This document shows positions 1 through 64,000 of a stretch of DNA of 64,000 nucleotides, piece after piece. Below the pieces are notes generated by a model that was given only the letters and a program-made list of their open reading frames with translations, was not told the origin of the DNA and searched no databases. This DNA is from Eledone cirrhosa (lineage: Eukaryota), in contig CAXHJY010000001.1 of the NCBI GenBank assembly GCA_964016885.1, positions 682,001-746,000 of the forward strand, written 5' to 3'. The position numbers and the translations under genes were made by a program. Position 1 is the first letter of the stretch. Each line of letters starts with the position of its first letter.

Positions 1-135
1 ATACACACACATCTACTGTGTTACACACACACATCTGCTGAGTTACATACACACACATTTACTGGGTTACATACACACACATCTATTGTGTTACATACAC
101 ACACATCTACTGTGTTACACACACACACATCTACA
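1..135. repeat. ~24-bp CA-rich minisatellite
   Basis: Repeated unit ACATACACACACATCTACTGTGTT with variants. Confidence 0.8.
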
Positions 136-582
136 CATACATATTCCTAAATAGACACACAATACAAAATAATTATTACATACACACATCTATGTAATGA
201 TTGAGGAAGGAATTGCCTTTTGAACAATTTACTAAAATTATTATTTCATTACTAAGATAATGTGTGAATACGCAATTATATGTGTGTGTGTATATATATA
301 TAAACAGTATATATATAGTATACAAAAGATGTAGTGGGATAATGAGTAGTCTTGGTCATAATAAACTACCGAATCAATATTTTTGTCACAATTACAACTT
401 TTATTTCGACATATTTCATTAATATATAGTTATATTATTAAGTTAATGTGACCAACACGTTAATTTTATTTAGTCTCCACATTTTCTTCCATGTTTAACA
501 GATTCTACAGAAAATTGTTAATAAAATACATGTATATTTATTTATACACATGTAGGAGATACGTTTAATGATATGTATATTA

Positions 583-657
583 CAGTGTCCCCCCAAAATG
601 TATACACACTTACATAGACTGTAGTTGAAGTGTGTATACATTTTTGGGGAGACCCTG
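583..657. mobile_element. 75-bp Tc1/mariner-type MITE
   Basis: ~29-bp imperfect TIRs (CAGTGTCCCCCCAAAATGTATACACACTT / AAGTGTGTATACATTTTTGGGGAGACCCTG) flanked by TA on both sides. Confidence 0.75.
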
Positions 658-917
658 TATATATTTTATATACACATATATGTTAAAAGAAAAAATATAT
701 ATATATATATTTATTATTTGTCTGACCCGAATTTTCTTGGTCGTTTTTTTCGGCTGTGCGAATGATTTTAAGCATTATCTCAGTGTGTTGGTATTTAAAC
801 GTTAGTTATAGCTCTGGTTTATCCAAACTATTGAGCACTTTGATTGTGTTTCATTATTTCATGGGCCGAGATTCCGATTCTCGATAATTTATTTGTATAT
901 ATATATATATAAACACA

Positions 918-1298
918 CACCTCTCAAAGGCGATGACACACGACCGTGACCTCTGGCGTCACGCAGTAATACAGAGTACCCGACCTCCCATGGGTTCAAG
1001 CTGAAGCATATAGACAATATGCCCCCACACCCTCCCACTGCAAAGTGGTCGTGGAGGTGCCACACAAAAAAAGCACCCAGCCCACACTGTAAAGTGGACG
1101 TATAGGCGCCACGGAAAAAAGCACGCAACACTCACTGTAAATGAGGTTGGTGTTAGGAAGGGCATCTGGCTATAGAAAAGCCAAAATCAGTTCCTGTATG
1201 AGCAAGGCATGGTCAGCCGACCAGACACTGCCCACAACAGGACAACCCGTCTAACCCATGCTAGCATGGAAGAACGGACGTAAAACGGTGATGATGAT
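918..1298 (+). mobile_element. 5'-truncated RTE-clade LINE 3' end
   Basis: Closely matches the ORF end and 3' UTR of the element at 54826-57470; ends ...GGACGTAAAACGGTGATGATGAT. Confidence 0.85.
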
Positions 1299-3719
1299 TT
1301 ATAAAACTATATTTATTTTATTATACGATATTAACAAATGGAAACTATATTTATAAAACCATATCTATTTTATTATACATATTTCAAGGATACCATGTTA
1401 AATTATGGTATGCTTTCATCAGACAAAATACAATATATAACAGTTTTATAAATAAATATTGACATACCCTTACAAAATGCAACCGTTACTTTTGGAAGAC
1501 TCAGGGATAGTGGAGTTGTTTACTTATATTAGTATTTTTAAAATAAGTCGTAGTGTTACAGATAAGGAAAAGGACGGAGAGAGAGAAAAGGGAGAAAGAA
1601 AGAAAGAAAACAAGAAAAAAGAAAAAGGAGAGAAAAACGAGAGAGATATATCAAAACACCAGACAGAGAGAAAAATAGAGAGATAGAGAGAGGGGGAAAG
1701 AATGAACACATTAAGTCATGTCATATTAAGTTAACTTAACAATTGAGATGAAATGAATAAATAAAATTAGAAATATTAATAATCATGAATGGAATATACA
1801 TACATAATATGAGAAATTAATCATTGTTTAACTATGATTAGATATTTAGTTTAAAAATTGAGATCAATATATTAAAACTTGGAATCTAAACATTAAGAAA
1901 TCTATATATTGCTAAAGAACTACATATCATATAACACGTACACACACGCAAAAATACACATAAATATATATATATACACACACACTCACAAAATACACAC
2001 CATATCTAACCACGTATATAATATATACATACAAAGCATAAATGAATTTTTAATTTAATGTTATCCATCCTTTGTGTCATTAAATAAAATATTTTTTATA
2101 AAAAATGTTTTTAATATATATATATAAATATATAAGATTAGCTGGTATGCATTTATGGCTGTTAGTAATGTCTATCTGCAATCAAATTGTATGGGTATAC
2201 ATGTACATGTACACACACAATTCTTACATATACATATATATACATGTGTGTGCATCCTCAGCCAATTGGTAGATACGCGTCACGCATGCATACATACAGA
2301 CAGACATATATTCATAAAAATGCATAGAACGCATGTACATGTATGTCAATATATTCATAAAAATGCATAGAATGCATGTACATGTATGTCAATATACACA
2401 TATACATATATACTCACATATAGAGAGAAGTATAAATCAATATAGTACATAATATAATTGAGTACATAAAATACAAAAGGATTGTTAATATCGTATGTTT
2501 ATTCCAAATACTTGTTGAGTGCTTTATATCAGTTATAAACATATTTGCTTGTTGTATCCCAACAATTTAAATAGAACTTTTGCATATTTATTTTATTATA
2601 TATATTTCAAGGGCGACCAAGTCAATCTTGGTGCTCTTTCATCAGATAAAATACAAAATTTGTTTTATAAATAACGGTCGGAAATTCGCTGGATAGGGGA
2701 AACTTATTAGGGGTAATTCAAAGTTATGTGTGAATATGCAAATGAATGTATGAAAAATTGAAAAAACAACCGTTTATTTAAATTACGCTGGGGAAAGATA
2801 GGGAAGAAAGAGAAGAAAGAGAGAGAAAAAAATTACTGTTATGAGATAGATAGAGAGATAGAGAGAAGAAAGACATTTATAGAGGATGAACTCATGTAAC
2901 GTAAATAAGTATTACGTTTATATTAATGTTACGTATATTTACTAATTATTGTTAGAATTCTAATATAATACAATATAATATTTACTATTATAAGTATATA
3001 GAAAAATAGATATATAGAAAAAATAAATATATATAAAGACATTGAATAATAAATTGAAAATAAATAGATATAAAGTAGAAAATAGGAGAATCAATAGATA
3101 GAAGAATAGATATATGAGTGGATAAATGGCTATATCATGTTATAGATAATTGTTTTAATAAGTTATGAGGGATACTGGTTTATATTTAGTGTAAGTAATT
3201 AAATTAACTGAGTTAATAAGATTATTTATATGTTTTTAATGTTTTAAATTAGGAAGATACTGAAAAACCCAGCTTTGTTTATTTATTAGTTAGTATGAGA
3301 CCATTTTGACGAAGATATAAATGTTGAAAGATATATATAGCCAGAATTAGTTATTGGTTATAACTCTAATATTAAATAATTAAAAAATATTAAAAATATT
3401 AAAATATTAAAAGTTCTGGAAAAAATTTCTGGAAAAATAAAAAAAAAATTTTTTTTTAATCTCAGAAGATACTCAAAAAACCCTTTTAACAAAATAAAAT
3501 ACTTAAAAAGTACTTAAACTATTTAAAATGTTTAAAAATATTTAAAAAATATTTAAAAATATTAAAAAATTTTAAATCTTTAAAAAGTAATTTTTTTAAG
3601 AAATAAATAATAATTTTTTAAAATAAGTAATTTTTAAATATATGAGATAGTTTAGAAGTAAAATAAAAATGAGATATTTTAGAAGTAAACTAAAAAATGG
3701 TGTCAAGTCATGTCACCAA

Positions 3720-4880
3720 TTTGATCACTTTGAAGGGTGCTTCGGGTCCCTTCAGTCTTGCAACTAGCACTAGCATGACTACTTTACAGAGTGGGCTAGG
3801 GGCCTTCTGTCATGTCTACCTCACAGGGTGGACTGGGTGCTTATTTGTCATGTCATCAGCATGACTACCTTGCAGGGAGGGTTAGGTGTTCTTTTGTCAT
3901 GTTACCTAACAGAGAGGACTTGGTGCTCTTTTGTCATGACACCTGCATGACCACCTTACAGGGTTGCCTGAGGGTTTAGCCATTTCAGCAGCATTGGAGG
4001 AGAGCATGTTAAGCTTTCCATACTTGTATACATGGGTTGGTCAAGAGAGGTGTATCAGATGTGAAAGTGGGGGTGGGGATTGGAGAGGTGTGTCAGGGTG
4101 GTGTACTTAGCTGGTAAGGGGGTGGAGTGTTAAGATGTGAAGGGGAATAAAATTGGAGCATACTTCAAACCACTAAATGTTGTGTCAACCTGTGGACATG
4201 GGAATGCAGGTCTCCTGCAGTAATGTATAATGCCAGAGATTTCAATCCTGTGTCATCACCTTTGAGAGGTACAATGGTGTCAGGTCAGTTTTTACCTCCA
4301 CATCCCAAGCATACCTAGGTCTTCCCCTTCCATCAATTTCAAGTGGTCAACCTTTTATACAGCATCTCTACCTTCATACACATCACATGTCCATACCACA
4401 GCAATCTCCTCTCCTGCATACTGTATCTTTTCCCTCTCATGCCCAGGTTCTCTCTCAGTTTATTAACACTTTCCCCTTCATGTATATTAATATTACACAT
4501 CCATCGGAGAATTCAAGCTTCATTTCTATCCAATCTTCTGAGGTCCTCACTGCAATGCAGCATTGCTGTTCATATGCTCACATCAATTTGGTGAAACAAC
4601 CTTTTGTAGCTAGCAGCAGTAGTAACACCCTAAACCTCTGCCATCTTGTTCTTACTCTTGTTACTGTACTTTCAGAACACCTACCTCCACTGCTTATTTG
4701 ATACCCCAGGTAACAGAAACTGTCAACTGCTTCTATGGAACCCTTTAAATATTTGATAGAGCTTGTCTCCTAAACGTGATTGCTGCTTACTTCTGCAGCG
4801 CAGTGAACCAATGTAAAACCTACATTCTTAGCTAACTTACCATGTATGTGTGACCATTGGTTTCTGAGTCCAGTTATGGC
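3720..4880 (-). mobile_element. Degenerate RTE LINE 3' portion
   Basis: Minus strand carries remnants of the RT C-terminal region (FCYLG, RLLWYGHVM) and 3' UTR repeats like those of other RTE copies here. Confidence 0.7.
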
Positions 4881-4924
4881 ACCATTGTTTATTAGGCGAG
4901 GCACTTCCAAACAGACCCTTCATA

Positions 4925-5310
4925 AAGTATGCTGACAAATATATTTTGCAATCTAGGTGAGTTAATTAGAAGTGGAGGGGGCTGCTCTGAAAGATGTATA
5001 GCTAGAATAAAGATAGGATGGAAAAAGTTTAGAGAGCTACTGCAACAGTTGACCACAAAAGGTTTCTCTCTCTCTGTACAAAAGGACAACTGTATGACAC
5101 ATGTGGGTGATATGCAATGATGCATGGTAACGAAATAAGGGCTGTGACTGCAGAGGTTATGTAGACTGGAGAGATATGAAACAACCATGCTTTGTAGGAT
5201 ATGTTGTGTAAGTGTGAGAGAAAGGGAGAGCTTGGACAAGTTGAAGAAGAAGCTGGGTTTAAGAGTGAGCTGAAGTGGTGTGTAAGAGAGAAGACTGTGT
5301 TTGTACAGAC
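4925..5310 (+). mobile_element. Degenerate RTE LINE fragment
   Basis: ORF 4929-5120 (GGGCSERCIARIKIGWKKFRELL) is homologous to the RTE ORF C-terminus. Confidence 0.75.
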
Positions 5311-5399
5311 ATAAAATGAAAGGAGAATTTCTTAGTAAAACAGGTTAATTCAAAATATTAACAACATTGATGGCACTATTTTAGGTGAGTGACATGGTT

Positions 5400-6281
5400 T
5401 TTATCTAATTGTGTTGCATTAAGTAATCTTTATAAGAGAAAGATGTACCACAGACATCACAGTGATATAGTTCCTCTCCTGTATATGTTAGTGTCTAATT
5501 AAACCACAACATTTAGAGAAGGATTTATCACAGACATCAGTGATATGGTTCCTCTCCTGTATGTATATGTTAGTGTCTAGTGAAACCACAACATTTAGAG
5601 AAGGATTTATCACAGACATCAGTGATATGGTTCATCTCCTGTATATGTTGGTGTCTAGTGAAACCACAACATTTAGAGAAGGATTTATCACAGACATCAC
5701 AGTGATATCGTTCCTCTCCTGTATGTATATGTTGGTGTCTAGTGAAACCACATTTACAGAAGGATTTATCACAGACATCACAGTGATATGGTTCCTCTCC
5801 TGTAGATGTTAGTGTCTAGTGAAGCCACAACATTTAGAGAATGATGTACCAAATATATCAAAGTGATATGGCTTCCCAGCTGTATGTATATGTGTGTGTG
5901 TAGTTAATGTAACATTCAAAGAGAATGCTTTCCCTAAGATGTTACAATGATATGTATTTGTATTCTCATTAATTCACAAATTTGAGAGAATGATTTATCA
6001 CTGATATCAATGCATTATGATTTCTCTTCTGCATGTATACATTTGTGAGTAGTTAGGCTACTTTTCCCAGAGAATGATTTACCACAGATATCACAGTGAT
6101 ATGGCTTATCACCTGTATGTATACGTTTGTGAGTAGTTAAGGTACCTCTTTGAGAGAATGATATACCACAGATATCACAGTGATATGGCTTCTGTTCTCT
6201 AACCTTTGTCATCTCACCAGCAATACTAAACACTTTAGATTGTGTTTCACATTTAATCTTCTTTGTCAATTTATTTGGCAT
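5400..6281 (-). pseudogene. C2H2 zinc-finger gene, decayed (two good fingers followed by ~8 stop/frameshifted fingers)
   Basis: ORF 6015-6281 contains [41 protein letters not shown]; downstream ~78-84-bp finger units carry stops and indels. Confidence 0.85.
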
Positions 6282-7889
6282 AATGATTTCTTCTTCAACA
6301 GAATATACAGATGTTTTTCTTGTAATATTTTTTATATTATATTTCTTATAAAATATTCTTCTATATTTCCCTCAACTGTGATTTCAGTTAATATCTGAAG
6401 ATAACACAAACTTCTGTTTCATCCAAGTTTAGTTAAAATACAAAACCATCTTATAGTGAAGAAAATAAACTCAGTTTTGAGGAAATATTTCACACTAATT
6501 GAACTATAGATTTATATAAACAGTGTTATATAAGTTCTGTTTAGAAGGTTTTAGTCTTCAAATGATGATAAATAGAGGTGATGTATCCAAGATTGAAAAT
6601 AATAATTTATCCCAATGTCATCTGATATTCTGAAATAAGAAAGAAACAGTATGAGATAATAGAGAATACTTTAGAAGCAGAGATAGATTTAACAGTGGAA
6701 ATGTTATATTTCTATATTGGTAAACTGTAGATATCAACATTCTGTCCAGAGAAATTCTCTCCAATGTAAGCAGTGGTATTCCAGCATGCTCTATAAATTA
6801 TATCCTTCTATCACTTCAGAGGTCTGCTCTATGGCAGTTTAGCAAAAAATGCATTCTTATAGGACTTATAAGAAAGTAACAGTATGAGATAATAGAGAAT
6901 ACTTAAAATGCAGGGATAGATTTAACAGTGGAAATTTTACATTTTCACCATATTTCCTAGCATCGAAGACATTACTTTTTCCATAATATAAGTCCAAAAT
7001 ATCTACCATATGTCCTGGAGGCCGAAGGTTGATTATTATTTTTTTTCAAAAATTGGTCGTCATTGGCGCCAGTATGTACGGTACATTGGTAAACTGTAGA
7101 AATATACCTGCGTCAGATTTACTTATTCATATAAACTAGCTACACCATCACTATAGCGGGATCATCTAGTACAGGTCCCCAAAACTGTGGTAACCTCGTG
7201 AGATGAGTTTGGAGCAGCTGACTGGCTACCCCTCCTCACAGTGGTGCCACCCAGTACCAGGCCCCCCAAAATTATAGTTCCACTGTGAGATGAGTTCAGT
7301 GCAGCCAACTGGCCTGTCCCTCCTCATAACAGAGCCATCCAGTTCCACACTGTAAACATGGTTGATGTTAGGAAGGGAATCCAGCTGTAAAATACCCCAC
7401 CAAATTTACAGACCTCACCTGAGCAAAGTGCGACACATGGCCAACCCTGGCCAGACTTGCCTCCTGGCGTGGATGACCCGTCTAACCAGTGGCGTAACTA
7501 GCTTTTAAAGCCAGGGGGGAAAAATCCGATCTAAAGGGGGCCCACCAATTCCATACGCTCATTTCCATCAGCTGCAAGAAAATATGTTCATACGGGCGTC
7601 TAGAATAGATAATTTATAATAGAGTAGAATACATCATAGATTACAGAGTTAGCATGTTCCGTGAAAACTTTATTAACTGCAAAGACGGTGGTCTATCTTC
7701 AGAAAAAAAAACAATATCCAGTAAAACTAGTCTTGCAATCGATTATTCACAAACAAAAATTTGTATGTGCAACAAATCGTCCATCTAAAACTTTACTTTC
7801 ACATTCGAGCATATCACTTGTTCTACAGTTCTAATTTGCGATGTTTTACTTTAGAAAATTTTTCAATCACGATGCTGAAGTCAATTTTT

Positions 7890-10526
7890 TCAGCCAGTTC
7901 TCGCTGCCAGAGCATTCAACCGCTCTTCACTCATGGTACTATGCAAATAATTCTTTATCAGTTTGAGCCTGCTGAAGGTTCGCTCAGCCTGCGCCGAGCT
8001 AACCGGAATAGTTATGAACATTTTGTATAAGGCAAACACGTTCAGATAGGCTCTATCTAAGTCCTTAGAAATCATAAACGGAACGATCTCAGAACTCGAT
8101 ATGGATTTATCTAAACACACTTCCTTGTAAAAATCTTTGAATGATAAATATTCATCGAAGATAGTGTCATTTTCGATGTCACCCTCGTAGAATTTCGCAA
8201 GATTATCGATTCTCTCTTTATTGCATGTGTCGTCGTCGTCGAAGTGCGCCGGTATCAAGCACGAAAAATCCTTCACTAGACCGTGCAAGTCGGCAAAACG
8301 TTCGTTAAAGCTACTAATGATTCTATCTAGGATAGTGAAATAAACGTCCCGTTTAAAATGCTGACTCATCGTCTCATGAGGTTCGTCACTGGTATTTTCG
8401 TCATGAAAACGCTTCTTTTTTCTTTTCCGTTTTTCTGTTGTAAACTCTGGTTCAACTTGACATTGCTCGGCGAGATTTTTAGTGTCTGATAATGTTCGGT
8501 CAAAATATTCATTTGAGCGGATTTCTTCAATTTCTTTTACTACATTTTTAATCATGACGTCCGCGGAATATAAGTCGATAGCCTCCTTCTGCAAATATTG
8601 TGAAACAGAATGCAGCTTTTTAAGTAAATTCTGAAAAAACTTCAACATGAAAATGAATTCAAACTTGCTCACATTTAGTAGCAAACCTCTGGCCTCAGCT
8701 AATACTTTCGGAGCAGTGTTGCGAACATCCCCACTTACTATCCTCTCTAGTGCACTCATTACTGCCGGTAAGTTGTTAATGGTAGCCTCTACAGCCTGAA
8801 TGTGACTAAACCAGCGGGTATCTGAGAGTCGTTTTAATGTTAATACCGTTGAAATCAATAGTTTTTCTTGTTCTTCTTCGAGGATTTTCAGCCTTGGCAA
8901 GCTTGATGTTAAGAAAACATACAGGCTCTCCAATGTACCAAAAAATAATTTACCATCCATTGACGATTGGCTAGCATCGATTAACACCAGGTTCAGGTTA
9001 TGAGCACAACAATGGACGTAAACAGCTTTCGAAGAGCATCCCTCTTTAACTCTAGCCTGAAGCCCAGAAATATGGCCGGACATATTTGACGCTCCGTCGT
9101 AAGCTTGTCCTCTAATATATTGAGCATCCAAAGAAAGATCCTGGAAAAGAACTTTCACAAGCGTATCGAAAAATGATTCAGCGGCTGCTGATTTTAGTTC
9201 ACAAAATGACAGGAAACGCTCCTGTGCGTGGCCACTTTTCGATACATATCGGAGTGACACAGAGCATTGATCCTGATGCGAAATGTCTATTGTGGAATCG
9301 ACAATGACTGAATAGTATTTTGCCGCTTTCACTTCCGTGATTATTTGTTGAGTACATTCGTTCGCCAGGCATTCTATGAATTCGTTTTGTAATTTTGGAC
9401 TTAAGTACATAGGCTGTCTTTTAGTGCGCCCAGGTGAGAAGAAATGGCTTTCCAAGATCATATCATACTTGGCTATCAATTTCAACAATTCAATAAAGTT
9501 TCCTTCATTTTCTGATTTGGCGCCAAGTCCAGCATATTCCCTGTGACCTCTGAAGGCCAAGCCTTGTTTTGTGAGAAATAACGTACAATCAAGCAATCGC
9601 CCCAATATCTGGCGATTTCGTTCAATTCGCTTCTCTTCATGGATGAGGTTATCGATCACCGTTTTATTTGCGTCCAAACGATATTTTGTCATGAAGTATT
9701 GCTTTTGTGCATTGATGTGAATGGTACTTTTCTCATGATTGGCAATTTTTTCGATTCCCTTTTTGAAGTTTGCCATCCCACACTCTGGATTACCCCAAGT
9801 CTTCGAGTAAGATTCGGCATTTTTATCAGCAAACAGCCAACAACAAAAGCAATATAGTCTGTTGGATTCAGGAGAGTATACTAACCAGTGTCGGTCAACT
9901 TCATGGATTCCAGCACACTTTCTCTTGTACCAACTGATGTTGAATTTTCTGTGGTTCGAGTCGAGAGGGAAATCAGCAAAATGATCTTTCAATCCTGGCT
10001 GACAAGGACCAAAAGTCATGAGGGCACGAATTAGAGGTGTCGTCAATGGTCTGTCTTCGAAATGTTTCGGGTCGCTTGGATACTTCTCTTGTAAATTCAA
10101 CATGCACTCTACTGGCCCATGCTCTGGGATTTGTTTTGCCGATGTAGTTTCCTCTGAATCATTTTCATTTTCAGATTCCGATACAGCCATTTTTCCCTCT
10201 ATTGAGTTTGGATCCCCATTTGGAACTATATCTTCAGTGACTACGACGGTTGTTGAGATAGTCGATGGACCTGAGGCATCTTCGACGTCAGGTTCTCGCG
10301 ACTCTCCAGTGCTTTTCTGTTTCTCCAGTTCATCTGACCAGACCGACTCGCCGGAAATTCCGGCAGTTACATTGGTTTGGGATGCGTCACTACTTGTTGA
10401 CGAAGACTGTTGACTTTTCAGAAAACTTGTGATTAGATGACATTTCTTTGCAGATTCTTCCCTGGCAGCTTGTCTAGCTTCTTTCCTCTTTGTTGCTCCA
10501 GTCTTGTAATTTTTTTTAGGCAACAT
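7890..10526 (-). CDS. hAT transposase (TTF-type Zn finger, DUF4371-like region, DDE core, hAT dimerisation domain); extreme C-terminus frameshifted
   Basis: 878-aa ORF with WLVYS..LYCFCCWLF, LAFRGH, GNFIELL, VDSTIDIS, GQAYDGASNMSG, HCCAHNLNL, TRW and TIPVSSAQAERTFSRLKLIKN; the natural end ELAEKIDF...KHRKLEL* lies in another frame (stop at 7823-7825). Confidence 0.92.
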   Translation of the reverse strand: MLPKKNYKTGATKRKEARQAAREESAKKCHLITSFLKSQQSSSTSSDASQTNVTAGISGESVWSDELEKQKSTGESREPDVEDASGPSTISTTVVVTEDIVPNGDPNSIEGKMAVSESENENDSEETTSAKQIPEHGPVECMLNLQEKYPSDPKHFEDRPLTTPLIRALMTFGPCQPGLKDHFADFPLDSNHRKFNISWYKRKCAGIHEVDRHWLVYSPESNRLYCFCCWLFADKNAESYSKTWGNPECGMANFKKGIEKIANHEKSTIHINAQKQYFMTKYRLDANKTVIDNLIHEEKRIERNRQILGRLLDCTLFLTKQGLAFRGHREYAGLGAKSENEGNFIELLKLIAKYDMILESHFFSPGRTKRQPMYLSPKLQNEFIECLANECTQQIITEVKAAKYYSVIVDSTIDISHQDQCSVSLRYVSKSGHAQERFLSFCELKSAAAESFFDTLVKVLFQDLSLDAQYIRGQAYDGASNMSGHISGLQARVKEGCSSKAVYVHCCAHNLNLVLIDASQSSMDGKLFFGTLESLYVFLTSSLPRLKILEEEQEKLLISTVLTLKRLSDTRWFSHIQAVEATINNLPAVMSALERIVSGDVRNTAPKVLAEARGLLLNVSKFEFIFMLKFFQNLLKKLHSVSQYLQKEAIDLYSADVMIKNVVKEIEEIRSNEYFDRTLSDTKNLAEQCQVEPEFTTEKRKRKKKRFHDENTSDEPHETMSQHFKRDVYFTILDRIISSFNERFADLHGLVKDFSCLIPAHFDDDDTCNKERIDNLAKFYEGDIENDTIFDEYLSFKDFYKEVCLDKSISSSEIVPFMISKDLDRAYLNVFALYKMFITIPVSSAQAERTFSRLKLIKNYLHSTMSEERLNALAARTG

Positions 10527-10874
10527 TCTTAATGAGCACTATATTGACACAGTTGGAATAATGCAATTCGCTTGATTTGATATTCAACACCGAAGAATGT
10601 AAAACACGTCAAATAATCGACGAAAAACAAAACATAGAGCAAAAGTCCAGGAAATATATATATATATATAACAGATTAATCTACCGGAGTAAACGGTAGT
10701 GTCGAATCCGTATAGAGAACTCAATGTAATCCAAATGTGGAAAAATCATAAAAAATACATGTAGTTAATTAATAATGTAAAACAATTGGAAGACAGAGTC
10801 AAAATAAGACATTGAAAAACAATGAAAAATTAAACAAAGAACATGTTCTTCCTATTAATATTGATTTACACTTT

Positions 10875-11010
10875 AACAGACGATCGTTTCAAGGGATCAG
10901 ATATTGGCATGTGTATTTTCATTAAGATATATATATATATATATTTTATATTTTACAAATTATACAAAGAAAATACAACATACCTCCATCCGCTCTCTAT
11001 CGTCAGTGTT
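10875..11010 (-). ncRNA. Type I hammerhead ribozyme motif (Penelope-like, minimal stem III)
   Basis: Minus strand reads AACA-CTGACGA-[~30-bp imperfect stem II]-GAAA-CGATCG-TC-TGTT. Confidence 0.65.
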
Positions 11011-11473
11011 GAATGAAAACTAATTTTATTACAAGAATAAAAAACATATCAAAATATAAAGGAATATTGACCGATGGTATTCATTGGCTGGTTTCTAAAT
11101 CAACAAAATCCATCGGCTGAAAAGGAGATAAAAGATGAAATTCAATGGAAAGCAGTTAGAGGATGAGGAGGGGTGTTACAATAGAGGAAGACAATTAGGT
11201 CAAAGTTCTGGACAGAATATTTAAGGACAGCAGAATGTCAGATACCAAGTTACAACTTTAGAAAGTTCATTATATTTTATTCCAACTAAATATATATTTG
11301 TGTGTATATACTCATGCATAATTATACTTTTAATTAAATATTAGGTTAAAAACCTGAGTATCGAGATTAACATAAGCATGTATTACAACATTTCAAACAA
11401 ATAGAATAATATAGAATTTAGATATCAAATCATTTATATATATTTACAAATCAAAGAATATAACAATCGGTTT

Positions 11474-11719
11474 TTAATGAGATCCCTGTGATTGAGGCAA
11501 GGCTACTAATTTGTCAATGTTTGGTGTCAAAGCCGTTAGAGAGAGTCGTAAACCACCTCTTCTTTCTATATCAAGGCGATTTCCACTTTTTGAAAGCAGA
11601 TGCATAACCCGACTGAAACCTGACTCAACTAAATAAGATGTGGAGAAAGCAAATAAAAAAAATGTAACGCTTTTATTCCACTGAATATTCTCCACACATT
11701 TTTTAGATGCAGTTGCCAT
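11474..11719 (-). pseudogene. C-terminal fragment of a Charlie/Buster-type hAT transposase
   Basis: FSTSYLVESGFSRV..LLSKSGNRLDIERRGGLRLSLT..PNIDKLV..QSQGSH resembles the Buster/Charlie C-terminus. Confidence 0.75.
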
Positions 11720-12347
11720 TTTATCCGAAATATTATATTCTTTAAATAAACAAGAAATTGGTCTTAACTTCTAGTCTTATTAGAGATTAAGGGTTTTCTT
11801 TAAGTTGTTGTAGTTAAGGATTCGTAATTACATGTGTAATAAGTTATGTGTTTAGAATTATAGCCTAGGGGGCCCACCTAGACCGAGAGGAAAGCCGGGG
11901 GGGGGGGGGGGTCGCCCCCCCCCCCCCCCCGCTAGCTACGCTAGAGCGTCTAACCCATGCAAGAATGGAAAAATGGACGCTAAATGGTGATGATATATAC
12001 ATACATATATATATATCTCACCCACACTGGACGTGTAGAAGACAGCAAAAAAGCATCCAGCCCACACTTGCCTCTAAATGGGACCCGTCTAACCCATGCT
12101 AGTGTGGAAGATGGACGTTAATTGAAGATGATGATGATGATATATAATTAAATGTTGTAGTTTGTTTGAAGCATTCTATATAAAATATAACGTTGAAAGA
12201 GATAGAAGGCTAAACAATGCAAAATGGACAATAAGATGAGGTAAGGAAAAGTAAAAGTTACCTGGTAATCTTTGTTTTGTTTTTTTGTTGTTGTTCTTTT
12301 ATCTGTCCAATATTTCGGGACCTAAAAGTCCTTACTTCAGGGTTTAA

Positions 12348-12725
12348 CCCTTTAACATTTACATTACTCTATATATACTATTATATTTCCATGGTAATGT
12401 CTTTATCTCACATAACATTTACATTACTCTATATATACTATTATATTGCCATGGTAATGTCTTTATCTCACATAACATTTACATTACTCTATATATACTA
12501 TTATATTTCCATGGTAATGTCTTTATCTCACATAACATTTACATTACTCTATATATACTATTATATTTCCATGGTAAAGTCTTTACCTCACATAATATCG
12601 AATCTGATATTATTTATATTGAGAACAATACTTTAACATCAGTATGAGTGGCCAGTTACGGGTGGTTTAAAAAGAAAAAGAGGACAGAACTCTGGCCAGT
12701 TATTGCCGGTTTAAATGTTAAAGGG
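12348..12725 (+). mobile_element. piggyBac-like MITE with four internal 60-bp tandem units
   Basis: TTAA|CCCTTTAACATTTA ... TAAATGTTAAAGGG|TTAA; exact 60-bp periodicity over ~12352-12595. Confidence 0.85.
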
Positions 12726-12729
12726 TTAA

Positions 12730-12936
12730 CCCTTTAGCATTCACATTATTTTATATATACTATTATATTTTCATGGTAAAGGCTTTATCTCACATAATAT
12801 TGAATCTATCAGATTTTGAAAGTATTTATTTTGAGAACAATACCTTAACATCAGTCTGAGCGACCAGTTACAGCCAGTTTCAACAAAAAGAGGTAGAGAA
12901 TTCTGGCCGGTTTTGGCTGGTTTGGACACTAAAGGG
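12730..12936 (+). mobile_element. piggyBac-like MITE monomer (207 bp)
   Basis: Shares the TTAA at 12726-12729 with the previous copy; ends CACTAAAGGG|TTAA. Confidence 0.85.
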
Positions 12937-13037
12937 TTAAGCAACTTTCAGTGGATAATGTTCCAATTTCCTCTCTTTGGGATTAAATTTTGATTTTGAT
13001 TAACATTTTTTCTAAGTTTTTTTCAAGTATTTTATAA

Positions 13038-14077
13038 AATTGATGGAAGCTATGAAGTAGGAAGACCTGGGATGAGGTGATAAAAGGTGACCTGACACAA
13101 TTGATGGAAGCTATGAAGTAGGAAGACCTGGGATGAGGTGATAAAAGGTGACCTGACACAATTTATGGAAGCTATGAAGTAGGAAGACCTGGGATGAGGT
13201 GATAATAGCTGACCTCACACAATTGATGGAAGCTATAGAGTAGGAAGACCTAGGATGAGGTGATAAAAGGTGACCTGACACAATTGATGGAAGCTATGAA
13301 GTAGGAAGACCTGGGATGAGGTGATAAAAGGTGACCTGACACAATTGATGGAAGCTATGAAGTAGGAAGACCTGGGATGAGGTGATAAAAGCTGACCTCA
13401 CACAATTGATGGAAGCTATGGAGTAGGAAGACCTGGGATGAGGTGATAAAAGCTGATCTCACACAATTGATGGAAGCTATAGAGTAGGAAGACCTAGTCT
13501 GAGGTGATAAAAGCTGACTTCACACAATTGATGGAAGCTATGAAGTAGGAAGACCTGGGATGAGGTGAAAAAGCTGACCTGACACAATTGATGGAAGCTA
13601 TGAAGTAGGAAGACCTAGTTTGAGGTGATAAAAGCTGACCTCACACAATTGATGGAAGCTATGAAGTAGGAAGACCTGGGATGAGGTGATAAAAGCTGAC
13701 TTCACACAATTGATGGAAGCCATGAAGTAGGAAGACCTAGGATGAGGTGATAAAAGTTGAGCTCACACAATTGATGGAAGCTATAGAGTAGGAAGACCTA
13801 GGATGTGGTGATAACAGCTGACCTGACACAATTGATGGAAGCTATGAAGTAGGAAGACCTGGGATAAGGTGATAATAGCTAACCTGACACAATTGATGGA
13901 AGCTATAGAGTAGGAAGACCTGGGATGAGGTGATAAAAGCTGACCTGACACAATTGATGGAAGCTATGGAGTAGGAAGACCTGGGATGAGGTGATAAAAG
14001 CTGACTTCACACAATTGATGGAAGCTATAGAGTAGGAAGACCTGGGATGAGGTGATAAAAGCTGACCTCACACAATT
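13038..14077 (+). repeat. 59-bp minisatellite (~18 copies) derived from the RTE ORF 3' end
   Basis: Unit TTGATGGAAGCTATGAAGTAGGAAGACCTGGGATGAGGTGATAAAAGCTGACCTCACACAA; the last unit runs on into RTE sequence (CACTTCTCAAAGACAATGACACAGGATCG). Confidence 0.9.
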
Positions 14078-14207
14078 GCACTTCTCAAAGACAATGACAC
14101 AGGATCGAGATCTTTGGTGTTATACAGTAATATAGAAGACCAGCCATCCCTAGTATTGGTATCAATGACTCCCACATGGACATCAATACACATCTATATA
14201 TACAAAC

Positions 14208-14565
14208 CTAACGTATCGAAGACCTCTGTCGGTCAAGAATGACCATGTGATTTGCAACTAGAAAGTTCCCCTCTGAGGCACAAGTCCAGTTGTTTGAGGA
14301 AGACCAGCAGTCACCCAAGTATACCAGTCTACCCTCTCCACGCCACCGATGTTGTCCAAGGGAAAGGTAATGGCTGATACAGCTTGGTACCAGTAACATC
14401 ACTACATATATATATACTATATATATATCATATATACACTGTCTACAGTATATATACACAATATATATATTATATATACGATGTGTACAATATATATTAT
14501 ACGCTATATATGTTGTCCAAGGGAAAGGCAATGGCTGATACAGCTTGGCACCAGTGACATCACAA
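14208..14565 (-). mobile_element. SINE body fragment (family also at 40480-40760 and 16943-17148)
   Basis: Shared block GTCCAAGGGAAAGGCAATGGCTGATACAGCTTGGCACCAGTGACATC. Confidence 0.7.
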
Positions 14566-14979
14566 CATATATATATATAACTTATATCCCAGACTTCCAT
14601 AGATTATTTCTATTCTACAGCTATCTCTCTTCCCCAATTTCAAAATGTTCTGTTTACATTATTATTATTATTATCATTGACTTGTTTCCACAATGTATAT
14701 ACTTCGACCTTGTTTTTGATATAAACCATGTTGGACATTGTGTCTTTCTCTACAAACTCATCCCTAACCCCTGCAATTACCTCTCCTTTCTCTCAAAGCT
14801 AGGTGACAATCTTCGAAATTCTTGCATATCTGCCTTGTCTAATATGCCTACTTATATCTGCTTATTTCCCCCGAATCTCCTGTGATGATATATGTCATGA
14901 TGGCTACCTATCTCACAATTTCCCACTCACCACCATTGGCTATTTGACCAATCAAACCACAGCAACATGTCCTTACCCA

Positions 14980-15176
14980 TTACCAGCCCCAACAAACTTT
15001 GCCATTATTACTACTGTCCTTCTAGCCGTTACCAGCCCCAACAAACTCTGCCATTACTACTACTGTCCTTCTAGCCCTTACCAGCCCCAACAAACTCTGC
15101 CATTACTACTACTGTCCTTCTAGCCCTTACCAGCCCCAACAAACTCTGCCATTATTACTACTGTCCTTCTAGCCCT
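14980..15176. repeat. 49-bp tandem repeat, four copies
   Basis: TTACCAGCCCCAACAAACTCTGCCATTACTACTACTGTCCTTCTAGCCC at 14980, 15029, 15078 and 15127. Confidence 0.9.
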
Positions 15177-15299
15177 GCACCAAAGTATACTTGATTACTG
15201 TTATGTATGGAGGAGCGAAGGATAAATGGAACAACCCCGAATAAATAAATGAATATGAATCTGCGAGTTACCAAGCACCCATGCAAAGCTTTAATTCAG

Positions 15300-16896
15300 A
15301 GACAGGAAGCATACACACTCCCCTGCAAAAATTCACCTTTTCCCACAAATGATGGCAAATGTCCAAAACTCTGAGTCGGCAGCATCAACATAAGCACAAT
15401 GAAAGGAAGGGAAGGAGAAATTATAGACATGCTAGAGTGAAAGGATATTGACGTATGCTGTGTGCAAGAGACTAGGTGGAGAGGAGAGTTCGCTAGAGTC
15501 CTTGTAGGCAAAAGTTAGTGCTATAAATTTTTCTGGGTGGGAAATGACAATGGGATGGGTGGTGTAGGTATACTATTAGCTGACAAATCGGTAGATAAAG
15601 TAATAACCACACATATTGTTAACCAGGTAATACTAGAGGGTGTCATACCAAAGGATTGGTGCAGCAGCATCATCGTCAACTGCTACAAGGGTAAAGTAGA
15701 TGCACTAGATAGAATAAACTATAGAGATATAAAGCTGATGGACCAGGTCATGAAAGTAATGGAAAGAGTCATAGCACAGTTGATCAGGGAGTGGGTAAAA
15801 CTAGGTGAGATGCAGTTTGGGCTTGTGCCAGGAAAAAGCACCACTGATGCTCTCTTCCTTGTGAGGCAGTTACAGGTAAAGTACCTAGCTAAAAGCAAGC
15901 CGCTCTACCTGGCTCTTGTCGATATGGAAAAATTCTTCAACAGAGTGCTCCGTGCTATAATCTGGTGGGCTCTTAGAAAACTAAGAGTAGATTAGTGGCT
16001 TGTGAAAGCTGTACAAGCCATGTATAGGGGAGCAGTCAGCAAAGTTAGAGTTAACAATTACTATAGCGAGGAATCTAGCATACAGGTCGGTGTCCACCAG
16101 GGCTCTGTTCTTAACCTTCTTCTGTTTATAATAGTATTGCAGGCTATAACAGAGGAGTTTAAGACCTGATGCCCATAGGAACTCCTATATGCGGATGATC
16201 TTACACTTATAGCTGAATCTATGGCAGAACTAAAGAAACAAGCACCACCAAACTCTGGGAGAGATCTGTAGAAACAGTAGACTGCTTTTGCTACCTAGGT
16301 GACGAAAGGAGCAGCGGAGGTGGGTGTTCTGAAAGTACAGTAACAGGATTGAAGAAGTTTAGGGAGCTACTGCCACTGCTAGCTGCAAAAGGCTTTTCCC
16401 TCAAAATGAAAGGCAGACAGTATGATACGTGCATACGAACAGCAATGCTACATGGTAGTGAGACCTGGGCACTGTCTGTAGAAGACTTGCGTAGATTAGA
16501 AAGAAACGAAGCTTGCATGCTCCGATGGACGTGTAATAGTAATATACGCGAACGGTAAAGCATTAACAAATTGAGAGAGAGACTGAACATAAGAGGAATC
16601 AAATGCTGCGTGCAGCAGAGGAGGTTGTGTTGTAGCCCCTGGGTACAAGCTGAAGCACATAGACAATATGCCCCACCCCCTCCCACTGTAAAGTGGCCGT
16701 GGAGGTGTCACAACAAAAAAACACCCATCACTCACTGTGAGGTTGGTGTTAGGAAGGGCATCCAGCTGTAGAAATCAAGCCAAAATCGGTTCCCATCTGA
16801 GCAAGACAAGGTCACCCTATCTGGCACTGCCCACAACAGGACAACCTGTCTAACCCATACTACCATGGAAGAAGGGACGTAAAACAGTGATGATGA
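15300..16896 (+). mobile_element. Degenerate, internally deleted RTE LINE
   Basis: The endonuclease start (VCCVQETRWRG, GVGILLADK) is fused directly to the RT region (PKDWCSSIIVNCYKGK, LLYADDL); multiple stops; (GAT)n tail. Confidence 0.85.
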
Positions 16897-16942
16897 TATA
16901 GATATATATACACTGTGTACAGTATATATACACTATATATAT

Positions 16943-17148
16943 GTCCAAGAGAAAGGTTATGACTGATATAGCTTGGCACCAGTGACATCACAACTCATTT
17001 CTACAGCTGAGTAAACTGGAGTAACGTGAAATAAAGTGTCTTGCTCAAGGACACAACACAACACCCTGTCCGAGAATCGAACTCACAATCTTTAGATTGC
17101 AAGCCCAATGCTTTAACCACTAAGCCATGATACGTTCCAGAAACAACC
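16943..17148 (-). mobile_element. tRNA-derived SINE
   Basis: Minus strand has A-box TGGCTTAGTGG and B-box GAGTTCGATTC, followed by the SINE body TCCTTGAGCAAGACACTTTATTTCAC. Confidence 0.75.
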
Positions 17149-17299
17149 ATGTTACAGAGAGACCAATCTATGAATTGTTTGTAGTAGATTAGAGCAAAAC
17201 ACAATCAGTAAAACAATAATGGAATGAAAATATAAAAATTTGTTCATAATTAAAGCCTTAAGATGTCCCTTCCTTACGATATACTCTTTAATAACATCG

Positions 17300-17493
17300 A
17301 AACTTATTTAATAAGTTTAAATTTTAAACACTTTTTACTCAGACGTACCGCGATAAGAAAATAGATATGTTCTAACGAATAATCCGCGATGTGGCGAGGA
17401 TTACCGCGATAGGAAATTAGATACGTTCCAAAGAAATATCCGCGATGTAACGGGACCGCGAAAAGTGAACCGCAATATAGCGGGGGATTACTG
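17300..17493 (-). mobile_element. Tigger/pogo-like MITE end
   Basis: One terminus TA|CAGTAATCCCCCGCTATATTGCGG plus repeated CCGCGA subterminal motifs; second TIR not seen. Confidence 0.5.
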
Positions 17494-17632
17494 TATATAT
17501 ACACACACAATATACATCTATCTATATACACTCATAACATTTATTTCGATGTTTGACATTAAAATGTTGACTGAGGGTGCGACAACTGTTTCTTGTGTGA
17601 GGTTGTTCCAGTGGTTGAAATATAGACGGAGG

Positions 17633-18284
17633 TGTAACGGAATATTATGTGTGGTTGTAACGACAAGTGGATGGATGGATGTAACTGTTGGTATGGTGGT
17701 TTCGGTGTAAAGAAAAATACCAGGAGTGTTGTTACAAAGTTTATTTTATTACAACAATATTCAATTTGAATATTGAATGATAAAATAATTGACACAAAAT
17801 ATTCATACAATAATTTGGTGGCTCTTCGAGCCACGTAAATTCAAATATCACAGAATACGATTATAATACGTGTAAACAGAAATGAATGATACGTGTACAA
17901 ATGCTGGACTCACTATGAATGCGTGTGTGCGCCGTATCAGTATATTTACTTATTTGTATTGCAGGAGTCAGCGATCAGCCAGGAAGGTGAGAATAAGTGA
18001 TAGACTGGTTTTTCGTGACGAGAGCTTGTAAAACGTCTTGTCTTGTCTGTATCCCACTTCTTTTCTGTTTTTGGCGTAAACAATCCCTGTCTTTATAAGA
18101 GTAGAATTTAGAAGGATAGATATATCCTCTAAACTTTGGTTAGTCTCCCAAGGGATTAGTTTGACAAGCGTAAACAAGTCATAAAGATGGATATATCCTC
18201 TGACCTATTTTCTGTCAGGCGTAAACACCTCTGATCTGCGTTTAGCCTCTCCCAAGGGATTAGTCTCTTGAGCGTAAACAAGTT
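17633..18284 (-). repeat. Gypsy LTR (longer variant, inner end truncated)
   Basis: Begins TGTAACGGAATA like the LTR at 21449; 17972-18284 aligns with 21473-21789; ~300 bp extra. Confidence 0.75.
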
Positions 18285-18636
18285 AAGATTGAACGATCTA
18301 GGTGCATGTGAAATAAAGATAGGTATGACTAGGTGTGTTGTTGAAGAAAATCAGTAAAAATAAAAAAACACATGAAAGTCATTTACAAACAGGAGACATG
18401 GAAGAAAACATGCAAAGCAAAAGAAATTTACATTCAGGAAAATGTACTGTGATGTTACATAATATTGAAAATGTTCGTACGAAAAGTTTGTTGATTAAAA
18501 GTTTGTTCATTTCATAGAAACAGAAAAATGTTCTTTTGTCTGTTCTTTTGATGTGGGTGATGCACAGAGTTAATTGATTTGTGTGTAGCAATAGTTCATG
18601 ACCACAGAAATTGGCCGATTCATTGAAATGTACAAA

Positions 18637-21298
18637 TTAGCCAAAATGTCGACCAGATGCATAATTTGTACTTACCCGATAAACTTGTACGTATCCCATG
18701 GCGTGGGCCATCGGACTGTTCTTCCGGATTTGGTGTGCAGAATTTTCCGTGTTTGTGTCGGGCAAAATTGTTGGTGAGTCTGCTGGAGAAACGGTGGGTA
18801 CTGGTGGCAATTCCTGTTCTATGAACGCTTTTTTTAAACGATCAATGGAGACGGTATTTCGCTTCCCGTTCAAGTCGAGGACGAAATACTTAGGGCATTT
18901 CTGTATCACCTTGTAGGGCCCGGACGGAATACGGCGGACGAAGTTGCGATGGAATACCGTCATTTCTAACGAAAACATGCGTCCATGTATCGATGTCTTT
19001 TGGTATGTGTGAAGTAACGTGCTGTTTAGGGGCTGAAGGAGACAGATGCGACATTGATGACCGTAAACGGTGCACATATTTTGTAGGGTCTGGAAGTTCT
19101 TGTGGCGAAACAGGAGTGATCATTTGTCCGGGTAGAGTGAGTACGGTGCCATACACCATTTCAGCCGGAGAATGTCCGACTCCCTCTTTAACAGTGGAAC
19201 GAATACCAAGAAGAATGAGTGGGAGGTATTCGAACCAGTTAGTGGAGTCTTCGTAAGCCTTGATAGATGATTTTAGCTGGCGGTGTAAGCGTTCTACCAT
19301 GCCGTTAGCGGCAGGGTGATACGCTGTTGTACGGATGTGTTTGCACCCGAGGAGACGAGTCAGCTCGGTAAATAGATTCGAATCGAACTGACGTCCTCTA
19401 TCCGTAGTGATGGTCGCGGGTGTGCCGAAACGTGAAACCCAGTGAAACACTAACGTTTTGGCGACAGTTTCCGCAGTAATATCCGTCAGGGGAAAAGCTT
19501 CTGGCCAGCGAGAAAATCGGTCGACACAGGTGAGAAGATGAGTGTAGTTTTGAGAAGGAGGCAAAGGTCCAACTATGTCTATATGCACATGTTGGAACCG
19601 TGCATCAGGTGTTGCGATCGGGGCTTTGATGTGCCGGTGAATTTTCGCCTTCTGGCACGCGATGCAGTTCCTAGCCCATTCGCGGGTGTCCTTGTTGATG
19701 TTGGGCCACACAAAGCGGGCAACCATCAGTTTCTGCGTGGCGCGGACGCCAGGATGTACCAGAGCATGCAGTGTCGAGAAAACGTCGCGTCGATGTTTCC
19801 GGGGCACGTATGGGCGCTCGCGGCCTGTGGAGATGTCACACCAAATATAACCCGAAGAAGAGGGCAGCGGGCATTCCTTCAATTTCAAGGATGATTTCTG
19901 GAGTTGCAGCAGTTCCTCGTCATTCTGTTGATCCGCTGCAATCTTCTGGTGGTCGATAGTGGCAGTGGTGTGGATTGCGTTAAGCTCCATGCGCGATAGG
20001 GCATAAGCTGCTGAGTTGGTGGCACCCTTAATGTACCGAATATCAGTAGTGTACTGAGAAATGAAGTCCAGATGTCGGACCTCCCTGGGTGAGTGTCGGT
20101 CAGGCTTGGCATTGAACGCGTACACTAGTGGTTTGTGGTCGGTGTATATAGAGAACACACGGCCTTTTAACATGTGTCGAAAATGCTTGACAGCAAGGTA
20201 TGCTGCCAATAATTCACGACTAAATGTGCTATACTTAGTTTCGGCGGGTTTTAATTGCTTAGAGAAAAAAGATACAGGTCGCCAAATATCGCCAGAGAGT
20301 TGTTGAAGCACACCTCCAACTCCGAAATCGGATGCATCAGTCAATAAACACATTGGGGCGTCAGGTTTGGGGTAACTCAGCATTGTAGCCTCGGACAACA
20401 TTTTCTTCAACTCAGCGAAAGCGGTATATTCTTTTTCGCTGAGCTTGATGTTTGCGTTTTTGGTTGTACGCTGCCGCAGCAAATCTGTGAGTGGTTGGGC
20501 TGTCTCTGCACAGTGGGGTATACATCTTCTGTAGAAGTTTACCAGGCCAAGAAATTCTCGCAGTTTGCGGAGAGATATAGGTTGTGGAAAATCAATGATG
20601 GATTTGAATTTCTCCTTAAGTGGGCGAATACCATCTTTGTCAATGATGTGTCCCAGAAAATGAAGGGACGCAACTCCGAACTCACATTTGCTGGGGTTGA
20701 TAACAATTCCATATTCACGCAAACGTGTGAATAGGAGATCCAGGTGTTTCTCATGTGCTTCATCGGAGCTGCTGGCCACCAGTAAGTCGTCAATGTATGC
20801 GTATACAAAAGGTAGACCCCTGGTGACTGTATCGATGAATCGCTGGAATGTCTGCGCTGCATTTCGCAAACCGAAAGGCATACGCAGAAATTCGAACATT
20901 CCAAAGGGTGTTGTGACGGCGGTCTTTGGAATATCTGCGGGCTCAACGGGTATCTGATTGTAAGCTCGCACAAGATCGATCTTCGAAAATATGCGAGCCC
21001 CATGCAGCGAGCTAGAGAAGTCCTGTAGATGAGGCACTGGATAAGAGTTAGGAACGGTGCAGTTGTTCAGTGCACGGTAGTCGCCACAGATTCGCCAGTC
21101 GTTCGACGACTTCTTGGGTACACAGTGTATGGGTGAGGACCAGTTGCTGCTGGACGGACGTATGATGCCGAGATCCAGCATGTGCTGAAATTCTTGTTTG
21201 ACGGACTTCAGCCGGTCTGGTGGTAGCCTTCTAGGTCGTACAGCGACAGGTGGGCCGTGTGTTATTATGCGAACTGCGCTTGGATGTGCGCGAACCAC
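18637..21298 (-). pseudogene. Gypsy pol (RT, RNase H, integrase)
   Basis: [56 protein letters not shown] and GMVERLH; the GPY..DRLK tail is shifted to another frame by a TCCG duplication near 18920-18928. Confidence 0.92.
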
Positions 21299-21448
21299 AG
21301 TGTTAGATCGTGCACCCAGAATGGTGGAATTCTTAATGTAAATGCCGCCCTCACTGCCATTTCTGCCGTAGATGAATCGTCGTGTGCTAGAGACTTCGTT
21401 TGTAGTGGATGATCAGAAGTTGTGTGTCTGTTTTACGGGGTCACCAGT

Positions 21449-21794
21449 TGTAACGGAATATGTGGTTGTATCGATCAGCCAGGCAGGAGAGGAAATTAGT
21501 GACGGACTGGTGTATTTCGTGACGAGAGCTTGTAAAGGCCACTTGTGTTGTCTGTATATCACTTCTTTTCTGTCGGGGCGTAAACAACCCCTGTATTTAT
21601 AAGAGTTGAAGTTAGAAGGATAGATATATCCTCTGAACTTTGGTTAGAGTCTCCCAAGGGATTAGTTTGCCAAGCGTAAACAACTCAGAAAGATGGATAT
21701 ATTCTCTGACCTTTTCTGTCAGGCGTAAACACCTCTGACCTGTGTTTAGCCTCTCCCAAGGGGTTAGTCTCTTGAGCGTAAACAACTTACCACA
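21449..21794 (-). repeat. Gypsy 5' LTR
   Basis: TGTAAC...TTACCACA, adjacent to the PBS. Confidence 0.85.
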
Positions 21795-22203
21795 GCTTGT
21801 CCCAGAGGCGGGAAAGCTCAGATTCGGTTTCCAATCTTTGCCGCCGTTGTATATATATAACAAAGGAGGTGTGGTAAGGAACCAGAAGGACCATAATGCA
21901 CCAGAGTACTCAATATATAAATATATATATATCAGTGGCAAAGAGTAACCTGGAAAGCAGGGTATGCAGTCCAATCGCCATGGTGGAAAGTATGAAAGTT
22001 GGCCTACTTTCATACACAATCCTTAGAATTTGCTGTTTAGATTTCACTTTCAACGCTTGACCGGCTCCACCACTCCCTCATTGCTCTACAGGCAAGTTCA
22101 GCCATCCCCACCTCCCACCCACTGCCATGATAGACTTAATTGTGTTTACCAGGAATTTTTGACCAATCCTCTTGACAGCTACAATCTTCCCATATAAGGA
22201 AGT

Positions 22204-22299
22204 ACCCCTTGAAAAGTTCGGCTATTTATTTACCAGGCTAAAAATTCTAATTTAGTCCAGAAATAGCCGTCGAAACGGCTTGAGCTCTACTGTCGGGGT
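22204..22299 (+). ncRNA. Type I hammerhead ribozyme motif, U3-A8 core variant
   Basis: ACCCC-TTGAAAA-G..CGGCTATTT/AAATAGCCG.C-GAAA-CGG..CTG-TC-GGGGT. Confidence 0.6.
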
Positions 22300-22319
22300 C
22301 ATACATTTTCCTATATATA

Positions 22320-25300
22320 TCATCATCATCATCATCTTCGTTTAACGTCCATTTCCCACGCTAGCATGGGTTAGACGGGAGTTGAGGCAAGGCTGGTCGG
22401 GTGACCGTGTCTCACTCATATAGAACTATCTGGCAGGTTTTCTACGGCTGGATGCCCTTCCTAACACCAACCACATTTACAGTGTGGAACTGGGAACTTT
22501 TTACCGTGTTACCTACACGACCACATTACAGCGTGGACTGTGTGTGTTTTTTTTTCCGTGACACCTACACGAACTCGATTTCATTTTCTCATGCTGTTGG
22601 TGGGAGTGGGAGGATAAGGTAGGGGTAGTTTATTGGGATGTATATTTGGTTAAGAGGTGCCTACTGACTGTAGGTTTCGCTTTGTACATAGGCAAGGCGG
22701 GTCTTCTGTATTACTGCATAGCACCAAAGATCTCAGTCCAGAGACATTGTCTTAGAGAGATGTAAGTGTGTGAGGTCAGAATTTATCAGATCATCCCAGG
22801 TTTTTCTGGGTCTACCTACTCCGTAACTACCATCAATTTTGATCGCCCTGCACTTTTTTATACAACTGTCGTCTTTCATGCGCATCACATGGCCATACCA
22901 ATGTAGTCTTCTCTCAAGTAAACAGCATCTGATCCCTCTTATTCCTAATTTCTAACTTAGTTCATTTATGCTTTGCCGTTCACGTATATTACTATTACAC
23001 ATCCAACGGAGCATGCATGCTTCGTTCCTTTCCAGCCTACACAGTTCCTCTGCAGGTAATGCCCATGCCTCACTGCCATGTAGCATTGCTGTTTGTATAC
23101 AGGCATCATACAATCTGCCTTTCATTTTTAGAGAGAAACCTTTTGTGGCCAACAGCAGTATAAGCGCTCTGAACTTTTTCCATCCCGTTCTGACTCTGGC
23201 TACTGTACTTTCAGAACACCCTCCACCACTGTTGATTTCGTCACTCAGGTAACGGAAAGTGTCTGCTTTTTCTATAGAACCATCTGGGCAATGGAAGGAG
23301 CTAGTATCCTTTGGACACTTGCTACTTATTGCACCTGAGCATTGGCCACATATAAAGTCTACGTTCTTAGATAGTTTACCTGTGATCCCACTACATCTTT
23401 TATGCACCCATACTTTGCATTTGGGACATAAAATGGAATTTCTGCCTACTCCTTTCCTACACACTGAGCATGGCCATTTCCTTGAGGGCACCTGTGCCCT
23501 ATTTTCCTTTCTACAAACTAGAACTTTAGTCTTAGACAAGTTAACTTTATGGCCTTTTGATTCTAGGCCATGCTTCCATGTTTCGAATTTCTTCTCTAGT
23601 TCAGCCATTGATTCAACTATGAGCGTTAGATCATATGCGTATAGGAGTTCCCATGGGCAGCGGGTCTTGAACTCCTCTGTTATAGCCTGAAGGGCAATAA
23701 TAAATAAGAGGGGGCTAAGGACAGAGCCTTGATGAACGCCAACTTTTACACTAAATTCTTCACAATATTCATTGTTAATTCTAACCTTACTGACTGTTTC
23801 ATTATACATAGCTTGTATAGCTCTCACCAGCCATTCATCTACATCTAGTTTTCTAAGAGCCCACCAGATAATGGAGCGGGGGACTCTGTCAAAAGCTTTC
23901 TCCAGGTCTACAAAAGCTAAGTAGAGGGGTTTTCTTTTAGCTAGGTACTTCTCTTGTAGTTGTCGTACAAGGAAAAGAGCGTCTGTGGTACTTTTACCTG
24001 ACACAAACCCAAACTGCATTTCATCTAGATCAATTCGCTCTCTGATTAGTTGCGCTATTACTCTTTCTGTGACCTTCATGACCTGGTCAACTAACTTAAT
24101 GCCTCTATAGTTTCCCCTATCTAGAGCATCCCCTTTACCCTTGTAGCAGTTAATGATGATGCTGCTACAGTCTTTCGGTATGACCCCATTCTGTATTACT
24201 TGGTTAACTATACGGGTGACCATAGTGTGTCCCGCCATACCAGATGCCTTCAACATCTTAGCAACTACCTCCGAAGGCCCAGCTGCCTTGCCTGTCTTCA
24301 TATCTTTGATTGCCTTACTTATTATACTACCTTTACCTTGCACCATTGGATCGATTTGGGGCAGACTATCTTTTTCCCATTTATTCTTCTCATTTAATAG
24401 TCTCTCGTAGTGCCACTTCCAGGCTTATCAGTATCAGTGAGCGCAAGTACACCATTATCATTACGGACACACTTCTCCCCGACAATATCACGGTTTTCCT
24501 TGACACATTGTCTAGCAATCCTGAACACCTCACGTTTTTGGTCCTCACGTTGCAGAACATGCTTGAACTTTCTATCCTCTGCTACCCTTTTTGCAAGGTA
24601 CACTTGTCTCCTAGCTTCTCTCCTGGCCACTTGATAGTGCTCTCTACTTCCCCCGTCCTGCCATTCTTTCCAAGCCTGCTTTTTGGCCTTGATTGTCTCT
24701 TCCACCTCACTGTTCCACCACCAAGTTACTCTCCTCCTGCCAATAGGTCTACTCCAGCCACAGATTTCATCCGTTGCTTTCAGCAGGTTCACTTTCAAGA
24801 ATTGCCACTGTTCCTCTCTATTGCACGTCTCTAATTGCTCTTCCTTATTGTCAAAGGCAACAAATAATAAGCTTTTAAATTTGTCACTGGCTATGGGGTC
24901 CTTCAACTTCCATATTCTTCTCCTCAAGGTAGGCCTCCTCTGTCGTCGAGTACGTCTATTCCTGTCTATGAGGTCACTAACTACTAAGCGATGTTGCGAG
25001 GTGCATTCTTCACGGGGGAGGGATTTAGAGTTTACAACAGACATTTTGTCCCGTCTTCTAGTAAGGATATAATCTATCTGGCTGGCGTGTTCCCCTGATC
25101 TATAGGTGATTAAATGGTATTCACGTTTTTTTAAGTTTGTGTTACATATAGTTAGGCTATTTGCATCACTGAATTCTAGGATTCTGAAACCCTCCTCATT
25201 TCTATTTCCAATCCCATAGCCTCCATGGATTCCATCATAGCCATCACTATGTTGTCCAACGTGACTGTTTAGATCGCTAGCAATAATTAAGTAGTCACTT

Positions 25301-25858
25301 TCGGTTATTTGGGAGGTAGTGTGCATTAGCATCTAATAGAACCTGTCCTTTATAACATCAGGTAGACCAGATTGGGGTGCATAAGGAGATATTATTGTCA
25401 CAGTAATTCTATTTAGAACTAGTCTTAATTCAATTATTCTGTCATTCACTATATTTACGTCATTACCTTATCTACCCATTTTTCAGCTAACATAATTCCT
25501 ACACTACCCTGTCTGTTGTCATTTCCCACCCAGAAAAGTTTATAGCATCGTTTTTTACCCACGATGAATCTGGCAGATCCCCCTCCTCACCTAGCCTCTT
25601 GAATACAACAAACATCAACTTCTTTACGTTCAAGCATCTCTACAACCTCATTTGAGCGACCTTTCAATGTGCCTACGTTCATGGTACCAACTCTGAAGTT
25701 GGGAGGGTGGGATGGATGGGTTGGAGGGACAGGGAGGGGTGTGGGAGACGGGATTTTGTTGGTCATCTGTGTCTGAAATAAAGAGGGGTCCTTGTATTCT
25801 CGTCTTGCAGCAGGAGGTGAATTTGTCTTTATCTGTGACATTGTCATTGAGTGCCATA
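22320..25858 (-). mobile_element. Near full-length RTE-clade LINE (APE endonuclease + RT), frameshifted and stopped
   Basis: ORF pieces 25587-25943 (VGTMNVGTL, CCIQE), 24394-25332 (SQIDYIL, SQHRLVV) and 22952-24346 (FVDLEKAFD, QGSVLSP, YAYD); 3' UTR and (GAT)n tail. Confidence 0.92.
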
Positions 25859-25992
25859 CGTACATATATATATGTGTGCATGTATGTATATATATATACA
25901 TACTACTGTACGCCTGTATACATATATGTATGTACGTATACATACTTATATTTAAGTAACAGCCGCACTAAGAGTGAGAAATATATATATAT

Positions 25993-28156
25993 ATGAAGGT
26001 AGCTTGGAAGTGTCACTATGAAAGGCTACTAAATGAGGAGAATAAATGGGAGAAAGACAGTCTCCCCCATATCGACCCAATAGAGGGACCAGCAGTGTTA
26101 GTCGAGGGGAGTATAATAAGTAAGGCAATCAAGGATATGAAGACGGGTAAGGCGGCTGGGCCTTCGGAAATAGTTGCTGAGATGCTGAAGGCATCTGGCA
26201 CGGTGGGACACACCATGGTCACCTGCATAGTTAACCAAGTCGTACAGAATGGGGTTGTTCCGAAGGACTGGCATAGCAGCATCATCGTTAACTGTTATAA
26301 GGATAAAGGAGACGCCCTAGATAGGAGTAACTATAGAGGCATTAAATTAATCGACCAGGTCATGAAGGTCACGGAAAAAGTAATAGCGCAACTAATCAGA
26401 GAGAGAATTGACCTAGATGAAATGCAGTTCGGGTTTGTGTCAGGCAAAGGTACTACAGACGCTCTTTTCATAGTACGACAACTACAGGAGAAGTACCTAG
26501 CTAAAGGTAAACCGCTCTACTTAGCTTTTGTCGACTTGGAGAAAGCCTTCGACAGAGTCCTCCGCTCCATTATCTGGTGGGCTCTTAGAAAACTAGGCGT
26601 TGACGAATGGCTTGTGAGGGCTATACAAGCCATGTATAAAGAAACAGTCAGCAAGGTTAGAATTAACAACGAATATAGTGAAGAGTTTAGCGTAAAAGTT
26701 GGCGTCCATCAGGGCTCTGTTCTCAGCCCCCTACTATTTATTATTGCCCTTCAGGCTATAACAGAGGAGTTCAAGACAGGCTGCCCATGGGAACTCCTAT
26801 ACGCAGACGACCTGACACTCATAGCGGAATCAATGGCCGAGCTAGAGAAGAAATTCCAAACATGGAAGCACGGCCTAGAGTCAAAAGGACTTAAAATTAA
26901 CCTGGCTAAGACCAAAGTTCTAGTTTGTAGGAAAGAAAACAAGGCGGCAGTCCCTTCTGGGAAATGGTCGTGCTCGGTGTGTAGGAAAGGCGTAGGTAGA
27001 AACTCCATTTTATGTCCTAAATGCAAAGTATGGGTGCATAAAAGATGTAGTGGGATCACAGGTAAGCTAACTAAGAACATAGATTTTACATGTGGCCGGT
27101 GTTCTGGTGCAATAAGTAGCAGCAAGTGCCCACAAAATACTAGCTCTTTCAATTGCGCAGAGGGTTCTATAGAAATAGTGGACAGCTTCCGTTACCTGGG
27201 CGATAAAATCAGCAGTGGGGGAGGGTGCTCTGAAAGTACTGTAGCTAGAGTCAGAACTGGTTGGAAAAAGTTCAGAGAGCTTATACCACTATTAGCTGCT
27301 AAAGGGTTCTCCCTAAAAATGAAAGGCAGGTTGTACGATGCCTGCATACGAACAGCAATGTTGCATGGCAGTGAGACCTGGGCATTGTGTGCAGAGGATA
27401 TACGCAGACTAGAGAGGAACGAAGCTTGCATGCTCCGCTGGATGTGTAACAGTAATATACGTGAACGGCAAAGCATAAACGAACTAAGGAAAAAATTAGA
27501 GATAAGAGGGATCAGATGTTGTTTACTCGAGAGAAGGCTACGTTGGTATGGACACGTGATGCGCATGAAAGTCGATAGCTGTATAACAAAGTGCAGGGCA
27601 ATAAAGATAGACGGTAGTCACGGAATAGGCAGACCTAGAAAAACCTGGGACGAGCTGATAAACTCCGACATCACACACTTACACCTCTCCAAGACAATGT
27701 CACTGGACCGAGACCTTTGGCGGTACTCAGTAACAGAGAAGACCCGCCTTACCTAAATATATAGTAAAACCTACTCCAGCCAGTAGGCATCTCTAACAAA
27801 ATACACCCCGTCCCACCCCCACCACCCCCACCCCATCCACACCACCCCGTTCTATGTAAAGTTATGTTGGTGCCACGCCATCCAGGCCGAAACAAATGAG
27901 ATCGTGTAGGTGTCACGACAAAAAAACACACAGTCCACGCTGTAATGTGGCCGTGTAGGCAACACGGTAAAAACCTCCCAGACCCACACTGTAAATGTGG
28001 TTGGTGTTAGGAAGGGCATCCAACTGTAGAAAACCTGCCAGACAGTCCTATGCGAGCAAGACAATCACTCTTGCCTCAAGTGGGACTACCCCCGTCCAAA
28101 CCCATGCAAGCGTGGAACACGGACGTTAAACGTTGATGATGATGATGATGATGATA
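25993..28156 (+). mobile_element. 5'-truncated RTE-clade LINE with open RT ORF
   Basis: 587-aa ORF 25993-27756 with YADD and a PHD-like insert; 3' UTR ends (GAT)n then (TA)n. Confidence 0.93.
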
Positions 28157-28178
28157 TATATATATATATATATATATA

Positions 28179-28368
28179 GGGGCGGTGAATTGGCAGTATC
28201 GGTAGAGGGTCGGACGCCATGCTTTCCAGCATAGTTATGTCCCTTTACGGCCTGAGTTCAAATCCCGTCAAGGTTAACTTTGCCTTTCATCCTTAGCGGG
28301 TCGATAAAATAAAGTACCAGTAATGAACTGTGTAATTGCTGGCCTTGTGCCAAAAGTAGAAACAATTA
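28179..28368 (+). mobile_element. tRNA-derived SINE (family with ~12 copies in the window)
   Basis: GGCGGTGAATTGGCAGTATCGG...GAGTTCAAATCC...GCCTTTCATCCTT..GGGTCGATAAAATAAAGTACCAG; other copies at ~30470-31365, 33280-33440, 39570-39790, 46060-46440 and 48322-48717. Confidence 0.8.
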
Positions 28369-28403
28369 TATATATATTATATATTTATTATATATATATA
28401 TTA

Positions 28404-29725
28404 CTAGCTGGCCTTTCCGGCTGGTGCCTGGCTAAGTATACCGGCATTTTATCTTTTCAGGAAAGATACCGCATACCCTCTCAAGTAAGCGAGGGGTTGG
28501 GGGTTAATGTGCTCTGGTGTTGGGTTTCAATAGTTTTTAAGATTCCCCACTTCAGCAGCCAGTACGTTAAAGAAAATTGATAGTTACAACAATAAAGGCT
28601 GAACAGAGAACACATTTTTTAACAAACAATAATTTGTACAACCATAATGGAAATTCTAATTAACAGAAAATATTTAAATTACATTGTTAGAGCCTCAGAG
28701 TATAAAATATTTTTTGTTCAGCCCTCCGGAGCAAAGATTGTTTGGTAAGCTAACCCTAGAGCATCCTACATACAATTGACCATGGGAGAATCACTGATTT
28801 CGTAGCTCGTCTCGCAGAGAAGCTCTGTAGACGTTGACCTCTGGACACTCCTGTCAGGAGCAGGTAAGCTGTAGTGGCCTAGAGGCCGACCACCATTCTC
28901 CAGGACTCTGTTTTCAAGACAAATGAGCGCCTCATTGAAAACGACATTGTATGTTAGGTTTGGATTGTGTCTGCGTGTGCGGTGGAGGATATCCTCAGCT
29001 AGACTTTCGCAGTGGTTGTTCCACAGTGCGAGAGGGTCGGCGATATCGCAGTTGTGCAGCATAATAGCAAAAGGTTTTCGCAGCTGAGAAGGGACTTTAG
29101 CTATTTAGCAGGGTGAGGTGTCAATGGCTGTCATCATGTAACATACCACGCATCTGGCAAGCCTAACAGTAAGTGGAACATTGATGGCCATTGATGGTTC
29201 TCAGATCTTGGAAAGACTGTGGTCCTCTAACCTCGAACAGTAACAATGACGATAAGCCGTCTGTGCTTTCATGAAATAAATAGGTTTTTGTTTTTGTGTA
29301 TGCAAAAATATCTGTACACGAATATATATATTAAAATAACAGATTAAAGTTTAAGCAAAGAATCGCTGCTTTCACCCTTAACGGGATCTTCTGAAACTAA
29401 AAATATCAGTCTGTGAACGCAGAAGTAAATATTTCGAAAAACGTTATCTAATGCAGACAGCCAGACATACAGACTAAGAAAAAGAGGGGAATGTTGTGTG
29501 ACGTCATAAGAAAAGTGAGGAATGACGTATAACCGGAAGTGTTGATGTTTGAAATTTTAAAGAAGTGAATATTTAAATAATGTCTTTAATCATTCAGTAG
29601 ACAAAAATACCCTCACTTTTTTACTTGGAAAAAGTTACATCTATGGAGCAAATTTGGTGCTGTTTGGTCTAGCCGTTTGGCGGAAAGTTTGTACCTACAT
29701 ACGGCCATCAGCTTTATAGTATAGA
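28404..29725 (-). mobile_element. Internally deleted Helitron
   Basis: Minus strand 5' A|TCTATACTATA and 3' GC-rich subterminal segment then CTAG|T; RepHel remnants (VRGPQSFQDL; DPLALWNNHCESLAEDIL; KNILYSEAL). Confidence 0.82.
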
Positions 29726-29915
29726 TATATATATATTATATATCTATTATATATATATATTATATATATATTATATATGTATATTATATATATATATATT
29801 ATATATATATATTATATATATATTATATATGTATATTATATATATATATATAATATATATATATTATATATGTATATTATATATATATATTATATATATA
29901 TTATATATGTATATT
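29726..29915. repeat. Degenerate (TA)n microsatellite
   Basis: Direct reading. Confidence 0.9.
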
Positions 29916-30094
29916 ACGGTAAAAACCTCCCAGTCCCACACTGTAAATGTGGTTGGTATTAGGAAGGGCATCCAACTGTAGAAAACCTGCCAGACAGTCC
30001 TATGCGAGCAAGACAATCACTCTTGCCTCAAGTGGGAATACCCCCGTCCAAACCCATGCAAGCGTGGAACACGGACGTTAAACGTTGATGATGA

Positions 30095-30097
<3 letters not shown>
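29916..30097 (+). mobile_element. RTE 3' UTR copy
   Basis: Nearly identical to 27964-28150. Confidence 0.85.
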
Positions 30098-30147
<50 letters not shown>

Positions 30148-30162
30148 CACTTCTCATTTCAG

Positions 30163-30312
30163 AGACAGTTTTGGTATTTTTTGACAAATCTAAGGAACCC
30201 TTTTGTAAATCAATATGTACAACCAGACCTTTGAGCTGTTCAGGGGATGTAAACGCTTGGTCTATTTCTATAAAAGGAGAGGGTACCTGTATCAAAACAT
30301 TATCATTATCAG
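30163..30312 (+). CDS. Exon (150 bp, phase 1-1) of the EGF/lectin gene
   Basis: TTCTCATTTCAG acceptor, open frame TVLVFFDKSKEPFCKSICTT...CIKTLSLS, G|GTCTGT donor; joins in frame to the next exon. Confidence 0.6.
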
Positions 30313-30804
30313 GTCTGTTGATCTTTATTCATTCAAACTTTAGTTGTTAATCTCTACAAACTGTGACTGTTAACCCTTTAGCATTTAAAGCGACTGTATC
30401 TGGCCAGAATTCTCTCACCTCTTTCTGTTCAAACTGGCTGTAACCAGCCGTTCATATTAATGTTAAGATAATTGTTTCTACTTTGGGCACAAGGCCAGCA
30501 ATTACCCAGTGCATTACTCAGATCGTAAAGGGCCGTAACTCTATGCTGGAAAGCATGGCGTCCGACCCTCCACTGATACTGCCAACCCACCGCCCTTATT
30601 AATGTTAAGATAATGTTCTCAAAATAGATAATATCAAAATCTAATATATTCAATATTATGTTTCTACTTTTGGGGGCACAAGGCCAGCAATTACCCTAGT
30701 GTATTACTGGTACTTTATTTTATCGACCCCGTAAGGATGAATGGTAAAGTTATCCTCGACGGGATTTGAACTCAGACCATAATATTAGGTGAGATAATTA
30801 TGTG

Positions 30805-31365
30805 AGACTGGCAGTAATTGGTAGAGTGTCAGACATCATGTTTACGGCCCTTTATGTTCTGAGTTGAAATCCCGCCGAGGTTAACTTTGCCTTTCATCCT
30901 TACAGGGGTCGATAAAATAAAGTACCAGTAATGCACTGGGGGTAATTGCTGGATTGGACTGGCAGTAATCCGTAGAGCATCAGACACCATGTTTTGCAGC
31001 ATAGAATTATGGCCCTTTACGTTCTGAGTTCAAATCCTGCTGAAGTTAGCTTTGCCTTTCATTCTTACGGAGGTCGATAAAATAAAGTACCAGTAATGCA
31101 CTGGGGGTAATTGCTGGCTGGCCTTGTGCCAAAAGTAGAAACAATTATTATTATTGGATTGGCAGTAATCCGTAGAGTGTCAGACACCATGCTTTGCAGC
31201 ATAGAGTTATGGACCTTTACGTTCTGATTTCAAACCCGCCAAGGTTTGCCTTTCATTCTTATGGGGGGGTCAATAAAATAAAGTTCCAGTAATGCACTGA
31301 GGTAATTCAGCAATTACCCCTGTGTATTACTGGTACCTTGTGCCAAATAGTAGAAACAATTAACT
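30805..31365 (+). mobile_element. Three tandem tRNA-SINE copies
   Basis: Three head-to-tail copies of the 28179 family. Confidence 0.8.
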
Positions 31366-31429
31366 GTAGATGAGAGAGAACTGTGGAAATGTAGTCCATC
31401 AGTGTGATAAATTCTAACTTTTAACATAG

Positions 31430-31573
31430 GTTGTGCATCTCAATGGTATGGATATACTTGTAACAAGCAATGCCATTGTTTAAACGATGCTGACTGCCAT
31501 CAACAAACTGGGGCTTGCCCATATGGCTGTGAAGAAGGATGGACTGGACCGGATTGCCAAGTAAAAACCTATA
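31430..31573 (+). CDS. EGF-like exon (144 bp, phase 1-1), MEGF/Draper-like module
   Basis: AG|...CASQWYGYTCNKQCHCLNDADCHQQTGACPYGCEEGWTGPDCQVKTY...|GTAAGT. Confidence 0.9.
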
Positions 31574-32204
31574 GTAAGTAGATTTCTAATTATCATGCCG
31601 TTGTTGTTGCTGTCACTGTTGAGGCCGAGGTTGCTATATCATCATCATCATCATCATCGTTTACATCTATCTTCCATGCTAGCATGGGTTAGTCGGGAGT
31701 TGTCCCAATTGAGGCAAGATTGGTCGGGTGACCGTGTCTCGTTCGTATAGGACTATACTGTCTCAAGCCTGAAGGCTCATTAGGCCAATGCTTATCCTGG
31801 TTTCATGGCATAAAGCGACTGTGAGTACAAGACTTCCTCCTGGACAGGACATCAGTCCATTGCAGGGTTACACCCTCCACAGCTATTGCTGGTGCTCATT
31901 TTCAGCAGAGTATACTGGAGCAACGTGAAATGAAGTGTTTTGCTCAAGAACACAACACACAACCCACTCCAGAAATCGAACCCATGACGTTATGATTGTA
32001 AGTCCAACACACTTAACACTAGGCCACATGCCTCTACTGGAAATATGGAATAATTTAGAGATAACGTAAAAGATATTTCAAAAGTTTAGTATATAGAAAA
32101 CCATTTGTCTTTTCCCACTGGATCAATCATCATTTCAACTGACTGAGATCCATTTCATTTCATAGTAATTGACTTTCATTAAATTTTCTTTCATTCTTTG
32201 TCAG

Positions 32205-32462
32205 GAAATATAGCTATTGGTGAAGTAGCTACACAAACCACGACAGACAAAACAAGCAGTGTAATTCTAATGAAAAACAATGTTTGTCGCAATGAAATGT
32301 ACTCAATGTCAGCTAACCTGGCTGTAGATGGTAACTTCGATCAAAACCCACAACACAGATCTTGTTCTCATACAATGAGCTCTCCAACATCATTGTGGAC
32401 TCTTGAACTCAGACAAACATACGATATTTCCCAACTAAGGATATATTATAACTATATTGATA
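32205..32462 (+). CDS. Exon (258 bp): N-half of F-type lectin/fucolectin-like domain
   Basis: CAG|..NIAIGEVATQTT...ANLAVDGN...SCSHT...WTLEL...RIYYNYID|GTAAGT. Confidence 0.85.
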
Positions 32463-32541
32463 GTAAGTTGGTTTTTTTGTTTGTTTGGAAAAATGTTGTC
32501 TTCTTGCCTGTTACACTTTACAATTTCACTTCCCTCTAGAA

Positions 32542-33721
32542 CAGAGGTTCTCAAAGTGGGTGCTACTGCCCCAAGAGGGGTGCTGGGGCTTAAGGATGGG
32601 GGTGGAGAGGATATAATAGTATATCAAATATCAAATGATAAATTTTATATATAAATATAGTAAAATAAAAAAAGTATATGATATTTATTGATACATAGTA
32701 TATATTATATAGTGGATAGAAATGAAGCAAGTATATGCTGTTGCATGTGTGATGTCAATGTGTGTGAACGACAAAGTATAGACGAGTTGAGAGAGAAACT
32801 GTGTATAAGAGGGATAAGTTGTAGTGTGTGGGAGAGAAGACTGTGTTGGTATGGACATGTGATGCGCATGGTGGATGACAGCTGGGTAAAGAACTGCCAA
32901 GAAATCACAGTAGAAGGAAGACACAGTAGAGGAAGATCACGAAAAACATGGGCAGAGGTAGTGAGAGCAGACCTCAGATCACTGAAGCTCATGGAGGAGA
33001 TGACAAGGAACCGTGACAAATGGAGAGATGCTGTGTTTAATAAGACCTGTCCCACCCTTACAAGCAGGGAAAAGCGGATGTAAAATGATGATAATGATGA
33101 TGATAGTGAAGGCTGAGTGATTAGAGAATCGGATTTGCAATCGTGAGGTTGTGAGGTTGTTCTTTCTACCTGGAGTTGCAACTGATAGATAGTATTAGCA
33201 ATTGGAAAGACCAATGGAAGCATTGATTCCGTGGTCCAATTTGATGGAAGTTGATCGACTGTCGATATATTATAGAAGGTAGGACACCATGCTTTGCAGC
33301 ATAGAGTTACGGCCCTTTATTATCTGACTTTAAATCCCTCCTAGGTTAATTTTGCCTTTCACCTTTACTGGGTCGATAAAATACAGTACCAGTAATACAC
33401 TGGAGTAATTGCTGGCCTTGTGCCAAAAGTAGAAAGAATTATTTATTATATATCAACCATTTTATGTATTATATATTATTTACTTTATTTCACGTTGCTC
33501 CTTCGACCTGGAGTTGCGACCGATAGATAGTATTAGCAATTGGAAAGACCAACGGAAACATTGTTTCCTCGGTCCGATTTGACGAAAGTCAATCGTTCCT
33601 TTTTTTTATATTATTTACAATTTGCTTGTAGGTAGGTCTCTCTGGAAATAGGTGTGGTGTTTTAGAGGGTATTACAAGGCCGTGTGGGGGGCGATGGCCC
33701 GAAAAAGTTTGAGAACCTCTG
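32542..33721. mobile_element. hAT (Charlie-like) MITE with nested RTE fragment and SINE
   Basis: Perfect 14-bp TIR CAGAGGTTCTCAAA; TSD CTCTAGAA/TTCTAGAA; RTE piece at ~32710-33105. Confidence 0.8.
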
Positions 33722-33958
33722 TTCTAGAATGTCACCATTTACTAAAGACATTTATTTATAATTGGCATGAAACACACATGTTCCTAATTGTTTAACTGTT
33801 TGGATACCAAACTGTCTGAATCAACTCTACCCCTTGAACTTGAACTGGCACTGTCGGTTACAACAATGAGTGTTCCAGTTGACACTATTGCTGGAACAGC
33901 CTGCTCATGAAATTAACGTGCAAGTGGCTGAGTATTCCACAGACATGCATACCCTTAA

Positions 33959-34179
33959 CCCTTTAGCATTTACATTACTCCATATCTAATATTACATTTT
34001 TGTGGTAAAGACTTTATCTTACATAATTATCTCACATAATATCAAATCTATGAGATTTTGATATTATATATTTTGAGAACAATACCTTCACATAAGTATG
34101 AGCAGCCTGTTATGGCTGGTTTGAACAGAAAGAAGTGAGAGAATTCTGGCCGGATATGGCCAGTTTAAATGCTAAAGGG
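33959..34179 (+). mobile_element. piggyBac-like MITE monomer inserted into a SINE
   Basis: TTAA|CCCTTTAGCATTTA...TAAATGCTAAAGGG|TTAA. Confidence 0.88.
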
Positions 34180-34471
34180 TTAACATAGCTCTCAGGGAGA
34201 TTCAGCATGACACAGAGTGTGACAAGGCTGACCCTTTGAATTACAGGTACAACTCATTTTTGCCAGCTGAGTGAACTGGAACAATATGAAATAAAGTGTC
34301 TTGCTCAAGGACACAACACTCCACTGGTAAACAAACTCATGACCTTACGATTGTGAGGCGAATACTCTAAACACAGAGCCACGCATCTTAGTTTATGATA
34401 AAATGTTTATAACTATCTTAAAACCTTCTATCCTAACTTTATGTAAGAACATTTGTTAAGTTATGTTTTAA

Positions 34472-37400
34472 CTCTTTAGCATTTACATTACTCTATATAT
34501 ACTATTGTATTTTCACAGTAAAGGCGTTACCTCACATAATATCTCACGTAACATTTACATTACTCTATATATACTATTGTATTTTCACAGTAAAGGCTTT
34601 ACCTCACATAATATCTCACGTAACATTTACATTACTCTATATATACTATTGTATTTTCACAGTAAAGGCTTTACCTCACATAATATCTCACATAGCTTTT
34701 ACATTACTCTATATATACTATTGTATTTTCACAGTAAAGGCTTTACCTCACATAATATCTCACATAACATTTACATTACTCTATATATACTATTGTATTT
34801 TCACAGTAAAGGCTTTACCTCACATAATATCTCACATAACATCTCGTATACGAGAGACGTGTGTTGACGTGTGTGAACAAGCTCGGCTACCGAGTTGGAT
34901 TTACTTACTCAAAAGTGAGTTTTGATTAATTTTTTTATACTGTAATATACGTTAACCCCTTGCCTTGGTCGTCAAACTTTGAGTTTATTTATTTTCGCCC
35001 CTTTTTGGGGCGAATTTTCCTTTTAAAAATTTATTACGGCAAACTGATAGAAATGGACGGAATTTTCACATCTCATCCTAACAAGAAAGCCACGCCCCCT
35101 AAGAAAGGTGATACAGAGAATCTAGAAGCACAAGGCTCTAAGTCTTCCCTCCTCACTTCTGATAAAGAAACATGGAACACGGAATTAAAAGAAAAATTTG
35201 TAAAAATGGGTGAAAACCCAGAAAGTCACATAAACGCAGACAAAAACAACAATGACAATAACAGCATGATCAACAACAGCAATAGTCACAACACCAACCA
35301 AGGAAAAAATAACGATAACACCAAACAAAGCGAACCCACTACTGGTGCCTCCTTTGCACAGGCGGTCCGGAAAACACAGACCTGCAAGCAACTGGACATT
35401 ACAACTCTGAGAGAAAAGATGAAGGAAGCAAAACAGTATGTAACTTTCAAAGAAGGAGGAGACTTCACAATCACCTCCCCACAAGAAATCAAAAGAGACA
35501 CGACACTAAGAACGATATCTTTCAGAACAATTTCCAACATAACAAGGAAACCAGCTCAATTATCCCAAAAGAAATTGAGCTGGTCCTAAAAAGTGTGTGG
35601 AGTGATATATCGTTCATACAAAAAGGGCCACTCTATGGGAATATAACGGTGCTAATGAAGGATCAATTGACGGCCAGGAAATACTCTGTGTCGCCAATTG
35701 TTTCCAAGCTACACACATTTTTCCCCACATATTTGTGGAAAAGAACGCAGAAAATAAGAGTCTCCGGAATCCGGCCAAATTAATGCATTTCCTGGGTACT
35801 AACAGGATTTTTAGAAGACGAGGACGGAATCCTTTCAGTAGGAGAAGTCACCACAGACGTTTTCTGCGGTTTGAGCGTGGAGGTTCTGGTCCAAATGAGA
35901 CCAGAACGAATAGCTAGAATACCACAGAGGGTGTCCCTCGATGGAGAAACATTTATATACATTTCAGCCCAGGGTAGGAGGCCCATATGTTACTACTGTT
36001 CAAGCAGGGGTCATCTAAGGGCTGCCTGCCCTCAATTGACAAAAAAAAGGCTCTTTTGCCTACACCCCACACACTACCACCGCCACCACCACCACTACCA
36101 CCACCACAACAACAACAAAAAACAACACGGAAAAATAACACAAGACACGGCCCCACCCAAAACAACTCCAAAAACACACACAAACACAACAAAACCCCAA
36201 AATACACCACTACCCGACAGCACGGACGAGGACCCAGCTGAAATAGCACCTAGTGACGAAGAGGGGGGGACCCTTCCAACCTGTAAAAAGGAAAAAAAGA
36301 AAGCACCACTCGAACATAAATGAAAGAAACACACAACCACCAACAAAAACAAAACAAACAGAACAAACAAGATCCGCCCCGCCCCAAAACATAACACATA
36401 CAACAAAACGCAAGCACACACAAGAACAACAAACAAACACAACACAAATAAAACAGTATACATACATTAACACAAATAACAGAGAACTAGTAAAAACAAT
36501 ACACAAAGACCCTTCGGTGGAAACTGAAGGGCAATTCTTTGCAAGCGCGGCCAACAAACCGCATTTAAAAATGATAAGACTCCCAATGGACACCTATGCA
36601 AAACTAAGAGAGAACTTTCCTGAGGACGTGGGGAAAACATGTACTCGACCCTATAACCGCGTCCTCTTGAAACGTTTCCCCACCCACACCTCACCAAACA
36701 CCCCCACCCCACCCCACCACAAAACAACACCCCACCAAACAATCCCTCCAATACGCCCATGGATATTGTGCAACCTGCTCCTCAGGAGCCGAACAGGTAG
36801 GTCCTTCCTCTTTTAACCAACATGGCTGATATAAGAGTTGGGTGTCTGAATGTACGCGGCCTGGGACTGTCTTGAAAACAAGGCAAACTTTTAAACGATC
36901 TCAGGTCGCATAGAATGGATGTAATGGCTATTTGCGAGTCCAGGATCAGCAGCGAGCGCCAACTGGCGCCCCTCTTCGACGACTTTGAGATCTTCGCATC
37001 TCTCTGTCAACCGGGGGGTGGGGGTGGAGTTGTCGTTCTGCTGCGAAAATACCTGAGCCTCACCATACAGAAGGTGCACCTGGACCCGGAGGGTCGACTG
37101 GTGGTTTTAGAAGTCGGCAGTAGTGAAAGTGGAGCCCTTAGACTAATTGCTGCGTACGCCCCTTTTTGGGCAGTGCGGCCGGAATACTTCCAACATCTGG
37201 AAACTTTTCTGGGAACGTCCAGCTCCTTGCTTTTAGTGGGGGACTGGAATGGTATCCTGGATGCACGTTGGGACTATGTAGGGGCATGTGCCAATACAGA
37301 GGGGTGTAAAAGCCTCAAACGGTTAATTGGCCGATTTGACCTGGCCGATAGACATCGACTAGATTTTCCGACTGTACCACTATGGACGTGGACCAATCGC

Positions 37401-39947
37401 AGCGGCTCTAGGTCGTACCTAGATAGGGTCCTAGTTAGAGAGAAGGATAGGGACACATTTAGCTGTCCAAAAATGTTCATGGTTGACTATTCGGATCACA
37501 AGTTAGTGACCTGCATAGCCAACCTTGATAGAACCCATAGACAGGGACCCGGTTACTGGAAGCTGAACTTGTCCTTACCGACAAGCAAAGCTTACAGTAA
37601 ATGGATTAGCACGTTAGTTAAGCAGAGTTTGACAGGGGCAATTGTCAACAACAGGTGGTGGATCTCTCTTAAGAGAGCAATTAGAATAGAATCGATAGGT
37701 TTTAGTCAGGAATTAGCAAGGGATAGGAACAAGACGGAAAAGGAATTAGTAGATAGAGTAGATGAGGCGATTAGGAGTGGCAATGTAGCCAGCGTGCTGG
37801 CATCAAGAATGGCCTTAGACCAGTTCTTTGAGGTGAAGCATGAAGGCTGCGTTGTCAGGAGTAAAATACGTGCTCTGGGTAATGAGGGAGCCAAAGCTGT
37901 TAGCTGGGCCCGAGTGACAGAGGCAAAAAGTGGTAACAAGTCCACGATTCGGTCTTTGAAGGACCAGGATGGGCGTGTGATCCTTGAACCTGGGCAGATG
38001 TGTGCGGCCTTTCAGTGGCACTTTGCATGACTGTTCGAGAGGGGCGGCGCGCCGGGTGAGACTATGGATTTCAATCCATACCTCGACGGTCTGCCGCGCC
38101 TCTCGGATGCGGAGGCGAAGTCCTGCGAAAGGCCGATTTCAGCTGCTGAGATAGGGGCGGCGCTGAGCCAAAGCGGCAAACGCAAATCCCCGGGTGTCGA
38201 TGGTCTACCTTACGAGCTATATGTAGCGATGCCGGACTTGTTCTCTGATATCCTCGAAGCGATCTACTGCAACTGGCACATTGAATGTGCCCAGGCGCTC
38301 ACGGCCCTCTGGAAAGCGGACCCGGCAATCAGTGGAGACTCCACCTCGACATTCTATAGAGGGTTGGTACGCAGCAGGTGCGACGATGCTCTCGGAGAAG
38401 CTCTAGGCATGGAGGAAGATGAACTGGCCAGTCTGTTCGGTAGGACGTTTGGCCCTGGACCGATGGACAACATCCAAAAGTCCCTGGCTTGGCAGTGCTA
38501 CCGAGCGGCTCTACCCGTTCGAGACAAGCTCCAGGCATGGGAGCTTGGGTAGGGATCCTTTGAATAAGATCTGTCCGAGATGCGTGCATGATGACGAAAT
38601 GGTTGCGCACGCATTCGTACACTGCCCAGGCATTGCTGACCTGTGGGGCTATGTGGAACGACTACTGTCGAAGGTGGGACCAATCCGGTTGACCACCGAG
38701 TCCATTGTCACAATCAAACCGCCTCCCGTTCAAAAACGAAGGAGAGGCGGTTTTTCTCTGTGTGATAGCCATGGCTAAAGAAGTTGTATGGTGGACGAGG
38801 CTGAAAGGGCTGAGGTCAGACACCTATCTCTCCAGCCAACAACTGGTCCCCTTTTTCAAATACCATATTAAAAGAAGGATCAGAATGGAGAGAGAGGTGC
38901 TCTACCCCAGCAAGTTTTATGAAAGGTGGGTGAAAGTAGGGAGAATGGCCAGAGTGAATGGGTCTTCTCTCTATATCAGCCTGTAGGTGAAAGAAGAGGA
39001 AAAAGAGGAGACGAGGGAATCACCTACTCTTTGTGCTCCTGAGGAGAAGGGTTGCACATTTTTCCGGGGTGTATGCGACCCATGTTAATGCCCCCTCCCT
39101 ATTGAGGACTTCGTTTGTTGTTGTTATTTCATTGTTATATTTTTGTACTCGTTAATTATATGTAAACATCCCCCCTTGTATCTGTCCCTACCTTTTGTGC
39201 CCTAGTGGCAAATAAAGACACCACTCTATATATACTATTGTATGTTCACAGTAAAGGCTTTACCTCACATAATATCTCACATAACATTTACATTACTCTA
39301 TATATACTATTGTATTGTCACAGTAAAGGCTTTACCTCACATAATACCTCACATAACATTTACATTACTCTATATATACTATTGTATTGTCACAGTAAAG
39401 GCTTTACCTCACATAATATCTCACATAACATTTACATTACTCTATATATACTATTGTATTGTCACAGTAAAGGCTTTACCTCACATAATACCTCACATAA
39501 CATTTACATTACTCTATATATACTATTGTATTTACACAGTAAAGGCTTTACCTCACATAATATCTCACATAATGGTTTTTTATATAGGCACAAGGCCAGC
39601 AATTTTGGGGTAGGCGAACGTCGATTAAATCGACCCTAGTGAGTGACTGGTACATTATTTTATCAACCCCATAAGGATGAAAGGCAAAGTTAACCTCGGC
39701 GGGATTGAACTAAAATCATAAAGGGCCGTAACTCTATGCGGCAAAGCATGGCGTCCGACCCTCTACCGATACTGCCAAACCACCGCCCTCATAATTATTT
39801 CACATAATATCGAATCTATGAGATTTTGATGTTATTTATTTTGAGAACAATACCTTAATATAAGTATGAGTGTCCAGTTACAGCCAGTTTGAATAGAAAG
39901 AGTTGAGAAAATTCTGGCCGAATACAACCGGTTTAAATGCTAAAGGG
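34472..39947 (+). mobile_element. piggyBac-like MITE with internal 72-bp array, interrupted by a Tx1 LINE and a SINE
   Basis: TTAA|CTCTTTAGCATTTA at the left and TAAATGCTAAAGGG|TTAA at the right; about five repeat units on each side of the LINE. Confidence 0.85.
34843..39222 (+). mobile_element. Tx1/L1-clade non-LTR retrotransposon with both ends present and RT core deleted
   Basis: ORF1 remnants with a CCHC knuckle (CYYCSSRGHLRAAC); ORF2 from 36822 (CLNVRGL, VGDWN, SYLDRVL, SDHKLV, GPGYWKLN, KSPGVDGLPYE) jumps to a C-terminal CPRC..HAFVHC finger; ends AATAAAGA. Confidence 0.88.
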
Positions 39948-40194
39948 TTAATTCTAAATTTGGCACAATTTTTTATGATGAATTTTTTACGAGTAAGAGG
40001 CCTCATAACATAACTAGCACAGGGCTTCATGTGCCCTAAATCTTGCACTCGTCCAAGCCCATGTTTGCCAATCAGTTTTTGACTAAACTTTACCCAAATC
40101 TCCCTCCTCCTCACCACCATCCCCACTACCAACACCACCAAATACCATTGCTAATTGTTTTTTGTTTTAACTTTCTTACCATGTTTTTCTGCAG

Positions 40195-40383
40195 CACAAA
40201 ATAAATTCTCAATAATAGTGTTGGTATCAAAAGACAAAAAACACAGAATATGTGAGAAGATTTCCAATCTAGAGAAGACAAAAGTTATTGATGTGCAATG
40301 TTCTAGTCCTGTTAAGGGCAACAAAATCACAATAATTCTGCTGTCAGGACCTAGCCTTAGCATGTGTGAAGTGGAGGTCTTTC
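40195..40383 (+). CDS. Exon (189 bp): C-half of F-type lectin-like domain; non-canonical donor
   Basis: TGCAG acceptor; ...VQCSSPVKGNKITI...LSMCEVEVF; followed by ATAAGT instead of GTAAGT. Confidence 0.8.
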
Positions 40384-40479
40384 ATAAGTATATAGATACC
40401 TTTATACCTTTAACATAAATCAGGATAGAACCAGTTTAAAACTAGTTAGACCATTACTGAACAGAGTATTCGATACATG

Positions 40480-40760
40480 GGTTAGTAAGGGTAAAAGGTA
40501 AAGAGATCCTTCGGTCACGAATGACCATAGAATTTGAGTCTAGAAAGTTCCCCTCCAAGGCACAAGTCTGGGCAAGGTTGTTTTGTAGAAGACCAGCAGT
40601 AGCCCATGCATAACAGCCTCCCCTCTCTATGCCACTGATATTGTCCAAGGGAAAGGCAATGGCCGATACAGCTTGGCACCAGTGACATCGCAACCCATTT
40701 CCACAGCTGAGTGATCTGGAACAACGTGAAATAAAGTGTCTTGCTCAAGAACACAACACA
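40480..40760 (-). mobile_element. SINE
   Basis: Same family as 14208-14565 and 16943-17148. Confidence 0.7.
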
Positions 40761-41908
40761 AAGCCCGCGGTAGTAGAGCATGGCTATTTTATAAAGAGCA
40801 AGAGCTCAGCCAGCAGGTCCTTTCTCTTTATAATATACCTTTAACATATATACATATATATTAGGGTGTTTCATATTTATAGGGAAACAGGTTTTAGTTG
40901 AAATCATCTCATGTCGATTATGCTCTGAATTCATTTGACATAAAAACTACAAAAACACAAACACGAGGAGATACAAAAATATTTAGGAGTTGCACAGTTT
41001 GGTGCATTGCCTAGTGGTAAGGGTGTTGGACTTAGAATCATAATGTCATGGGTTCGATTCCTGAGCTGGGTTACATGTTGTGTTCTTGAGCAAAACACTT
41101 CACTTCACATTGCTCCAGTATACTCAGCTGAAAATGAGTACCAGTAATAGCTGGAGGTTTAACCCTGTGATGGACTGGTGTCCTGTCCAGCGAGGTTGTT
41201 GTTGTTACAGCTCACACATATGCAGGTTTAACTGGCCTCCTCCAAGGTATATCTCGTTGGAGGTGTCTAGGGTAATTTAATGATACGGACCCCAGTCCTA
41301 TCATTTCATTTCTACAGCTGAGTAAACTGGAGCAATGTGAAATAAAGTGTCTTGCTCAAGGAAACAACACATCACCTGGTCCGAGAATTGAACTCACAAC
41401 CTTTCGATTGCAAACCCAATGCTCTAACCACTAAGACATGTGCCTTCACAGCAAGGTGTCTTGTACTTCAAGTTGCTTCATGCCATGAAACCGAGATAAG
41501 CATTGGCCTAACAAGCCTTCTGGTTTAAGACAGACGTTTTTAGACAGTGTGATGCTTTTCCAATGCCATGCCAAAAAAAAAAAAATGAATAAGATTTTAC
41601 TTGTTGATTATAACCAGTTTGAATTTTTGTGCATTTTCATCCATTTTCATCTATGTTCTTGCAGGAGACAATTCTAAATGAAAAAGAAATGAACCGTAAA
41701 CTTAAAGTGGAATAAGGGCAGTTTCAGGTGGTTTGGAATGTAACTTAACAAAGGTTCTTACATGAAATTAGATGGAAGATTTTTAGATAATATAAAGGCT
41801 TTGGAATAAACAATTTTGTAGCATAGAACCTGGGGCAGTTCAGGTGGTTTGGAATATAACTTAACAAAGGTTCTTAGATGAAATTATAATGGAATGTAAA
41901 CAGTTTAA

Positions 41909-44900
41909 CCCTTTAGCATTTAAACTGGCCATATCCGGCCAGAATTCTCTAACCTCTGTTCAAATCAGCTGCAACTGGCCACTCATACTGATGTTAAGTT
42001 TTTCTTCTCAAAATAAATAATATTAAAATCTTGTAGATTCAATATTATGTGAGATAATTATGTGAGGTAAAGCCTTTACCATGAAAATACAATAGTAAAT
42101 ACAGAGTAATGTAAATGTTATGTGAGATAATTATGTGAGGTAAAGCCTTTACCATGAAAATGCAATAGTAAATACAGAGTAAGGTAAATGTTATGTGAGA
42201 TAATTATGTGAGGTAAAGCCTTTACCATGAAAATACAATAGTAAATAGAGAGTAATGTAAATGTTATGTGAGGTATTATGTGAGGTAAAGCCTTTACCAT
42301 GAAAATACAATAGTAAATACAGAGTAATGTAAATGTTATGTGAGATATTATGTGAGGTAAAGCCTTTACCATGAAAATACAATAGTAAATACAGGGTAAT
42401 GTAAATGTTATGTGAGATAATTATGTGAGGTAAAGCCTTTACCATGAAAATACAATAGTAAATACAGAGTAATGTAAATGTTATGAGATATTATGTGAGG
42501 TAAAGCCTTTACCATGAAAATACAATAGTAAATACAGGGTAATGTAAATGTTATGTGAGATAATTATGTGAGGTAAAGCCTTTACCATGAAAATACAATA
42601 GTAAATACAGGGTAATGTAAATGTTATGTGAGATAATTATGTGAGGTAAAGCCTTTACCATGAAAATACAATAGTAAATACAGAGTAATGTAAATGTTAT
42701 GAGATAATTATGTGAGGTAAAGCCTTTAACATGAAAATACAATAGTAAATACAGAGTAATGTAAATGTTATGTGAGATAAAGCCTTTACCATGAAAATAC
42801 AATAGTAAATACAGAGTAATGTAAATGTTATGTGAGATAATTATGTGAGGTAAAGCCTTTACCATGAAAATACAATAGTAAATACAGGCTAATGTAAATA
42901 TTATGTGAGATATTATGTGAGGTAAAGCCTTTACCATGAAAATACAATAGTAAATACAGGGTAATGTAAATGTTATGTGAGATATTATGTGAGGTAAAGC
43001 CTTTACCATGAAAATACAATAGTAAATACAGAGTAATGTAAATGTTATGTGAGATAATTATGTGAGGTAAAGCCTTTACCATGAAAATACAATAGTAAAT
43101 ACAGGGTAATGTAAATGTTATGTGAGATAATTATGTGAGGTAAAGCCTTTACCATGAAAATACAATAGTAAATACAGAGTAATGTAAATGTTATGTGAGA
43201 TATTATGTGAGGTAAAGCCTTTACCATGAAAATACAATAGTAAATACAGGGTAATGTAAATATTATGTGAGGTAAAGCCTTTACCATGAAAATACAATAG
43301 TAAATACAGGGTAATGTAAATGTTATGTGAGGTAAAGCCTTTACCATGAAAATACAATAGTAAATACAGAGTAATGTAAATGTTATGTGAGATATTATGT
43401 GAGGTAAAGCCTTTACCATGAAAATACAATAGTAAATACAGGGTAATGTAAATGTTATGTGAGATAATTATGTGAGGTAAAGCCTTTACCATGAAAATAC
43501 AATAGTAAATACAGGGTAATGTAAATGTTATGTGAGATATTATGTGAGGTAAAGCCTTTACCATGAAAATACAATAGTAAATACAGAGTAATGTAAATGT
43601 TATGTGAGATAATTATGTGAGGTAAAGCCTTTACCATGAAAATACAATAGTAAATACAGGGTAATGTAAATGTTATGTGAGATAATTATGTGAGGTAAAG
43701 CCTTTACCATGAAAATACAATAGTAAATACAGAGTAATGTAAATGTTATGTGAGATAATTATGTGAGGTAAAGCCTTTACCATGAAAATACAATAGTAAA
43801 TACAGAGTAATGTAAATGTTATGTGAGATAATTATGTGAGGTAAAGCCTTTACCATGAAAATACAATAGTAAATACAGAGTAATGTAAATGTTATGAGAT
43901 AATTATGTGAGGTAAAGCCTTTACCATGAAAATACAATAGTAAATACAGAGTAATGTAAATGTTATGTGAGATAATTATGTGAGGTAAAGCCTTTACCAT
44001 GAAAATACAATAGTAAATACAGGGTAATGTAAATGTTATGAGATAATTATGTGAGGTAAAGCCTTTACCATGAAAATACAATAGTAAATACAGAGTAATG
44101 TAAATGCTATGTGAGATAATTATGTGAGGTAAAGCCTTTACCATGAAAATACAATAGTAAATACAGAGTAATGTAAATGTTATGAGATAACTATGTGAGG
44201 TAAAGCCTTTACCATGAAAATAAAATAGTAAATACAGAGTAATGTAAATGTTATGTGAGATAATTACCATGAAAATACAATAGTAAATACAGGGTAATGT
44301 AAATGTTATGAGATAATTATGTGAGGTAAAGCCTTTACCATGAAAATACAATAGTAAATACAGGGTAATGTAAATGTTATGTGAGATAATTATGTGAGGT
44401 AAAGCCTTTACCATGAAAATACAATAGTAAATACAGAGTAATGTAAATGTTATGAGATAATTATGTGAGGTAAAGCCTTTACCATGAAAATACAATAGTA
44501 AATACAGGGTAATGTAAATGTTATGTGAGATAATTATGTGAGGTAAAGCCTTTACCATGAAAATACAATAGTAAATACAGAGTAATGTAAATGTTATGTG
44601 AGATAAAGCCTTTACCATGAAAATACAATAGTAAATACAGGGTAATGTAAATGTTATGTGAGATAATTATGTGAGGTAAAGCCTTTACCATGAAAATACA
44701 ATAGTAAATACAGAGTAATGTAAATGTTATGAGATAATTATGTGAGGTAAAGCCTTTACCATGAAAATACAATAGTAAATACAGGGTAATGTAAATGTTA
44801 TGTGAGATAATTATGTGAGGTAAAGCCTTTACCATGAAAATACAATAGTAAATACAGGGTAATGTAAATGTTATGTGAGATAATTATGTGAGGTAAAGCC

Positions 44901-46021
44901 TTTACCATGAAAATACAATAGTAAATACAGAGTAATGTAAATGTTATGTGAGATAATTATGTGAGGTAAAGCCTTTACCATGAAAATACAATAGTAAATA
45001 CAGGGTAATGTAAATGTTATGAGATAATTATGTGAGGTAAAGCCTTTACCATGAAAATACAATAGTAAATACAGGGTAATGTAAATGTTATGTGAGATAA
45101 TTATGTGAGGTAAAGCCTTTACCATGAAAATACAATAGTAAATACAGAGTAATGTAAATGTTATGAGATAATTATGTGAGGTAAAGCCTTTACCATGAAA
45201 ATACAATAGTAAATACAGGGTAATGTAAATGTTATGTGAGATAATTATGTGAGGTAAAGCCTTTACCATGAAAATACAATAGTAAATACAGAGTAATGTA
45301 AATGTTATGAGATAATTATGTGAGGTAAAGCCTTTACCATGAAAATACAATAGTAAATACAGGGTAATGTAAATGTTATGTGAGATAATTATGTGAGGTA
45401 AAGCCTTTACCATGAAAATACAATAGTAAATACAGGGTAATGTAAATGTTATGTGAGATAATTATGTGAGGTAAAGCCTTTACCATGAAAATACAATAGT
45501 AAATACAGAGTAATGTAAATGTTATGAGATAATTATGTGAGGTAAAGCCTTTACCATGAAAATACAATAGTAAATACAGAGTAATGTAAATGTTATGTGA
45601 GGTAAAGCCTTTACCATGAAAATACAATAGTAAATACAGGGTAATGTAAATGTTATGAGATAATTATGTGAGGTAAAGCCTTTACCATGAAAATACAATA
45701 GTAAATACAGGGTAATGTAAATGTTATGTGAGATAATTATGTGAGGTAAAGCCTTTACCATGAAAATACAATAGTAAATACAGAGTAATGTAAATGTTAT
45801 GAGATAATTATGTGAGGTAAAGCCTTTACCATGAAAATACAATAGTAAATACAGGGTAATGTAAATGTTATGTGAGATAATTATGTGAGGTAAAGCCTTT
45901 ACCATTAAAATACAATAGTAAATGCAGAGTAATGTAAATGCTACGTGAGATAATTATGTGAGGTAAAGCCTTTACCATGAAAATACAATAGTAAATACAG
46001 GGTAATGTAAATGCTAAAGGG
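41909..46021 (-). mobile_element. piggyBac-like MITE expanded by a ~4-kb internal satellite (~55 units of 60-73 bp)
   Basis: TTAA|CCCTTTAGCATTTA ... TAAATGCTAAAGGG|TTAA enclosing an array at ~42045-46010. Confidence 0.92.
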
Positions 46022-46476
46022 TTAAAATAAACAGCATTGTCAAAGTGCAGATTGAAATAATTGTTTCTACTGTTGGCACAAGGCCAGCAATTTGAAGGGA
46101 AGGGGGAAAGTCGATTTAAATGACCCCAGTGTGTGACTGGTACTTTTTTTTATCGACCCCGTAAGGATGAAAGGCCAAGCTAACTTTGGCGGGTTTTGAA
46201 CTCAGAATGGAAAGGGTCGTAACTCAATACCGCAAAGCATGGTGTTCGACACTCTAACGATACTGCCAATCCACCGCCCTTGATTAAAATAATGGTTCCT
46301 TATATAGGCACAAGACCCCGTAAGGATGAAAAGCAAAGTTACCCTCTGCGGGATTGGAACTCAGATCATAAAGGGCCATAACTTTATGCCGCAAAGCATG
46401 GTGTTCGATGCTCCACCGATTCTGCCAATCCACTGCCCTAGATTGAAATAATGACTAAGATTGTTTGTCTTTCTAG

Positions 46477-46611
46477 AATGTCTCCCTGGATTCTATGGAA
46501 GAAATTGTAAAGAAGAGTGCAACAACTGCAGAAAGACATGTGATCAATTGACTGGCAAATGTGTGACTGGATGTAAAGATGGATATATTGATGTGAATAA
46601 CACTTGTAAAG
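46477..46611 (+). CDS. EGF-like exon (135 bp, phase 1-1)
   Basis: TAG|..CLPGFYGRNCKEECNNCRKTCDQLTGKCVTGCKDGYIDVNNTCK|GTGAGT. Confidence 0.9.
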
Positions 46612-47410
46612 GTGAGTGGTGGTGGGGGTGGAGTGTAGGTGGTTGTCATGGTTATAGTGGGAGTGGAGTGTTGGTGGCTGTCGTGGTTATAGTGGGAGTG
46701 GAGTGTAGGTGGTGGTGGAGTGGAGGTGGCTGTCATGGTTATAGTGGGAGTGGAGTGTAGGTGGTGCTTTTTCTGTTCAAACCAGCCGTAACTGGCTGCT
46801 CATACTTTTGTTAAGGTATTGTTCTCAAAATAAATAATATCAAAATCTTGTGGATTTGATATTATGTGAGATTATTATGTGAGGTAAAGACTTTACAGAG
46901 AAAATACATTACAGAGTAATGTAAATGCTAAAGAGTTAATACTTGTATGCATAAAATATCTAAAACTTTCCTTAGATTAGATAGTTAACACGTTCCATGC
47001 TAACTTCCACCTAGAGCTGAACATAATGACTAAATCTATACATTTAATGCATCCTTACATAGTTACACAAGAATCACCTTCTCTAATAATACACAGCCTG
47101 GATATATAGCTATGTAGTTCAAACAAATAAACAAAGTTCAAATAAACAAAAAAATAAGTAGATTATTCGAACAAATTCTTTAACATATATGAACGGGGGG
47201 TGGGGTGATGACTTACCCCTCTGGTAATTTGATACCTTAACCTACTTAGCATCCCTAGTATGTCAGCAACAATAGCACCTCCTGCTTCATATCTGCCTAC
47301 TAGAATAGCCATCCAAACCATATAACAACTGGACAGGAATGCAAACACAACTCTAACCCCCACTCCTTGGTAGCATATCAAAAACAAAATAAAAGAACAC
47401 AAATTTCAAC

Positions 47411-47476
47411 TTGTCTGAAGAGAACATGTCAGAAAGTTATGCAACCACTCTGACATCTTCGAAATTCGTATAACAG
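47411..47476 (+). ncRNA. Type I hammerhead ribozyme motif (minimal stem III)
   Basis: TTGT-CTGAAGA-GAACATGTCAGA/TCTGACATCTTC-GAAA-TTCGTA-TA-ACAG. Confidence 0.72.
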
Positions 47477-47689
47477 AATTATGTAATAAACAGAAGATGT
47501 ACACTGTAAATGTGGTTGGTGTTAGGAAGGGCCTCCAGGGGTAAAAAACCTACCAAAGACAGTTCTGTACAAGCAAGACACAGTCTCCAGACCAATCTCA
47601 CCTCAAGTGGAACAAAACCATCTAATCCAGACTAGTGTGGAAGATGGATGTTAAACAATGATGATGATGATGATGATAACCATGATGAT

Positions 47690-48048
47690 GATCATCATCA
47701 TCATTTTACGTCCGCTTTTCCCTGCTTGCAAGGGTGGGATGGGTCCTATACAGCACAACATCTCTCCATTCATCACAGTCTTTCGTCATCTCCTCCATGA
47801 GCTTCAGCAATCTGAGGTCAGATCTCACCACCTTCGTCCATGATTTTCGTGGTCTTCCTCTACTGCATCTTCTTTCTACTGGGATTTCTTGGCACTTCTT
47901 TACCCAGCAGTCATCCTCCATGCACATCATATGTCTATACCAACGCAGTCTTCTCTCCCACACACTACAGCTTATCCCTATTATACACAATTTCTTTCTC
48001 AACTCGTCTATGCTTGCTCATTCATGCACATTGACATTGCGCATCCAA
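47690..48048 (-). mobile_element. RTE 3' fragment
   Basis: ORF 47706-48002 (RRLRWYRHM, GRPRKSW). Confidence 0.8.
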
Positions 48049-48222
48049 TGATGATGATGATATATAGTATTGAGGCATTATTTTGCTGCTGGATGCCCTT
48101 CTTGATGCCAAACTATTTTAGGCTCTTTCTACAACATGCAGGGTTATAGAGTTACTATTGTAAATGGGATACACTCAAAGGATGAAAGATAACAACTCTG
48201 AAATTTGAATTAATTAAACTCA

Positions 48223-48794
48223 CCGTATTTCCCGGCGTCAAAGACGCTACTTTTACTAAAATAAGTCTCAAAAATCTACCATGCATCCTGGAGGCCGAAA
48301 GTTGTTTATTATTTTTCTTCAAAGGGCAGTGAATTGGCAGTATCGGTAGAGGGTCGGACGCCATGCTTTGACGCATAGAGTTACAGCACTTGCCATTCTG
48401 AGTTCAAATCCCGCCAAGGTTAACATTGCCTTTCATCCTTACGGAGTCGATAAAATAAAGTACCAGTAATGTACTGGGTGATTGCTGGCCTTGTGCCAAT
48501 AGTAGAAACAATTATTTTTCTTCAAATTCAAAGAGCAGTGGATTGGCAGTATCGGTCTGACGCCATGCTTTGCAGCAAAGAGTTACGTCCCTTTATGGTC
48601 TGAGTTCAAATCCCGCCGAGGTTAACTTTGCCATTCATCCTTACGGGGTCGATAAAATAAAGTACCAGTAATACACTGGGATAATTACTGGCCTTGTGCC
48701 AAAAGTAGAAACAATTATTTTTTTTCAAATTTTTGGTTGTCAGAATTAGGGTGTGTCCTCGAGGACGAAGTGTCTTCGGCGTCAGGAAATACAG
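48223..48794. mobile_element. Tigger/pogo-like MITE with two nested SINEs
   Basis: Imperfect TIRs CCGTATTTCCCGGCGTCAAAGACGC / GTGTCTTCGGCGTCAGGAAATACAG; related piece at ~6945-7045. Confidence 0.6.
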
Positions 48795-48822
48795 TAATTA
48801 CATATTGAAGTTGTTTTCTCAG

Positions 48823-48960
48823 GATGTGCCCATGGCATGTTTGGTGTCAACTGTGTGAAGGAGTGCCACTGTCTGAATAATGGCAAATGTTACTCTGACA
48901 ATGGTATCTGCATCCATGGAAGGTGCTCACCTGGTCACAGGGGACACAGCTGCCAGTCAA
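48823..48960 (+). CDS. EGF-like exon (138 bp, phase 1-1)
   Basis: CAG|..CAHGMFGVNCVKECHCLNNGKCYSDNGICIHGRCSPGHRGHSCQS|GTAAGT. Confidence 0.9.
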
Positions 48961-48989
48961 GTAAGTTTTTATCTGTTTACCCTTTAGAG

Positions 48990-51900
48990 AGGGAAGGGAC
49001 AGGGACCATGATAGTATTTAGGGACTCACTGATTGGTGGAAGAGAAGAGACAGGGACCACGACAGTATTTAGGGACTCACTGATTGGTGGAAGAGAAGAG
49101 ACAGGGACCACAACAGTATTAAGGGACTCACTGATTGGTGGAAGAGAAGAGACAGGGACCACGACAGTATTAAGGGACTCACTGATTGGTGGAAAAGAAG
49201 AGACAGGGACCATGATAGTATTTAGGGACTCACTGATTGGTGGAAGAGAAGAGACAGGGACCACAACAGTATTAAGGGACTCACTGATTGGTGGAAGAGA
49301 AGAGACAGGGAACTCAACAGTATTTAGGGACTCACTGATTGGTGGAAGAGAAGAGACAGGGACCACAACAGTATTAAGGGACTCACTGATTGGTGGAAGA
49401 GAAGAGACAGGGACCACAACAGTATTAAGGGACTCACTGATTGGTGGAAGAGAAGTGACAGGGACCACGACAGTATTTAGGGACTCACTGATTGGTGGAA
49501 GAGAAGAGACAGGGACCATGACAGTATTAAGGGACTCAATGATTGGTGGAAGAGACGAGACAGGGACCACAACAGTATTTAGGGACTCACTGATTGGTGT
49601 AAGAGAAGAGACAGGGACCACGACAGTATTAAGAGACTCACTGATTGGTGGAAGAGAAGAGACAGGGACCACAACAGTATTAAGGGACTCACTGATTGGT
49701 GGAAGAGAAGAGACAGGGACCACAACAGTATTTAGGGACTCACTGATTGGTGGAAGAGAAGAGACAGGGACCACAACAGTATTAAGGGACTCACTGATTG
49801 GTGGAAGAGAAGAGACAGGGACCACAACAGTGTTTAGGGACTCACTGATTGGTGTAAGAGAAGAGACAGGGACCACGACAGTATTAAGAGACTCACTGAT
49901 TGGTGGAAGATAGAGACAGGGACCACGACAGTATTAAGGGACTCACTGATTGGTGGAAGAGAAGAGACAGGGACCACAACAGTATTTAGGGACTCACTGA
50001 TTGGTGGAAGAGAAGAGACAGGGACAACGACAGTATTAAGGGACTCACTGATTGGTGGAAGAGAAGAGACAGGGACAATGATAGTATTTAGGGACTCACT
50101 GATTGGTGGAAGAGAAGAGACAGGGACCACAACAGTATTAAGAGACTCACTGATTGGTGGAAGAGAAGAGACAGGGACAACGACAGTATTAAGGGACTCA
50201 CTGATTGGTGGAAGAGAAGAGACAGGGACAATGATAGTATTTAGGGACTCACTGATTGGTGGAAGAGAAGAGACAGGGACCACAACAGTATTTAGGGACT
50301 CACTGATTGGTGGAAGAGAAGAGACAGGGACCACAACAGTATTAAGAGACTCACTGATTGGTGGAAGAGAAGAGACAGGGACCACGACAGTATTAAGGGA
50401 CTCACTGATTGGTGGAAGAGAAGAGACAGGAACCACAACAGTATTTAGGGACTCACTGATTGGTGGAAGAGAAGAGACAGGGACCACAACAGTATTTAGG
50501 GACTCACTGATTGGTGGAAGAGAAGAGACAGGGACCACGACAGTATTAAGGGACTCACTGATTGGTGGAAGAGAAGAGACAGGGACCACAACAGTATTTA
50601 GGGACTCACTGATTGGTGGAAGAGAAGAGACAGGGACCACAACAGTATTTAGGGACTCACTGATTGGTGGAAGATAGAGACAGGGACCACAACAGTATTA
50701 AGGGACTCACTGATTGGTGGAAGAGAAGAGACAGGGACCACAACAGTATTTAGGGACTCACTGATTGGTGGAAGATAGAGACAGGGACCACGACAGTATT
50801 AAGAGACTCACTGATTGGTGGAAGAGAAGCGACAGGGGCCACAACAATATTTAGGGACTCACTGATTGGTGGAAGATAGAGACAGGGACCACGACAGTAT
50901 TAAGGGACTCACTGATTGGTGGAAGAGAAGAGACAGGGACCACAACAGTATTAAGGGACTCACTGATTGGTGGAAGAGAAGAGACAGGGACCACGACAAT
51001 ATTAAGGGACTCACTGATTGGTGGAAGAGAAGAGACAGGGACCACAACAGTATTAAGGGACTCACTGATTGGTGGAAGAGAAGAGACAGGGACCACGACA
51101 GTATTAAGGGACTCACTGATTGGTGGAAGAGAAGAGACAGGGACCATGACAGTATTAAGGGACTCACTGATTGGTGGAAGAGAAGAGACAGGGACCACAA
51201 CAGTATTAAGGGACTCACTGATTGGTGGAAGAGAAGAGACAGGGACCATGATAGTATTTAGGGACTCACTGATTGGTGGAAGAGAAGAGACAGGGACCAC
51301 AACAGTATTAAGGGACTCACTGATTAGTGGAAGAGAAGAGACAGGGACCACAACAGTATTTAGGACTCACTGATTGGTGGAAGAAGAAAGACAGGGACCA
51401 CAACATATTAAGGACTCACTGATTGTGGAAGAGAAGAGACAGGGACCACAACAGTATTAAGGGACTCACTGATTGGTTGAAGAAAAGAGACAGGGACCAC
51501 GCAGTATTAAGGACTCACTGATTGAGTCTGATCTCTCCTGATTCGAAGAGACAACACTTTCACAACAGTATTAAGGACTCACTGATTGGTGGAAGAGAAG
51601 AGACAGGGACCATGATAGTATTTAGGGACTCACTGATTGGTGGAAGAGAAGAGACAGGGACCACAACAGTATTAAGGACTCACTGATTGGTGAAGAGAAG
51701 CGAAGGGACCTGAACATCACCATATTATTACCTCTCTTTCATTCATGACAACATTTCCACATCAATTATGACTCACTGATTGTAAGAGAAGAGACAGGGA
51801 CCACAACAGTATTAGACTCACTGATTGGTGAAGAGAAGAGACACATGGGACCACAACAGTATTAAGGGACCTCACTGATTGTGAAGAAGACAAGAACAGG

Positions 51901-52005
51901 AACCAACGAAGCAGTATTAAGGACTCACTGATTGGTGAAGAAGAGACAGGACCAGACACGACAGTATTAAGGGACTCACTGATTGTGAAGAAAAGAACAG
52001 GGACC
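48990..52005. repeat. 51-bp minisatellite (~55-59 copies)
   Basis: Unit GAGACAGGGACCACAACAGTATTAAGGGACTCACTGATTGGTGGAAGAGAA; becomes indel-rich after ~51360. Confidence 0.95.
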
Positions 52006-52229
52006 CTAGAATAGACTCAAATTATTGTCCCCGTAACAAAATTCAACCTGAATGAAGGACTCCCAGTGCAAGTATTAGGTCTCCAAGATTATGATAAGGA
52101 ATGAAGTACTACTTAGCTAGTATTAGTATCTTATGACTACGAAGGGAATTAGTGACATTACAAATTATTTAGGGTCTACAAGATTGTCTGAGAGAAGAGA
52201 TGGGTAAATACAAGTATTTTTGACTCTAC

Positions 52230-52695
52230 AGATGGTGTGATGATGATGGTCGGAGGAGGTGGTGATGGTAGGTGGTCTACAGTTTGTTCAGGTGGTGGTG
52301 AGTGGATGGTGGTCGGAGGTGTGTGTGGTGGTGTGTGTGAGGTGGTGGTGGTGGTGTGGTGGTGGCTGGGTGGTGGCGGTGGTGGTGTCGGTGGTGTGGT
52401 GGTGGCGGTGTGGCGGTGTGTGTGGGTTGGTGGGATGGCTGGTGTGGCTGGTGGTGGTGGTGGCGGTGGTGATGAGGGTGGTGTTGTGTGGTATGCGGTG
52501 GCGGTGGTGCGGTGGTGGAGGTGAGGTGGGTGCGGTGGTGTGCTGGTGGTGGTGCGTGTGCTGTGTGGTGGTGGTGATCGGTGTGAGGTTGGTGAGTGGG
52601 TGCGATGGTGGTGTGGTGGTGGTGGGTGATGGTGGTGGTGTGATGGTGGTGGTGGTGGTGGTGGTGGTGGTGGTGGTGTGTGATAAGAATGATGG

Positions 52696-52726
<31 letters not shown>

Positions 52727-52860
52727 GGTGGTGGTGCTGGTGGTGGTGATGATGGTGGTGGTGGTGGTGCTGGTGGTGGTGGTGGTGCTGGTGATGTTGG
52801 TGGTGGTTGTGAGGAGGACAATGGTGATGATGGTGATGGTGTGGTGGTGGTGGTAATGTT
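52230..52860. repeat. Degenerate (GGT)n low-complexity tract
   Basis: Direct reading. Confidence 0.9.
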
Positions 52861-52884
52861 GGTACATAATGTCCAATATTTGAG

Positions 52885-53018
52885 AGTGTCGTCAAGGTAA
52901 CTACGGCCTCAACTGTAAAGAAACCTGCCACTGTGCTGATGTCACCACAACTTCATCACAGGTGTGTGTTCCAGTGGAGGTTGTCAACCCAGTTACCAGG
53001 GACCTGACTGTCACCACG
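52885..53018 (+). CDS. EGF-like exon with apparent 4-bp deletion (134 bp)
   Basis: CRQGNYGLNCKETCHCADVT / NFITGVCSSGGCQPSYQGPDCHH|GTATGT; the two halves are in different frames. Confidence 0.75.
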
Positions 53019-53104
53019 GTATGTATATTATGATGTATATTACAGTATATATATGTGTGTGTGTATACATATATATGTGTGTGTGTGTGTATATATATAC
53101 ACAC

Positions 53105-54338
53105 ACGCAAAGATATACAATCTCATGCTGTTTGACAGAATAAGATCTGTCATTGACCCCTTGCTGAGAAAAAACCAAAAGGGCTTCCGCACCAACAGAT
53201 CAACATCAGGGCAAATACTTACTATTCGGCGTATCTTGGAAGGTGTAAAAGCCCAAACCTCCCAGCAACTCTCCTGTTTATTGACTTTTCAAAAGCATTC
53301 GATTCCATCCATCGTGGGAGGATGAGAGAGATACTTCTAGCCTACGGCTTGCCAAGGGAAACAGTAAATGCCATCATGATGTTATATAAAAACACCTGCG
53401 CAATGGTGCGCTCACCTGATGGAGATACCAACTTCTTTGACATCATTGCAGGAGTACTCCAAGGGGATACTCTTGCACCATACATTTTTTATCATCTGCC
53501 TCGACTATGTATTGAGAAAAGCCCTGGACGAAAACTTAGAGCTTGGTTTCACTCTCACAAAGTGAAAGTGTAGACGCCATGCAGCTCAGAAAATCACCGA
53601 TGCTGACTATGCGGATGATTTAGCGGTCCTCGCTGACTACCTTAAGGATGCAACATCACTACTTCACAGCATCGAATCAGTTGCAAAGGAAATCCGACTC
53701 TATGTCAACACAGGCAAAACAGAATATATTTGCCTGAACCAAGACTCCTCAGTTGGTATGCGAAGTCTAAACGGCGATATAATCAAGCAAGTTGACGACT
53801 TCAAATACCTGGGTAGCTATATCGCCTCCACAGAACATGATGTTAACAACAGACTGGGAAAAGCCTGGGGAGCATTGAATGCAATGGAGAAGATATAGAA
53901 ATCAAACCTGCCGGTCAAACTGAAAAGGAATTTCTTCAGAGCTGCTGTGGAGTCTGTGTTTGTTTATGGCTCTATCACTTGGACGCTAACGTCAAAACTG
54001 GAGAAAAAGCTAGACGGGGCATACACACGTATGCTCCACGCTGCTTTAAATGTGTCTTCGAGGGAACACCCAACAAATAAGGATCTCTATGGCAATATAC
54101 CACCTATCAGGAGGTCAATACGTGGACAGAGACTCAGATTTGCTGGCCACTGTTGGCGCAGCAAGGAAGAAATAGCAGGTGATGTGTTGTTATAGCAGGT
54201 GATGTGTTGTTATACGTCAAGCAACTTGAGGATGATACTGGATGCACTGCGGAAGAACTGGCAAACGCTATGAGAGACAGAGATGGATGGAGGAAACGTG
54301 TCGTAGAAAGCCGAGCAAGCTCGACCTGATGATGATGA
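53105..54338 (+). mobile_element. 5'-truncated LINE of a second RTE-like family, frameshifted
   Basis: NQKGFR.NRST, DFSKAFDS, GVLQGDTLAP, DYADD and FKYLGS; (GAT)n tail. Confidence 0.85.
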
Positions 54339-54378
54339 GGTGTGTACATATATATATATATATATGTGTATACATATG

Positions 54379-54410
<32 letters not shown>

Positions 54411-54424
54411 GGTGTGTATATATA

Positions 54425-54469
<45 letters not shown>

Positions 54470-54514
54470 ATACATATGTGTATATATATATATGTGTGTG
54501 GGTGTGTATATATA

Positions 54515-54546
<32 letters not shown>

Positions 54547-54672
54547 ATTGGTGTTGGATGCTTAAAGTGTCCGTATGAGGTAGGCCATTTGAGCACTCAA
54601 TGCTCTCATAGAGCAGAGTATGATGTCACAGAAAAGAAGGGAATCAGTGTTGCGACGAATGGAATTTATTGG

Positions 54673-54766
54673 ACATATTACAATTGTTTCTCTGGCGACC
54701 AGCCCGAGGCACGATCGATGTGATGATCAAACCTGACTCTGAAAATCGCAAGGTCCTCAGATACGT
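54673..54766 (-). ncRNA. Type I hammerhead ribozyme motif (minimal stem III)
   Basis: Minus strand reads ACGTAT-CTGAGGA-[imperfect stem II]-GAAA-CAATTG-TA-ATATGT. Confidence 0.65.
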
Positions 54767-54825
54767 TTTGATTCTATGAAGCAGATTTTCCTATCTTTTT
54801 TTCTGTGATATATATATAAATATAT

Positions 54826-57470
54826 ATCATCATCATCATCATCATCACCGTTTTACGTCCGTTCTTCCACGCTAGCATGGGTTAGACGGGTTGTCCTGTT
54901 GTGGGCAGTGTCTGGTCGGCTGACCATGCCTTGCTCATACAGGAACTGATCTGGCTTGATTTCTACAGCTGGATGCCCTTCCTAACACCAACCTCATTTA
55001 CAGTGAGTGCTGGGTGCTTTTTTGTGGCGCCTACACGTCCACTTTACAGTGTGGGCTGGGTGCTTTTTTGCCGTGGCACCTCCACGACCACCTTGCGGTG
55101 GGGGGGGGGGGCATATTGTTTATATGCTTCAGCATGTACCCATGGGAGGTCGGGTACCCTGTATTACTGCGTGACGCCAGAAGTCACGGTCGTGTGTCAT
55201 TGACTTTGAGAGGTGTAGTTGGGTAAGGTCGGCTTTTATCACCTCATCCCAAGTCATCTTGGGTCTCCCCACTCCGCGGTTTCCATCAACTTCTAGTGCT
55301 CTGCACCTTTTTATGCAGCTGTCATCCTTCATACGCATCACATGTCCATACCAGCGTAACCGCCTCTCCTGCACGCAGCATTTGATTCCTCTTATGCTCA
55401 GTCTCTCTCTCAATTCATTTATGCTTTGTCGTTCACGTATATTACTGTTACACATCCATCGGAGCATGCAGGCTTCGTTTCTCTCTAATCTACGTAAGTC
55501 TTCCACCTTCAGCGCCCAGGTCTCACTACCATGCAACATCGCTGTTCGGATACACGCATCATACAGTCTGCCTTTCATTCTGAGGGAGAAGCCTTTTGCA
55601 GCTAGCAGTGGTAGTAGTTCCCTAAACTTCTTCCATCCCGTTCTTACCCTAGTTATTGTACTTTCTGCGCACCCACCTCCGTTGCTAATTCGGTCACCTA
55701 GGTAGCAGAAGCTGTCTACTGTTTCTACAGGGCCCTCCCAGAGATTGGTGGTACTTGTTTCCTGTGGCTGTTTGCTTGCTGTTTCAGCACAGCTGCTGCA
55801 TGTGAATCCTACATTCTTAATTAAGCTTCCTGAGATCCCGCTACATCTCTTGTGTACCCATTGTTTGCATTTGGGGCAAAGAATGGAGTTCCTACCTACA
55901 CCTTTCCTACATACTGAGCAAGGCCATTTCCCTGAGGGGATCTGGGTTCTGTTTTCTCGTCTACTTATAAGGACCTTAGTCTTTGTCATGTTGACTTTGA
56001 GGCCCTTTCTCTCTAGTCCCTGCTTCCAGGTTTGGAATTTATTCTCTAGTTCTACCATAGATTCAGCTATGAGTGCGAGGTCATCAGCATACAGGAGTTC
56101 CCATGGGCATCCGGTCTTAAACTCCTCTGTTATTGCCTGCAGGACTATGATGAACAGGAGAGGGCTAAGAACAGAGCCCTGGTGGACCCCAACCTGTACG
56201 CTAAATTCCTCGCTATACTCATTGCCAATCCTAACTTTGCTGACTGCTCCCCTATACATGGCTTGTACCGCTTTCACAAGCCATTCATCTACTCCTAGTT
56301 TTCTAAGAGCCCACCAGATTACTGCACGTGGAACTCTGTCAAAGGCTTTCTCAAGGTCGACAAATGCCAAGTAGAGTGGCTTACTTTTAGCTAGGTACTT
56401 TTCTTGTAATTGCCTCACAAGGAAGAGCGCATCAGTGGTGCCTTTCCCTGGTACAAACCCAAATTGCATCTCGTCTATATTCACCCGGTCCCTAATCAGC
56501 TGTGCTATAACTCTTTCTGTTACTTTCATGACCTGGTCCATCAACTTTATACCTCTATAGTTTCCTCTATCTAGTGCATCGCCTTTACCTTTGTAGCAGT
56601 TGACAATGATGCTACTGCACCAATCTTTTGGTATGGCCCCCTCTAGTATTACCTGGTTAACGATACGTGTGGTTATAGTGTGACCTACAGACCCAGATGC
56701 CTTCAGCATCTCGGCAGCTATACCCGATGGACCGGTTGCCTTCCCTATCTTCATATCTCTGATTGCCTTACTTACTACGCTGCCGCTGACTTGTACTGCT
56801 GGTCCCTCTATAGGGTCTACGTGGGGTAGGGTCTCTTCTTCCCATGCATTCTCCTCATTTAGTAATCTATCATAATGACTCTTCCATGCATCTTTCTTCT
56901 CAGCACTTGTGAGGGCAAGCTCACCTTTATCATTCCGGATACACTTCTCTCCAATGACATCACAACTATCTCTGACACACTGCCTCGCAATCTTGAATAC
57001 CTCCTGTTTCTGGTCCTCACGTTGTAAAACATGCTTGAATTTTCTATCCTCTGCTTCCCTCCTAGCTAAGTATACTTGTCGCCTAGCTTCCCTCTTGGTC
57101 TCTATGTAATGTACCCTGCTCCCCCCGTTCTTCCATTCTTTCCATGCCTGTCTCTTGGCCTTGACTGCTTCATCTACCTTATTGTTCCACCACCAAGTCA
57201 CTCTCCTCCTGCTTGAGGTCTTACTCCAGCCACAAACCTCATCCGTCGCCTCTAGTAAGTTATTTTTTAGGAACTCCCAGTTCTCTTCTACGTTAAATGT
57301 CTCTATCTGTTCTTCTTTACTGTCGTAGGTGTTGAGTAAAATATCTTTAAATCTGTTACTGGTTGAGGGGACTTTCAGCTTCCAGATCTTTCTTCTCCAG
57401 GTTGGCCTCTGTTTCAGGGCTCGTCTAGTTCTGACCGTGAGGTCGCTGACAACTAAGCTATGTTGGGATG
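54826..57470 (-). mobile_element. 5'-truncated RTE-clade LINE with uninterrupted RT ORF
   Basis: ORF 55129-57537 (real homology starts at SQHSLVV) with YADD and a PHD-like insert; (GAT)n tail; both ends lie in (TA)n. Confidence 0.93.
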
Positions 57471-57754
57471 TACATATATATATATATTTATATATACATA
57501 TATATGTGTGTGTGTGTGTATAATAATAATAATACAATGACGATTTGTTAAGCCTTCATTACATTTATTGATTGGTGATGCACGTTTTGCTATTGCTCAG
57601 CTCAAAGTTTGATCAGTATTGATCTAGCCAGACTGAGGAATCAAAAGGTCGTCGGACCTCTGCTGTTGTAATGATGGACGAGAATCTAAAGATTGAGTGC
57701 TCACCTGGGTGAACCTACAGTAACTTCATGTTACACTCCCTGGATATATATATA

Positions 57755-58082
57755 TATATCAACTAGAAATAGATTGACATAGATATATATTTAAAATAAA
57801 CACATGAAACAATGACAGGGGATAATTTGTAAAGTGTGTAATCACACATAGCTAGGTAGGTAACTAATTAAAGTTTAACTAGAGCTTCAAATATTACCTT
57901 TTTAAAAAATAATTAAAAAATGATTAATTTTTTAAAAAGGAAATATTTGAAGCTCTAGTTAAACTTTAATTAGTTACCTACCTAGCTATGTGTGATTACA
58001 CACTTTACAAATTATACCCTGTCATTGTTTCATGTGTTTATTTTAAATATATATATATGTCAATCTATTTCTAGTTGATATA
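57755..58082. repeat. Long inverted repeat (~155-bp arms)
   Basis: ATATCAACTAGAAATAGATTGACAT... mirrored as ...ATGTCAATCTATTTCTAGTTGATAT. Confidence 0.92.
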
Positions 58083-58224
58083 AAATGCTCGGATCTATTC
58101 ATTGAAATCTTTGAGCTTATTCTACGGTGGATATGGCGCATGTCTTGGACATGACTCCCTTAATCTAATTTAATTTAATTTAATTAATTTTGAATATATA
58201 TATATATATATATATGTATATAGA

Positions 58225-58404
58225 TATAAATAATTACAACAGTGACATAAACAGGTACTCAAGTTTCGTTGGGTTCTCGGCCCCAAATTTCTTCAGCCTG
58301 TCATGAGGAAAATGGAAAACATCTCATGACAGGCTGAAGAAATTGGGGCCCAGAACCCATTCAAACTTGAGTACCTGTTTATGTCACTGTTGTAATTATT
58401 TATA
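58225..58404. repeat. Inverted repeat (~83-bp arms), each arm with a degenerate hammerhead motif
   Basis: ACAGG-CTGAAGA...(G/C)AAA-CTTGAG-TA-CCTGT on - (58251-58301) and + (58329-58378). Confidence 0.8.
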
Positions 58405-58536
58405 CTAAACTCGTCCTATGGACTGAGTGCTCTTACTCTTGGATATTTCCACTTAACTTTTACTTCAGTATATATGTATATATATATGTGTATATATATA
58501 TATATGTATATATATGTGTATATATATATATGTATA

Positions 58537-58582
<46 letters not shown>

Positions 58583-58676
58583 ATAGTGCAGGTCTTCATA
58601 GGTTTTACAAACATCAAACATGTTACCTGAAAAAAGTGAGTGAATATTAGAAGTGAATTTTAAATATTTTCTATAG

Positions 58677-58814
58677 TGTGTCCTGTAGGAAAGTTTGGTC
58701 CCAGCTGTAGTAGAAATTGTCACTGTGCAGACAACAGCAAATGTAACACAGAGACAGGTGTGTGTTACAGTGGAGGGTGTACTGCTGGTTATGAAGGTAG
58801 CAACTGTCAGACAG
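58677..58814 (+). CDS. EGF-like exon (138 bp, phase 1-1)
   Basis: TAG|..CPVGKFGPSCSRNCHCADNSKCNTETGVCYSGGCTAGYEGSNCQT|GTAAGT. Confidence 0.92.
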
Positions 58815-59036
58815 GTAAGTGGTGTAATGTAGCTATATATATATGTATGTATCATCATCATCATCAATTAACGTCTATCTTCCATGCTAGCATGGGTTAG
58901 ACAGGGTTGTCCCATTTAGAGGCATGTTGGGTCAAGTGACCATGTCTCGCTCATATACGAGAGTTTCTGACTGTTTTTTTACGGCTGGATGCCCTTCCCA
59001 ACGCCAACCACTGATCTGAAATATTTGAAATATTTG

Positions 59037-59077
<41 letters not shown>

Positions 59078-59080
<3 letters not shown>

Positions 59081-59645
59081 ATTGTGTATACATATAGTTA
59101 TTCTTTTAATTTCCAATTGAGTTCTTATACACGTGGTTAATAGCTAACAGGTTTAAATGACCAGCGTGTATATTGTTTTATTTTAAGATGACCTCCCCTT
59201 ACCCTCTTGGGGACAGCGTGTATTTTATCTTTGAGAGGACTGCTGGATTTTCTAAGCGCTGGATCTTCTTAGCGCTGAGGGAGACCATCACTAATCTATT
59301 AATGTCGATATAATTCTTATATCGATATTATTTGGGCATCCACTGATGAGTTTATAAGAGCCCGCTTGTGTATAAAACTATGGATTATATACAAGTTTCT
59401 ACATAACCTGGAAATTATTTATCCCGAATTGTAGAAATCTTATAAGGAAACGGCCGTCTGGAAGGAAAGAGATATTTAGTTAATAATGTCTCATATAAAA
59501 TAATACAACCAGCTATCCACGAAATACTGATTAGTTAGCACCCCAAACACTAAATTAGGAAAATACTTAGGTATATCCTAATGTTTGTTGAGTGAGATGG
59601 AGTTGGTCAGAGTATCGCTTAAGGCTTTCTCTGTTTATGTATTGA
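59078..59645 (+). repeat. ~570-bp direct repeat, copy 1 (Penelope pseudo-LTR/retrozyme-like)
   Basis: Highly similar to 60382-60952; contains a hammerhead. Confidence 0.85.
59339..59462 (+). ncRNA. Type I hammerhead ribozyme motif with branched stem II
   Basis: TCCA-CTGATGA-GTTTATAAGA...TCTTATAAG-GAAA-CGGCCG-TC-TGGA. Confidence 0.75.
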
Positions 59646-59700
59646 ATATATACTCTTGGTGGCCAGATATGATTTCCAGATATAAGGTATGACTCTCTTT

Positions 59701-60250
59701 CATCATCATCATCATCATCATTATCATCGTTTAACGTCCATCTTCCACGCTTGCATGGGTTTTGACGGGAGTTTTCCCACTTGAGGCAATATTCGTTGTC
59801 CTGCTCGTATAGGACTGACTGGCAAGTTTTCTATGGCTGGATGCCCTTCCTAACACCAACCACGTTTACAGTGTGGACTGGGAGGTTTTTACCGTGTTAC
59901 CTACACGGCCACATTACAGCGTGGACTGTGTGTTTTTTCTGTTGTGACACCTACACAACCTCATTTGTTTCGGACTGGATGTTGTGGTACCAACATAACT
60001 TCACATTTAAGGGGGTGGTGTGGATGGGGTGGGGTAGTGGGACAGGGGTGTATTTTGTTAGAGGTGCCTACTGACTGTAGGTTTCGCTTTGTACTTAGGC
60101 AAGGCGGGTCTTCTGTGTGGCGCCAAAGATCTCGGTCCAGTGACATTGTCTTGGAGAGGTGTGAGGTCGGAATTTATCAAGTCATCCCAGGTTTTTCTGA
60201 GTCTGCCTGCTCCGTGGCTACTGTTTATTTTTATCACCCTGCACTTTATT
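59701..60250 (-). mobile_element. RTE 3' fragment
   Basis: (CAT)n start; matches 22320-22860 with deletions. Confidence 0.85.
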
Positions 60251-60381
60251 ATTATTATTTTTTATATGAAATACTGATTGATCTTCCTTGTATCCCATGT
60301 CTGATTTAGCCTTAGAGAGTGGCTGTGTGTGTATATGGGGGATCCATACATGTATTTATTATGTGTTATCTCTATGTGTGC

Positions 60382-60952
60382 ATTGGTTGTGTATACATAT
60401 AGTTATTCTTTTACTATCCAATTGAGTTCTTATACATGTGGTTAATACCTAACAGGTTTAAATGACCAGCGTATATATTGTTTTATTTTAAGATGACCTC
60501 CCTTTACCCTCTTGGGGACAGCGTGTATTTTATCTTTGAGAGGACTGCTGGATTTTCTGAACTACCAGTCTCTTCTTAGCGTTGAGGGAGACCATCACTA
60601 ATCTATTAATGTCGATATAATTCTTATATCGATATTATTTGGGCATCCACTGATGAGTTTATAAGAGCCCACTTGTGTATAAAACTATGGATTATATACA
60701 AGTTTCTACATAACCTGAAAATTATTTATTCCAAATTGTAGAAATCTTATAATGAAACGGCCGTCTGGAGGGAAAGAGATATTTATTTAATAATGTCTCA
60801 TATAAAATAATACAACCAGCTATCCACGAAATACTGATTAGTTAGCACCCCAAACACTAAATTGGGATAATACTTAGGTATATCCTAATGTTTGTTGAGT
60901 GAGATGGTGTTGGTCAGAGTATCGCTTAAGGCTTTCTCTGTTTATGTATTGA
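60382..60952 (+). repeat. ~570-bp direct repeat, copy 2
   Basis: Highly similar to 59078-59645. Confidence 0.85.
60646..60769 (+). ncRNA. Type I hammerhead ribozyme motif with branched stem II
   Basis: TCCA-CTGATGA-GTTTATAAGA...TCTTATAAT-GAAA-CGGCCG-TC-TGGA. Confidence 0.78.
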
Positions 60953-60992
<40 letters not shown>

Positions 60993-61070
60993 CTCTTATC
61001 TTATTGAGCCCTCTCCAGATTTTGGTGTTTCTATTTATTATTAACTACTCTCTCACTTCTCTCTCTCTCT

Positions 61071-61408
61071 ATGGCTTAGTGGTTAGAGCATTGGCCTTGC
61101 AATCGAAAGGTTGTGAGTTCAATTCTCAAACCAGGTGATGTGTTGTTTCCTTGAGCAAGACACTTTATTTCACATTGCTCCAGTTTACTCAGCTGTAGAA
61201 ATGAGATGATAGGGATTGCGGTCCCTATCATTCCACTGCAAAGTGGTCGTGGAGGTGCCACAGCAAAAAAGCACCCAGCACTCACTGTAAATAAGGTTGG
61301 TGGTAGGAAGGGCATCCAGCTGTAGAAATCAAGCCAGAATCAGTTTCCGTCCCACCCTCGCAACCAGGGAAAAGTGGACGTAAAATGATGATGATGATGA
61401 TGATGATA
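61071..61408 (+). mobile_element. tRNA-derived SINE with RTE-derived 3' end
   Basis: TGGCTTAGTGG A-box, GAGTTCAATTC B-box, RTE-like 3' UTR and (GAT)n tail. Confidence 0.85.
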
Positions 61409-61502
61409 CATATATATGTATATATATACATATACATAAAACTCTTATCTTATTGAGCCCTCTCTAGATTTTGGTCTTTGTATTTATTATTAACTACTCT
61501 CT

Positions 61503-61578
<76 letters not shown>

Positions 61579-61794
61579 GTGCTGCTGCTGCTGACATTCT
61601 TAATGATAAAGAAGAAGATATACATTTCATTTTTTTAATGTTTTCTTTAATGTTTTCTTACAGTGTCACATGAAGCAATTTCTCTGGTCTCACATTTTCA
61701 AAATTCAAATAATGTCTACCATGTAAAATATGAAAATATCAGAAATTAATGTGAATTATTAAATATATTTAGACTTCCATATTTTTATTTTCAG

Positions 61795-61932
61795 TCTGTA
61801 AAACAGGTAAATTTGGAGCCAACTGTAAATACACATGTCACTGCGCAGATAACAGCAGGTGTAACAAAGAGACAGGTGTGTGTTCAGGTGGAGGATGTGC
61901 TGCTGGTTATGAAGGTAGCAACTGTCAAACAG
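61795..61932 (+). CDS. EGF-like exon (138 bp, phase 1-1)
   Basis: CAG|..CKTGKFGANCKYTCHCADNSRCNKETGVCSGGGCAAGYEGSNCQT|GTAAGT. Confidence 0.92.
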
Positions 61933-62223
61933 GTAAGTACTGTAGTACAGATTTGTTTCTAACTTGATATATGAAACAAAACAACAGCAGGTGTAAAAAA
62001 ACAGACAGAGACAGGTGTGATGCTGGTTATGATGATATAGATATAATACAGATGATATAGATATAATACAGATGATATAGATATAATACAGATGATTAGA
62101 TATAATATATAGGATATAGATATCATATAGGTTGTAGAGATATAGTATAGATGATAGATGACAACACTATATCATCATCATCTTCGTATAACGTACATCT
62201 TCCACACCAGCATGGGTTAGACT

Positions 62224-62548
62224 CATCATCATTTTACGTTCGCTTTTCCCTGCTTGCAAGGGTGGGACGGAAACTGATTCTGGCTTGATTTCTACAGCTG
62301 GATGTCCTTCCTAACACCAACCTTATTTACAGTGAGTAGTGGGTGCTTTTTTGCCATGGCACCTCCACGACCACTTTACAGTGGAATGATAGGGACCCCA
62401 GTCCCTATCATCTCATTTCTACAGCTGAGTAAACTGGAGCAATGTGAAATAAAGTGTCTTGCTCAAGGAAACAACACATCACCCGGTCTGAGAATTGAAC
62501 TCACAACCTTTCAATTGCAAGGCCAATGCTCTAACCATTAAGCCATGT
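62224..62548 (-). mobile_element. Same SINE family as 61071-61408, opposite orientation
   Basis: Reverse complement aligns over its whole length. Confidence 0.85.
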
Positions 62549-62647
62549 GCCACCATATATATAGATGATATAATTATGATATTTATTATCTTGTATAGTG
62601 TTATATGTTGCTGTAATTGTCATTGTTCTCATATTTTATACCCACAG

Positions 62648-62784
62648 TCTGTAAACAGGTAAATTTGGACCCAACTGTAAATACACATGTCACTGTGCTG
62701 ATAACAGCAGGTGTAACAAAGAGACAGGTGTGTGTTCTAGTGGAGGATGTGCTGCTGGTTATGAAGGTAGCAACTGTCAGACAG
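62648..62784 (+). CDS. EGF-like exon duplicate with 1-bp deletion in an A-run (137 bp)
   Basis: TCTGTAAACAGG versus TCTGTAAAACAGG in the paralogous exon; splice sites intact. Confidence 0.75.
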
Positions 62785-62947
62785 GTAAGTGGTGTAGTAT
62801 AGCTTTGTTTCTAACTTAATATATTGGGTTATTACATGGAAGGGAAACATGTATGCTACATGTGTTAGAAGTGACATGATTTATCGGAGCAAGGAGCTGT
62901 CCTTCGACCACATACTCATGCAGAACATTCCATATTTTTATTTTCAG

Positions 62948-63102
62948 GGTGTAAAGCAGGTAAATTTGGACCTAACTGTAAACACACATGTCACTGTACT
63001 AACAACAGCAGGTGTAACAAACAGCTAGATGTAACACAGAGACAGGTGTGTGTTCCAGTGAAGTGTGTGGTGATGGTTATGAAGATAGCAACTGTAAGAC
63101 AG
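62948..63102 (+). pseudogene. EGF pseudo-exon (17-bp internal duplication, donor degraded)
   Basis: CKAGKFGPNCKHTCHCTNNSRCN followed by inserted AAACAGCTAGATGTAAC; donor reads GTGTGT. Confidence 0.75.
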
Positions 63103-63304
63103 GTGTGTTACAGTAGAGGGTGTGGTGCTGGTTATGAAGAAGTGGTACATAGTTTCTGTTACTTGCAGTGGATGAAGGTGTTCTGAAAGCACAGTAGCCA
63201 GTGTGAGAATGGGTTGAAGAAAGGTCAGTGAGCTACTAAATCCCCACCCCTCACCCATGCCCCTAAATCTACCTCCTCAATCCCCATGCAACTGCCCCAC
63301 TCAA

Positions 63305-63775
63305 GTCCCCAGTCCACACTGTAAAGTGGTTGAGATAGTGCCACAACGAAAATGCCCAGCCCACACTGTAAAGTGGTCATGTTGGTGACACAAAATGTGC
63401 CCAGCCCTCATTGTAAAGTGGTTGTGATAGTGCCACAACAAAAATGCCCAGCCCACACTATAAAGTGCTTGTGATAGTGCCACAACAAAAAGTGCCCAGC
63501 ACACACTGTAAAATGGTTGTGATAATGCCACAACAAAAAGTGCTCAGCTCTCATTGTAAAGTGGTCAAGTTGGTGACACAACAAAAAGTGCCCAGTCCAC
63601 ACTGTAAAGTGGTTGGCATTTGGAAGGGCATCCAGCCATCAAAACCAATCCCAAATCAGTTCTGCATAAGCAAGACATGGCCATCTGACCCAACTTTTCT
63701 CACAATGGGACAGTATATCTAACCCATGCTAGCATAGAAAATGGACATTAAATGGTAATGATGAAGATGATGATT
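63305..63775 (+). mobile_element. RTE 3' UTR with ~48-bp internal tandem repeats (about six or seven)
   Basis: Repeated CCCAGCCCACACTGTAAAGTGGT...GTGCCACAACAAAAA, then the standard 3' end. Confidence 0.75.
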
Positions 63776-63836
63776 ATCTTGTATAGTGTTATATGTTGTT
63801 GTTGTTGTCATTGTTCTAATATTTTTATTTCCACAG

Positions 63837-63974
63837 TCTGTAGAAATGGTATATTTGGAGCCAACTGTGGCAACACATGTCACTGCGTTGACAACAGTAA
63901 ATGTAACAAACAGACAGGTGTGTGTTCTAGGGGAGGATGTACTGCTGGTTATGAAGGTAGCAACTGTCAGACAG
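63837..63974 (+). CDS. EGF-like exon (138 bp, phase 1-1)
   Basis: CAG|..CRNGIFGANCGNTCHCVDNSKCNKQTGVCSRGGCTAGYEGSNCQT|GTAAGT. Confidence 0.92.
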
Positions 63975-64000
63975 GTAAGTGGTGTAGTATAGCTTTGTTT

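What the first reader, a model, noticed from the sequence alone, without database searches (positions are those of the whole stretch)
34472..39947. Tx1-clade LINE inside the internal tandem repeat of a TTAA MITE: a possible Tx1L/Tx1D-like hyperparasite system
Seen: the LINE (34843-39222) interrupts one 72-bp unit (left ...CACATAACAT, right ACTCTATATA..., about 7 bp of target missing, no clean TSD) and the MITE keeps both TIRs and TTAAs. Units left and right of the LINE carry different diagnostic bases (TTTTCACAG vs TTGTCACAG). Known: Xenopus Tx1L inserts site-specifically into internal repeats of the TTAA-targeting Tx1D element, and many Tx1 families are target-specific. Inference: an independent invertebrate case where a satellite-bearing MITE is the landing pad and could carry the LINE as a composite.
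Basis: partly seen in the sequence, partly recalled or inferred. Interest (0 to 1): 0.72.

Follow-up and report, generated by a model that had tools for sequence, protein, structure and literature searches.

The report
LINE that targets piggyBac MITE repeats
A young retrotransposon family with at least 260 copies in this likely-octopod genome sits at one exact base of a 72-base repeat inside a small piggyBac-type transposon, and it likely seals each full-length insertion by pairing a 25–29-base copy of that repeat carried at its own front end; the two elements were not seen to move together.

Summary
Confirmed and extended. The LINE is one of at least 260 copies of a young Tx1-like family: 110 of 110 sampled 3' ends and 117 of 117 full-length 5' ends join the same positions of the MITE's 72-bp unit. 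The MITE (at least 10,600 copies) shares its termini with an autonomous piggyBac in the genome. The missing TSD is a family rule, not a weakness. Full-length copies lack the same 7 bp, while 8 of 10 truncated copies keep them and show 1–16-bp TSDs. The last 25–29 nt before the LINE follow the element, not the host array (0 of 13 informative sites host-type, versus 20 of 25 in controls). The RNA therefore likely carries a target-derived leader that anneals upstream, as proposed for R2. Composite transposition is not supported: near-identical LINEs sit in unrelated arrays, and the window copy is an RT-deleted segmental duplicate. The left/right 'diagnostic bases' are ordinary array variation. 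Precedents: Xenopus Tx1L in Tx1D, crocodilian Tx1-Mar. This scan reported the same family before, on two other pieces of this genome.

The parts
34468..34471 (.). Left TTAA target duplication of the MITE
34472..34485 (+). Left TIR of the non-autonomous piggyBac MITE; starts CTC instead of the family's CCC
   Evidence: matches an end of the autonomous piggyBac in G000
34490..34842 (+). Left array: four 72-bp units and a 65-bp unit that abuts the LINE
34818..34842 (+). Target-identical leader, likely carried by the element (unit positions 41-65; may start as early as 34814); likely the true 5' end of the element
   Evidence: inferred from host-versus-element bases across copies, genome-wide counts and a predicted hairpin with the LINE's first 36 nt
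34843..39222 (+). LINE body, 4380 bp (complete copies are 5.6 kb); no poly(A) tail; AATAAA at 39211-39216
35053..36800 (+). ORF1 remnant (frameshifted, internal stop); about 580 aa in intact copies, with a weak CCHC zinc-knuckle match
36822..38986 (+). ORF2 remnant: APE endonuclease and C-terminal zinc domain; RT domain removed by a ~1.24-kb deletion at 38269-38278; 1145 aa in intact copies
39223..39572 (+). Right array (4.9 units) starting at unit position 1, the inferred bottom-strand nick site
39573..39790 (+). Secondary insertion of an unrelated dispersed repeat (10 further matches in the window)
39790..39933 (+). Unique right arm of the MITE
   Evidence: 86% identical to the single-unit MITE at 33955-34183
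39934..39947 (-). Right TIR
39948..39951 (.). Right TTAA target duplication

Best explanation
This is a damaged, segmentally duplicated copy of a young Tx1-like LINE family that sits at one fixed base of the 72-bp internal repeat of a non-autonomous piggyBac; its endonuclease likely nicks there to prime reverse transcription, and its RNA likely begins 25-29 nt upstream, inside the repeat, so that the finished cDNA would anneal to the upstream unit. Shown: fixed site and orientation, independent insertions into many arrays, a uniform 7-bp loss in full-length copies, short TSDs in truncated copies, and element-type bases over unit positions ~37/41-65 of the unit next to the 5' end. Inferred: (1) bottom-strand nick at ACATT^ACTCTAT; (2) top-strand cut a few bases downstream, which gives the 1-16-bp TSDs of truncated copies; (3) in full-length events the cDNA's copy of the leader pairs with the preceding unit, the unpaired top-strand end including TTACATT is trimmed, and second-strand synthesis starts there, overwriting host variants; (4) the LINE spreads on its own and uses the abundant MITE as a harmless landing pad.
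For: 3' ends: 229 of 258 exact ends are followed by an exact 15-nt unit start; 110 of 110 distinct sampled junctions start ACTCT, 107 unit-like over 36 nt. 5' ends: 117 of 117 follow unit position 65 (114 exact, 3 single-change variants). 232 of 266 carry a perfect 25-nt leader genome-wide, versus 16,948 of 29,127 empty junctions. Where the host array has its own variant, the adjacent unit is host-type at positions 1-36 (16 of 19; fresh set 8 of 11) but never at 37-65 (0 of 10; fresh set 0 of 3), versus 20 of 25 in control units, p=7e-6. That unit's positions 1-36 are not a copy of the downstream unit (6 of 26 identical, versus 7-10 of 26 for ordinary neighbours), so there is no long TSD. No full-length copy joins the first-unit site behind the TIR (0 of 117), though such sites are 27% of exact sites and truncated copy L128 uses one. 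Truncated copies: 8 of 10 keep TTACATT and show 1-16-bp TSDs. 12 of 51 copies have both ORFs open, and the closest copies differ by 0.02-0.1% yet lie in different arrays on different contigs. Precedent: R2 RNAs cleaved up to 36 nt upstream give uniform 5' junctions, with a fixed 7-bp deletion in springtail (PMC3774820 abstract and section 10).
Against: No RNA data: no holder on record as RNA, so the RNA's 5' end is not observed. No ribozyme model matched the 5' end. 13 of 117 leaders are imperfect, and in L048 and L250 only the last 13-16 nt match. Two of ten truncated-looking copies do not fit: L126 has the full-length type junction, and L235 has a ~40-nt microhomology join. Only 13 informative sites underlie the overwrite test, several from the same locus. 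Nicking was not assayed. The sister pair L174/L175 shares adjacent units on both sides, which suggests recombination or longer transduction also happens.
Confidence: 0.75

Rival explanations
1. No leader is carried. The endonuclease recognises the upstream 25-29 bp, so it picks only canonical units, and it cuts the top strand 7 bp upstream, giving a true target-site truncation.
For: It explains the uniform 7-bp loss, the conserved positions 41-65 and the lack of full-length copies at first-unit sites. L126 is truncated-looking yet has the 7-bp loss.
Against: Truncated copies made by the same enzyme keep the 7 bp and gain short TSDs (8 of 10). Several have a variant or absent upstream unit (L128, L131, L132, L135, L238, L240). 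In arrays where 60-100% of nearby units carry a variant, the adjacent unit still has the element's base in 13 of 13 cases.
Confidence: 0.13
2. Gene conversion or recombination among existing LINE copies homogenised the 5' junction and the first 25-29 flanking bases after insertion.
For: L174/L175 are sister LINEs (1.1% apart) that share adjacent units on both sides but lie in different host elements 160 kb apart. Tandem clusters of copies exist.
Against: The boundary is sharp (between unit positions 36 and 41) and one-sided: the unit next to the 3' end is host-type from about position 9 on.
Confidence: 0.07
3. One or a few LINE insertions were spread as LINE-in-MITE composites by the piggyBac transposase, so the specificity is only apparent.
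For: An autonomous piggyBac with matching termini and an open 561-codon frame exists. Many hosts keep TIRs and TTAA on both sides. Host-arm identity and LINE distance were compared in only 31 loci.
Against: No pair with shared arms and different flanks among 465 pairs. Near-identical LINEs sit in arms 52-85% identical, with 1-30 units on a side. Independently truncated copies use the same base. The window's close relatives on C16, C20 and C27 share the outer flanks too, so they are segmental duplicates. The window's left TIR is mutated at its second base.
Confidence: 0.04

Closest known systems
Tx1L of Xenopus laevis in Tx1D (Tx1c composite)
   Same: APE-type Tx1 LINE inserted at a specific sequence within a non-autonomous piggyBac (PMC4494074 and PMC1950540 passages). 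Location in internal tandem repeats, mostly full-length copies and no poly(A) tail are recalled for Tx1L, not read.
   Different: Separate RT lineage from vertebrate TX1-named proteins (30-32% ORF2 identity; separate branch). Target sequence belongs to a different host element. Full-length copies show a 7-bp loss and an overwritten leader, not the 23-bp duplication recalled for Tx1L. The two primary Tx1L papers were not held.
Crocodilian Tx1-Mar, Tx1-9_AMi and SINEU (Kojima 2015)
   Same: Tx1 families that prefer non-autonomous DNA transposons (Mariner-N4_AMi, Harbinger). Hitchhiking was rejected there too, using truncated copies. Transcription from the flanking target was proposed (PMC4494074 passages, sections 14 and 20).
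   Different: Those are old (85-91% to consensus) and show a preference. This family is young (median 1.35% pairwise), has intact copies and is base-exact.
R2 elements with upstream self-cleavage (Eickbush et al. 2013)
   Same: Target-derived 5' sequence of up to 36 nt, postulated to anneal and give uniform 5' junctions; a fixed 7-bp deletion in springtail R2 (PMC3774820).
   Different: R2 has a restriction-like endonuclease, targets 28S rDNA and makes its 5' end with an HDV-like ribozyme. This element has an APE domain and two ORFs, targets a transposon repeat, and showed no ribozyme match.
Non-autonomous piggyBac (MITE) with internal tandem repeats
   Same: TTAA duplication, CCC-starting TIRs shared with an autonomous piggyBac of the same genome.
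   Different: The 72-bp unit is absent from the autonomous element and expands from 1 to at least 56 copies.

Membership tests
Tx1 clade | ORF2 with N-terminal APE endonuclease, RT and C-terminal zinc domain | tested here: met
   Intact copy L143: PF03372, PF00078 and PF13966, all above cut-off. The window copy has lost RT.
Tx1 clade | Separate ORF1 with a zinc knuckle (feature recalled) | tested here: inconclusive
   ~580-aa ORF1 present; zf-CCHC 16.8 bits, below the 20.8 cut-off.
Tx1 clade | RT groups with Tx1 rather than L1 | tested here: inconclusive
   phmmer 297-328 bits to five proteins named TX1/YTX2 versus 184 bits to human L1 ORF2. The tree had no L1 outgroup and no authentic Tx1L sequence; the names are automatic labels.
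Tx1 clade | Target-sequence preference (common in the clade) | tested here: met
Tx1L/Tx1D-type system | Target is a non-autonomous piggyBac | tested here: met
   Termini match an autonomous PF13843 element at both ends.
Tx1L/Tx1D-type system | Element's own endonuclease nicks the site | not testable with these tools
   Shown for Tx1L-EN (PMC1950540 passage); not assayed here.
Tx1L/Tx1D-type system | Fixed target-site duplication at full-length copies (23 bp recalled for Tx1L) | tested here: not met
   7-bp loss in 117 of 117; no long duplication.
Mobile composite | Same LINE plus same arms at different TTAA sites | tested here: not met
   0 of 465 pairs among 31 loci with a readable right arm; L174/L175 examined and rejected because their arms differ.
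piggyBac MITE | TTAA TSD, CCC...GGG TIRs, no coding capacity, high copy number | tested here: met
   10,630 exact left ends; 229-bp single-unit copy at 33955-34183. The window composite's own left TIR has one substitution.
R2-like leader-guided 5' joining | Uniform 5' junctions with element-type target sequence upstream | tested here: met
R2-like leader-guided 5' joining | RNA shown to begin upstream in target sequence | not testable with these tools
   No RNA holder listed.
R2-like leader-guided 5' joining | HDV-like ribozyme at the 5' end | tested here: inconclusive
   No Rfam ribozyme match at E up to 5 over 34700-35200; a plain hairpin is predicted instead.

The most novel reading that the evidence does not exclude
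The MITE's 72-bp unit is at once the LINE's promoter, landing site and 5' primer. A TATA-like run at unit positions 5-12 starts transcription about 30 nt downstream, at positions 37-41, exactly where the carried leader begins. The LINE's first 36 nt have evolved to pair with that leader. Only copies in the right register of a multi-unit array would be expressed and sealed full-length, making this an obligate hyperparasite that switched from a (TCTA)n microsatellite target.
Probability: 0.3. Interest if true: 0.75.

Novelty: new variant of a known kind. Interest (0 to 1): 0.55.

Why it matters
It is a second, apparently independent case of a Tx1-like LINE living in a piggyBac MITE, here in an invertebrate and with intact, nearly identical copies, so it can be tested. 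How LINEs finish the 5' junction is still poorly understood. This family inserts mostly full-length (266 exact 5' ends for 258 exact 3' ends), and host-array polymorphisms record which strand won, giving natural evidence for homology-guided second-strand priming in an APE-type element. Relatives ending in (TCTA)n suggest a recent target switch that could be mapped on the endonuclease. The LINE-in-transposon arrangement itself is known, which caps the surprise.

Tried and rejected
Composite transposition: tested by arm identity against LINE distance and by flank comparison; rejected as the main route. A hidden 65-bp or 36-bp TSD, which a tandem array could disguise as a 7-bp deletion: rejected, the left-adjacent unit does not copy the right-adjacent unit. 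Diagnostic left/right bases: ordinary heterogeneity. Ribozyme at the 5' end: no Rfam match. Expression: no RNA holder listed; four contig runs laid on the region gave no information on transcription. A genome search with the 3' end of a sister element found nothing; only two sister ends were seen, in loci already held. The hairpin control is weak: the true leader folds best of eight unit phases (-19.2 versus -9.3 to -15.8 kcal/mol), one sequence only. Pfam found nothing in two ORFs flanking the element. Garrett 1989 and Christensen 2000 were not held. Literature searches listed no report of this family in cephalopods; Repbase and Dfam could not be searched and no supplements were read, so prior curation there is possible.
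Full report
Observation. The window holds a TTAA-flanked element from 34472 to 39947 with 72-bp arrays at 34490-34842 and 39223-39572, split by a 4380-bp LINE. The left TIR begins CTC rather than CCC. The right arm contains a 220-bp insertion of another dispersed repeat. The LINE copy is dead: it has frameshifts and stops in both ORFs, and a deletion of about 1.24 kb removes ORF2 residues ~495-913, the whole RT domain.

The family. The genome has 258 exact copies of a 26-nt 3' end and 266 of a 27-nt 5' end; these are lower bounds, and with two mismatches the 3' pattern gives 800 matches, which probably include related families. Complete copies are 5.6 kb. Of 51 copies with both ends, 12 have both ORFs open. 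Median pairwise distance is 1.35% and the closest pairs differ by 0.02-0.1%. ORF2 of an intact copy has APE, RT and C-terminal zinc domains. Its best named relative is from Argonauta hians (67% over the RT region), hence 'likely octopod'. It scores 297-328 bits against five TX1/YTX2-labelled vertebrate proteins and 184 against human L1 ORF2. In an 18-row RT tree without an L1 outgroup it falls in an invertebrate branch apart from the vertebrate proteins. I call it Tx1-like; clade membership is likely but not formally tested.

Site specificity. 229 of the 258 exact 3' ends are followed by an exact 15-nt start of the unit. In all loci held, 110 of 110 distinct 3' junctions start at unit position 1 (107 unit-like over 36 nt; three run into other sequence after 9-22 nt), and 117 of 117 full-length 5' junctions follow unit position 65. 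Exact target junctions are about 7 per million strand positions. The sample was the best BLAST hits and the first listed pattern matches, so it leans to young copies on contigs C1-C20.

The host. The MITE has 10,630 exact left ends and 29,127 exact empty unit-unit junctions. A 2.57-kb piggyBac with an open 561-codon transposase frame has termini matching both MITE ends and lacks the 72-bp unit. The host is therefore a non-autonomous piggyBac, as Tx1D is for Tx1L (PMC4494074 passage; PMC1950540 passage).

The missing TSD. In a tandem array a 7-bp loss could be a disguised long duplication. It is not: positions 1-36 of the left-adjacent unit match the right-adjacent unit in 6 of 26 loci, no better than ordinary neighbours (7-10 of 26). 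Truncated copies behave differently. Eight of ten keep the seven bases and duplicate 1-16 bp (L123, L128, L130, L131, L132, L135, L238, L240; some lengths are blurred by microhomology). L235 joins through a ~40-nt microhomology and L126 has the full-length type junction. L133, whose 5' side abuts another repeat, and copies with internal deletions were left out of this count.

The leader. Where a host array carries its own variant in at least 60% of nearby units, the unit touching the LINE's 5' end is host-type at positions 1-36 (16 of 19) but element-type at 37-65 (0 of 10 host-type; controls 12 of 16; two duplicate loci dropped). A fresh set of 17 copies gave 8 of 11 and 0 of 3, with controls 8 of 9; pooled p=7e-6, with some sites from the same locus. 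Over 99 junctions the variability of that unit drops between positions 36 and 41. Genome-wide, 232 of 266 5' ends have a perfect 25-nt leader, against 58% of empty junctions. No full-length copy lies directly behind the TIR, where no upstream unit exists (0 of 117), although 27% of exact sites are of that kind and a truncated copy uses one. The simplest reading is that the RNA starts 25-29 nt upstream in the unit and the cDNA anneals to the preceding unit. This matches the model for R2 elements whose RNA is cut up to 36 nt upstream in 28S sequence, which have uniform junctions, in springtail with a fixed 7-bp deletion (PMC3774820 abstract and section 10). The leader is predicted to pair with the LINE's first 36 nt (z -3.46 with it, -1.39 without), which is suggestive only. 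No ribozyme was found and no RNA run was available, so what sets the 5' end is open. A TATA-like run about 30 nt upstream in the same unit is my candidate; it is untested.

Composite movement. Not seen. Among 31 loci with a readable right arm (465 pairs), the only pair above 91% arm identity also shares its outer flank. LINE pairs under 0.3% apart have arms 52-85% identical. The window copy's nearest relatives on C20 and C27, and loci on C16, share flanks beyond the TTAAs, so they are segmental duplicates. L174 and L175 share a LINE lineage and adjacent units but differ in their arms and outer units, which fits recombination or transduction. A rare composite jump among unsampled copies is not excluded.

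Origin of the target. Two related elements seen by chance end in (TCTA)n/(TA)n microsatellite; one is 85% identical over ORF2 residues 806-1152. The unit start ACTCTATATA resembles that repeat, so a target switch is plausible. This rests on two ends.

Comparison and novelty. Tx1 families in DNA transposons are known: Tx1L in Tx1D, Tx1-Mar in Mariner, Tx1-9_AMi in Harbinger. Transcription from the flanking target was proposed for SINEU (PMC4494074 passages and sections 14, 20). PMC4640811 (passages) lists Tx1 among the three groups with target-specific families. PMC13282606 (passages) counts recently active L1-Tx1 and piggyBac families in Octopus vulgaris; its main text has no hit for 'satellite' or 'nested', and I did not read its supplements. 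Four searches listed no paper on this system; Repbase and Dfam were out of reach. Details of Tx1L given as recalled come from no call. Earlier notes of this scan on two other pieces of the same genome reach the same reading. I had stated my reading before seeing them, and they are not independent support.

Verdict. Real and well supported as a site-specific LINE in a piggyBac MITE. The leader-annealing step is likely (about 0.75) and is the new part. The composite-carriage idea is not supported. New variant of a known kind; interest 0.55.

Noticed in passing
window 41905-46025: A copy of the same MITE family, in reverse orientation, with about 56 units of a 73-bp variant whose start reads ACTCTGTATTT. 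It holds no LINE; 109 of 110 sampled insertions start ACTCTAT, so this variant may be a poor target.
   Followed up: partly
window 33955-34183 and ~12345-12730: Further copies of the MITE family: a 229-bp single-unit copy with perfect TIRs, and a copy with four 60-bp units followed by a second copy sharing one TTAA.
   Followed up: partly
G000 C16, C20 (4.1-5.3 Mb), C27: The window's LINE-in-MITE and its outer flanks recur as segmental duplicates, about 131-135 kb apart on C20 and C16; copies have lost different parts of the LINE.
   Followed up: partly
G000 C1:4.22-4.26 Mb; C10:40.72-40.75 Mb: Head-to-tail clusters of five or six LINE copies separated by as little as one repeat unit.
   Followed up: no
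G000 C1, C2 (lists): Listed LINE copies on the largest contigs lie only in the outer ~30 Mb of each end, while MITE left ends continue into the interior of C1.
   Followed up: no
L137:1-1309 and L171:1-130: Related LINE 3' ends followed by (TCTA)n/(TA)n microsatellite: possible sister families with another target.
   Followed up: partly
L174 and L175 (G000 C17): Sister LINEs sharing one or two adjacent units on both sides, in different host MITEs 160 kb apart; recombination between arrays or transduction of flanking units.
   Followed up: partly
window 39573-39790, with relatives at 28180-28321, 30516-31298, 33273-33401, 46075-46439, 48323-48680: An abundant ~200-bp dispersed repeat, sometimes in tandem, inserted here inside the last MITE unit; no Rfam match at gathering threshold.
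   Followed up: partly
window 13038-14078, 48993-52005, 5435-5904: Other tandem arrays: 17 x 61 bp, 59 x 51 bp and about 6 x 80 bp.
   Followed up: no
L221 (G000 C1:34023794-34026570): An autonomous piggyBac copy inserted at the end of a single-unit MITE of its own family.
   Followed up: no

What the first reader, a model, noticed from the sequence alone, without database searches (positions are those of the whole stretch)
59078..60952. Tandem hammerhead repeats with branched stem II: retrozyme/circRNA-like unit in an intron
Seen: two ~570-bp direct repeats, each with CUGAUGA/GAAA, palindromic CGGCCG and GUC (sites after 59458 and 60765). Stem II opens into two further hairpins (CTTGTGTATAA/TTATATACAAG and TTTCTACA/TGTAGAAA). 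An RTE fragment lies between the copies; without it the monomer would be ~750 nt. Known: tandem minimal hammerheads dimerise to cleave, and retrozyme monomers circularise. Inference: sense-strand transcription of the host gene could excise a ~1.3-kb RNA and sever the intron; the multibranched stem II is atypical.
Basis: partly seen in the sequence, partly recalled or inferred. Interest (0 to 1): 0.74.

Follow-up and report, generated by a model that had tools for sequence, protein, structure and literature searches.

The report
Long-armed hammerhead retrozyme copy in intron
This is one aged, interrupted copy of an abundant non-coding repeat that carries a hammerhead RNA motif (predicted to cut itself) with an unusually large, conserved two-hairpin side arm; the family likely spreads by borrowing Penelope-type retrotransposon enzymes, the start points of its copies pile up just behind the predicted cut, and nothing found here shows that this copy harms its host gene.

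Summary
Observation confirmed: two 568-570 bp repeats (95% alike), each with a type I hammerhead whose 97-nt stem II is a three-way junction, with an antisense RTE fragment between them. The unit is a dispersed family with a 760-765 nt monomer (534 exact 26-mer hits) and at least two sister families. Copies share one 3' end, sit in (TA)n, are 5'-truncated and form partial tandems: Penelope-like insertion marks, no ORF. Across three families 7 of 37 pairs change on both sides, in stem I and all three stem II helices; loop III stays palindromic. 5' ends pile up 0-23 nt behind the predicted cut (11 of 85 vs 2.8 expected; 10 of 22; sister family 7 of 48, but 2 of 22 in a fourth sample), while 72 of 98 copies read through it. 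Verdict: non-autonomous Penelope-type retrozyme, new structural variant. The intron-severing 1.3-kb RNA is unsupported: this copy has G-G and G-U at pair 10.1-11.1; no RNA data. The scan already noted long-armed hammerheads and cut-site junctions on other DNA of this genome.

The parts
59040..59077 (.). (TA)n target tract, 5' flank
   Evidence: 74 of 98 sampled copies have TATA/ATAT within 10 nt of the 5' junction
59078..59645 (+). 5'-truncated monomer (repeat 1, pseudo-LTR), ending at the family's fixed 3' point
59339..59462 (+). Hammerhead 1, type I: stem I 59339-42/59459-62, CUGAUGA 59343-49, stem II base 59350-59/59438-46, GAAA 59447-50, palindrome CGGCCG 59451-56, predicted cut after 59458; G-G mismatch at 10.1-11.1 (59350/59446)
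59365..59395 (+). Stem II side hairpin 1 (P2b)
   Evidence: pair probability 0.99; 2 pairs change on both sides across three families
59396..59437 (+). Stem II side hairpin 2 (P2c)
   Evidence: pair probability 0.86; 2 pairs change on both sides
59646..59700 (+). Head of the full monomer (sequence that follows the fixed 3' point in tandem copies)
   Evidence: same junction in 22 unrelated loci
59701..60243 (-). Later insertion: 5'-truncated RTE LINE 3' end with (ATC)n tail, CTTT target duplication (59697-59700, 60244-60247)
   Evidence: absent at this site in 21 of 22 junction loci that run straight through and in the 12 sample loci that show the site
60244..60952 (+). Rest of the full monomer, including repeat 2 (60383-60952) and the fixed 3' end 187 nt behind the predicted cut
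60646..60769 (+). Hammerhead 2, predicted cut after 60765; G-U at 10.1-11.1
60953..60990 (.). (TA)n target tract, 3' flank
   Evidence: 93 of 93 terminal 3' ends in the sample are followed by TATATA
58677..58814 (+). Upstream host exon, EGF-like repeat (138 nt)
   Evidence: Pfam EGF_STAB1-2 E=1.5e-4, below the curated cut-off
61795..61932 (+). Downstream host exon, EGF-like repeat (138 nt)

Best explanation
The stretch is a 1.75-monomer insertion in a (TA)n tract of a non-coding, dispersed repeat family with a 760-765 nt unit and a long-armed type I hammerhead, later interrupted by an RTE fragment, and the family is likely a retrozyme copied by a Penelope-like retrotransposon enzyme. Shown: the monomer, the fixed 3' end, TA targets, 5' truncation, tandem copies, covariation, and the pile-up of 5' ends behind the predicted cut. 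Inferred mechanism: a multimeric transcript is made; two hammerheads pair through their palindromic loop III (or a protein helps) and cut only part of the time; a Penelope-type RT-endonuclease nicks (TA)n DNA and starts reverse transcription at a fixed internal point 187 nt behind the cut; on a template whose upstream ribozyme has cut, the cDNA runs off at that end (the pile-up), and on an uncut or re-ligated circular template it reads through and can go round again (partial tandems; 4.6 units in a sister family). A fully cut linear monomer could only give a 187-nt stub, so read-through templates must be the main ones. The copy in this window is most likely a passive relic with weakened ribozymes and little effect on splicing.
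For: Family size: 2654 candidates, 534 exact 26-mer hits, 2349 hits of the sister-family motif. Architecture: 93 of 93 terminal 3' ends followed by TATATA, 72 of 98 read through the cut, 13 of 98 longer than a monomer; sister family 60 of 60 with TATATA at the 3' end, five hammerheads head to tail in one array. No ORF above 38 aa (family A) or 56 aa (B). Covariation: 5 of 37 pairs in two families, 7 of 37 in three, covariation score 0.173 vs 0.025-0.064 for slid controls; N7 of the core varies U/A while the other core bases stay. Loop III self-duplex -15.5, -11.4, -16.1 kcal/mol for three variants. 5' ends within 23 nt behind the cut: 11 of 85 vs 2.8 expected (binomial 1e-4, scan statistic 0.019), 10 of 22 in tandem copies (2e-7), three exactly at the cut; sister family 7 of 48 vs 1.8 (0.002); TA microhomology does not explain it in family A. 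The genome holds many GIY-YIG elements (10596 candidates, 150 scored), one with a 938-aa RT+GIY-YIG frame. Partial tandems, (TA)n bias and internal RT initiation are described for Penelope-like elements (PMC8557442, PMC11167929).
Against: No autonomous element sharing the ends was found in the 50 GIY-YIG loci examined or beside sampled copies. No cleavage or RNA data. The monomer's best predicted fold pairs the core with the cut site, and the best two-strand fold is not the active dimer. The pile-up did not replicate in the sister family's tandem-junction sample (2 of 22, P=0.19); in that family the window behind the cut is TA-rich; exact-cut TATA junctions number 4 against 0 and 2 at two control sites; another pile-up of 15 ends at 406-448 nt from the 3' end is unexplained. 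Covariation rests on three related families, so on a few events. Tandem copies are barely more alike than unrelated ones (94.1 vs 92.6%, P=0.06), so a single circular template is not shown. Only 2 of 100 loci show an inverted hit, unlike many Penelope insertions.
Confidence: 0.8

Rival explanations
1. The repeats are the 3' ends (pseudo-LTRs) of an autonomous Penelope-like element whose ORF was not sampled, not a separate non-autonomous unit.
For: Same fixed 3' end, TA targets and hammerhead position as autonomous elements (PMC8557442); most copies are short 3' stubs.
Against: Copies that pass the monomer start continue into the same 3' end again in 22 loci and 13 of 98 sampled; none continues into an RT frame.
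Confidence: 0.1
2. One reading: host transcription lets the two hammerheads dimerise, excise a 1.3-kb RNA that circularises, and sever the intron with an effect on the EGF-repeat gene.
For: Sense orientation in a GT-AG intron; both cores, stems I and palindromes are intact; the two-repeat form is kept in seven paralogous places.
Against: G-G and G-U at 10.1-11.1 (C in 11949 of 11968 depth units of other copies); paralogues are 97-99% identical, so retention is recent duplication; six paralogues have one repeat only; hammerhead-cut introns were spliced normally in a cited in vivo study (PMC2995048 passages); 8 of 9 tested frog retrozyme dimers did not cut (10.64898/2026.07.22.740005).
Confidence: 0.1
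3. The hammerhead is catalytically idle and the branched stem II is only a conserved protein-binding or packaging structure; the 5'-end pile-up comes from RT stalling or TA microhomology.
For: Predicted folds trap the core; a stable hairpin lies just behind the cut; other pile-ups exist; cleavage was dispensable for insertion in vitro (PMC11167929).
Against: Core bases are invariant except N7, stem I covaries, loop III stays palindromic through double changes; RT would meet the large hairpins upstream of the cut, yet ends pile up before the cut and are absent for about 30 nt after it in family A.
Confidence: 0.15

Closest known systems
Metazoan non-LTR retrozymes (Cervera and de la Pena 2020, PMC7229834, passages read; Li, Clavereau and Pollet 2026, 10.64898/2026.07.22.740005, parts 1-3 of 5 read, supplements closed)
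   Same: Non-coding tandem unit with one type I hammerhead, low GC (33-34%), monomers, dimers and multimers, co-occurring with Penelope-like elements.
   Different: Unit is 700-765 nt (170-400 nt in PMC7229834; 51-972 bp in the preprint); mostly dispersed 5'-truncated copies; hammerhead has a 97-nt branched stem II and only a 4-bp stem I; circular RNA not shown here.
Minimal, dimer-type hammerheads in Penelope pseudo-LTRs (Cervera and de la Pena 2014, PMC4209133, passages read)
   Same: Short helix I (4-5 bp), enlarged helix II, tiny palindromic helix III, predicted need for a dimer or protein.
   Different: Helix II there is 6-8 bp with a simple loop; here it opens into two further hairpins supported by covariation.
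Neptune, Hydra and Naiad clade Penelope-like elements (Craig et al. 2021, PMC8557442: passages, section 11, supplement part 2 with File S2) and non-autonomous Chlamys elements such as MRC1
   Same: (TA)n targets, fixed 3' end, 5' truncation, partial tandems forming pseudo-LTRs, hammerhead near the 3' end.
   Different: No ORF; no partner identified; the File S2 hammerheads have stem II plus loop of at most about 55 nt, none listed as branched; inverted 5' copies are rare here.
PAc Poseidon element, internal RT initiation (Frangieh et al. 2024, PMC11167929, parts 1-2 of 4 read)
   Same: Fixed genomic 3' ends at a point inside the RNA, AT-rich targets, hammerhead that may need protein.
   Different: That study found cleavage dispensable in vitro and no RNA reads ending at the cut; here genomic 5' junctions are enriched behind the predicted cut.

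Membership tests
Hammerhead ribozyme, type I | Core CUGANGA, GAAA, NUH with three helices, open stem I | tested here: met
   stem I covaries
Hammerhead ribozyme, type I | Paired 10.1-11.1 at the base of stem II | tested here: inconclusive
   met in the family (G-C) and sister (A-U); not met in window copy 1 (G-G), wobble in copy 2
Hammerhead ribozyme, type I | Match to an Rfam hammerhead model | tested here: not met
   no hammerhead family among 20 hits at E<=1; the long stem II is the likely reason (inference)
Hammerhead ribozyme, type I | Self-cleavage at the site | not testable with these tools
   only indirect: 5' junction pile-up (not)
Dimer-type (Penelope/newt-like) hammerhead | Very short stem III with palindromic loop | tested here: met
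   CGGCCG, CGATCG, GACGTC, CGAGTCG variants; self-duplex energies
Non-LTR retrozyme | Head-to-tail monomers, each with a type I hammerhead | tested here: met
   765-nt spacing; five units in a sister array
Non-LTR retrozyme | Non-coding, dispersed, high copy | tested here: met
Non-LTR retrozyme | Accumulates as circular RNA | not testable with these tools
   no RNA holder listed; only contigs of runs not on record as RNA were laid
Non-autonomous Penelope-like element | Fixed 3' end, 5' truncation, partial tandem, (TA)n target | tested here: met
Non-autonomous Penelope-like element | 3' sequence shared with an autonomous Penelope-like element | tested here: inconclusive
   none in 50 GIY-YIG loci, a small part of 10596 candidates; Hydra-clade frames were not searched genome-wide
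Autonomous Penelope-like element | RT plus GIY-YIG frame | tested here: not met
Plant LTR retrozyme | Type III hammerhead in true LTRs, 4-bp target duplication | tested here: not met
   type I motif, repeats are partial tandems in (TA)n

The most novel reading that the evidence does not exclude
A clade of 700-765 nt animal retrozymes uses a hammerhead with a conserved three-way-junction domain in stem II as a gated ribozyme: it cuts in living cells only part of the time, the cut sets the 5' end of a class of new genomic insertions, and uncut or re-circularised RNA gives the full-length and multimeric copies. The genome would then hold a direct record of hammerhead cleavage during Penelope-driven retrotransposition, and the extra domain would be the handle for the protein or partner that switches it.
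Probability: 0.4. Interest if true: 0.72.

Novelty: new variant of a known kind. Interest (0 to 1): 0.52.

Why it matters
What hammerheads do in Penelope-like elements is stated as unclear (PMC8557442), and the one in vitro study found cleavage dispensable and no RNA ends at the site (PMC11167929). Here the fixed RT start lies 187 nt behind the cut, so each genomic copy records whether its template was cut: about one in eight ends there, most read through. That makes the question countable from a genome and testable with one short RNA. The branched stem II, missed by Rfam, also means that descriptor searches undercount hammerheads in such genomes. The copy in this window itself is probably of little consequence.

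Tried and rejected
Rfam scan: no hammerhead hit. Search for an autonomous partner: BLAST and a covariance model over 50 GIY-YIG loci gave only a separate stub of the sister family; tblastn with three Penelope-type frames near sampled copies gave only unrelated neighbours; long-stem hammerheads near RT frames in L093, L098, L107, L108 were separated from them by TA tracts or lay on the other strand, so no link is claimed. Expression: no RNA holder listed; the four runs laid are contigs and show only presence. Two-strand folding did not return the active dimer. Within- versus between-tandem identity was inconclusive. The reading that the repeats are LTRs around the RTE was rejected: the RTE is antisense, has its own target duplication and is absent in other copies. 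The look-up of earlier findings by this sequence gave nothing. Paper searches for a branched natural stem II or for 5' junctions at the cut (passages of PMC3088659) showed none, but cover only the open library; bioRxiv supplements were closed, and figure supplements of PMC4209133, PMC7229834 and PMC3088659 were not read.

Full report
Observation. The two repeats lie at 59078-59645 and 60383-60952, 95% alike, between two (TA)n tracts. Each holds stem I UCCA/UGGA, CUGAUGA, a 97-nt stem II region, GAAA, CGGCCG and GUC, with the predicted cuts after 59458 and 60765 as stated. The two side hairpins are well predicted (0.99 and 0.86-0.87) and the motif folds better than shuffles on the + strand (z -2.6, -2.8) but not on the - strand (-1.1). 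Rfam lists no hammerhead here. The flanking 138-nt exons encode EGF-like repeats with GT-AG on +, so the motif is sense to the host intron.

The family. A search of the own genome gave 2654 candidates, 40 scored; an exact 26-mer near the 3' end occurs 534 times. The junction behind repeat 1 recurs in 22 loci outside the host paralogues; 21 of them run straight on where the window has the RTE, which fixes the monomer at 763-765 nt. The RTE piece is antisense, has a CTTT target duplication and matches the 3' end of RTE frames in the window: a later insertion. I took the first 100 listed matches of the 26-mer as a sample blind to the 5' end and dropped two (one duplicate, one failed anchor). All 93 terminal 3' ends are followed by TATATA; 74 of 98 5' junctions have TA repeats beside them; 13 of 98 copies are longer than one monomer. 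There is no frame above 38 codons. These are the marks described for Penelope-like elements: partial tandems, pseudo-LTRs, (TA)n bias (PMC8557442, passages and section 11), and fixed ends from RT initiation inside the RNA (PMC11167929, parts 1-2). A 2026 preprint argues that animal retrozymes are non-autonomous Penelope derivatives (10.64898/2026.07.22.740005, parts 1-3).

Sister families and covariation. A 74%-alike stub led to family B (708-nt unit, 1252 candidates; one array of five hammerheads), and a shared 3' motif to families C and D (2349 exact hits outside family A). With A and B, 5 of 37 pairs change on both sides; with A, B and C, 7 of 37: one in stem I, two at the base of stem II and two in each side hairpin, 94% of cells paired against 30-45% for slid controls. 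The core is invariant except N7. Loop III changes but stays self-complementary, with duplex energies of -11 to -16 kcal/mol. The limits: the structure was drawn from these sequences, the changes are few events in related families, and the count of two-sided pairs does not exceed the shuffle control (172 of 500). The predicted monomer fold pairs the core with the cut site, and the best two-strand fold is not the active dimer, so activity needs a partner or protein and is not shown. Other, unrelated hammerheads with 60-116 nt stem II regions turned up in fetched loci. In the published table of Hydra and Chlamys hammerheads none is this long or branched, and eight paper searches showed no natural branched stem II, within the open library only.

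5' ends and the cut. The fixed 3' end lies 187 nt behind the predicted cut. In the blind sample 11 of 85 first-round 5' ends fall within 23 nt behind the cut against 2.8 expected (binomial 1e-4; 0.019 when any window may be the highest), followed by about 30 nt with none; the window is not TA-rich. Among tandem copies 10 of 22 end there, three at the exact base. In family B's blind sample 7 of 48 do, against 1.8 (59 of 61 loci usable, a few of family D); that window is TA-rich, though 42 other windows as rich average 1.0 end. Against: family B's tandem-junction sample gave 2 of 22 (22 of 30 loci used, P=0.19); exact TATA-to-cut junctions number 4 versus 0 and 2 at two control sites; a second pile-up at 406-448 nt is unexplained. 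Most copies read through the site (72 of 98; 42 of 59). My inference: a minority of templates had been cut, and the rest were uncut multimers or circles. The two cannot be told apart here; tandem copies are only slightly more alike than unrelated ones. PMC11167929 found cleavage dispensable in vitro and no RNA ends at the site in its element, so a genomic trace is of interest.

Partner. The genome has many GIY-YIG elements, including a 938-aa RT+GIY-YIG frame with a zinc-finger-like linker, but none of the 50 examined shares the ends. Mobilisation by a Penelope-type enzyme is inferred from insertion marks.

This copy. The same insertion, RTE included, lies in seven paralogous places on three other contigs, and six further paralogues hold one repeat only, with copy-1 markers and a copy-2 3' end, likely by recombination between the repeats. 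Copy 1 has G-G at pair 10.1-11.1, where other copies have C, copy 2 has G-U; this pair is described as the most conserved after 15.1-16.1 (PMC3088659, passages). Passages of PMC2995048 report that an intron cut by a hammerhead was spliced normally while a faster ribozyme blocked splicing. No RNA run was listed.

Earlier scan notes. I had the pile-up and covariation before the look-ups. The look-ups showed that long-armed hammerheads, cut-site junctions and other retrozyme families had been noted on other DNA of this genome, none on a look-alike of this sequence; they pointed me to the Hydra clade. The label 'octopus-like' for the genome comes from those notes and was not tested.

Verdict. Real feature; a non-autonomous Penelope-type retrozyme family with a new structural variant of the hammerhead. 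Interest 0.52; novel case 0.4 probable, 0.72 if true.

Noticed in passing
L008-L013 (paralogous introns on contigs C20 and C27): Six paralogues keep a single 575-bp repeat with the same 5' junction, mostly copy-1 markers and a copy-2 3' end: likely a solo unit made by recombination between the two repeats.
   Followed up: partly
window 62648-62784: The third EGF-like exon is 137 nt, one base short of its neighbours, so it shifts the frame; 62947-63140 holds a rearranged exon copy. The host gene may be partly decayed.
   Followed up: partly
L045:-, L093:-, L098:-, L105:+9318, L107:-, L108:-, L115:+365, L185:+823, L236:+1198: Several unrelated hammerhead families with 89-116 nt stem II regions and mostly palindromic loop III (CGATCG, CACGTG, CAGTACTG).
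   Followed up: partly
L290:1636-1733 (-), L339, L359: Sister-family copies that lost one side hairpin or part of stem II: natural deletion variants for tests.
   Followed up: no
family A, 406-448 nt upstream of the fixed 3' end (about window 59198-59240): A second pile-up of 5' ends (15 of 98), unexplained; could mark a transcription start or an RT stop.
   Followed up: no
window 59300-59331 and 59468-59491: A perfect 14-bp hairpin lies just before the hammerhead and an 8-bp hairpin just behind the cut; both have counterparts in family B.
   Followed up: no
window 57755-58082 and 58225-58404: Two long perfect inverted repeats (156 and 65 bp arms) in the previous intron, of the head-to-head kind seen for Penelope ends.
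   Followed up: no
window 61071-61394 and 62223-62546: Two tRNA-derived SINE copies in opposite orientation, 95% complementary, flank the downstream exon.
   Followed up: no
window 7890-10538, 18890-21412, 22952-27756, 55129-57555: Long transposon frames: hAT-like transposase, Gypsy-like pol and several RTE frames (labels recalled from motifs).
   Followed up: no
L105 and L096: Neptune-like RT-GIY-YIG elements present as perfect head-to-head palindromes of about 3.3 kb.
   Followed up: no
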